A DNA stretch of 64,000 nt, taken from assembly GCA_963748135.1 (NCBI GenBank), contig CAVVHY010000033.1, positions 9,821 through 73,820 of the forward strand, read 5' to 3'. How positions within the stretch are numbered: position 1 is the stretch's first letter; each line of letters opens with the position of its first letter. Below, in pieces: positions 1-64,000 of the stretch. This stretch comes from an uncultured Gammaproteobacteria bacterium. GTDB lineage: Bacteria > Pseudomonadota > Gammaproteobacteria > JBGSLN01. The notes under the pieces are model-generated. The model was not told the DNA's origin, did not search any database, and worked only from the letters and a program-made list of their open reading frames with translations. The position numbers and the translations under genes are program-made.

Positions 1-2
1 CC

Positions 3-530
3 TTGGATGTCTTGGCGGGCATCTTGGATGGCGGTGATAGTTCTCGTTTGCCGCAAGAGTTAATTCGCAAACAACAGATTGCGAGTGATGTCGGTGCGGA
101 TTATGATTTTATTCAGCGTTTTTCAGGATTATTCCTTATTTATGCGACACCGAGTCATGGTTATACCTTGAAGCAAGTGCAGGAAGCGATTTTGGAACAA
201 ATTAAGCGGTTGCAATCGCAGCTTGTCACTAAAGAAGAGTTGCAGCGCATCAAGGCCCAAGTGGTAGCGCAAAATGTTTATGATAAAGATTCTTTATTTT
301 ATCAAGCTTATGAAATTGGCAGTTTAGAGAGTATTGGTCTAAGTTGGCGGGTGGCAGATGATTATGTCAAACGAGTAGAAAAAGTCACTCCGCAACAAAT
401 TCAAGAGGTCGCGCGACAGTTTTTGATTAATGATCGGTTGACCGTCGCCAAATTGATCCCCATTAAAGGTAAAGCTGGGAAGCTTATTCAATCCAATCCG
501 GTACCGGTAGGAGTAACAAATGTACATTAA
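3..530 (+). CDS. M16 (insulinase/PqqL-like) zinc peptidase, C-terminal part; 5' end lies outside the window
   Basis: ORF runs to the window edge. Its C-terminal domain resembles M16 peptidase non-catalytic halves. It is followed by a second M16-like ORF with a 4-bp overlap, the typical paired arrangement. Confidence 0.55.
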   Translation: MDVLAGILDGGDSSRLPQELIRKQQIASDVGADYDFIQRFSGLFLIYATPSHGYTLKQVQEAILEQIKRLQSQLVTKEELQRIKAQVVAQNVYDKDSLFYQAYEIGSLESIGLSWRVADDYVKRVEKVTPQQIQEVARQFLINDRLTVAKLIPIKGKAGKLIQSNPVPVGVTNVH

Positions 531-1896
531 ATCTATTGTGATTTGTCTTGGGCTTTGCTTAACAAGTGCAGTGGCAATGGCGAATCCAACCCCAGCGAGG
601 GTCATTAATATCCAACATTGGCAAACGGCGCAAGGTACACCGGTCTATTTTGTGCAAACCAAAGAATTGCCTATGCTGGATGTGTTGCTTGCCTTTGATG
701 CAGGCTCTAGCCGTGATGGGAAATTACCGGGTTTGGCGAATTTGACTGCGAGCCTGATAAATGAAGGTACGAAAAAATTAACCGCTGATCAAATTGCCGA
801 TCGTTTTGATAATATGGGGGCACAATTTAGCGTAAGCACGAATCAGGATATGACTTTACTAAGTCTGCGCTCTTTGACGAAACCAAAGTTACTAAATCCA
901 AGCCTGGATCTCTTCAGTAAATTATTGTACCAGGCAAATTTTCCAACGCGGGCATTTGAGCGAGTCAAAAAAAATACTTTGACAGGTATTTTAGCCGAGA
1001 ACCAGGAACCCGCTACCGTCGCTAATAATGCCTTGTTAAAGGCAATCTATCCCGGTTATCCTTATGGCCACGCAGTGTTAGGTACTGAAGATTCAGTGCA
1101 AGCGATAGACATTAAGGCGGTTAAAGATTTTTATCACCGTTATTACACTGCCAAAAATGCCGTGATCGCTATAGTTGGTACTATTAATCGTAAACAAGCG
1201 CAGGCGATAGCGGCTAAGTTAACCGCATCTCTGCCTGAAGGGCAAAAGGCCAAACCATTGACGTCACCTAAGCCAACTATCAAGAAACGCGTCAATATCA
1301 ATTATCCTTCGACCCAGACTTATATTCGTTTTGGGGCGATTGGGATTAGCCGTAAAGACCCTGATTATTTCTCCATGTTAGTGGGTAATTATATCCTGGG
1401 TGGCGGCATTGTTTCGCGTATCTTTGATGTCATTCGTGAACAACATGGACTTGCCTATGGTGCCTATAGCATTATGATTCCTTTGGCAAAGCAAGGGCCA
1501 TTCCTGATCGCCTTGCAAACCAAGACCCAGACCGCTAACAAGGCGATAAAACTCACCCAATCAGTGCTAACAAATTATCTAAAGACTGGTCCAACGGAGA
1601 AAGAATTGGTAGCCGCGAAAAAATATATTACCGGTAGTTTTCCATTAAAGATCGCCAGTAATTCAGATATCGCTAAATACGTAATCACTATTGGCTTTTA
1701 TGATTTACCGCTTAATTTTTTAGATACCTATCGCGCAAAGGTGGACGCTGTTACTGCCGCCCAGATCCGCGACGCCTTAAATCGGCATATTGAACCGGCA
1801 CGCATGGTGGTGGTCACGGTTGGTAAACAAGGCGATACGGAAAATGCCAAGCAAAGCCAAAACCAAATCGCTGCCAGTCATGAGCAAGCGCACTAA
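520..1896 (+). CDS. M16 family peptidase (insulinase-like), secreted
   Basis: 458 aa with an N-terminal signal peptide (MYIKSIVICLGLCLTSAVAMA). Length and architecture fit the M16 peptidase family. No clear HxxEH motif seen, so possibly the non-catalytic partner. Confidence 0.6.
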   Translation: MYIKSIVICLGLCLTSAVAMANPTPARVINIQHWQTAQGTPVYFVQTKELPMLDVLLAFDAGSSRDGKLPGLANLTASLINEGTKKLTADQIADRFDNMGAQFSVSTNQDMTLLSLRSLTKPKLLNPSLDLFSKLLYQANFPTRAFERVKKNTLTGILAENQEPATVANNALLKAIYPGYPYGHAVLGTEDSVQAIDIKAVKDFYHRYYTAKNAVIAIVGTINRKQAQAIAAKLTASLPEGQKAKPLTSPKPTIKKRVNINYPSTQTYIRFGAIGISRKDPDYFSMLVGNYILGGGIVSRIFDVIREQHGLAYGAYSIMIPLAKQGPFLIALQTKTQTANKAIKLTQSVLTNYLKTGPTEKELVAAKKYITGSFPLKIASNSDIAKYVITIGFYDLPLNFLDTYRAKVDAVTAAQIRDALNRHIEPARMVVVTVGKQGDTENAKQSQNQIAASHEQAH

Positions 1897-2440
1897 TCAG
1901 ATACGCATCATTGGTGGTCAACATCGGGGGCGCAAATTGCATTTTCCAGAACGTCCCGGTTTGCGGCCGACACCGGATCGGGTCCGTGAAACCTTATTTA
2001 ATTGGTTAATGCAAAAGGTCCGCGGTGCCAAGTGCCTCGATTTGTTTGCTGGAAGCGGTGCGTTAGGATTTGAAGCCTTATCGCGTGGTGCCAAACATGT
2101 CACCTTTGTCGATAGTGATAAACAAGTCATCACTTACCTGAAACAAGTCCTGCAACAATTCAAATTGACCAATGCCAATGTGATAACCGCTGATGCAAGT
2201 GTGAGTCTTGGTTTGTCGTTGGCGCCGTATGATATCGTTTTTTTAGACCCACCCTTTCATAAAGCGATGATTGCCGAAGTGTGTCATTGGTTAGCGATAG
2301 AAAAAATCGTGACCCAGGGTGGTTTAATCTATATCGAATGCGAATCGACGCTAAACCTTGATGATCTGAAGGTGGAATGGACACTGCTAAAACAAAAGCA
2401 GGCAGGGCAAGTGTTGTATAGTTTGTGGCAAAAGAGGTAA
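1880..2440 (+). CDS. rsmD: 16S rRNA (guanine966-N2)-methyltransferase RsmD
   Basis: Motifs IRIIGGQHRGRKL...RPTPDRVRETLFNWL...DLFAGSGALGFEALSRGA...DPPF are typical of RsmD. The true start is probably the ATG at 1880 (MSKRTNQIRIIGG) rather than the upstream ORF start at 1790. Confidence 0.8.
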   Translation: MSKRTNQIRIIGGQHRGRKLHFPERPGLRPTPDRVRETLFNWLMQKVRGAKCLDLFAGSGALGFEALSRGAKHVTFVDSDKQVITYLKQVLQQFKLTNANVITADASVSLGLSLAPYDIVFLDPPFHKAMIAEVCHWLAIEKIVTQGGLIYIECESTLNLDDLKVEWTLLKQKQAGQVLYSLWQKR

Positions 2441-2697
2441 GCTTGTTGATACTTAAGTTGTAAAAAACTGACAGAACTTACCTTACTTAGTCATTGTCTG
2501 CTATACGTTTACCTGACAAAACCGAGGGCAGGGTTCGGATATGACAGGTAAAATCATTATAGGATAATAGCTGACGTTTTCATTTTGGCTTGGTAGGTCT
2601 AATCAGATGATATGGATAATAACAATGTTCCTTGACAACAGTAGCCCTTCTTGCTTCAATTCCCTAATACCTTAACCATCGAAAGCCATGGATATCA

Positions 2698-3186
2698 ATG
2701 TTTGGTACGCTACCAATGAAAACAATAAAACAAATTATCATAGCCTTAACAGCTATCATGCTTGCTGGTTGTGTCAGTGAAAATTTACCACCGCCTCCCC
2801 CTAAGTCAGATCCCGCTATGACCAAAATAGCCGAATCAGCTGCCGCCGTTAGCGATTCGTTAACCACACTAGAGGGCATTCGCAAGTCAGAGCGGCCTGC
2901 TTACAAAAAGAAATTACCAGACCCAAATGACTTTGGGATGACCTTCATGGGTTCAGTTGATTACACAGGACCAATTGGCCCAATTGTCTACAAACTAGCG
3001 ACTAATAGCCGTTATAAACTGCATGTCATGGGTAACCCACCAGCCATCCCAATCATTGTCCAACTGTATAAAAAGAATGTACCGTTGGCCATGATTTTGC
3101 GTGATGCGGATTATCAAGCGGGTGACAAGGCAGATATCGTGGTAAATAATAAGACCAGGACGATTGAGCTGCGCTATAAGGTGTAG
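2698..3186 (+). CDS. dotD: Dot/Icm T4BSS outer-membrane lipoprotein DotD
   Basis: 162 aa with a lipoprotein signal (LTAIMLAGC). Size matches DotD (about 160 aa). It lies in the dotD-dotC-dotB region upstream of dotC and dotB. Start may be the internal Met at 2716. Confidence 0.6.
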   Translation: MFGTLPMKTIKQIIIALTAIMLAGCVSENLPPPPPKSDPAMTKIAESAAAVSDSLTTLEGIRKSERPAYKKKLPDPNDFGMTFMGSVDYTGPIGPIVYKLATNSRYKLHVMGNPPAIPIIVQLYKKNVPLAMILRDADYQAGDKADIVVNNKTRTIELRYKV

Positions 3187-3249
3187 CTAGCAAATCATCT
3201 ATAAAAATAATAAAAAATTACTATTAATGATATAGACAGGCTTTTTTTA

Positions 3250-3456
3250 GAAACCCCCTCACCCTCCCCTCTCCCCCAAGGGGGAGAGGGATCAAGAAGG
3301 GGAACCCCATAGGTTACTAATTGTTGCAAGGCCGATAATATTTGTATGGCCGATAGTATTCGTAAAGCCCATAATAATTATAATCTGCTCACCCCGAAGG
3401 GGTGAGCCCCACATTCCCCTCTCCCCCTTGGGGGAGAGGGGAGGGTGAGGGGGTTC
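3250..3456. repeat. GC-rich nested palindromic element, copy A (two self-complementary arms around a 110-bp spacer with an inner hairpin gctcaccccgaaggggtgagc)
   Basis: Left arm: gaaaccccctcaccctcccctctcccccaagggggagaggg. Right arm: ccctctcccccttgggggagaggggagggtgagggggtt. The arms are reverse complements, and each arm folds on itself. The same unit recurs at 7188, 28346, 40541 and 46751. Confidence 0.85.
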
Positions 3457-3888
3457 TAATTAAACTAATTATCGTTGTCATAGTTCTTTATGCGCTGGCT
3501 GTTGACCATTTGCAAGTGGGATATATGTCCATAACCAAAATGATAATATCTGTTCACAAAGGTTTCTTGAAAATTTGCACTTATATTGTATAATTGCTAG
3601 TAAAAACCTACCAGTTCAATTTGCTAAAGGAACTAGCTAAATCATAAGGTCGCGCGAACAATTATCAAAGGCTAGTTTAGAAATGTTATCAAAAATCCTT
3701 AAGTTTACAGCAAGATCCAGTCGGCTAAATTATCTTATAAGATTATGTATTTTTGAGCGTGAATACATAAATGCGCTCTCGCAGTATACGTTAATTAATA
3801 TTAGTAGAAAGTTACACAGACTCCACTTTACAGCAGGATAGAATGTTTTATTTCATAATTTTAATTTACTAAACTTATTGGTAAGAAT

Positions 3889-5346
3889 ATGAAGATTGGC
3901 ATAATTGGCGCTGGATGGTATGGGGTTCATTTGGCAATTGCTTTGAGTAAGCAAGGACATGAAGTTGTTTTGATTGATAAAAATCATGATATGTTCTTTG
4001 GTATTTCTGGATCTTTTGGAATAAGGACTCATGTTGGGCCTCATTATCCGCGTTCTTCGAAAACACGAAAAAGTTGCCAGAAATGGTTTAAAGTTTTTTG
4101 TGAAAGATATAAAGACATTATTGTCGATCATAGTTACTCGATATATGCAATTGGTAAGATTGATGCCGATGGACTACCGCCAAAAGTAAGTGTAGGAACT
4201 TTTAAAAAAGTTTGTGCTGAGGCTCAGATAGTTGCTGAAACTGAAAATCCTGATGAGTTGGGTTACAGAAACTTATGGTATCTGGCTGATGTTAATGAGC
4301 CTAGTTTATCTTTAGGAGGTCGGCTTCGTAATAGATTTAGGTCTTATTTAGCAGAAGTAAACATTATGACACGATATAATACAACAGTGACTGATGTTGT
4401 AGTTAAAAATGGAAAAGCTTTGATCTTTTCCAATGATGTAAGTCTGGGGAAGTTTGACTACGTAATAAATGCGACAAGTTACCAAAGTGTATGCCCGTCG
4501 ATTCCTCAAGTTAAGCTTCCGTTTAATACGAAATATCAATGTTGTTTGGCATTCGTCTATAAAGATGAGTATCCTAAATCAACCAAACCATTCTCATTCA
4601 TTGTTCTGGAGGGCGCGTATCCATGTGTTATGCCTTGTGTCGATGGAGAAGGGGCTATAAATAAAAAATATATTTTAACTCATGGCCGGTGGACAATCCT
4701 CGGTTCATTTGATAAGCCAGATGATGCTTATGGTCTACTAAATTCTTTAACTGAAGAAGAATTAACTATTATTCGAAAAAAATGTGAGTTATCAATAAAT
4801 CTTTTTTGGCCAGCATTTGAAAATCGATTTAAATATGTTGGTAGGGAAGTAGCTGTATTAGCAAAATTAGTCACAGATGTCGAATTTAGAAGTGCTGTAA
4901 CCTATCTTACAAATAAAAGAATGATACATGTAGTCCCCGGTAAAATAACAAATGTATTCGATGTAGAAGAAGAGGTAAAAGGATTAATTAATAGTCATGA
5001 TGTAGATAATATAATCTCTAAAGAAGGTGTTACTTATCTTAAAGGTGGTGTTTTGTATTCCGCCATGGAAAAAATCACAACAAGGCCTAGAATACCATCG
5101 AGGAACACTTGTTCAATACAGACTTATAAAACTTTAAGAAATCTGACAGACAATGGCGATGCAAAATCCAAGGATGATTTCTCAATTAGTTATTTTCCAA
5201 AGCGTGACAGAGGATCTTATTGTGACAACAGAAATAGCTTATTCTCAGGATTCTATAGAAAACACAGGAATTCTGTTTCTGGAGACTTAACAAGCAATAA
5301 GTCTGTTGAAGGGCGTGTTATTTATAATTTAGGCAAAAGTATTTAA
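3889..5346 (+). CDS. hypothetical protein with N-terminal NAD(P)/FAD-binding Rossmann motif
   Basis: 485 aa beginning MKIGIIGAGWYGVHLA (GxGxxG dinucleotide-binding motif). No family recognised beyond this. Lies in an AT-rich insertion between dotD and dotC. Confidence 0.5.
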   Translation: MKIGIIGAGWYGVHLAIALSKQGHEVVLIDKNHDMFFGISGSFGIRTHVGPHYPRSSKTRKSCQKWFKVFCERYKDIIVDHSYSIYAIGKIDADGLPPKVSVGTFKKVCAEAQIVAETENPDELGYRNLWYLADVNEPSLSLGGRLRNRFRSYLAEVNIMTRYNTTVTDVVVKNGKALIFSNDVSLGKFDYVINATSYQSVCPSIPQVKLPFNTKYQCCLAFVYKDEYPKSTKPFSFIVLEGAYPCVMPCVDGEGAINKKYILTHGRWTILGSFDKPDDAYGLLNSLTEEELTIIRKKCELSINLFWPAFENRFKYVGREVAVLAKLVTDVEFRSAVTYLTNKRMIHVVPGKITNVFDVEEEVKGLINSHDVDNIISKEGVTYLKGGVLYSAMEKITTRPRIPSRNTCSIQTYKTLRNLTDNGDAKSKDDFSISYFPKRDRGSYCDNRNSLFSGFYRKHRNSVSGDLTSNKSVEGRVIYNLGKSI

Positions 5347-5354
5347 GATTTCCA

Positions 5355-6269
5355 ATGATGAAAGAAGAAAAGAGATACTGGTTAGAGCGTGATTTTGTTT
5401 TAGAGTTGTTAAAACAGGTGCCAGCTCATATATTTTGGAAAGATAAAAAAGGCGTTTATTTGGGCTGTAATGATACTTTTGCTAACGCGCTAGGTTTTTC
5501 ATCTCCAGGTGAAGTCGTAGGAAAAACAGATTTTGATTTGCCTACGACAAGGGAAGAAAGTGAAGCTTTTCGGAAAGATGATAAGGAAGTTATTACTTCT
5601 AAAAAGCCTAAATTAAATATTGAAGAGGAGCAAACTTTGCCAAATGGCAACAAGGTATCTTTGTTAACAAATAAAGTCCCTTTATTAGATAGAAATAAGA
5701 ATGTAGTTGGGATCTTAGGCATATATCATGATATAACCTGGCAAAAAGAATTGTTCAAAAGAGAAAAGCAAGCCATTGCAGATAAAGTAAAAGCTGAGCA
5801 AGCACAAGCAGATGCAGAGTTGCAAGCAGAACGCATGCAAGCTCTGGCCGCCACAATTGCACACGAATTACGAACACCTCTCGGTTCAATCGATAATATG
5901 GCCACATGGCTTGAATTAATCGCAAGTAAATTAAAAGATGGAGAACTTAAACAAAAGCTTACACACGCGTATGAACTCATATCTGGTGAGACGGCTAAAA
6001 CCAATGCATTTATTACCATCATTCTGGAAAGCTTATCTGAACTTAAAGATAAATCGTTTGAAAGATTATCAATGAAAGATTGTATTAATGAAGCCGTTGA
6101 TCGCTTTCCTTATGAAGCTGATGAAAAGAAATTTGTGCACACTGATAACGTAAATGATTTCGACTTTATGGGTAATCGTGAAATGGTAATACATGTGCTA
6201 TTTAATCTTATAAAGAATGCACTATACTTTGGAACAATATTGGCTGAAAAGTTGGGCACAAGATGCTGA
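5355..6269 (+). CDS. PAS-domain sensor protein with histidine-kinase dimerisation/phosphoacceptor motif (truncated HATPase?)
   Basis: PAS-like segment (FWKDKKGVYLGCNDTFANALGF...GKTDFDL). H-box ATIAHELRTPLGSI. N-box-like NLIKNALYF at the C-terminus. ORF ends before the G1/G2 ATP-binding boxes. Confidence 0.55.
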   Translation: MMKEEKRYWLERDFVLELLKQVPAHIFWKDKKGVYLGCNDTFANALGFSSPGEVVGKTDFDLPTTREESEAFRKDDKEVITSKKPKLNIEEEQTLPNGNKVSLLTNKVPLLDRNKNVVGILGIYHDITWQKELFKREKQAIADKVKAEQAQADAELQAERMQALAATIAHELRTPLGSIDNMATWLELIASKLKDGELKQKLTHAYELISGETAKTNAFITIILESLSELKDKSFERLSMKDCINEAVDRFPYEADEKKFVHTDNVNDFDFMGNREMVIHVLFNLIKNALYFGTILAEKLGTRC

Positions 6270-7086
6270 GGTAGATGATGCTGTTATGGGGACTTTGACT
6301 TCACCAAAGCTTATGTTACCTATCAAACATCTTATTGATCAAACTGACAATGATGCTCGCTTTCTTGAAGTATCGTGTGCTTGCTTCGATCAGAAAATGC
6401 CGGGGAAAACAGGCTTAGAAGCGCTGAAGAATTTAGAAGATACACACTTTAAGACAGCGATGCTAACAGGTCAAATGCCACCTGATGATGCCATTGAAAA
6501 GCTTAACGAAAAAATATTCGATGTCTATGTCAGTAAGCATCAGCCGCAGGCGATTAAACGAATTGCAGAGCTTATTGAAAGGGCACGGCAAGTTTATTTT
6601 AAAAGTGGTTGTGATTACATCATTTCTAAAAATGAAAGATTACGTAAGATCCTCCCTAACGAAAAGTTCAATGATTTCTTTAATAAGTTTGTTAAAGACA
6701 ATGGCTATTGTGAAAGTTATATGATCGATGACTTTTGTAGCTTTGTGTTATTCGATAAGCATATGTTGGCGGCTATCTTGGCAGTGCTGCATGATGAAGA
6801 GTTTGATGCCTATTATCAAACTGCGTCCATGGCAGACCAAAAGCCTGATGAAGATATCTTAAAACTTATTAAAGATCGCAAGGCATTTCCATTTTTCTAT
6901 GGCCATGATATCGCTAATATTGAACCCAAAGATTGGGGTAGTTATTTAGTGCCCGCAACCAAGCTTGAGGGCTCCGATATTTTTTATTCTGTCATTGATG
7001 ATGTAAAAAAATATGGGATTGATACGGAAGGGCTGACAAGCTATGCAGATTTCTTGGCAAAGCAAGATCCATTTGAATATGTTTAA
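6217..7086 (+). CDS. hypothetical protein; overlaps the 3' end of the sensor-kinase ORF in another frame (possibly a frameshifted continuation or a separate gene)
   Basis: 289-aa ORF overlaps 5355..6269 by 53 bp. No recognisable HATPase G-boxes or receiver motif. Family unknown. Confidence 0.35.
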   Translation: MHYTLEQYWLKSWAQDAEVDDAVMGTLTSPKLMLPIKHLIDQTDNDARFLEVSCACFDQKMPGKTGLEALKNLEDTHFKTAMLTGQMPPDDAIEKLNEKIFDVYVSKHQPQAIKRIAELIERARQVYFKSGCDYIISKNERLRKILPNEKFNDFFNKFVKDNGYCESYMIDDFCSFVLFDKHMLAAILAVLHDEEFDAYYQTASMADQKPDEDILKLIKDRKAFPFFYGHDIANIEPKDWGSYLVPATKLEGSDIFYSVIDDVKKYGIDTEGLTSYADFLAKQDPFEYV

Positions 7087-7187
7087 GTCCTATTCGAATC
7101 TGTTTGAGTTCTATCAATGCTATGTGTCTATATATTTTGAAATCAAAATCAAAAGTAGTGTTAATAATATGGGCAGGTTTGTTTTTA

Positions 7188-7292
7188 GAAACCCCCTCAC
7201 CCTCCCCTCTCCCCCAAGGGGGAGAGGGATTAGAAGGGAAACCCCACATTTCCCTCTCCCCCTTGGGGGAGAGGGGAGGGTGAGGGGGTTTC
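7188..7292. repeat. GC-rich nested palindromic element, copy B (compact form, 8-bp spacer)
   Basis: gaaaccccctcaccctcccctctcccccaagggggagagggattagaagggaaaccccacatttccctctcccccttgggggagaggggagggtgagggggtttc. Overall palindrome with self-folding arms. Confidence 0.85.
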
Positions 7293-7338
7293 TAAATCAA
7301 CTTTTGTCTCTAGTTTGTATTGTCTTACCTATAATCCC

Positions 7339-7488
<150 letters not shown>

Positions 7489-7556
7489 TTCCCCTAACTG
7501 CTTATTGACTTTAGGGCTGCAAATTGCTTCAATGATTTGCAATTGCACTCAGGTTT

Positions 7557-8519
7557 GTGGCTATGGCTATATATCGTATAACGACTAAAATTCTTCCAAT
7601 CGCATTTCTCGCTTGCGCCATCGGCCTTTCGGGATGCACACCTTTTAGCACAACACCAGAAGGTGGGACGGCGACACTGAGTGATCTACAAAGATTAGGT
7701 ACAACAACAGCCAGAAAGATACGCTTAAAACGAATATCGGACATGCGTTATGCTGCCATCAAGGATACTGCATTAAGTATCGGTGCCCGATCGGGTTTGG
7801 CTTGGCGGGCACGACAAATTGATAAAGAGCTTAGTGCTGATGCCCAGAATTTGCGCTCAACCTATAATTTTTATGGCATGCTGATGGACAATGATGTGTT
7901 GCCACCCGTGTTGGCGGAGGCGCAGCATACCTTGAATCTGGCGAGTCCGGAATCGATTCGCTTGTCATCTAAGATTTACAAAATTGTGGCCCAAGCGAGA
8001 TTCGTAACTGCACCACCAACTTGGCGCGATTATTTATGGATGGATTATCCGCCTCCGGATTCCCCCAATGCCTCATTACTACCGCGCAATTCACGGGAAG
8101 AGGACGTGTGGAAATTTTATGTGGCTATCGGTTGGAAAAATGGTATTGAACAAGCAAATCATATCTTTGCGGAAAATCTCAATCGTTTGAATCGGGATTA
8201 CAAAGGTATGGCCTTGTATCGTAAGCTTTATGCACAAAATATGGTGAGTGCACCATTTGTTGCCCAAACAAATCTGGGAATTACAGGTGATAGTCAACAT
8301 ATGCGTATTGATGATCGAGTCTTACGTATTACTGCATTGCCGCAATTGAATCTACGGGGCAATACTTGGAAACCTGTGATTGTACCAACGAACCCGACGA
8401 CAAAATTAACCATGCATATCCATGGTGAACATGCTAAGAATGTACAAGTACGACAACACTTAATGAAGACCCCGGTATCGCCACGTGAACCAAAAGGACA
8501 GGTACATATTTCAAAATGA
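7557..8519 (+). CDS. dotC: Dot/Icm T4BSS outer-membrane lipoprotein DotC
   Basis: 320 aa with a lipobox (LACAIGLSGC). Size matches DotC. Stop overlaps the dotB start (ATGA). Sits at the dotD-dotC-dotB position. Confidence 0.7.
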   Translation: MAMAIYRITTKILPIAFLACAIGLSGCTPFSTTPEGGTATLSDLQRLGTTTARKIRLKRISDMRYAAIKDTALSIGARSGLAWRARQIDKELSADAQNLRSTYNFYGMLMDNDVLPPVLAEAQHTLNLASPESIRLSSKIYKIVAQARFVTAPPTWRDYLWMDYPPPDSPNASLLPRNSREEDVWKFYVAIGWKNGIEQANHIFAENLNRLNRDYKGMALYRKLYAQNMVSAPFVAQTNLGITGDSQHMRIDDRVLRITALPQLNLRGNTWKPVIVPTNPTTKLTMHIHGEHAKNVQVRQHLMKTPVSPREPKGQVHISK

Positions 8520-9664
8520 AAAAAAATGACGACATAATGCTGCCAAATGAGCCAACGCGCTTTACGCCAGCACATTTAGATCGCTTATTGGCACACTGCG
8601 AAACACTGGATGCATCAGACATCACCATCCAAACTGGTGAATCGGTCTTTGCGGAGTCGTACGGGCGTTTGCATAGAGTAACGAATCGCAAGTTATCTAA
8701 TACCGAAGTGGGTGATATGCTCAATGCGATCTATGGCCCTAATGGTACGACACAAATCTTAAGCGGTCAGGATGTTGATACCCATTATGAATTCAGACCG
8801 AGCCGGTCTGCACGTTTTCGTTATCGTGTTAATGGCACAGGCTGTCAAGTTGAGGGTCATGATGCCATTCAAATTACCCTGCGTTCGATCCCCAGTACAC
8901 CACCACATCTTGAAGAATTAAATTTGGAACCAGAGATTATGGAGGCCATTGCGCCGGATACTGGCTGTGTATATGTAACCGGGGCGACGGGTTCTGGTAA
9001 GAGTACATTGCTTGCTGCGATTATTCGTGATTTATCAGAAAAGTCCGATGGTAATCGCAAGATTTTAACCTATGAATCTCCGATTGAATTTATCTATGAC
9101 AATATTGATATGCCGACATCAATTGTCAGTCAAACAGAGATCCCACGACATATCCCAAGCTTTGCCGCCGGTGTGCGCAATGCTTTACGCCGTAAACCAA
9201 TGGCTATCCTAGTCGGTGAGGCGAGGGATCAAGATACCATTGCGGCAGTACTTGAAGCTGCATTAACAGGTCATCCATGTTATACCACCTTACATACCAA
9301 TGGTGTTGCGGAAACAATTCGCCGCTTGGTTACCTCGTTTCCTGCGGGGGAACGCCATGGCCGAACCATTGATATCCTGGAGACGATGCGACTGGTTATA
9401 TGGCAAAAACTGGTGCGCTCAGTCGATGGTAAGCGGGTTGCCTTGCGCGAATATTTAGTCTTTAGCGAAGAGGTGAGGGATATATTGCTGGAAGCCCCGG
9501 TTGATAATATTACCGCTGCAACGCGACGCTTGGTGAGAGAGCGAGGCCAAACCATGGGTGAAGATGCCCAGAAGAAATTTGATGCTGGCATAATTTCAGA
9601 GCGCGAATATAAATTATTAATGTCTTTATCCAAGCGCGCCGATCGTGATGCCGAAGTGCCTTAA
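8516..9664 (+). CDS. dotB: Dot/Icm T4BSS ATPase DotB (PilT/VirB11-like secretion NTPase)
   Basis: 382 aa. Walker A GATGSGKST, Asp box ILVGEARD, His box CYTTLHTNG. Translationally coupled to dotC. Confidence 0.85.
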   Translation: MKKNDDIMLPNEPTRFTPAHLDRLLAHCETLDASDITIQTGESVFAESYGRLHRVTNRKLSNTEVGDMLNAIYGPNGTTQILSGQDVDTHYEFRPSRSARFRYRVNGTGCQVEGHDAIQITLRSIPSTPPHLEELNLEPEIMEAIAPDTGCVYVTGATGSGKSTLLAAIIRDLSEKSDGNRKILTYESPIEFIYDNIDMPTSIVSQTEIPRHIPSFAAGVRNALRRKPMAILVGEARDQDTIAAVLEAALTGHPCYTTLHTNGVAETIRRLVTSFPAGERHGRTIDILETMRLVIWQKLVRSVDGKRVALREYLVFSEEVRDILLEAPVDNITAATRRLVRERGQTMGEDAQKKFDAGIISEREYKLLMSLSKRADRDAEVP

Positions 9665-9685
9665 ACGACAATATTTAAAAAACAA

Positions 9686-10366
9686 ATGAAAAAGATCGAG
9701 CGTTTTACCCGTTTATTACTAAGAGTCTATATTCCGATAATCTTTTTTACTGCCTTATTTGCCGCAATATTCATGCGCTATGCCTTATATGCTACGAGCA
9801 TTAGCTATATTTTTATTGTCTTTAGCATGCTTCTGTTAATAGGGCCCTGGGGTAAAAAACGTCTTGGACAAGCAACCAATCTTAAAGCGGCAATCAATAT
9901 TATTAAAATATTCCTGTTACAGCTGTCTATGGTTATAATTTTTCTTGCGATCGTTTTTAGTTTTACCCATATTATCCCCATACCTGATGATCAGGGGATT
10001 AATTCACAACAAGCATTACAGCATTTGATAAATAATATGGTTTGGCGTTGGGGTTTATTGCCCTTTAGTCTCAGTGGGATGCTTGCTGTGGCGATGGCGC
10101 ATTTTAAATATAACCGCCAAGTTAATCCTAGTTTGGTTAACCTTGTTAATGCTTTGCCCTTTATGCGCAAAAGGTCAGTTATGGGAATGGGGACGATGCT
10201 TTTTGGTCGCCAAGGGATAATATTTTTTACAGGTATTAATTTAGGGCTTATTAGCTTAGTGGTTTATCAATGGATTTATCGATCCTTTGGTTTGCAATTC
10301 ATTCAAGGGGCGGCGCTAAGTACATTACTGCTTTTTTCAGTGATTTTCTTTCTTACTATGATCTGA
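9686..10366 (+). CDS. hypothetical polytopic inner-membrane protein
   Basis: 226 aa with about 6 predicted hydrophobic helices. No recognised family. Confidence 0.4.
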   Translation: MKKIERFTRLLLRVYIPIIFFTALFAAIFMRYALYATSISYIFIVFSMLLLIGPWGKKRLGQATNLKAAINIIKIFLLQLSMVIIFLAIVFSFTHIIPIPDDQGINSQQALQHLINNMVWRWGLLPFSLSGMLAVAMAHFKYNRQVNPSLVNLVNALPFMRKRSVMGMGTMLFGRQGIIFFTGINLGLISLVVYQWIYRSFGLQFIQGAALSTLLLFSVIFFLTMI

Positions 10367-10430
10367 TTCTTATGAAAGCTATATCGGTTATTTTTGGCGA
10401 AATAAACTTGGACTTGCCAAACATTCACTA

Positions 10431-11081
10431 TTGCAAATGACATTGTTGATTTTGGCATTAATCATAGCGAGTCCAATTGTAAATTTTTTTGGTGGCCAAT
10501 TAGCAGATCCAAATTTTGATAAAGTCTTTGCATTATTGCGTAATAAAGAATGGATTATACCTTTACAATTATTTATTTGGACTTGGTGGTTAAGTGCTGC
10601 GCCATTATTTGCCATGCTATTGGCACCTTTGTTAAAAGGGATGAAGATCAGGTCGGCAATATTATGGATGTTAGTAGTCCCGATATTATTATTAATATGC
10701 TATTGCATCATTGATCTAAATTTGAAGTCTGGTTTTAATCAAGCGATCACGTATTTTTTTAAACACAATTATTTAATCTTGATCATTAGCCTTATCGGTT
10801 ATTTATTATTGATTATTTATTATTTTTTTTCGAAACAATATGATACGTATATGCTAATGTTGACATACCAAGATAAGATGCTTGCCAGAAAAGAGCGACT
10901 TCCAAAAAAGATTACTCGTGGTAGTCTGCAGCTTATCATTATCCTGGCCATGCTTTATTTATTGTGCGGCTTGGATTATATTGCAATATTTTATTTTGCC
11001 ACATTTGCGATGGGCATCGTAATTTTTAGTTTTATAGCAATGGCATTGTTTATGGATTTGCTATGTGGGAATAAAGAATAA
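10431..11081 (+). CDS. hypothetical polytopic inner-membrane protein
   Basis: 216 aa, highly hydrophobic, several TM segments. No recognised family. Confidence 0.4.
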   Translation: MQMTLLILALIIASPIVNFFGGQLADPNFDKVFALLRNKEWIIPLQLFIWTWWLSAAPLFAMLLAPLLKGMKIRSAILWMLVVPILLLICYCIIDLNLKSGFNQAITYFFKHNYLILIISLIGYLLLIIYYFFSKQYDTYMLMLTYQDKMLARKERLPKKITRGSLQLIIILAMLYLLCGLDYIAIFYFATFAMGIVIFSFIAMALFMDLLCGNKE

Positions 11082-11172
11082 CCTTGATCTAGCAACGACA
11101 AGGAGATTTTAATTGCCGTTGCTAGGTTGAGCTTATTTTAGTAGTAAAATTTTACTATACATAGTATATATA

Positions 11173-13794
11173 CTAGATTAGTAAAATCTCGGCGGCCTCC
11201 ATGGCCTCACCACCACCCTCCTCAGCAGCGCCTCCTGGTGGTGGTTCTTCACCACTACTAGATGAATCACCCAATTGTAATGAGCCGCCGTTGCCACCGC
11301 CGTTGCCGTTGCCACCGCTCATGGCGGTTGAAGCGGCATCCATCGCACCTTTGGTAACACCCTTGGCCATTTGATCCGCGCGTTTACCTGCCGCTTGAGA
11401 GGCTTCAGACATACCTTTACCCATGGTACCCATACCAGATTCAAAGCCACCTTTGACTTCGCCCAAGGCTTGACGAGCACCCTCACCAATACCTGCGGCG
11501 GTACTGCCTAACCAGCGCATGACTTTATCCGGTATGACATGGATCAAGGCGAAAGCTTGGTTTAACATCGCGATGACAATAGTGACATAGATGATGAGAA
11601 TCGCGGGGATGGCGAATAACCAAGTGACTCCGGAAACATTGACGAATAATGCTGTTGCAACTGCCTTGAAAAAGCCAATATTCAAAATCCAAATTCCAAC
11701 ATAAGACATGATGATGCCACCAATGAAACCTATGACCATCATACTCGGCGTCAAAACAACACTTACCAGGAGCAACACGGCGGGATCAGCCTTGCCTAGT
11801 ACCTCGTGACCTTCAGGGTGTGTAATGCCAAGCGCCACCAATGGTGCGGCAACCATGGCTTCAATTACATTGACATACCAACCAAAGGCGCCAAACAAGA
11901 ATAAAATAAAGGGTATCAATGGAATATAAAATGCCATCGAGGCGCCGGTAACAAATAAGGCCCCAAGAATGGCCCATAATAATGGCACCCACCATAATAA
12001 TATTGAAGTTACAGCGGTTGATAAGGTCGTACACGGGATTGCCCCAAGAATACCGGAGACGGTACCAACACTCACTGCGCCGACTACCCACCAATAGGCA
12101 ATCAGGGCAATAATATTACTACCCATGGTGGCAAGTAACACGACGGGATTGGAATTATTACTTTGGGCGGTAGCTAGTTGCATAAAACTGGTAAAGATAT
12201 TTACCATGGGACCTATGATCGGCCCTAAAAGTCCCTGGATCACGGTTGATGTGACCCCGGCGCCGTAACCACCAACGTTTATACTTGGGGTAGGTGGTTG
12301 CCAACCATGTTGGCCTTTTGTGGGACCAATAGAAGTACCCGCTGATATAAATTTATTAATTTGACTATTAGAATCAAACAGCCCCTTAATGGCATCGACA
12401 TAACTATCAGGTACCCAGGAAGGGAAGTTGAAGTTTTTTAAGTTATTCAGGATGTCAGTATTGCTCGTTGCCATCAGTGGTTGAAAGATTGGGAGGCGCT
12501 GAATACGTGCATTGGTACCGGTTAAATCCTGATAATAACTGCCCGCAGTCAACCAGCCTTGTTTTGATGAGGTTTCTGCCATCGCAATAAAGATTGGATT
12601 GGTTCCACCGCCGCCAACAATGGCACGTTCTAATGGTGTAATAAAAGATTGATAATCAGAGGCAACATTATTGAATAATTGTAATGACAACACATCTGAA
12701 AGATTTTGTTTTCCGCCACCGGAATTACCAAGCTGTAGTCTAGCATTGACCGCCGCCTGTGCCGGCCCTTCCAAATCCATCACCATTTGTTGTATCGCAC
12801 GGATCAATGACATTGTTAAATTATTAATGCTGATGCCACCTATGTTTGGCATCTTTGGTGGTATCGGTGGCCATGATAGTTTGCCACAGATACCTTTCAA
12901 ATTATTGTTACAAGTCGGGTCCGTAATTGGACAAAGTGAAGCATCACCCGGAAAATGTACTGAGGTTTGACTGCGTCGAATGGGGGTGATTGTCGATGAT
13001 AATAATGGTAAAGGTGCAGGCGGTGTTTGCTGCGGGTTATTACGAATAAAATCAGTACGCGCTTGTTGTAATGCATTTTGGATAGCATACATACAAGCCT
13101 CAGAGCGAAATACATCCCCCGCATTTAATGCGACATCTTGCGGGGGCAATAAAGATTGTTCCACCACAACGCCACCGCCCGCTAAGTATTGTAAAGCAGA
13201 GTCCCAAACACTGTCAGCGATACCAATCCCCTGGACGATTGCCCACATCATGAAGATTTGGATCATCGAATAACCGGTTGCCTTAGGTAATAATAAGGCA
13301 ACACCAGCAGCAGAACGAATGGGTATCCACATAGATGACCAACGACGACCCATGACTTCACCCTCATGGGCGGTATTCATGGTAGAAATCAAAGTGGTAT
13401 AGATGATAATAATGCCACCTAGGGCCAAGGCGCCGCCATTAAAAACAGCGAACATATGACCCATGATTTGGCTGGCACTGCCATGCAAAACTCCATCCAC
13501 AACGCCAAAGATATCTTGCAAATAACCAATCGATAAATCTGTGCCTTGACTAATGGCGGGTGGATTTAAGATATTGAAGGCAAATGCCGATTCAGGCAAG
13601 AGACATGCGATGACCAGTGTAACCAGCCCAAGTACGCGCCAAAATACTAATCTTTGGTGGCTTTTTTGTTTTTGGTTTGGAAAGCGATTATCAGCCCATA
13701 ATTTTATTATTGAAAGACACAAATTAACTAAACTGAGGCAAAACTGATTACCTGAAGCTAGCATTTTGGAGCATGAGAGGGATATACATTTCAT
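11173..13794 (-). CDS. dotA: Dot/Icm T4BSS integral membrane protein DotA
   Basis: 873 aa polytopic protein with a large periplasmic domain. Conserved DotA block GVVDGVLHGSASQIMGHMFAVFNGGALALGGIIIIYTTLISTMNTAHEGEVMGRRWSSMWIPIRS. Gly-rich C-terminus. Adjacent to icmV. Confidence 0.8.
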   Translation of the reverse strand: MKCISLSCSKMLASGNQFCLSLVNLCLSIIKLWADNRFPNQKQKSHQRLVFWRVLGLVTLVIACLLPESAFAFNILNPPAISQGTDLSIGYLQDIFGVVDGVLHGSASQIMGHMFAVFNGGALALGGIIIIYTTLISTMNTAHEGEVMGRRWSSMWIPIRSAAGVALLLPKATGYSMIQIFMMWAIVQGIGIADSVWDSALQYLAGGGVVVEQSLLPPQDVALNAGDVFRSEACMYAIQNALQQARTDFIRNNPQQTPPAPLPLLSSTITPIRRSQTSVHFPGDASLCPITDPTCNNNLKGICGKLSWPPIPPKMPNIGGISINNLTMSLIRAIQQMVMDLEGPAQAAVNARLQLGNSGGGKQNLSDVLSLQLFNNVASDYQSFITPLERAIVGGGGTNPIFIAMAETSSKQGWLTAGSYYQDLTGTNARIQRLPIFQPLMATSNTDILNNLKNFNFPSWVPDSYVDAIKGLFDSNSQINKFISAGTSIGPTKGQHGWQPPTPSINVGGYGAGVTSTVIQGLLGPIIGPMVNIFTSFMQLATAQSNNSNPVVLLATMGSNIIALIAYWWVVGAVSVGTVSGILGAIPCTTLSTAVTSILLWWVPLLWAILGALFVTGASMAFYIPLIPFILFLFGAFGWYVNVIEAMVAAPLVALGITHPEGHEVLGKADPAVLLLVSVVLTPSMMVIGFIGGIIMSYVGIWILNIGFFKAVATALFVNVSGVTWLFAIPAILIIYVTIVIAMLNQAFALIHVIPDKVMRWLGSTAAGIGEGARQALGEVKGGFESGMGTMGKGMSEASQAAGKRADQMAKGVTKGAMDAASTAMSGGNGNGGGNGGSLQLGDSSSSGEEPPPGGAAEEGGGEAMEAAEILLI

Positions 13795-14241
13795 TTACTT
13801 TCTACCCAATAGGCCGTTGTTAAACCATTCACGAAAGGTTACACCGAGTTTTCGCTGTTTCATTTGATAATACCAAAAATGATTGCGGTAAAATTGTGCA
13901 AGCGCAATAAAGGCAATCACCGCAGCTAAAAATCCCGCTCGAAAATGGTAACCAACAAAAAGAAATATTGCGTAAGCCAAGATCAAGATAAAGATAATTA
14001 AAAATAGATAAGCGATGCGTCGAAAATAAATTTGGCGTTGCCTAAGGGCTGACTCGGATAAATTAAGTCGTTGTACGGCAGTTTCAAAGTTTTCTTTTAT
14101 TTCAGCTTTTCTGGGAATAAATATACGTTTGATGATTTCAAAAAGAGAATTGGAATACTCAGTCGTTCTTTCTATATGCATCCAGCGAGGGACGTCGACT
14201 AAGAATTTTGCTGCTTTGCCTGTGGATTTGATAATTCCCAT
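13795..14241 (-). CDS. icmV: Dot/Icm T4BSS small inner-membrane protein IcmV
   Basis: 148 aa with one strongly hydrophobic TM (LFLIIFILILAYAIFLFVGY). Immediately upstream of and abutting dotA. Divergent from icmW, as in Legionella/Coxiella loci. Confidence 0.55.
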   Translation of the reverse strand: MGIIKSTGKAAKFLVDVPRWMHIERTTEYSNSLFEIIKRIFIPRKAEIKENFETAVQRLNLSESALRQRQIYFRRIAYLFLIIFILILAYAIFLFVGYHFRAGFLAAVIAFIALAQFYRNHFWYYQMKQRKLGVTFREWFNNGLLGRK

Positions 14242-14337
14242 TTATATTACCCCAAAAGCATGAATATAATGGATCCATGATATCAGAGTTTATACACTTT
14301 AGACAAGGTATATAGCCTCTGATGGGTGCTATCAAGC

Positions 14338-14609
14338 ATTTATAATAAAGATAGGACTTACGCAAAACGCGCTATGCTTTGTTAAAAACTCGCTCAAAAT
14401 GCTCATTTATTATATATAAACTGCGCTTTTTCGCTCATTTTTGCCTCGCCTAGCATCGTTTTTCGTAAGTCCTATTTATAATAAAGATAGGACTTACGAA
14501 AAACGCGCTATGCTTTGTTAAAAACTCGCTCAAAATGCTCATTTATTATATATAAACTGCGCTTTCTCGCTCGTTTTTGCCTCGGCTAGCATTGTTTTTC
14601 GTAAGTCCT
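14338..14609. repeat. two tandem copies of a 136-bp unit in the icmV-icmW divergent intergenic region; a perfect 35-bp palindrome at the unit junction
   Basis: Unit 1 (14338-14473) and unit 2 (14474-14609) are about 95% identical. The junction palindrome is cgtaagtcctat-ttataataaag-ataggacttacg (14464-14498). Each unit carries a ttgtta...tatata promoter-like stretch. Confidence 0.85.
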
Positions 14610-14698
14610 AAAAGGGTATAGATCTTGGATTTTATAGGTAATAGCAATTATACTTTCAACATAAGGATAACTTTTATTATTAAATTACGAGAGACACT

Positions 14699-15160
14699 AT
14701 GCCTGATCTAAGCAGCAAAGCAGTACATCAATTTTGGCATGATTATCCAGATAAGATGATCTATCGGGTGATCGCCTTTCTGGAAGGGGTTGAACAATGG
14801 ACCCATGATGGTGACCCAGAGTTAGAGAGTGCGCTTCGCGATTTGGGTACGGAATTAGATGATATTGGCAAGATTGATATGAGTAAGCTCAATCAGGAAG
14901 ATTTATTTATCAAGATCGCGAACATCATCAGTTCTGGGCGTGCATTAAGGTTGCTACAGGCGATCGATACAGTACATCCGGGTTCGGCGTCAAAATTATT
15001 AATCTATGCTGAAGAGACTAGTCTAAGTCCGGATGATCCTGCAGGCTTATTCCTGCGCCGCAATATTGTTTTTGAACGCTTACGTTTATTGGGCAGGGTT
15101 TTCTCGGCTGAGCGTTTGGCCCTAGTGATGAAGGCGCTTGAAGGAGAGGAGCATGTTTAA
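14699..15160 (+). CDS. icmW: Dot/Icm T4BSS effector adaptor/chaperone IcmW
   Basis: 153-aa acidic cytoplasmic protein. MPDLS...IYRVIAFLEGVEQW...LRLLQAIDTVHPGSAS...ERLRLL matches my recollection of IcmW. Position between icmV and icmX. Confidence 0.75.
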   Translation: MPDLSSKAVHQFWHDYPDKMIYRVIAFLEGVEQWTHDGDPELESALRDLGTELDDIGKIDMSKLNQEDLFIKIANIISSGRALRLLQAIDTVHPGSASKLLIYAEETSLSPDDPAGLFLRRNIVFERLRLLGRVFSAERLALVMKALEGEEHV

Positions 15161-15830
15161 AGACGGCTTGAGCGGCCTTGTGTTAATAATTACGCTTTTT
15201 GCCAGCTTTGGCAATATTGCCAATGCCCAAGATGAAACATCGACTGACTCTGCAGCGATAGCCTCCCAAGGGCAAGGTCAAGTTGATGAGTTAGATCAAT
15301 ATATTCAAGGCCTACAAGATAAGTTATCAAATCTGCAGCAATCTGCAGGAAATCAAGGGGCCTCTGCACCGAAACCAGAGACAGCAAACCCTGAACAAGA
15401 TGGCCTTGCTGGAAGTTCGTCGACCCAAACACCTACACAAACGCAAACCCAGACTCAACCCCAAACTCAAACATCGACTCAATCAGCGCCCTCAATATGG
15501 ACCACACCACCGGCGAAGACTAATCAAGGGCAAAAAACAGCGGGTCAAAGACCCATCCAAAATAATGCCCGGGAAGAGCCAGGTGGGATTCAATACCAAC
15601 CAACAAATCCGAAGCAATTCTTACGTTCCAATCCCTGGAAGGCTACACCAAGTCCGTGGGCCCCGAGGCCTTTGTCACAACAGTCCAAGGGTGGGCAAGC
15701 GGGCTCAACTCAAGGTGCAGGGACTCAAAATAGCAGTCAGCAAGGGCAACAGCAACAACGGCCGGTCACGCCAAACATCTTTGGCCCAGGCCCACAACAA
15801 CAAGCGCCAGCGGTGAATATTTATCAATGA
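15138..15830 (+). CDS. icmX: probable IcmX-like secreted periplasmic protein (short, T/Q-rich low-complexity)
   Basis: Signal peptide. Overlaps the icmW stop. Positional equivalence to icmX. Only 230 aa versus about 460 in L. pneumophila, with a TQTQTQ low-complexity region. Homology not verifiable by eye. Confidence 0.4.
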   Translation: MKERSMFKDGLSGLVLIITLFASFGNIANAQDETSTDSAAIASQGQGQVDELDQYIQGLQDKLSNLQQSAGNQGASAPKPETANPEQDGLAGSSSTQTPTQTQTQTQPQTQTSTQSAPSIWTTPPAKTNQGQKTAGQRPIQNNAREEPGGIQYQPTNPKQFLRSNPWKATPSPWAPRPLSQQSKGGQAGSTQGAGTQNSSQQGQQQQRPVTPNIFGPGPQQQAPAVNIYQ

Positions 15831-15857
15831 TCGGCCGATGAAATCCATCAAAAAACT

Positions 15858-15880
15858 AGCACTCTCAGCCTAAGAGTGCT
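15858..15880 (+). terminator. possible stem-loop terminator after icmX (gcactct-cagccta-agagtgc, then taaaat)
   Basis: 7-bp stem with an A/T tail immediately downstream of the icmX stop and upstream of rpoH. Confidence 0.3.
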
Positions 15881-15913
15881 AAAATGATAGCGGAAATTGG
15901 AGGTATAGCTAAC

Positions 15914-16786
15914 ATGACCGCAAACAGTTTACTCATCCGTGAAGCAACACTGCCGCTAGGTAGTTTGGAAGCTTATATTCATTGGGTTAATCAAATCCCA
16001 ATGCTAAGTCATGAAGAAGAGATTCAACTTGCCGAAGATTATTTGCAACAAGAAAATCTTGAGGCAGCGCGCAAACTTGTAATGGCGCATCTGCGATTTG
16101 TAGTGCGCGTAGCTCGAGGATATTCGGGCTATGGTTTAGCGCAAGCAGATTTAATCCAGGAAGGCAATATCGGTTTGATGAAGGCGGTAAAGCGGTTTGA
16201 TCCAACCATGGGGGTGCGATTGGTTACCTTCGCCGTGCATTGGATCAAAGCCGAAATCCACGAATTTATTTTACGTAACTGGCGTATCGTCAAAGTTGCC
16301 ACCACTAAAGCACAACGCAAGGTTTTCTTCAATCTGCGCCGCGCCAAGAAACGTTTAGGTTGGTTCACTCAAGCTGAAGTCAATGCCGTGGCTAATGATT
16401 TAGGTGTTAAACCGGAAGTTATTCAACAGATGGAAGCCAGGATGGAAGCCTATGACATGGGTTACGATGCTCCGGATCAAGATGATGACAGTGAATATCA
16501 CCAAGCATTTGCACCGGTACATTATTTGGAAGACAAACGCTACGATCCCGCACAAATGGTTGAAGACAAGGATTGGAGCGACCAAGGTCTACAACAATTG
16601 GGACAGGCCTTAGCGACGCTAGATGAACGCAGCCAAGACATTTTGCAACAACGTTGGTTGGTAGAGAAAAAGACTACTTTGCAAGACTTGGCGGCCAAAT
16701 ATAAAGTATCAGCTGAGCGCATCCGCCAACTCGAACAAAATGCCTTAAAGAGATTAAAGGCAGCAATTGAATTGCAAGATCAATAA
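15914..16786 (+). CDS. rpoH: RNA polymerase sigma-32 heat-shock factor RpoH
   Basis: Sigma-70 regions 2-4 with the RpoH-box QRKVFFNLR. Likely start is the ATG at 15914 (MTANSLL) preceded by a GGAGG ribosome-binding site. Confidence 0.85.
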
Positions 16787-16821
16787 TTTTTATTATCAAT
16801 TAAGACTATATAATCCACAAT

Positions 16822-16851
16822 ACATACAGCCGATTCAGATCGGCTGTATGT
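16822..16851. terminator. bidirectional hairpin between rpoH and a convergent small ORF (catacagccgat-tcag-atcggctgtatg)
   Basis: Perfect 12-bp stem with a 4-nt loop, 35 bp after the rpoH stop. Confidence 0.5.
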
Positions 16852-16869
16852 GTATGATTAATTGTGTTT

Positions 16870-17040
16870 CTATGCTTCTGTGTGGGTTTTTGCTAATGGG
16901 GCTGTTGCCTTATATTCAGCAATTATTTTAGCGCGCTGGGCAATTCGATGATACAAACCTGATCGTACTTCGTTATCGTTAGATTTGTTACCGACTCGTG
17001 TGGTGAAATGCTTATTTAGGCTTGAAGCAGTCGTATTCAT
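16870..17040 (-). CDS. small hypothetical protein (56 aa; basic)
   Basis: ORF below the track threshold (MNTTASSLNKHFTTRVGNKSNDNEVRSGLYHRIAQRAKIIAEYKATAPLAKTHTEA). Convergent with rpoH. No family recognised. Confidence 0.25.
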   Translation of the reverse strand: MNTTASSLNKHFTTRVGNKSNDNEVRSGLYHRIAQRAKIIAEYKATAPLAKTHTEA

Positions 17041-17221
17041 GATATGTCACCTCTATAGTATTGAGATATTTTGTACAATAGCAATACGCTATGTGCACTG
17101 CTTCATCCATGTATTATTGTCCGATATTTATTCCATTACATAATTAATTTCAAACTAGATAGTACCATAATTTGCAGATGAATATAAGCATTGATGTTTA
17201 GTCTTTACAGAACTAAAATGG

Positions 17222-17470
17222 TTGCAGAAAAATATGTCATGGAGTTATAGGATTATGGCTATATTAACGAGTTTGCGACGTTTATTTAGGCGCGATTTAT
17301 TAAGCTTATATAAGAGTGATGCCGATAAGTTTTTAGCTGAGTTTGATAAGCAGCATCCAAAAAAATCTAAGTCGCAATTACATGAAATTGCAAAAGCGAA
17401 GCATATTGCTGAATTACGTGATGAGCCTCATCCCAAAGATAAAGACTCCAAGATTTGGGAAGGTTTTTAA
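17222..17470 (+). CDS. small hypothetical protein (82 aa; charged)
   Basis: ORF only. No recognisable motif. Confidence 0.25.
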   Translation: MQKNMSWSYRIMAILTSLRRLFRRDLLSLYKSDADKFLAEFDKQHPKKSKSQLHEIAKAKHIAELRDEPHPKDKDSKIWEGF

Positions 17471-17497
17471 ATAGGTGAAATATATTCAATAATGAAC

Positions 17498-18316
17498 TCA
17501 GGCCTTCATAAAATCGACAATCAAGGGATAATGATCAGAGTCCCCTTCGTGCAGGATTTGCACTTTTGTTGGCCTTAAATTGCGACTGCAAAACATATGA
17601 TCTAAACGTTCACTTAATGTCACAGGGCCTAATTTCCATTTCCAGGTGTAGCTGGTTACTTGCTGATTGATTAAGACATCAATAAAACCATGTTTGCGGA
17701 AAAACTTAGCGGCGTAACCTTGATTCCCTTCATTAAAATCACCTACGATTATTGTTGTTAATCTTGGATTTAATCTCTGATAATAGAATTTTACTTCTTT
17801 CAAACGAGTCATTGGCGCTGCAAAATAACCGCTTAGTAAAAAGCCCATCTTGCCTTCGGCTACAAGCGGCGGTTGTAAATGAAGGTTAGCAAATTGAATT
17901 TTGCCAATAGATGTCTTAATAATCATAATCCAGCCAGGATGCCAACCAATACCTGGGTATCCATAATAGGTAGTATGAAAAGGGAATTTTGATAATACAG
18001 CCAGACCACTAGCCCCAGGATAATGACGGAATTTAATATATGGATAAATCGTGCGCAAGCGAGGTGTTATTTTATGTTGCCACTCTGGTGTTGTTTCTTG
18101 CAAAAAGACGATATCTGCGTTGGTTTTACGGATCGCGTTTATTGTTTTATAAGGTGCAGTAAGAATCCAGTCACTTTTGCCCCAGTTAATATTAAAGGTT
18201 ACAATACGCAATTGACCGGGTGTCTTTGCCTTTAAATGGTTATTTGCATGCAAGGTTGAACAGGCGCTAATGATACCAGCGAGTATAATTATTATTATCG
18301 GATAAAATTTTTTCAT
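17498..18316 (-). CDS. endonuclease/exonuclease/phosphatase (EEP) family lipoprotein
   Basis: 272 aa with lipoprotein signal (ILAGIISAC). Motifs LRIVTFNINWG, DIVFLQE and C-terminal GDSDHYPL are typical of the EEP fold. Confidence 0.65.
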   Translation of the reverse strand: MKKFYPIIIIILAGIISACSTLHANNHLKAKTPGQLRIVTFNINWGKSDWILTAPYKTINAIRKTNADIVFLQETTPEWQHKITPRLRTIYPYIKFRHYPGASGLAVLSKFPFHTTYYGYPGIGWHPGWIMIIKTSIGKIQFANLHLQPPLVAEGKMGFLLSGYFAAPMTRLKEVKFYYQRLNPRLTTIIVGDFNEGNQGYAAKFFRKHGFIDVLINQQVTSYTWKWKLGPVTLSERLDHMFCSRNLRPTKVQILHEGDSDHYPLIVDFMKA

Positions 18317-18401
18317 ATCAAATAAGGCATTAATCTCTTTATTATTTTTAAATCATAAAACAACTGTGATCTGTTTTCGCTTATGTTATAGTTAATTCCT
18401 T

Positions 18402-19199
18402 TTGACATCTACAGTAATAATGATCAATATCAATAATATTTCCAAAACATTTGACGATGGACAGTCATATGTCGTTAACCATGTCTCACTCACTATCTCA
18501 GAAGGTGAAATCTTAGTCATCCTTGGTTCATCCGGTTGCGGTAAAACAACTACCTTAAAAATGATCAATCGTTTGATCGAGCCCACAAGTGGCAGTATAG
18601 AAATCGAAGGTAAAGATATTAGAACATACAATGTCGTCAATTTAAGACGATCTATTGGCTATGTATTTCAACGCGGCGGTTTATTTCCTCATATGACAGT
18701 TGCAGAAAATATTTCCATAGTATTGCGCTTGAATAAAAGGCCTAAAGCAGAACGCGAGGCACGCGCAATCGAATTGTTAAAGCTAATTAATTTACCAACA
18801 GATTTTGCTGATCGCTTTATCTCTGAATTATCGGGTGGCCAACAACAACGGATTGGTGTTGCGCGCGCCTTGGCTAACGATCCAAAAATATTATTAATGG
18901 ATGAGCCATTCGGTGCCCTGGATTCTATTACGCGCAGTGCCTTACAAGAAGAGATTTTGCGATTGAACACAGAATTACGCAAGACGATTGTCTTTGTTAC
19001 CCATGATATCTTTGAAGCCTTACGTATAGCCGACCGAATTGTAGTGATGCATCAAGGTCGAATTGAGCAAGTCGGTACCAAGGCAGAAATATTGCATAAG
19101 CCTGCTACGGAATTTGTCGCCGGCTTATTTGAAGCACAAACAAAACATATAACCGAGTATATGCAAGATTTAAAAAAGATTACTACAGATGATAGCTGA
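18402..19199 (+). CDS. ABC transporter ATP-binding protein (osmoprotectant/quaternary-amine uptake type, OpuCA-like)
   Basis: Walker A GSSGCGKTT, ABC signature LSGGQQQR, Walker B ILLMDEP, H-loop. Start may be the downstream Met (MININNISK). Confidence 0.8.
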   Translation: MTSTVIMININNISKTFDDGQSYVVNHVSLTISEGEILVILGSSGCGKTTTLKMINRLIEPTSGSIEIEGKDIRTYNVVNLRRSIGYVFQRGGLFPHMTVAENISIVLRLNKRPKAEREARAIELLKLINLPTDFADRFISELSGGQQQRIGVARALANDPKILLMDEPFGALDSITRSALQEEILRLNTELRKTIVFVTHDIFEALRIADRIVVMHQGRIEQVGTKAEILHKPATEFVAGLFEAQTKHITEYMQDLKKITTDDS

Positions 19200-20742
19200 G
19201 TTAACAAATTTTTTGAGTGCTAATGCACCACAATTAAAGATCAAATTGATAGAGCAAAGCTATCTGGTCGCGCTATCAACCGGGCTTGCCTTGCTGATAG
19301 GTATCCCGTTAGGAATCTTATTAACACGCACACCAAGAGTTAAAAATTTTGTAATGAGTTTGATAAGTGCCTTATGGACTGTCCCGAGCTTGGCATTACT
19401 GGCATTTTTTATTCCATTCTTAGGGATCGGCATCAAACCAGCAATTATTACGCTGGCGATTTATGCATTATTGCCAATCTTACGCAACACAGTAACAGGT
19501 TTAGAGGGTGTACCAGATGCCAGTATCGAAGCTGCCTACGGATTGGGTTTTACGAATTGGCAGCGGTTATGGATGGTGGAATTACCATTAGCATTACCCG
19601 TCATGATTGCAGGTATACGTACCGCAGTATCGATAGGTGTCGGTGTGGCAACCTTGGCGGCATTTATTGGTGCCGGTGGTTTGGGTGATTTTATTAACCA
19701 AGGGCTTGCGCTAAATAATACAGATTTAATTTTATTGGGTGCAATCCCTGCTGCTATTATGGCCTTGGTATTAGATTTTATAATCGGTCAAATTGAAAAG
19801 GCAATACAAACCAAACACATTAAACGCAGTAAAGGCGAAAAGATAAAGCTTACCTGTCTTATTATAATCATCGTTGGTGCATTTGTTTTTTTAGCTCAAA
19901 ACGCCGTGGCAAACTATCTCATGGATCGAGGTGATACAATCCGTATTGCGAGTAAAAATTTCACTGAATCAATGACCCTAGCCGAGATGATGACGCAATT
20001 AATCGAAGCCAAGACCAAGCTCACAGTTATTCCAAAATATAACCTTGGTTCAACATCTATTTGCCAAGCAGCATTATTAAATGGCCAAATCGATATGTAT
20101 CCTGAATATACCGGTACCGCTTATTTGATGGTGCTGAAATTAAAAGACCCTAAAAGTCCGCAACAGGTTTATCAGGCAGTTAAAGATAACTATAAAAAGC
20201 GATTTAATTTGATTTGGTTAAAGCCATTCGGTTTTAACAATACTGAAGCGATTATTGTGCGCCAAAGCTTTGCCAAAAAATTTCAATTAACGGATATTAG
20301 TGATTTAATTCCCATTGAAAAACGATTAATTATCGGTGCCCCAGCGGAATTTATGAAACGTCCCGATGGTTTTATTGGGTTAAAGGATACTTACCATTTA
20401 CAATTTGGCAAGGTAAGACAAATGGATCCCGGTTTAATGTACGAGGCGATCAAATCTGGCGCCGTAAACGTCATTGCTGGGTTCTCAACGGATGGTAGAA
20501 TACCCGCATATCATTTGGTGGTATTACGCGATGATAAACATTTTTATCCACCCTATTATGCAGCGCCGATCATTCGTGGAGATGTATTAAAGGCCCATCC
20601 TGAGATTAATAAAGTCTTGCAATCCTTATTTGGTACCATCGATGATGCCACTATGCAACGATTAAATTATGAAGTCGATATTGAAAAGAAATCTCCCGCA
20701 CAAGTGGCGCGAGAGTTTTTGATGCAAAAGGGTTTGCTGTAA
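19189..20742 (+). CDS. ABC transporter permease fused to substrate-binding domain (glycine betaine/choline family)
   Basis: N-terminal 5-6 TM permease with EAA-like motif (EAAYGLGFTNWQRLWMVELP). C-terminal about 300 aa periplasmic-binding-like domain. Overlaps the ATPase gene. Confidence 0.75.
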   Translation: MIAELTNFLSANAPQLKIKLIEQSYLVALSTGLALLIGIPLGILLTRTPRVKNFVMSLISALWTVPSLALLAFFIPFLGIGIKPAIITLAIYALLPILRNTVTGLEGVPDASIEAAYGLGFTNWQRLWMVELPLALPVMIAGIRTAVSIGVGVATLAAFIGAGGLGDFINQGLALNNTDLILLGAIPAAIMALVLDFIIGQIEKAIQTKHIKRSKGEKIKLTCLIIIIVGAFVFLAQNAVANYLMDRGDTIRIASKNFTESMTLAEMMTQLIEAKTKLTVIPKYNLGSTSICQAALLNGQIDMYPEYTGTAYLMVLKLKDPKSPQQVYQAVKDNYKKRFNLIWLKPFGFNNTEAIIVRQSFAKKFQLTDISDLIPIEKRLIIGAPAEFMKRPDGFIGLKDTYHLQFGKVRQMDPGLMYEAIKSGAVNVIAGFSTDGRIPAYHLVVLRDDKHFYPPYYAAPIIRGDVLKAHPEINKVLQSLFGTIDDATMQRLNYEVDIEKKSPAQVAREFLMQKGLL

Positions 20743-20780
20743 ATTGATATCGCAAGTTGTGCCAACACGCATTTGGCGCT

Positions 20781-22388
20781 TTATGACTTCGAAGGGCTTG
20801 ATGGCCGGGAGTCATGTGTCGTTGACGCTTGACTTGAGGTGGTTTCAGCATCTGATAATGGTTCATCGTCAGTTGAATCGTCATGATCATCTGGGATAAA
20901 TTCCTTTATCCGGGAAAAGAATTCAAACGCTTGGCTGCTGCGTCTTCTATGTCTGTTAAGTTTGCGCTCTTTTTTAGATAGCTTTGATTCAAGTTCTTGA
21001 ACGTTAGTTTTGAGGGCCTTATTCTCATCCTCAAGTTCCTGGCAGATCGCCTCAAGTACTTCAATGTTTCTATTTTGTGATTGCATCTTCTTCTCAAGCT
21101 CTTTACTTGTTGAATCATTATGCTTTGCAGCCTTTCTTAGCTTTCTCAATTGTTTAATTATTTCATTAAAGCTCGGTCCCAGATTGTAGGTATTATGCGA
21201 GGGCGATTCATCTACTGTCTTCTCAATCGCCTCTGGCTCTTCAGGACTTGAGGTAATCTCAGTCTCAACCACGGCTTCAGGGATATATTGATGAAGATCG
21301 CGTGCAAGTCGTGCTAGCAGATAGGCAGCAGTTCCGCTAATGTGTAACGTATTATTTGTTTCATCAATTTTATAGTTAGTGATTTCATATTTTGGTTGCT
21401 GATATTTTTTGTTTGCATAATCTAGCCATAAATTTAAACGAGCTAAAAACTTATCCTTATCGTTTTCATTGTCTAACAGAATTGCAAGATATCTTTTAGA
21501 TTTATTCCAATTGTTGACATAAATAGTGGTATCAGAGTTCTTTAGAAGCTCTCTCCAAGCAGCCACAAGCTTTCTATCGATCTTCAACTCTTCTTGAGTA
21601 TACTCGGTTAAAAAATCAGGGGCAGGCTCTGATCCCTGAGAATTTTTTCGCCGTCGCTTCTTTTTTCTTCCTTCATTTTTTTGGGATTGCGGTTGTTTTC
21701 TTCGGCGCTTTTTTGTCGGTACCATCTCTACATTGGTAACTTGAGTTTGCGTTTGCGTCTGCGTCTGTGTCGTGGTTTCCATGTCTTCATCATGTGTCAC
21801 GTCAGGCGTATCGGTTTGCATGCTTTGCATTAACTTCTCCTTAATGGTCTTTAACGTCTTTCTTTCTAAATCGTTTAGCGGTATTTGTAATAAAATGTCA
21901 AATAAGTGATTGGTGTCTGGGGGTATTTCGTTAAAATAGGGTAATTTGGATACCGGATATCGATTGACTATGATTTCAGCGATTGCATCACGGTCATTAT
22001 AGTAGCTAATATTAAATCGACTTAGCCAGGTGGATAATGCGAATTTCAGATAGCTTCGATATAAATCTGTAGACTTGAATAGTTGAAAATGACAAGCTAT
22101 TAAGCGAATAATTTGCAAATTAGCGGTATTGGTGTTGGAAGAGGTGGTTAAGGCAATTGTCCGTGTCTTATTAATACTATCAGAGATGCATTTTTGAAGT
22201 CTCTCGGCAACATCTTCTTCCTCAGCATCATTGTGATTAAATCGGATTCTGTATCTGAAAAGATATCCTGTGATCTGAACTATTCGATTTGCAGACTGTT
22301 CATAGTTAAACGGCGCGAGTTGATTACAAGCTTCAAGCTTTTGAATTGGGAGCAATAATTTCTGAATTACAAGGCGCATCTTATGCAT
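20781..22388 (-). CDS. hypothetical protein, candidate Dot/Icm effector (coiled-coil, TQ repeat, bipartite-NLS-like basic patch)
   Basis: 535 aa with no bacterial family recognised. Contains TQTQTQTQTQ, KKRRRKQPQSQKNEGRKKKRRRK, a C-terminal coiled-coil (LEDENKALKTNVQELESKLSKKERKL) and a Ser-rich tail. Confidence 0.5.
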   Translation of the reverse strand: MHKMRLVIQKLLLPIQKLEACNQLAPFNYEQSANRIVQITGYLFRYRIRFNHNDAEEEDVAERLQKCISDSINKTRTIALTTSSNTNTANLQIIRLIACHFQLFKSTDLYRSYLKFALSTWLSRFNISYYNDRDAIAEIIVNRYPVSKLPYFNEIPPDTNHLFDILLQIPLNDLERKTLKTIKEKLMQSMQTDTPDVTHDEDMETTTQTQTQTQTQVTNVEMVPTKKRRRKQPQSQKNEGRKKKRRRKNSQGSEPAPDFLTEYTQEELKIDRKLVAAWRELLKNSDTTIYVNNWNKSKRYLAILLDNENDKDKFLARLNLWLDYANKKYQQPKYEITNYKIDETNNTLHISGTAAYLLARLARDLHQYIPEAVVETEITSSPEEPEAIEKTVDESPSHNTYNLGPSFNEIIKQLRKLRKAAKHNDSTSKELEKKMQSQNRNIEVLEAICQELEDENKALKTNVQELESKLSKKERKLNRHRRRSSQAFEFFSRIKEFIPDDHDDSTDDEPLSDAETTSSQASTTHDSRPSSPSKS

Positions 22389-22693
22389 GGTATCTCCTAC
22401 AAAAGATTAATTGCCTGAAGTATAACCATATATTATGATTTAAGTAATATTAAAAAAGGACAGGCTTATTGTGAATTTTGACAAATAGATGCTATATGAA
22501 TCTTGAATATACCCTTGTCGGAAGCGATTTAGGGCGCTATCAGTGCCTACTTATTTTGTTGGAAACTTAGGTATTAAACAAATTTGTCTAATGAGCTGTT
22601 AGGCGTTAATTAAATAGTTCTGCTAACTTTTCACCTGGATTGCAGCCCGCATAAATGTTTCACCGATCAAGAAGCTATAAATGCCATGCTGCA

Positions 22694-23417
22694 TCATGTA
22701 TTGTACATCATCATGCGTTCAATACCGCTTTCAGTCACTACAATTCTATTATCAGGAATGAATTCTTTTAACCGAATGCTAATTTCGATATTGGTCTCAA
22801 AGGTCTTTAAGTTGCGATTATTAATGCCAATCAATGGCGTCTTTAATTGTAATGCTCGACTTAATTCAATTTCATCATGCACCTCAACCAAGACCGCCAA
22901 ATTTAATTTATGTGCCAGCCTTTCAAATTCGTTTAGCTCGGCATCATTTAATGCGGCGACTATTAGTAAAATACAATCTGCACCCAAGACTCTTGATTCA
23001 TAGATTTGATATGGTTCAATAATGAAATCTTTACGTAAAATAGGTAAATCAATACTCTGCTCTAACGGCTCTTAGATATTTGTCATGACCCTGGAAAAAA
23101 TGTTCATCGGTTAAAATAGACAGACAAGTTGCACCAGCGCGAAGATAACTTTGTGCTATTGCAATTGGCTCAAAATGTTCTCTAATAACGCTTTTTGATG
23201 GCGATGCCTTTTTGATTTCAGCAATCACGGCTGCCTTATGTTGCATCACTTTATCATTAATAGCTGCAACAAAATCAAGTGGATTATGTAATTCATTAAT
23301 TTGCTGGCATAAATTTTTCAAGGAGGTCTTTTGCTTACGTTGTTCAACTTCATTTCTTTTATGGGCAATAATCTTATCTAAAATATTATTCATGCTAAAA
23401 CCTATTGCTAAATTCAA
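22694..23417 (-). pseudogene. trpC: indole-3-glycerol-phosphate synthase trpC, disrupted by a frameshift
   Basis: N-terminal ORF (23049..23417) ends ...[12 protein letters not shown]. The next conserved block [28 protein letters not shown] continues in the +1 frame. The C-terminal ORF (22694..22987) starts internally at MGADCILL. Confidence 0.7.
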
Positions 23418-24418
23418 TATATGCTAAAAACTTTGCCTTGGCTTGACCTTCGGCAATAACGCTACGTGCTGATTCAATCCCTTGGGCAATTGATTCGGTA
23501 AGCTCCGCGCAATAGATGGCGGCGCCACTATTTAACAATACAATGTCCAGGGCAGGGCCTTTAACATTATCCAATACATCATTAATTATCGTTAAGCTTT
23601 GCTCAGCACTATTCACCACTAAGGGTTGTAGTGATTGTCGCTGCATACCAAAATCTTCTGGCGCTAACATGTATGCTTTTATGTGGCCTTGATTTAATTC
23701 ACAGACATGAGTTGCTGCGGCGATACTGATTTCATCCAAACCATCTTCAGCGTAGCACGATGAGACTTCGTTGACTGTCTAGGCGCTGATAAACTTTAGC
23801 AAATGGTTGTAACCATTTTTAATCATAGACACCGATGAGTTGGTATTTAATATTTGCTGGATTAGTTAAGGGGCCTAATAAATTAAAGATGGTACGTACA
23901 CCTAATGTTTTTCTAATGTTACGTACATGTTGCATCGCCATATGATGCATGGGGGCATATAAAAATCCAATCCCTAATTCTTTTACAGCTAACGCAACTT
24001 GTTCTGGTGTTAATTCAACATTAACACCCGCCTCGGATAATACATCAGCACTTCCAGATTTGCTTGAAACCGAACGATTGCCATGTTTGGCAACGGTACC
24101 ACTTGCTGCCGCAACAATAAAACTCGTTGCCGTTGATATATTAAAGGTATTACTACCATCACCGCCGGTACCAACAATATCAAGACAATTTTTACTCTGG
24201 ATGGGTATGGGTATGGCTAATTCACGCATGACTTTCGCAGCAGTATATAATTCGGTAACACTTTCACCTTTCATCCGTAAGGCAATGAGGAAAGCAGCAA
24301 TCTCGGTATCGCTCATTTGCGAAGACATAATGGCTAACATCAATTGCTGCATTTCGGTTTCAGTTAAATCTTGAAAATGGATGAGCTTTTGCAAATGTGC
24401 CTGAAATTCAATAGCCAT
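23395..24418 (-). pseudogene. trpD: anthranilate phosphoribosyltransferase trpD, disrupted by an in-frame stop plus a frameshift
   Basis: N-terminal ORF ends ...LIGVYD then TAA. The conserved block PFAKVYQRLDSQRSLIVL follows in the same frame, then TGA. The C-terminal part (DGLDEISIAAAT...) is in another frame. That makes two independent lesions. Confidence 0.8.
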
Positions 24419-24433
24419 TAATGATTAACCTAT

Positions 24434-25108
24434 CTAATTCAATTCATCGCGCATTGCTGAAATAATCGTTGTGTAATTGTCCGCATTAAAGATCGCAGAA
24501 CCCGCAACAAAGGTATCGGCACCCGCTTGTGCTATCTGGGCGATATTATCGACTTTGACGCCACCATCGATCTCTAAACGGATATCGCCACCATGGTCGT
24601 CTATGATTTTTCGTGCAATTCGTAATTTATCAAGCGCTTGTGGAATAAACTTTTGCCCACCAAAACCTGGATTGACTGACATGATCAATACCATTGCTAA
24701 ATCATCAAGGACATGGTCGAGAAAATTTAACGGGGTTGCGGGATTGAATACCAAACCAGGTTTGCAACCGTGATCTTTGATCAATTGGATCGTACGATGC
24801 ACATGTTGGCTCGCCTCGGGATGAAAGGTAATATAATTTGCCCCGGCCTTGACAAATGCTGGGATGATGTCATCAACCGGTGAAATCATTAGGTGAACAT
24901 CGAGATCTGCGGTGATGCCATAATTGCGTAAGGCTTGGCACACCATGGGGCCCATAGTGAGATTGGGAACATAGTGATTGTCCATGACATCGACATGAAT
25001 GAGATCGGCGCCAGCCGCCAACACCGTTTTGACTTCTTCTCCCAGTCGTGCAAAATCAGCAGCCAAAATTGAAGGCGCAATGAAATAATTAGTCATTATC
25101 GTTGGCAT
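24434..25108 (-). CDS. rpe: ribulose-phosphate 3-epimerase
   Basis: 224 aa. [14 protein letters not shown]...[17 protein letters not shown] is typical of Rpe. Confidence 0.85.
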
Positions 25109-25595
25109 CCTTATTTTTTATAATCGAAATTGAACAATGTCGCATATTGTGTTTTTTGAAATATTGTTGATGATACTCTTCTGCGCGATAAAAATCTCTG
25201 GCTTTAGTAATTTCAGTTGCGATAGGGGCGTTGAAACGCTTGCTTTGGTTTAACTCTATTATGGCTTGTTCTGCTATTTGTCGCTGGGTCTCATCGTGAT
25301 AAAAGATAGCTGAGCGATATTGATCCCCCACATCCAAGCCTTGGCGATTCTTTTGTGTTGGGTCATGGATTTGCCAAAACACGGACAGTAATTCTTGGTA
25401 ATTGATTTGTTCGGGGTCATATTCAATACGTACCGCTTCTGCATGGCCGGTATCGTGACCACAAACTTGCTCATAGCTGGGGTCAATCGTATGCCCCCCG
25501 GTATAACCGACTTCGACAGCAATAACGCCGGGGACTTGGCGGAAGGCATCTTCAACACCCCAGAAACAACCGGCGGCAAATGTTGCAATGGCCAT
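25089..25595 (-). CDS. msrA: peptide-methionine (S)-S-oxide reductase MsrA
   Basis: [15 protein letters not shown] active-site motif. 168 aa. Confidence 0.85.
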
Positions 25596-25714
25596 ATAGT
25601 GAATCCTCTTTATGACGGATAATACTGACTAGTTCGCCCTAGCTTACTAGAAAATTAGCCTCAGATTAAGTATAGTGCACTGTTAAATGATGGTCTATTT
25701 AGAGAGAATGAATC

Positions 25715-27025
25715 GTGCGCAGAATTTATAGTTTAGTCTTTTGGTTATTACTTCCGTTTATTATACTACGTTTATTGTGGCGATCGCGCAAAGCACCAGC
25801 CTATCGTCGGCGTATGTTAGAACGCTTGGCATTATTTAAGGCATTGCAACAAGGCGGCCTTTGGGTGCACGCCGTTTCTTTAGGTGAGGTTATTGCGGCG
25901 ACACCGCTAATCAAGCGATTTCAGCAGCAATATCCTGATGCGCCAGTGACCATTACCACGATGACTCCCACCGGTTCGCAAAAGGTCATCCAGACCTTTG
26001 GCGACACGGTCTTTCATGTCTATCTTCCCTATGATATTCCAAGTATTATCAACCGATTTTTGAATAAACTAAGACCGGAAGTGTTGGTCATCATAGAAAC
26101 TGAATTATGGCCCAACATGATCCACTGCGCGCGCAAACGGGGTATTAAAATTTTATTAGCAAATGCGCGATTATCTGCGCGCTCAGCAAGAAATTATCAA
26201 CGGATCGCCAAGATAACCAAGACGATGTTGTGTCAAATCGATTGTATTGCAACGCAGACTGAAATTGAAAAACAACGCTATGTGAAACTAGGCATGCCAA
26301 GTGACAGGGTTATGGTAACAGGCAGTATTAAATTTGATATTGCACCACCAAAAGATTTGGCCGATAAGACGGAGGCCTTACGCCGTATGCTAGGGCCTAC
26401 CCGCGATATTTTGATTGCTGCAAGTACCCACGATAATGAAGAACAACAAATCTTGGAGATATTTAGTAAAGTCCGACAATCATTGCCTAATCTCTTATTA
26501 TTATTGGTACCGCGCCATCCGGATCGCTTTAATGATGTGATCCAATTGTGTAAACGACAAGGTTTTAATATTGTTTTGCGCAGTGAGAATCAAGCTTGCT
26601 CATCAAACACTGATGTTTTTATTGGTAATACGATGGGTGAAATGATGTTGTTTTACTCTGTGTGTGATGTGGCATTTGTGGGTGGTAGCTTGGTTCCGGT
26701 TGGTGGACATAATTTGTTAGAACCTGCTGCGTTAGCCAAAGCTGCCATTACCGGGCCCCATATGCATAACTTTTTAGAGATTACACAGATGCTATTAAAC
26801 GCTAATGCGATTATGCAAATTAATAATCAGGATGAATTGGCCAATGCCGTGATCAAATATCTTAATGATGCTGAATTAAGGCAACGTGCTGGCGAGGCAG
26901 GTCGCCAAGTCGTGTTACAAAATCGCGGTGCATTGCAAAAGCAATTTGATTTATTACAAGGATTGTACGAGACAAAAAGTGATGCGACTGCACAAGCAAG
27001 AGTGGAATTGGGAGCGGAGCTCTAG
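25715..27025 (+). CDS. waaA: 3-deoxy-D-manno-octulosonic acid (Kdo) transferase WaaA/KdtA
   Basis: 436 aa. N-terminal membrane anchor. VHAVSLGEVIAATPLIKRF and glycosyltransferase family 30 architecture. Confidence 0.8.
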   Translation: MRRIYSLVFWLLLPFIILRLLWRSRKAPAYRRRMLERLALFKALQQGGLWVHAVSLGEVIAATPLIKRFQQQYPDAPVTITTMTPTGSQKVIQTFGDTVFHVYLPYDIPSIINRFLNKLRPEVLVIIETELWPNMIHCARKRGIKILLANARLSARSARNYQRIAKITKTMLCQIDCIATQTEIEKQRYVKLGMPSDRVMVTGSIKFDIAPPKDLADKTEALRRMLGPTRDILIAASTHDNEEQQILEIFSKVRQSLPNLLLLLVPRHPDRFNDVIQLCKRQGFNIVLRSENQACSSNTDVFIGNTMGEMMLFYSVCDVAFVGGSLVPVGGHNLLEPAALAKAAITGPHMHNFLEITQMLLNANAIMQINNQDELANAVIKYLNDAELRQRAGEAGRQVVLQNRGALQKQFDLLQGLYETKSDATAQARVELGAEL

Positions 27026-27112
27026 GCTAGGACTGGAGATAATATGCATGATCATGGATTATAATGAACTATATTCAAACGATATTTCATATTTTGCATT
27101 AGGAGCCATGCC

Positions 27113-28336
27113 TTGGAAATCTATTTAGTCGGTGGGGCCGTACGCGATAAACTCTTGCATCGCACTGTGACTGAAAGAGATTGGGTGGTAGTAGGTGCTA
27201 CGCCAGAGCAGATGCTAGATTTAGGCTATCAACCGGTGGGTCAAGACTTCCCCGTTTTTTTGCATCCTCAGACTAAAGAAGAATATGCCTTGGCACGTAC
27301 CGAACGTAAAAGTGGACGTGGTTACAAGGGTTTTACCTTTCATACCTCCGCTGATGTTAGTTTGATCGATGATCTTAAGCGCCGCGACTTGACTATCAAT
27401 GCGATGGCAATGGCAGATGATGGTCGTCTTATTGATCCATTTCATGGGCAACAAGATTTAGAACAAAAGCTTTTACGTCATGTGTCAAATGCCTTTGTTG
27501 AAGACCCGGTACGGATATTACGTGTTGCTCGGTTTTATGCACGTTTTGCGCCCTTGGGATTTGCGATCGCTAATGAAACGATGCAATTGATGCGTGCTAT
27601 GGTAATAAATAATGAAGTAGATTACTTGGTCCCAGAGCGTATTTGCCAAGAGATGTTTAAGGCTTTGCAAGAGCCTGCGCCTGAGAAATTTTTTGAAGCT
27701 TTACGTAGCTGTGGTGCCTTGAGACGGATCTTCCCTGAATTGGATCAATTATATGGAGTGCCAAATAAGCCGGAATGGCATCCTGAGATAGATAGCGGCG
27801 TGCACAATATGATGGTATTACAACAAGCGACGCGTTTATCTGACGACGTAGAGATCCGTTTTGCTGCATTATTACATGATTTAGGTAAAGGCATTACCGA
27901 TAAATCCATTTGGCCGAGTCATCATGGTCATGAAGAAAAAGGGGTGGATTTAGTCAAACAATTTTGTCAGCGTTTAAAAGCGCCAAAAAATTTGCGTGAT
28001 ATTGCCATACTAACTTCCCGCTATCATGGTGATATTCATAAGGCAGAGGAGTTACGCCCTGGGACAATTCATGATGTATTAGCAAATTTAGATGCGTTTC
28101 GTAGACCAGAACGCTTCGAAAAAATATTACTAGCCTCTGAGGCCGATGCCAAAGGGCGTCCAGGCCATGAAGACGAAGAATATCCACAACGGAAACTATT
28201 CATGAAATGGTTTTATGCTGCCAAGAGTGTTGATATTAAATCATTAGTTGCTAAAGGTTATCAAGGAGAAGAGCTTAAGGCGCAGATCCGTCAAGTACGT
28301 ATCAAGGCAATTAAAGGAATTAAGAGGGAAAGTTAG
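27113..28336 (+). CDS. cca: multifunctional CCA tRNA nucleotidyltransferase with HD phosphohydrolase domain
   Basis: MEIYLVGGAVRDKLL...DLTINAMA head domain plus HD motif (LLHDLGKG). Confidence 0.85.
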   Translation: MEIYLVGGAVRDKLLHRTVTERDWVVVGATPEQMLDLGYQPVGQDFPVFLHPQTKEEYALARTERKSGRGYKGFTFHTSADVSLIDDLKRRDLTINAMAMADDGRLIDPFHGQQDLEQKLLRHVSNAFVEDPVRILRVARFYARFAPLGFAIANETMQLMRAMVINNEVDYLVPERICQEMFKALQEPAPEKFFEALRSCGALRRIFPELDQLYGVPNKPEWHPEIDSGVHNMMVLQQATRLSDDVEIRFAALLHDLGKGITDKSIWPSHHGHEEKGVDLVKQFCQRLKAPKNLRDIAILTSRYHGDIHKAEELRPGTIHDVLANLDAFRRPERFEKILLASEADAKGRPGHEDEEYPQRKLFMKWFYAAKSVDIKSLVAKGYQGEELKAQIRQVRIKAIKGIKRES

Positions 28337-28345
28337 TTTAGCAAC

Positions 28346-28386
28346 TCCCTCACCCTCTTGGGGGAGAGGGGAGGGTGAGGGGGTTC
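28346..28386. repeat. GC-rich palindromic element, copy C (single-arm hairpin form) directly after the cca stop
   Basis: ctccctcaccctcttgggggagaggggagggtgagggggtt. Stem ccctcaccctc/gagggtgaggg. May serve as a terminator. Confidence 0.75.
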
Positions 28387-28704
28387 AAAAAATATCCATA
28401 TTTTATTTTTTATTTGCATTCTCTCAAATCTCTACTAAATTAAAATTATAAGCATTCACGAAACCACATGATGTGAATCAGGGAATCTGCGTTTAACATG
28501 GTGTGCAGGCTGACATTGGGGGGTTGAGGGGAACAAAGTCAGAAGCCTAAAGTGTTAACAGGATACCCACTTATCAGACGTGTGATGGTTTCGAGAATGC
28601 TTTCTTTTTTTACTATTTTTATAAAACCTTGTCTAAGTCTAACTCTGAGTCTATGTCTGAGTCCTTTCTCTCTAACCCTTTAATTTAACTGTCGCCATTG
28701 AAAT

Positions 28705-29799
28705 TTATTCCACAATAAATTCCAATTCGCCCGCCTCTGAGGGTGCAAAATAACGTTCAACCATGGTTTTGCTCACCGCCGCAATAGTGTCCGGTTGCCA
28801 TTTGGGTGATTTATCTTTATCAATGACTTGCGCCCGTATGCCCTCGAAGAAATCATGTTGGCGGACGAATTCTGCAGTCATGCGATATTCCATTTGCATA
28901 CATTCATCAAAACTCATATGTTCAGCGCGTTTGATTTGCTCGAATGTGACTAGTAAACTGGTGGGCGATCGCTTTTGCAATTCTTGTAACGTATGCTGGC
29001 TCCACTCATGATTATCATTGGCTAGGGATTCAAGTATCGCGATTAACCTTTTGCCCCCAAAGTGTTTATTGATTAATTCACTTTGCATAGTCAATTTGGC
29101 ATGACCTGGATCGATACTAAACTCTTCTAACAATTGAAAAATATGCGTATCCACTTGTTCATTTAGATGGGTATTGGCTAAGACTTCAATAAAGGTATCG
29201 ATTTGCGCGCTACCGATCACTTGTTTTACCAAACCTAACGTGATTGCATCCGCAGCATTAATCGTAACACCCGTTAATGCTAGGTATAGCCCAATATAAC
29301 CTGGCATACGTGAAAAAAAGTAACTCGCGCCAATATCAGGATAAAAGCCAATAATTGTTTCTGGCATAGCGATGCGAAAATTTTCTGTCGCGATAGGATG
29401 ACTGCTATGAATTGAAATACCGACGCCACCACCTAAGGTTAAGCCATTTAGTAAGGCTATTAACGGCTTTGGGAAGTGTTTAATAAAATGATCCAGCGCA
29501 TATTCGGTATGAAAGTATTGATAAACCTTTTGCGTTTGCTCGCGTAAGCCATAAACTTCTTTGATATCGCCACCGGCACAAAAGGCGCGGCCATCGGCTG
29601 CAGTCAGCACCACGGTCTTAATGTTATCGGCATAGGCCCAACGTTTTAAGATAAAGGTCAACGCCTCAAACATATCATAGTTTAAGGCGTTTAATGCTTT
29701 GGGTCGATTTAACGTAATAACCCCGATGTCACCGCCGCGACCGCGGATTGTGCGAGTCAGGATATCGGTAGTTGTATCCGGTGATATTTCAGTCGCCAT
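28705..29799 (-). CDS. enoyl-CoA hydratase/isomerase family protein, 3-hydroxyisobutyryl-CoA hydrolase-like
   Basis: 364 aa crotonase fold (GVITLNRPKALNAL...FCAGGDIK). The length and C-terminal extension fit the HIBCH subgroup. Confidence 0.65.
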   Translation of the reverse strand: MATEISPDTTTDILTRTIRGRGGDIGVITLNRPKALNALNYDMFEALTFILKRWAYADNIKTVVLTAADGRAFCAGGDIKEVYGLREQTQKVYQYFHTEYALDHFIKHFPKPLIALLNGLTLGGGVGISIHSSHPIATENFRIAMPETIIGFYPDIGASYFFSRMPGYIGLYLALTGVTINAADAITLGLVKQVIGSAQIDTFIEVLANTHLNEQVDTHIFQLLEEFSIDPGHAKLTMQSELINKHFGGKRLIAILESLANDNHEWSQHTLQELQKRSPTSLLVTFEQIKRAEHMSFDECMQMEYRMTAEFVRQHDFFEGIRAQVIDKDKSPKWQPDTIAAVSKTMVERYFAPSEAGELEFIVE

Positions 29800-29849
29800 A
29801 ATTAATTATTATCCTAGAATCATTATAATTTCAATAGCCGGTTCTAGAA

Positions 29850-30641
29850 TTATTCTCCTTTAAAATCAGCTTTGCGTTTCTGTAAAAAAGCATTTACCCC
29901 TTCAGCCTTGTCTGCCGTCGCACAACATAGACCAAAATGGCTGGCTTCTAATTCCAGGGCTTCTTCGATTGGTAAATCATAACCTTGATCGATAACCTGT
30001 AACACGCTTGCAATTGCCACAGGTCCATTCTGTAAAATCTCGGCCAAAAGGGTGCGCGCGGTTGGCAATAAACTCTTTGGCTCAGTTACATTTGTGACGA
30101 GACCCCAATTGAGCGCTTGTTCAGCCTTGATATTATGGCCTGACATACACATTGCCAAGGCACGGCCTTTACCAACAACACGCGCCAAACGTTGGGTACC
30201 ACCATAACCAGGAATGACACCCAATTTTACTTCGGGTTGGCCGAAGAGGGCATTGTCAGATGCAAGTCGTATCGAGCAAGCGAGCGACAATTCACAACCA
30301 CCGCCTAAAGCGAAACCGTTGACGGCCGCCAATGTTGGTTTACCCATTGTTTCTAAACGGCGAAATACACGTTGTCCGCGTTTGGCAAATTGGTATGCCT
30401 GATGTGCATTCAACTCTGCTAATTCATTGATATCCGCACCGGCACAAAAGGCCTTTTCGCCATGTCCGGTGAGTAATACCGCTTTGGTCTGTGGGTCTTG
30501 CGCGGCTTGTGCGATGACCTCGTCTAATTCGCTGATTAATAGTTGATTCAAGGCATTGAGCTTATCTGGTCGATGGAGTTCGATTTGTAAGATATGATGT
30601 TCGCAGCGGGTGACGTTTAGGGTTTGTAGATTGTCTATCAT
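29850..30641 (-). CDS. enoyl-CoA hydratase (crotonase)
   Basis: 263 aa. LNRPDKLNAL...FCAGADI...GGGCELSLACS motifs. Confidence 0.75.
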   Translation of the reverse strand: MIDNLQTLNVTRCEHHILQIELHRPDKLNALNQLLISELDEVIAQAAQDPQTKAVLLTGHGEKAFCAGADINELAELNAHQAYQFAKRGQRVFRRLETMGKPTLAAVNGFALGGGCELSLACSIRLASDNALFGQPEVKLGVIPGYGGTQRLARVVGKGRALAMCMSGHNIKAEQALNWGLVTNVTEPKSLLPTARTLLAEILQNGPVAIASVLQVIDQGYDLPIEEALELEASHFGLCCATADKAEGVNAFLQKRKADFKGE

Positions 30642-30739
30642 ATGATCTCCTTGGTTATCATTGTAAATATCTTATTGATACGTTAATTAATTTTATTAGA
30701 GTATATAGGCTATATTAATATTGATGTAGGGTAGAGTCT

Positions 30740-30919
30740 ATGGTTAATCAAGTACAATCTCCATGCGTTGCCATTTGTCAGTTAGACGATGATGATTTAT
30801 ATTGTATCGGCTGTTATCGCCTACGCGAGGAAATCGCTGCCTGGAGCCAATTAACCAACCAACAAAAGCAAGATGTTTTAAATAAGTTACCTGCACGTCG
30901 TGACTCACTTGCAAAATGA
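30740..30919 (+). CDS. small Cys-rich DUF1289-like (Fe-S-type) protein
   Basis: 59 aa. SPCVAICQLDDDDLYCIGCYRLREEIAAWSQL matches the DUF1289 Cx3Cx..CxGCxRTxxEIxxW pattern. Preferred over the overlapping minus-strand ORF 30744..31016. Confidence 0.5.
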   Translation: MVNQVQSPCVAICQLDDDDLYCIGCYRLREEIAAWSQLTNQQKQDVLNKLPARRDSLAK

Positions 30920-30974
30920 TGTGGATTGATTTAAAAAGATGTCCAAAGATTTGCCGTATTAAGGAGATTTCCAG

Positions 30975-52128: not shown

Positions 52129-52788
52129 TTGAGGGATTTGGCAATGGCAGAAGCAGATAATGATGCATTAGCCTTAGTGCATTTGCGCAATGAATTTTAT
52201 CGCGACAATTATCGCAAGGTGGTTGGTGTTCTATTGTTTGCCATCATTATCTTATTTATTCTCGCGGGCGCGCTGGTATATATGGTAACTCACCCGCCAA
52301 CACCAAAATATTTTGCCACCGACCCGCAAGGGCGTTTGATTAGATTGCCACCACTTAATAAGCCAAATTTGTCAAAACCGGCGTTGTTACAATGGGCAAA
52401 CATTGCTGCCGTGGCGGCGTTTTCGTATAACTTTGTGAATTATCGTCAGCAATTGCAGGCGGCATCAGAGTTTTTTACCAATTCCGGGTGGCGGGCCTTT
52501 ATCAAGGCGCTTGATGAATCCAACAACTTGAATGCCGTGATTGCCAAAAAATTGGTGGTTTCCGCAGTCGCGCAGGGGGCACCCGTGATCTTGCAAGAGG
52601 GAATTATTGGCGGTCGCTATGCTTGGCGAGTACAAATGCCCCTATTGATTACATATCAAAGTGCTAACCAGTTAACTCAGCAACAGGTTGTGGTCACGAT
52701 GTTGATTACTCGCATCTCAACCCTGGAATCGGCAAAAGGGATTGGGATCGCACAATTCGTCGTTTCCGGTGGCGGTGGTTTGAGTTAA
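52129..52788 (+). CDS. icmL: Dot/Icm T4BSS inner-membrane protein IcmL/DotI
   Basis: About 212 aa. One TM, then a periplasmic domain. Position and size fit. Start is probably the Met at 52144. Confidence 0.7.
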   Translation: MRDLAMAEADNDALALVHLRNEFYRDNYRKVVGVLLFAIIILFILAGALVYMVTHPPTPKYFATDPQGRLIRLPPLNKPNLSKPALLQWANIAAVAAFSYNFVNYRQQLQAASEFFTNSGWRAFIKALDESNNLNAVIAKKLVVSAVAQGAPVILQEGIIGGRYAWRVQMPLLITYQSANQLTQQQVVVTMLITRISTLESAKGIGIAQFVVSGGGGLS

Positions 52789-52895
52789 ACTCTGTTTAGT
52801 TAATAGGGTTGAATTGTCAATAAGCCCGAATAATAACGAGAAAAGTTGGCTGGGTTTATAACCAGCCGCAAAAAGTTAGGATAAGAATTAACAGC

Positions 52896-54098
52896 ATGAC
52901 GATTAAGATAAGACTTACAAGCATAATCAGATATAGCTGTAGCTGCGTCCTATTGGGGTTTGCAGGTGTAGCAACCGTTATGGCACAACAAGTCGATCAA
53001 CAATCCAGTACCGAACAAATGTTAAGTCAGATTCGTCATCTGCAACAAACGGCAGCCAAGACCTCGACAGCAGAGTCCCAACATAAATTACAGACAGCGA
53101 CTAAGTTAGCAAACGGCGGAACCATTGAATATGGCCCTGAGTCAATGACCGACGTGGGTGGTAAGCAAGGTGCAGGCCAAGGTTCACTATACCAAGGTAA
53201 GTTATATTCACACATGACTAAGAAACGCGGTGCAGGTGGTACTGGTGGCAAGACACCACCATTTCGAGCGCCGTTCCAATCAGCGCAACCGCACAGGACA
53301 TCCGATGAACGGCAAGTTGATAAGCAGGCGTTTAAGGGAACAATTAATAACATTTTGCCGATGACACCGGATCAAATTCATCGCCTAAAACAATTGTATA
53401 CGGCATCACAATATGCTGCAGCAGTACCTGCTGGGACACCGCCAAAACCAACCGCAACTTCCTTAAATGTGGATCTATCCCCCGGTGCCTCACCGCCAGC
53501 GATAAACCTGTCCGAGGGTGACATTACAGCACTGGTATTCCTTGATTCTACAGGGGCACCGTGGCCGATAGCGGCAATCGATAATGGTAATCCACAGTCA
53601 TTTAATATCCAATGGAATAAAACCGATAATGTATTATTTGTACAATCTATCAAGGCCTTTGGTCACGGCAATTTGGCAGTACGACTTCGTAAACTTGGGC
53701 CGCCAGTCATGATTACCTTAATCACCAATACCTCGGTTGAGAATGGGGGCGGTGCGGTAGATTATCGTGTTGATATGCGTGTGCCAGGCTATGGTCCAAA
53801 TGCTAAACCATTGCCAGTCAGTGGCCTTCCAGGGACAGCCAGTCCTCTATTGTTAAATGTCTTGGATGGTATCCCGCCAGATAATAGTAAGCGGCTTGTA
53901 GTAGCTAATGACGCTGGTCAAGCGTGGTTGGTAAATAATAAAGTCTACCTTAGAACACGCTATACGTTGCTATCTCCCGGCTGGTTAGCGACGATGTCCA
54001 GTGCTGATGGCACCAATGCCTATGAACTGCAAAAGACGCCATTATTGCTGATGTCGCAAAATGGCAAGGTCACAGAAATCAAAATAGAGGGATTTTGA
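52896..54098 (+). CDS. icmK: Dot/Icm T4BSS outer-membrane core protein IcmK/DotH
   Basis: 400 aa with a signal peptide. Positioned between icmL and icmE. Confidence 0.65.
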   Translation: MTIKIRLTSIIRYSCSCVLLGFAGVATVMAQQVDQQSSTEQMLSQIRHLQQTAAKTSTAESQHKLQTATKLANGGTIEYGPESMTDVGGKQGAGQGSLYQGKLYSHMTKKRGAGGTGGKTPPFRAPFQSAQPHRTSDERQVDKQAFKGTINNILPMTPDQIHRLKQLYTASQYAAAVPAGTPPKPTATSLNVDLSPGASPPAINLSEGDITALVFLDSTGAPWPIAAIDNGNPQSFNIQWNKTDNVLFVQSIKAFGHGNLAVRLRKLGPPVMITLITNTSVENGGGAVDYRVDMRVPGYGPNAKPLPVSGLPGTASPLLLNVLDGIPPDNSKRLVVANDAGQAWLVNNKVYLRTRYTLLSPGWLATMSSADGTNAYELQKTPLLLMSQNGKVTEIKIEGF

Positions 54099-54101
54099 TT
54101 T

Positions 54102-56039
54102 ATGGGAGTAAGAGCGCAAAACTTCAAAAACCTATTTGCTGATGCCAGAAGCCGCACAATAATTGTTATTACCCTGACAATCGTCTTTATTGGTATTGCG
54201 GCTGGAATATATATCTTCATGCGGGAAAGTGGTGGTCCGGGCACCAAGGCAGAATTGCAGGAAACCCCAGGTGGTATACAAGGTATTCCGGGAAGTTTTA
54301 ATCCTTCAGAGCAATATGCCAAATTGCAAAAAAAGGCTAACCTTGAGCGGGCACAACAAGCCGAGAAATCAGGCGGCAGTGCGATTCCAACGATTATTCG
54401 CTATACCAAGCCTGGTGAAGGGCAAGCCGGAACGACACCGAGCGGTGCACCGTGGCAAGAAGGGCTGGGTTTCCAACAATTGGCGCAAACTCAAGGTCAA
54501 GGGGCACCCAAGGGCTTGGCGATTGAAGAAGTCAAACGTAGTAATTGTTCTGAAAAAGATTTAGCAGAAGCTAAAAAATTAGGGGCGACTGTTGAGGAAT
54601 TACGTGAGGCAGGTTGTAGTGCCGATCAACTGCGTGCCGCAGGCTATAATACTGACCAATTACAAAAAGGCGGTTTCAGTGCCTGCGATCTATTAAGTGG
54701 CGGGCAAGGATTGCGTCCTGAGGCCTTGAAAAATGCTGGCTATAGTGCTGGTGAGTTGCGCGGTGTTGGCTTCAATGCCTGCCAATTGAAACGTGCTGGC
54801 TATAGTGCTAAGCAATTATGTAAGGCGGGTTTTACCCCTGAAGAATTAAAAGGTGTTGGATTTAGTGATAATCAAATCCGACAGGCATGTACTGGAATAC
54901 AAGTTGCCGGTGTCCCAGTATTACCTAGTTATCCGGGTTTGCCATCAGGTGTGACCCCGGATTCATTAAGGGCGGCAGGGTGCTCGCCGGCTGCTCTTGA
55001 GCGAGATCGCAAACAAGGTGTGAGTGCTGAGGCGATAAGACGTTATGTTGGTTGTAATGCATCACAATTAAAGGCAGGCGGTTATACAGCGGCCCAACTT
55101 AGAAAGGCAGGCTTTACCGCGGGTGAATTGAGAGCGGCTGGATTTACACCTAAACAACTTAAAGCTGCTGGCTACACTGCTGGGGATATGTTGGCCGCTG
55201 GTTATACGCCGGATCAACTTAAAAAGGCTGGTTATTCGCCCGATCAAATTGCGAATGGCGAAGATCAAGTGAATGCCTTAGGTTTGCCAACAGGTGTTAC
55301 GCCAGAGTTGCTCAAAAAGAGGGGCTGTGGTGTTGATGCGGTGAAGCAAGCCCGGGCAGAGGGTGTAAGTGCCACCGAGATGCGCAAAATTGGTTGTACT
55401 GCAGCACAATTAAAAGCGGGTGGATATACCGCTAAAGAATTGAAAGACGCTGGTTTCACGGCCGCTGAATTAAAGGCTGCCGGATTTACGGCTGCCCAGT
55501 TAAAGGCCGCTGGTTTTACTGCTAAACAGCTTAAGGATGCGGGTTTCACAGCAGCCGAATTAAAGGCTGCTGGATTTACAGCCAAACAATTAAAAGATGC
55601 CGGTTTTAGTGCGCAAGACCTCAAGGATGCGGGCTTTACTGCCGGAGAACTCAAGGACGCGGGCTTTAGTGCTGCCCAGTTAAAGGCCGCTGGTTTTACT
55701 GCTAAACAGCTCAAAGATGCGGGTTTTTCCGCCGCTGACTTAAAGGATGCCGGTTTTGGCGCCAATGCTTTGAAGAACGCAGGTTATACCGCAGAACAAC
55801 TCAAGGATGCGGGTTATTCAGCACAACAACTTAAAAATGCGGGATTTAGCCCTGCCCAGTTAAAGACGGCCGGTTTTGATGCCAAAGCCCTCAAAGATGC
55901 CGGTTTCACGGCTGCACAGTTGAAAGACGCTGGTTATACGGCCAAGCAGCTCAAGGATGCTGGGTTTAATCCTGCTCAATTGCGCCGGGCAGGTTTTACC
56001 CCATCGCAACTCCGGGGCGCTGGTTTTACCTCTGATTAA
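54102..56039 (+). CDS. icmE: IcmE/DotG N-terminal part: TM segment plus long array of AGF(T/S)AxxLKx decapeptide repeats; ends at an in-frame TAA
   Basis: A TM near residue 20. More than 40 repeats of the DotG-type motif (AGFTAAELKAAGFTAKQLKDAGF...). Stop TAA at 56037-56039. Confidence 0.85.
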   Translation: MGVRAQNFKNLFADARSRTIIVITLTIVFIGIAAGIYIFMRESGGPGTKAELQETPGGIQGIPGSFNPSEQYAKLQKKANLERAQQAEKSGGSAIPTIIRYTKPGEGQAGTTPSGAPWQEGLGFQQLAQTQGQGAPKGLAIEEVKRSNCSEKDLAEAKKLGATVEELREAGCSADQLRAAGYNTDQLQKGGFSACDLLSGGQGLRPEALKNAGYSAGELRGVGFNACQLKRAGYSAKQLCKAGFTPEELKGVGFSDNQIRQACTGIQVAGVPVLPSYPGLPSGVTPDSLRAAGCSPAALERDRKQGVSAEAIRRYVGCNASQLKAGGYTAAQLRKAGFTAGELRAAGFTPKQLKAAGYTAGDMLAAGYTPDQLKKAGYSPDQIANGEDQVNALGLPTGVTPELLKKRGCGVDAVKQARAEGVSATEMRKIGCTAAQLKAGGYTAKELKDAGFTAAELKAAGFTAAQLKAAGFTAKQLKDAGFTAAELKAAGFTAKQLKDAGFSAQDLKDAGFTAGELKDAGFSAAQLKAAGFTAKQLKDAGFSAADLKDAGFGANALKNAGYTAEQLKDAGYSAQQLKNAGFSPAQLKTAGFDAKALKDAGFTAAQLKDAGYTAKQLKDAGFNPAQLRRAGFTPSQLRGAGFTSD

Positions 56040-56897
56040 TTGGCCCAAGCTGGTATTACCCCGATTGGGGCAGCGCAACCGGCAGTTACTTCAACGCAAG
56101 GTCAGGCTCCTACGACGCAGGAAGCCCAAGAACAAAGACAAATCGCAGAGCAACAGTTACAACAAAAGGTACAAATCGCGCAAGCCAACATGATTACCCA
56201 GGCAGGGCAATTGTTTTCTGCCTGGAAACCGGTTACCCAAGCATATGAAGAAGGCGAAAAGCCCAAGACAGGGGAAAGCGCAGGTGGTGGTTCTGGTGGC
56301 ACGGGCCAAGGCGGGTCAAGTGGTAGTAGTGGTAAAGCACCATTGATTCGGGCCGGTACTATCTATTTTGCTGTCTTAGATACGGCGGTTAATAGTGATC
56401 AACCGGGCCCTGTGATGGCAACCATCGTTGCCGGACGTTATAAGGGCGCGAAATTATTAGGTACCATGTCAACCTTTCCGCCCCATGGTAAAAAGGTGAT
56501 GTTGACCTTCCAAACCATGACGGTCAAATGGCTACCAAGTAGTATTAGTGTCGATGCAGTGGCTATTGACCCTAATACTGCGCGCACTGCTTTATCGAGT
56601 AAAACTAATAACCATATTCTCTTAAAATATGGCACCTTGTTTGCGGCCTCTTTCCTTGAAGGCTATGGGCAGGCGTTCTTGCAGTCAGGGCAGCAAATTG
56701 TATCGACTGCATCATCAACGACCTCAAGTACACCTAATTTGAGTCCAGCAGGTAAGATTTATGTGGCCTTAGGTAATGTCGGTAATAAATTCGGTAGTGC
56801 ACTGCAGCAGTTATATAATATGCCGCCAACAGTACAAGTATACCAAGGGACGGGATTAGGTATTTTATTTATGAGTGATGTAGCCGCACCTTCATAA
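56040..56897 (+). CDS. icmE: IcmE/DotG C-terminal VirB10/TrbI-like domain, in the same frame directly after the TAA (TTG as first codon)
   Basis: 285 aa. The TrbI-like region (APLIRAGTIYFAVLDTAVNSDQPGPVMATIVAGRYKGAKLLG...) would normally be fused to the repeat region in one about 1000-aa protein. Confidence 0.75.
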   Translation: MAQAGITPIGAAQPAVTSTQGQAPTTQEAQEQRQIAEQQLQQKVQIAQANMITQAGQLFSAWKPVTQAYEEGEKPKTGESAGGGSGGTGQGGSSGSSGKAPLIRAGTIYFAVLDTAVNSDQPGPVMATIVAGRYKGAKLLGTMSTFPPHGKKVMLTFQTMTVKWLPSSISVDAVAIDPNTARTALSSKTNNHILLKYGTLFAASFLEGYGQAFLQSGQQIVSTASSTTSSTPNLSPAGKIYVALGNVGNKFGSALQQLYNMPPTVQVYQGTGLGILFMSDVAAPS

Positions 56898-57075
56898 GCG
56901 TTGTGCCCATCACATGATAGGGTATTATGAATATTGAGACTGAATTTAAAAGTTTCAAGGATGAGAGAGGTAAGAAGTAAGACTTACGAATAACGTAAAA
57001 TAATAACAAATGTGCTATACATATTAATATATAGTGAGTATGCGCCAAAATGTATGTAGATATTAGGTAATTCAC

Positions 57076-57879
57076 ATGGCAGACGAAGAAATAAGACCCG
57101 CATCCGACGATGAATTCCATTTTTCAGAGGAAACAGCGGAAACCCAACAAAATGTTTTTGCCACACCGGCGGCGACCAAAGGTAGTCGTTTTGGCAAACT
57201 TAATATGCGTAATGTTTTTATTGCGATAGGGATTGTGGTATTACTTTTTGTGATCTACAAATTGGTTGGAGTATTCTTCGAAACGAGCTCCAATAAGGCG
57301 ACCAAAAAAACTACAACAACCCAGCAGCAGGTACAAACAAAAAAAACAATCGAAACTAAGCAAGCCCAGACTAACCAACAAGAAGTCCAGCAGCCACAAC
57401 TCCCAAGTAAGCAAATCCCTGGATTTAGTGAGCAAAGTGAACAAGAGCAAACTGTTCAGCAACCAAAAACTGAGCAGCAGATTCAAACCTTGCAAAATAG
57501 GGTAAATAACTTGTCAAACTCTGTATCACAGATGCAAGATTCGTTAAATACCATTGTTAATCAATTAAATACCATTACCCAAAAACTCTCGGAACAAGAA
57601 GAAAAGTTAGCAACCATGAAACGTCCGGTGGTGGTAAAGCGAAAAGTGCATCGGCCTAGAGCGGTAGTTAAACGGCCTAAAAAAGTCGTACCTAAAACTG
57701 TCTATCATATTCAAGCTATGATGCCAGGCAGGGCATGGCTAATCAGCTCTGATGGCTTTACGATTAATGTCACCACTGGTTCGTCAATTCCTGGATATGG
57801 CGTTGTTAGAGGCATTTATCCGACAAGAGGTGTCGTGACTACCAGTACAAATGCTATAATACGATATATGGGTTTATAA
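57076..57879 (+). CDS. icmG: Dot/Icm T4BSS inner-membrane protein IcmG/DotF
   Basis: 267 aa. Single TM after an acidic N-terminus. Q-rich coiled-coil periplasmic region. Position after icmE. Confidence 0.6.
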   Translation: MADEEIRPASDDEFHFSEETAETQQNVFATPAATKGSRFGKLNMRNVFIAIGIVVLLFVIYKLVGVFFETSSNKATKKTTTTQQQVQTKKTIETKQAQTNQQEVQQPQLPSKQIPGFSEQSEQEQTVQQPKTEQQIQTLQNRVNNLSNSVSQMQDSLNTIVNQLNTITQKLSEQEEKLATMKRPVVVKRKVHRPRAVVKRPKKVVPKTVYHIQAMMPGRAWLISSDGFTINVTTGSSIPGYGVVRGIYPTRGVVTTSTNAIIRYMGL

Positions 57880-57894
57880 TATTGGTAGTTAACT

Positions 57895-58494
57895 ATGGTA
57901 TTGAGTAATAATAGGCTGATAGCATATTTTACATTGTGCCTGGGATTGTTATTGTTAGCAGGTTGCCAAGGGAATGATCCTAATTTGCAAACGATGTTAA
58001 TTAATTTGCAAAGTTCATATCCAAATCTTTGGCGTTTGCTTACAGCTACGGCTTATGTGGTGGGATTCTTTTTTATTTTACGTGCCATACATTATATGAA
58101 GGTGTATGGCGAAATGCGTACTATGATGGCGAGTAATGCGAGTGTTAAGACACCGGTTACTTTGATCATCGTAGGCTCGGCATTGATTTATGCTCCGACT
58201 GCGTTTCAGACGTTGATGATGACAACCTTTGGTAGCGCAAATGTAACGCCATTATCATATGCTGGTCATTACAGCGGCTGGAGTAATCAGGCAACCGTGG
58301 CATTATTGGGCTTAGTGCAGATTATCGGTTTAATCGCCTTCATTAGAGGGTGGATTTTTTTGGCCCGGGCTGGTGAACAAAGTTCGCAACCTGGGGCATT
58401 TGGAAAGGGAATGACCCATATTATTGGTGGCTTATTGGCGATTAATATTGTGGGTACATGGGATGTAATAAAGGCAACATTAGGTTATAGTTAA
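57895..58494 (+). CDS. icmC: Dot/Icm T4BSS membrane protein IcmC/DotE
   Basis: 199 aa. Lipobox-like LLLAGC plus 3-4 TM segments. Position between icmG and icmD. Confidence 0.6.
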   Translation: MVLSNNRLIAYFTLCLGLLLLAGCQGNDPNLQTMLINLQSSYPNLWRLLTATAYVVGFFFILRAIHYMKVYGEMRTMMASNASVKTPVTLIIVGSALIYAPTAFQTLMMTTFGSANVTPLSYAGHYSGWSNQATVALLGLVQIIGLIAFIRGWIFLARAGEQSSQPGAFGKGMTHIIGGLLAINIVGTWDVIKATLGYS

Positions 58495-58518
58495 TTTCTA
58501 TCTGGGGAGGAAACAAAG

Positions 58519-58920
58519 GTGTATAAAACGCAGACAAAGGGCTCTTTAAGAATGTTGTATCTATCGCTATCGATGTTTTTGGTGACGCTACTTAGCATGA
58601 TAGCTGAAACAGCGTTTGCTGGAACGATGACCATTGGCAGTGTTGCTGCAAATATCACTGACACCATGAGTAGTCTGGCAAAATTGATTACCGCGGGTTC
58701 TTACGTGGCAGGATTTGGTTTTGCTGTGGGCGCCATTCTAAAGTTTAAAGCGCACAAAGATAATCCAACTCAGATCCCAGTGGGCACGCCGATTGCATTA
58801 ATATTTATTGCAGCGGCATTGATATTTTTACCAACAATCTTCGGTGTATCTGGCGTTACCATGTTTGGTTCAGGCGCCTCTACTGGTGGCACTGAGGGTG
58901 TTACATCATTTGCACATTAA
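58519..58920 (+). CDS. icmD: Dot/Icm T4BSS membrane protein IcmD/DotP
   Basis: 133 aa with 3 hydrophobic segments. Size and position match IcmD. Confidence 0.6.
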   Translation: MYKTQTKGSLRMLYLSLSMFLVTLLSMIAETAFAGTMTIGSVAANITDTMSSLAKLITAGSYVAGFGFAVGAILKFKAHKDNPTQIPVGTPIALIFIAAALIFLPTIFGVSGVTMFGSGASTGGTEGVTSFAH

Positions 58921-58923
58921 AAG

Positions 58924-59535
58924 ATGTATCAACTTGAGCTAAAAATTCAGCCTAATGCGTGGCGGGTATTTGCTGCGCGTAAGGCTGATCCGGCATTTGC
59001 CAAATTTAGCGAAAAGGTTTTTCGTCGCGATAATTACACATGCCAATTTTGTGGTTTCCAAGCCAAGGAATATCAAGAAGTAATTAATCGTGACCAAAAT
59101 TATTATAATAATAAATTGCCAAATATGGTGACTGCTTGTTGCTTTTGCACACAGTGTTTCTTTTTGGACGCCGTTGGGGTGAGCTATGGTGGCGGTACAT
59201 TAATCTATCTACCTGAAATTAGTCAGGCTAGCCTGAATAGTTTTTGTCATGTAATCTTCTGTGCTATTACCAATGACACGGGGTATCGATCAACGGCACA
59301 GTCGATTTATCGGAGCTTTAAGTTTCGCGCGCAAGTGGTTGAGGATCAGTTTGGTGAAGGGGCGAGTGATCCGGGGGTATTTTCCCAACTGCTTATTGAT
59401 ACGCAAAGTGATAATCTATCAATTATAAAAGATTTACTGACGAATGTAAGACTACTCCCATCAAGGGCGCGTTTTAAAACCCAAATTGAAACTTGGGCAG
59501 CAACTGCGCTTGAGGAATTGGGCTCTGAATTTTAG
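58924..59535 (+). CDS. icmJ: Dot/Icm T4BSS cytoplasmic Cys-rich protein IcmJ/DotN
   Basis: 203 aa. Cys cluster CQFCGF...CCFCTQC typical of the zinc-binding DotN. Confidence 0.7.
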   Translation: MYQLELKIQPNAWRVFAARKADPAFAKFSEKVFRRDNYTCQFCGFQAKEYQEVINRDQNYYNNKLPNMVTACCFCTQCFFLDAVGVSYGGGTLIYLPEISQASLNSFCHVIFCAITNDTGYRSTAQSIYRSFKFRAQVVEDQFGEGASDPGVFSQLLIDTQSDNLSIIKDLLTNVRLLPSRARFKTQIETWAATALEELGSEF

Positions 59536-59544
59536 GACAGGGAT

Positions 59545-62500
59545 ATGGCTAGTATTATTGATCCAGTTTTAGATGCGGTTGATTCTTTTGTTGCCTGGTT
59601 GAGCTCATCACTCAAACAGACAATCGAATCTTATTGTGAACTTGAAACTGCGGATGATAAAACCACATTAGTTGCCCATGATGGTTCACTAATATCAGTG
59701 ATTCGCATAGTTGGTGCCAAGGCCTTGTTAGGTGCCCCTGAATTTGAACGTCTACACGAGGGATTGAGTGTCAGTTTGCGCTCTGCCATGTCACGTCCTG
59801 GTCACGCCTTGCAAGTCTTGTTTAATTACGATCGTGAAGCGGTGGTTGACACTATACGAGATATCTTGGAGCCCGCCCAGGATACAGCACACCGTTTAAA
59901 CTTAGAGTTAGATGACTTATTTAACGAACGGGTGCGTTACTTAAGTGGTTATTGTGCGCAAGAGAGTGTTTATTTTGTTTTATGGACACGGCCCAAGGTC
60001 CTTACCTCAGAGCAATTAAAAGGGGCTAATAAAGAAAAACAGAAATTCATTAAAGAAAAAAAGTTGCCTGCCTTTAAACGCACACAAAATGTTATCGCGC
60101 CATTCCCGGAGCTTCGCAATGCCCATGACTCATTTGTCCGTGGCACCCTAAATGATTTAAGTTCATTGGACATTGCGGCAGAATTAATAGCTATCCATGA
60201 TGCCTGTCGCGCTATTCGTATGACCATCGACCCTAATTTTACTTCACGCGAATGGGAACCGGTGTTACCAGGCGATAAAATCAAACCGAAGCTTTATAAA
60301 AAATCGCGGGGTGAATTATCCGATTTACTTTGGCCTTCCTTGGCGCAACAATTATTACCACGTGATGCAGAGAATCTTGATTTAAAAACTGCACGCATCG
60401 GCGACAAGATTTATTCATCTGTGTTTATCGATTTATTTCCAAAAGAAATACGTAACTTCATCCATTTATTTCGTCGGGTATTGGCTGCTCGGATACCATG
60501 GCGGATCTCATTTTTTATTGAGAGTAGTGGCCTAGAGACTGTGCGCATGAAATCACTATTAGCTGCAATATTAAGCTTTTCTTCCGCGCAAAATCGGTTG
60601 ATCAGTGATGCCTATAATCTCTTAAATTATATTCAATTAAATACCGATGATGCGGTCGTGAGATTGCGCGTAGCTGCATGTACCTGGGCCAACGAAGGCC
60701 AAATCGGATTACTGCGCACCCGTACTGCTGAACTTGCCAAGGCGATAGAGGGTTGGGGTTCGTGTAATGTTTCTGAGGTATCGGGCGATGCCTTTGCGGG
60801 TGTTGCATCTAGTATGCTGGCCGTGACTTCGCAAAGTGTCGCCAATCCATCGGTTGCGCCATTGTCAGATGTTCTCTACATGTTACCAGTGACGCGACCT
60901 GCATCCCCCTGGAAACGGGGGGCACAATTGTTTCGTACACCGGATGGTAAACCATGGCCATATCAACCCGGTTCTGCAGAACAAACCACTTGGATTGATT
61001 TAATGTATGCCAGACCTGGTTCGGGTAAATCAGTATTGTCTAATACCATAAATTTAGCCTTGTGCTTATCTGCAGGTATAAAACGATTACCGCGAATCGC
61101 TATTGTTGATATTGGCCCATCAAGTAGTGGTTTAATATCATTGTTAAAAGAGGCATTACCAAAAAATCAAAAACACTTGGCGGCTTATCATCGCTTACGG
61201 ATGACGCCTGATTATTCGGTTAATCCTTTTGATACACAATTAGGTGCCCGCTTCCCAACACCACAAGAACGGGCATATTTAGTTAATTTCTTAACCTTAT
61301 TGGCTACACCGGTAGGCTCGGATAAACCTTATGATGGTATTACAGACTTGGCCGGTTTGGTTGTTGATGAACTTTATAAAAATTTAGCGGATGACGGTAA
61401 TCCCTATACTTATACCCCTGGTATTGAACCATTGATCGATGGCATCCTGGAAGAGATTGGTTTTGTTAAGGATCAACGAACAACATGGTGGGAAGTCACC
61501 GATGCATTATTTATTGCTGGTTTTAGTCATGAGGCTATGATGGCACAACGTTATGCCATGCCACTATTATCTGATGCAGCATCAATTTGCCGTACGGCAA
61601 CGATTGAAGATTTATATGGTAAAATCATTGCCCCGACGGGAGAAACCATTATTAATGCCTTTGGTCGGATGATTTCTAGTGCAGTGCGCGAGTATCCTAT
61701 TTTATCACGTGTTACCGTTTTTGATTTGGGTGAAGCGCGTATTGTGTCTTTAGATTTGGATGAAGTTGCTAAGAGTGGGGGTGATGCTGCAGATAGACAG
61801 ACGGCAGTGATGTATATGTTGTCACGTTATATCTTGGCTCGTCATTATTATTTGACCGAGGAAAATCTCAGTGATTTCCCTGATACTTATCATGACTATC
61901 ATAAGGCAAGGATAAAAGAGATTCGCGAAGATCCAAAGCGTTTGGTTTACGATGAATTCCACCGTACTGCAAAAGCAGAGGCTGTTCGTGAACAAGTGGT
62001 AATAGATATGCGTGAGGGTCGTAAGTGGAATGTACAGATTGCCTTGATTTCGCAATCAGTGGAGGACTTTGATCCAGTCATGATTGAGTTTGGTACCTCA
62101 ATCTATATTATGGATGCAGGCCCACAAGCAGCAATTGAGAAAACCACACAAATCTTTGGCTTAAGTGAGACGGGTAAAACAGCACTCAGAACGCGTGTCC
62201 ATGGTCCACAGGCAGGTGGTGCAACTTTCTTGGCGCAGTTTGCTACCAAATTTGGTATGAATACCCAGTTATTAACTTCAACCATTGGTCCAATTGAATT
62301 ATGGGCATTTAGTACCACGGCCGAGGATGCCCACATCCGCAATCAATTATATAAGCGGCTCGGACCAGTTGAGACTCGACGTGTCTTGGCAACGATCTTC
62401 CCATCAGGTTCAGCTAAGCGTTATATTGAGCAACGGTTAAATCTCTTGAAGGAAGAAAAAGGCTTAATTGAAGAGGTTAAGCCAATGACCATCGTTGAAG

Positions 62501-62568
62501 AATTAATTGATGAGATTATCGAGGCTTATACTAAAGATCCAAATTTCAAGAGTCTGCCGGTGCGGTAG
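59545..62568 (+). CDS. icmB: Dot/Icm T4BSS ATPase IcmB/DotO (VirB4-like)
   Basis: 1007 aa (DotO is about 1010). Walker A ARPGSGKSV. Terminal gene of the icmN..icmB run. Confidence 0.85.
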   Translation: MASIIDPVLDAVDSFVAWLSSSLKQTIESYCELETADDKTTLVAHDGSLISVIRIVGAKALLGAPEFERLHEGLSVSLRSAMSRPGHALQVLFNYDREAVVDTIRDILEPAQDTAHRLNLELDDLFNERVRYLSGYCAQESVYFVLWTRPKVLTSEQLKGANKEKQKFIKEKKLPAFKRTQNVIAPFPELRNAHDSFVRGTLNDLSSLDIAAELIAIHDACRAIRMTIDPNFTSREWEPVLPGDKIKPKLYKKSRGELSDLLWPSLAQQLLPRDAENLDLKTARIGDKIYSSVFIDLFPKEIRNFIHLFRRVLAARIPWRISFFIESSGLETVRMKSLLAAILSFSSAQNRLISDAYNLLNYIQLNTDDAVVRLRVAACTWANEGQIGLLRTRTAELAKAIEGWGSCNVSEVSGDAFAGVASSMLAVTSQSVANPSVAPLSDVLYMLPVTRPASPWKRGAQLFRTPDGKPWPYQPGSAEQTTWIDLMYARPGSGKSVLSNTINLALCLSAGIKRLPRIAIVDIGPSSSGLISLLKEALPKNQKHLAAYHRLRMTPDYSVNPFDTQLGARFPTPQERAYLVNFLTLLATPVGSDKPYDGITDLAGLVVDELYKNLADDGNPYTYTPGIEPLIDGILEEIGFVKDQRTTWWEVTDALFIAGFSHEAMMAQRYAMPLLSDAASICRTATIEDLYGKIIAPTGETIINAFGRMISSAVREYPILSRVTVFDLGEARIVSLDLDEVAKSGGDAADRQTAVMYMLSRYILARHYYLTEENLSDFPDTYHDYHKARIKEIREDPKRLVYDEFHRTAKAEAVREQVVIDMREGRKWNVQIALISQSVEDFDPVMIEFGTSIYIMDAGPQAAIEKTTQIFGLSETGKTALRTRVHGPQAGGATFLAQFATKFGMNTQLLTSTIGPIELWAFSTTAEDAHIRNQLYKRLGPVETRRVLATIFPSGSAKRYIEQRLNLLKEEKGLIEEVKPMTIVEELIDEIIEAYTKDPNFKSLPVR

Positions 62569-62610
62569 CATTTGTTGTGTTATAGTTAAATCTGTGGATA
62601 TATTTTTTCT

Positions 62611-64000: not shown

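Follow-up and report, generated by a model that had tools for sequence, protein, structure and literature searches.

The GC-rich nested palindromes that recur in the window (the whole stretch of 64 kb analysed here) are, judged by their sequence, a fully palindromic four-block variant of the BoxC / PIT / TMECO repeats, and the novelty claimed for them in the initial annotation is not supported. BoxC / PIT / TMECO repeats have been known in E. coli since the 1990s and are present in many bacterial phyla; we know of no function proven for them so far. Earlier papers on the BoxC / PIT family are reportedly those of Bergler (1992), Bachellier (1996) and Hoyne (2000). Taken jointly, the data are best read as a lineage-specific expansion of this family in its palindromic four-block form, most likely with a DNA-level action as selfish, non-coding palindromes similar to REP, a reading that we hold with somewhat more confidence than doubt. 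BoxC is also described as PIT element, TMECO intrastrand-triplex motif or HPG1/2 G-quadruplex-hairpin motif (Holder 2015, PMC4666352; Kaplan 2016, PMC5100583), and Holder 2015 cites earlier PIT work by reference number or as 'Maher et al.' and 'Hoyne et al.' (PMC4666352).

The repeated unit is composed, in this order, of C block 2 (CCCTCACCC), TC, C block 1 (CCCTCTCCC), a loop, G block 1 (GGGAGAGGG), GA and G block 2 (GGGTGAGGG), with TTAGAAAC and GTTTCTAA as flanks. The location of the copies and associated features is given in Table 1. Recurrence of the core at five loci, as initially annotated, was confirmed, the sequences being present at the positions indicated. In the window, the 22-mer CCCTCACCCTCCCCTCTCCCCC is matched 7 times with up to 3 mismatches allowed (0.00 expected) and the inner 11-mer 10 times (0.38 expected); the copy number is a window figure, the sequence read from the source genome comprising the 64 kb window and 12 kb of flanks. 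Arms complementary both to each other and to themselves had been described, and indeed segments 3246-3291 and 7251-7296, as well as 7184-7229 and 7251-7296, form pairs of 46 nt that are 100% complementary, every 46-nt arm containing the self-complementary CCCTCTCCCCC-NN-GGGGGAGAGGG.

Table 1. Position of the repeat copies and of associated features in the window
Feature	Position	Strand	Description
Copy 1, long form	3246-3460		Head-to-head dimer of BoxC/TM-like units (3256-3290, minus strand; 3417-3451, plus strand)
Three-gene segment flanked by copies 1 and 2	3461-7183	+	FAD/NAD-binding oxidoreductase, PAS/HisKA protein, protein of unknown function
Copy 2, long form	7184-7296		113-nt near-perfect palindrome upstream of dotC: minus unit 7194-7228, 22-nt centre, plus unit 7252-7286
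Heptamer tandem array	7340-7471	+	(AGTTTCC) x 19, starts 44 nt 3' of copy 2
Copy 3, short form	28343-28386	+	Outer C block pairs with outer G block, inner C block absent; TM pattern 28347-28381
Copy 4, short form	40538-40593	+	Perfect 24-bp hairpin
Short degenerate heptamer run	40599-40634	+	CTAGTCT, CTAGTTC, CCAGTCA; starts 6 nt 3' of copy 4
Copy 5, detached outer arm	46476-46500	+	25-nt perfect inverted repeat of 46791-46815
Copy 5	46760-46803	+	Inner hairpin followed by the GGGTGAGGG block
Heptamer tandem array	46804-46962	+	(TCTAGTC) x 23, directly 3' of copy 5
Three-block pattern matches	3256-3290, 3417-3451, 7194-7228, 7252-7286, 28347-28381	minus, plus, minus, plus, plus	

Two of the copies carry nested insertions. 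The centre of copy 1 is occupied by ca. 104 nt (ca. 3309-3412) containing an 18-nt tandem repeat and a small GC hairpin, while in copy 5 the outer arm is parted from the rest by a nested element (ca. 260 nt) that has paired hairpins of its own (46545-46716). The end of copy 5, previously placed at 46788, has been corrected: the copy extends to ca. 46800 and its outer 5' arm lies 290 nt upstream (46476-46500). Two units complementary to the adjacent heptamer array are found at 46476-46487. All copies are intergenic, as had been stated: copy 1 begins 64 nt past the dotD stop codon, copy 2 precedes dotC, copy 3 begins 10 nt past the cca stop codon and between convergent genes, copy 4 is located 430 nt upstream of icmS and between divergent genes, and copy 5 comes after dotL fragments. 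The spurious ORFs attributed to the repeats do occur, the peptide SPPWGRGEGEGV being readable in five places. The sharp contrast described with an AT-rich background holds only in part, since this background is merely moderately AT-rich, with 41.9% GC for the window and 37-47% for the five intergenic regions.

Membership in the BoxC / PIT / TMECO family is indicated by alignment, pattern match and the literature, according to which three sequence blocks are shared with the E. coli repeats. The window units align block for block with the TMECO copies of E. coli MG1655 (Table 1 of PMC4666352), and the pattern CCCTCNCCC-N3-6-GGGNGAGGG-N2-3-GGGNGAGGG has 5 matches in the window against 0 expected. 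These matches contain the three consecutive blocks (CCCTCNCCC, GGGNGAGGG and GGGNGAGGG) on one strand, and the first loop, 3-6 nt long in the family, is in all five of 6 nt (CCTTGG). In both sets, the block order is CCCTCNCCC, loop, GGGAGAGGG, short loop and GGGTGAGGG; the repeats are multi-copy and strictly intergenic, with no associated mobility gene (here among the 51 window ORFs scanned and near the 117 genome loci), and they occur singly or as inverted pairs folding into a palindrome of ca. 100 nt, copies 1 and 2 being inverted pairs. Within the window, they are also strongly conserved among copies. Hairpin-keeping deletion derivatives and loci tied to rearrangement are further traits in common. 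One difference resides in the second loop, which is exactly 3 nt in BoxC (TTA in type A, CCG in type B) and GA, 2 nt, in all window copies. In addition, the window unit has an extra 5' CCCTCACCC block that results in a perfect hairpin, whereas in BoxC the G tail of the hairpin is left free; its pairs are head-to-head with tails outward, as opposed to tail-to-tail in E. coli; the AT-rich terminal stem extension TTAGAAAC differs from the published BoxC motif; and, unlike in BoxC, heptamer arrays adjoin three of the copies. The initial annotation did not recognise the repeat from Legionella or Coxiella, yet five Legionella pneumophila genomes are already listed with one TMECO copy each (Holder et al. 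2015, Supplementary Table S1, PMC4666352), and these entries provide the match to a repeat family described in the taxon that the annotation itself had named as speaking against its claim.

The motif is not restricted to Legionellales and is carried by many phyla. The exact 23-mer was found in more than 117 species-representative genome stretches belonging to at least 10 phyla, among which are Pseudomonadota, Nitrospirota, Planctomycetota, Cyanobacteria, Acidobacteriota, Methylomirabilota, Omnitrophota, Elusimicrobiota and Chloroflexota, and a looser core was detected in more than 120 IMG/VR contigs. In an unbiased sample of viral contigs, the GA variant accounts for only 1 of ca. 160, yet more than 117 genomes have it. 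A fourth block located no more than 8 nt away accompanies this second-loop variant in 59 of 189 genome copies versus 4 of 156 general (viral-contig) copies. Occurrence of the exact 23-mer across phyla, together with the conserved G-A mismatch variant (Table 1 of PMC4666352), points to sequence-specific recognition by some factor, which a purely structural account leaves unexplained.

Folding of the copies, as suggested in the initial annotation, predicts very stable hairpins with energies far under those of shuffled controls. The 113-nt copy reaches -112 kcal/mol (z -12.6) when folded as RNA and -64 kcal/mol (z -12.2) when folded as DNA; the corresponding values for the 61-nt copy are -50.7 and -29.6 kcal/mol. 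The hairpin-within-hairpin structure first proposed is a possible alternative, the minimum-energy prediction for a long copy being a single 45-bp hairpin. The part of the annotation that described a REP/MITE-like, multi-copy, intergenic palindromic repeat giving rise to spurious ORFs is supported. The co-occurrence of the GA variant with a fourth block, given above, and base changes in two copies indicate that the hairpin is maintained. In copy 4, a compensated change on opposite arms (CCATC / GATGG) breaks the third G-run, and in copy 5 two adjacent compensated base pairs of the inner hairpin (CCTCAGCCCC / GGGGCTGAGG) interrupt the homopurine tract; in both, Watson-Crick pairing is kept.

These compensated changes argue against a role for the G-rich strand as a sequence-specific regulatory or structural switch, in which hairpin and duplex would be in equilibrium with an intrastrand triplex of purines or with a G-quadruplex, or in which the strand would be a binding site for a conserved protein. 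Such a switch, which we consider highly improbable, would fit the exact conservation of the G-rich 23-mer in different phyla next to a C-rich partner arm of variable sequence and spacing, a comparison biased by a search that fixed the G arm. All 6 matches in the window to a G-quadruplex pattern (four runs of at least 3 G, 1-7 nt apart) belong to these repeats, against 0.125 expected; they correspond to four G arms and two C arms, with copy 4 (40541-40590) not among them. The E. coli sequence forms both triplex and G-quadruplex in vitro (PMC4666352, PMC5100583), TMECO being a triplex as a single strand and a duplex once the complementary strand is present (Holder 2015, PMC4666352), but in vivo DMS footprinting in E. 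coli gave no support for a stable triplex (PMC4666352). Here the fourth block provides a full Watson-Crick hairpin that competes with triplex and quadruplex, and it is expected to favour the hairpin over the intrastrand triplex on the isolated G-rich strand. Finally, the flanking genes have no common function. An effect at the RNA level, unlikely as well though less so, would have transcribed copies form very stable 3'-UTR hairpins that insulate neighbouring transcription units, either by terminating transcription weakly or in both directions or by blocking 3'-exonucleases, along the lines proposed for REP sequences. It would fit the position of copies 1, 3 and 5 just past stop codons (dotD, cca and dotL fragments), RNA hairpin energies of -24 to -113 kcal/mol, the UUUCU that follows the stem on both strands in the source genome, and the 17 convergent versus 6 divergent gene pairs counted, with rough gene calls, at the 117 loci. 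Copy 4, however, sits between divergent genes, and the terminator role proposed in the initial annotation is not borne out. For an intrinsic terminator, a GC-rich hairpin had to be directly followed by a T-run, with T at 5 or more of 8 bases; downstream of the stem the repeats read TTTCTAAA or TTCTAATT and have just 4 T in 8 bases (counted by eye, which for copies 3-5 was the sole assessment), and a terminator consensus scan of 2600-7700 flagged neither of the long copies 1 and 2. A T-run after the stem is also absent from the copies in other phyla. E. coli PIT elements have neither promoter or terminator activity nor an effect on RNA polymerase according to Maher and colleagues, as cited by Holder 2015, and no strand-orientation bias is seen in E. 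coli (Holder 2015, PMC4666352).

A further possibility is that the long forms represent the mobile unit of a non-autonomous MITE or REPIN, moved in trans by a RAYT / IS200-like Y1 transposase acting on hairpins or an IS630/Tc1-type transposase acting at TA, encoded elsewhere in the genome. This we regard as quite unlikely, at a level between the two preceding readings. Scanned against Pfam or NCBIfam, 51 window ORFs included no transposase (seven long ORFs lying outside the scan). None was seen near the 117 genome loci either, where ORFs up to 2.5 kb away, clustered all against all, gave generic metabolic families only; the check for a REP-associated transposase gene called for in the initial annotation was thus negative among the scanned ORFs. 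Holder 2015 likewise found none around the E. coli copies (PMC4666352). Because no mobilising enzyme is known for the BoxC family, the terms 'selfish and mobile' are deduced from copy number and distribution. Several features nevertheless recall such elements, namely the 46-nt arms that are 100% identical at two loci, the terminal extension TTAGAAAC/GTTTCTAA that is conserved and specific to the source genome, the REPIN-like dimer layout, the gene segment bracketed by two copies, and the occurrence in IMG/VR contigs, a distribution consistent with horizontal spread. The repeats do have terminal inverted repeats, and in 4 of the 5 copies a TA adjoins the ends, but this TA belongs to the palindrome and is indistinguishable from it, with no clear target-site duplication readable and no close relative providing an empty site. 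The ends read TTAGAAACCCCC and GGGGGTTTCTAA instead of the GTAG or CGTC head that characterises most REP superfamilies (PMC3733652). REP/BIME and REPIN-RAYT systems of Enterobacteria and Pseudomonas resemble the window repeats in being short GC-rich extragenic palindromes with inverted dimers that favour gene 3' ends and give spurious ORFs; they differ by the GTAG/CGTC head and the RAYT gene, the latter not found among the scanned window ORFs, and REP families are lineage-specific and vertically inherited whereas the window core is common to several phyla. The Correia elements of Neisseria, which are MITEs, are similarly 100-200 nt long and intergenic, have long terminal inverted repeats abutting TA and can be co-transcribed with their neighbours. 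In the window repeats, unlike in Correia-type MITEs, the inverted repeats are self-complementary and the short forms are single hairpins, and we know of no cognate transposase family. Mobile GC clusters of yeast mitochondria are also GC-rich, palindromic, intergenic in lower-GC DNA, prone to nesting and linked to deletions; being organellar and unrelated in sequence, they offer an analogy alone.

The recombination hot-spot suggested in the initial annotation receives some support from the dotD/dotC region. A 4.4-kb segment splits dotD (2698-3186) from dotC (7557-8519) and dotB (8516-9664), while in the two nearest relatives these three genes are contiguous, with gaps of 7-14 nt, and 13-21 kb of their sequence contain no motif. 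Copies 1 and 2, which flank the segment, are in direct orientation. This split fits the published tie between the motif and local genome instability: in 56 E. coli strains, TM loci were more rearranged than control sites, and E. coli inverted pairs display the same deletion derivatives with retained hairpin folding (Holder 2015, PMC4666352) as the short forms described here. Alternatively, the repeats may have settled in two new intergenic gaps made by an unrelated insertion, without causing it.

The repeats are best read as a REP-like selfish or recombinogenic palindrome of an already known kind that acts on the DNA level. In DNA made single-stranded by replication, repair or transcription, they could extrude hairpins or cruciforms of great stability, and the G-rich strand could alternatively fold as an intrastrand triplex or a G-quadruplex. 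The extruded structures would stall or misalign replication and also supply dispersed homology. The outcomes to be expected would be hairpin-keeping deletions producing the short forms, nested insertions, growth of nearby short tandem repeats, and junctions of rearrangements or insertions, exemplified by the 4.4-kb segment that parts dotD from dotC. The data directly show family membership by sequence, the copy number in the window, the predicted stability of the hairpins, the lack of an associated gene among the ORFs scanned and the insertion seen against the nearest relatives, whereas we infer in this scheme that the structures form in vivo, that the repeats cause rearrangements rather than colonise them later, and the manner in which copies spread. 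Finally, there is a very slight chance that the four-block palindromic BoxC variant is the recombination site or terminal repeat of an unrecognised cassette-moving system, the dotD-dotC segment having entered via the palindrome by Campbell-type integration of a one-copy circle or as a composite two-copy unit. If so, a widespread enzyme recognising the G-rich 23-mer would explain both the spread of the motif across phyla and its presence in viral contigs.

Inspection of all five repeat loci of the window confirmed GC-rich palindromes at the positions reported in the initial annotation; copy 5 was correctly placed but its extent had to be revised, since it ends at about 46800 and possesses a detached outer arm. 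Every copy is intergenic, as had been stated, and each folds far more stably than shuffled controls, as RNA and as DNA alike. In the window, the 22-mer CCCTCACCCTCCCCTCTCCCCC has seven matches at 3 mismatches or fewer versus none in 100 shuffles, and the inner 11-mer has 10 versus 0.38 expected. The spurious ORFs that had been noted were also found, with the peptide SPPWGRGEGEGV being read from the repeats in five places. The described contrast with an AT-rich background exists but is only moderate, because the window has 41.9% GC.

Location and form of the repeats detected in the window
Feature	Position (nt)	Form	Context
Copy 1	3246-3460	long	after dotD
Copy 2	7184-7296	long	before dotC
Copy 3	28343-28386	short	after cca
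Copy 4	40538-40593	short	upstream of icmS
Copy 5	46760 to about 46803	short	after dotL fragments
Detached outer arm of copy 5	46476-46500		

In the long forms, the 46-nt ends are mutually perfect reverse complements and each contains a self-complementary 24-mer. Copy 1 corresponds to copy 2 with an insertion of ca. 104 nt at its centre, the short forms are deletion derivatives in which foldability has been kept, and an element of ca. 260 nt is inserted between the outer and inner arms of copy 5. This insertion in copy 5 contains a palindromic element unrelated to the repeats (46545-46716), which occurs once in the window and is composed of two hairpins of ca. 62 nt (ATCCCGGAA...TCCGGGAT and ATTCCGGGT...ACCCGGAAT).

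Four names have been given to the BoxC family since 1992. The proposal that the window repeats form a novel family fails, as their units share blocks with E. coli BoxC/PIT/TMECO. According to Holder et al. 2015 (PMC4666352), BoxC was first described in E. coli in the 1990s, and in 2000 it was described anew under the name potential intrastrand triplex (PIT). The same authors named TMECO (TM), defined by the pattern CCCTCNCCC-N3-6-GGGNGAGGG-N3-GGGNGAGGG, and reported 3610 copies across 262 proteobacterial genomes, with 23 in MG1655 (PMC4666352). Five L. pneumophila genomes are listed there with a single copy apiece (PMC4666352, Supplementary Table S1), which runs counter to the idea that no such family had been described in this taxon. 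In a full-text literature search, the string that linked the repeats to this work was the common variant GGAGAGGGTTAGGG, which also led to PMC5100583, where E. coli TMECO sequences are described as a G-quadruplex-hairpin-duplex switch (Kaplan et al. 2016). Literature matches to the 11-mers GGGGAGAGGGG and CCCCTCTCCCC were limited to eukaryotic and viral G-quadruplex studies, and a search on Legionella with RAYT and REP returned nothing relevant to the taxon. No Rfam family reached its gathering score over the whole window; the permissive matches (miRNA precursors, Antizyme_FSE and whalefall-1, the last with 19 bits versus a gathering score of 37) are generic hairpins and were judged to be due to chance.

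The window units align block for block with the MG1655 copies (NC_000913). None corresponds to the strict published pattern because the second loop is GA, whereas that of the published TMECO is a trinucleotide; once this loop is allowed 2 nt (CCCTCNCCC-N3-6-GGGNGAGGG-N2-3-GGGNGAGGG), five matches are found in the window versus 0 expected. The units are further marked off from TMECO by a fourth block (5' CCCTCACCC-TC) that turns the whole unit into a perfect hairpin and, unlike E. coli TMECO, they display a stem extension (TTAGAAAC/GTTTCTAA). Dimers also differ in polarity: in the window they are arranged head-to-head and their G tails face outward, in contrast to the tail-to-tail pairs of E. 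coli. In a genome set of 189 copies that was itself chosen on the GA variant, 59 have the fourth block no more than 8 nt away, compared with only 4 of the 156 copies of a general viral-contig set. The fourth block is thus linked to the GA variant, and the window repeats are accordingly filed, as judged from their sequence, as a palindromised variant of the BoxC/PIT/TMECO family.

With each species represented by one genome, the exact 23-mer GGGGAGAGGGGAGGGTGAGGGGG was detected in at least 117 stretches and at least 10 phyla, and the family core also occurs in viral contigs. The matches listed belong to Delta-, Alpha- and Gammaproteobacteria, Nitrospirota, Planctomycetota (Kuenenia), Cyanobacteria, Acidobacteriota, Methylomirabilota/Rokubacteria, Omnitrophota, Elusimicrobiota and Chloroflexota. 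In nearly all of those listed, the 23-mer constitutes the 3' arm of a hairpin, with a 5' arm composed in the genome matches listed of CCCCTCACC, a variable bulge and then CCCTCTCCCC. With a looser pattern in IMG/VR, the commonest form among the matches listed was CCCTCTCCCC-loop-GGGGAGAGGG-TTA/CCG/TTG-GGGTGAGGGG. These collection scans held the G-rich arm fixed, so that covariation counts from the cross-genome set would be biased. When metagenomes were scanned for the Legionellales-type end TAGAAACCCCCTCACC, only 18 of the 120 matches listed were TM-like, all from GC-rich organisms, and the AT-rich palindromic end was absent from them. A stem variant with a G-A mismatch (CCCTCGCCC opposite GGGAGAGGG), to which most E. 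coli copies belong (PMC4666352 Table 1), accounts for 22% of viral-contig and 10% of genome copies; its conservation argues for something beyond hairpin stability.

Two of the window copies have diverged in sequence. In copy 4, CCCTC/GAGGG has become CCATC/GATGG, with pairing compensated and the third G-run lost, and in copy 5 CCCTCTCCCC/GGGGAGAGGG has become CCTCAGCCCC/GGGGCTGAGG, with two adjacent pairs compensated and the homopurine tract lost. Divergent window copies therefore retain Watson-Crick pairing at the cost of triplex/quadruplex potential, so it is the hairpin or cruciform potential that persists in the source genome. A structural switch of the G strand, such as that reported for E. 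coli TMECO, or a protein site is considered very unlikely here. An RNA hairpin acting at 3' ends would agree with the stable RNA folding but appears unlikely. The terminator function initially suggested is unsupported, since a consensus scan of the region containing both long copies flags neither of them, and E. coli PIT elements have neither promoter nor terminator activity as cited in Holder et al. 2015 (PMC4666352).

The repeats could also represent a true MITE or a REPIN mobilised by an unseen transposase, which we consider quite doubtful: no transposase or recombinase was detected among 51 window ORFs in a Pfam or NCBIfam scan that left out seven long ORFs. Around the 117 genome loci carrying the exact 23-mer, the ORFs up to 2.5 kb away clustered into nothing but common metabolic families (AMP-binding enzymes, ABC transporters, acyl-CoA dehydrogenases and similar); because these are generic, the motif being an insertion-sequence end or a gene-specific cis element was rejected. 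The window copies show the signs of instability reported for TM loci by Holder et al. (PMC4666352), namely foldable deletion derivatives and nested insertions in copies 1 and 5. The best explanation, which we hold with modest confidence, is that the repeats would act at the DNA level as REP-like palindromes of the BoxC/PIT/TMECO family, either selfish or recombinogenic.

The window carries Dot/Icm type IVB secretion genes. There, dotD ends at 3186 and dotC and dotB begin at 7557, the interval being occupied by copy 1, three unrelated genes, copy 2 and a heptamer array. The two nearest relatives with fetchable DNA (DotC 55% and 61% identical) have dotD, dotC and dotB side by side, separated by 7-14 nt, and no TM-like block was found within 13-21 kb in either. 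Copies 1 and 2 are in direct orientation, based on their asymmetric centres, and the arrangement is compatible with integration of a circle via a resident copy, with a composite unit, or with repeats having colonised two new gaps at a later stage. Copy 5 lies at the left edge of a second interruption, in which two genes lie between the dotL fragments and an OmpA-family gene taken to be icmN; icmO and icmN are neighbours in L. pneumophila. For copy 3, an empty-site comparison at cca found a sole close homologue locus, without synteny.

Other features were observed in this region. The dotL/icmO gene appears to be disrupted, with at least three ORFs in its place (44119-44577, FtsK_SpoIIIE; 45352-45759, TraG-D_C; 45650-46468), which could reflect frameshifts, a pseudogene or an assembly error in an otherwise complete Dot/Icm cluster. 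Two eukaryote-like genes, typical of Legionellales effectors, encode a Ser/Thr protein kinase (34257-36155) and an ankyrin-repeat F-box protein (49167-50873), the latter located inside the second interruption. A 136-nt AT-rich unit with inverted repeats is tandemly duplicated (96% identity) just 5' of icmW (14338-14610). In-frame repeats of 12 nt occur in a 655-aa minus-strand ORF (48239-48369) and of 30 nt (GFTAAQLKAA-type decapeptides; 55391-56020) in a 645-aa ORF (54102-56039) that is presumably DotG/IcmE because it lies between icmK/dotH and a TrbI-domain ORF. Elsewhere, trpD occurs as two ORFs (23819-24418 and 23395-23739) and only the first 106 of 254 positions of the trpC (indole-3-glycerol-phosphate synthase) profile are matched (ORF 23049-23417); these tryptophan-pathway genes may be decaying.

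Three of the five copies are followed directly on their 3' side by tandem heptamer arrays (C[CT]AGTYY) resembling cyanobacterial STRR heptamers (7340-7471, 40599-40634 and 46804-46962; also at 46476-46487), and such arrays occur next to the motif in five unrelated contigs (L125, L127, L172, L176 and L217). In ca. 1.9 Mb of TM-bearing loci from other organisms, seven is by a wide margin the commonest tandem-repeat period (83 arrays versus at most 24 for any other). Enrichment within 200 nt of the motif is only about 2-fold, and the arrays were not counted as part of the element.

Exact-protein matches to the source organism were short Logan contigs broken at the repeats, together with 9 kb past the window end in which no further copy occurs. 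Three of these contigs (L001, L119 and L121; run ERR11523667) are short-read unitigs of the source sample whose ends fall within repeats (window positions 3268, 3435, 7211 and 28382), so that the repeats cause assemblies of this organism to fragment. Since short-read assemblies break at the copies and spurious ORFs arise from them, the repeat is worth masking in annotation. The notion of a novel Legionellales repeat was mostly a false lead, now cleared up, and the data display instead the breadth of the family, with the exact 23-mer spanning phyla and the core reaching viral contigs. They also indicate that a fully palindromic variant exists, whose divergent copies preserve Watson-Crick pairing over triplex/quadruplex potential, and the interrupted dotD/dotC-dotB locus offers a clean natural case of repeats at a rearrangement junction in an otherwise conserved secretion operon.
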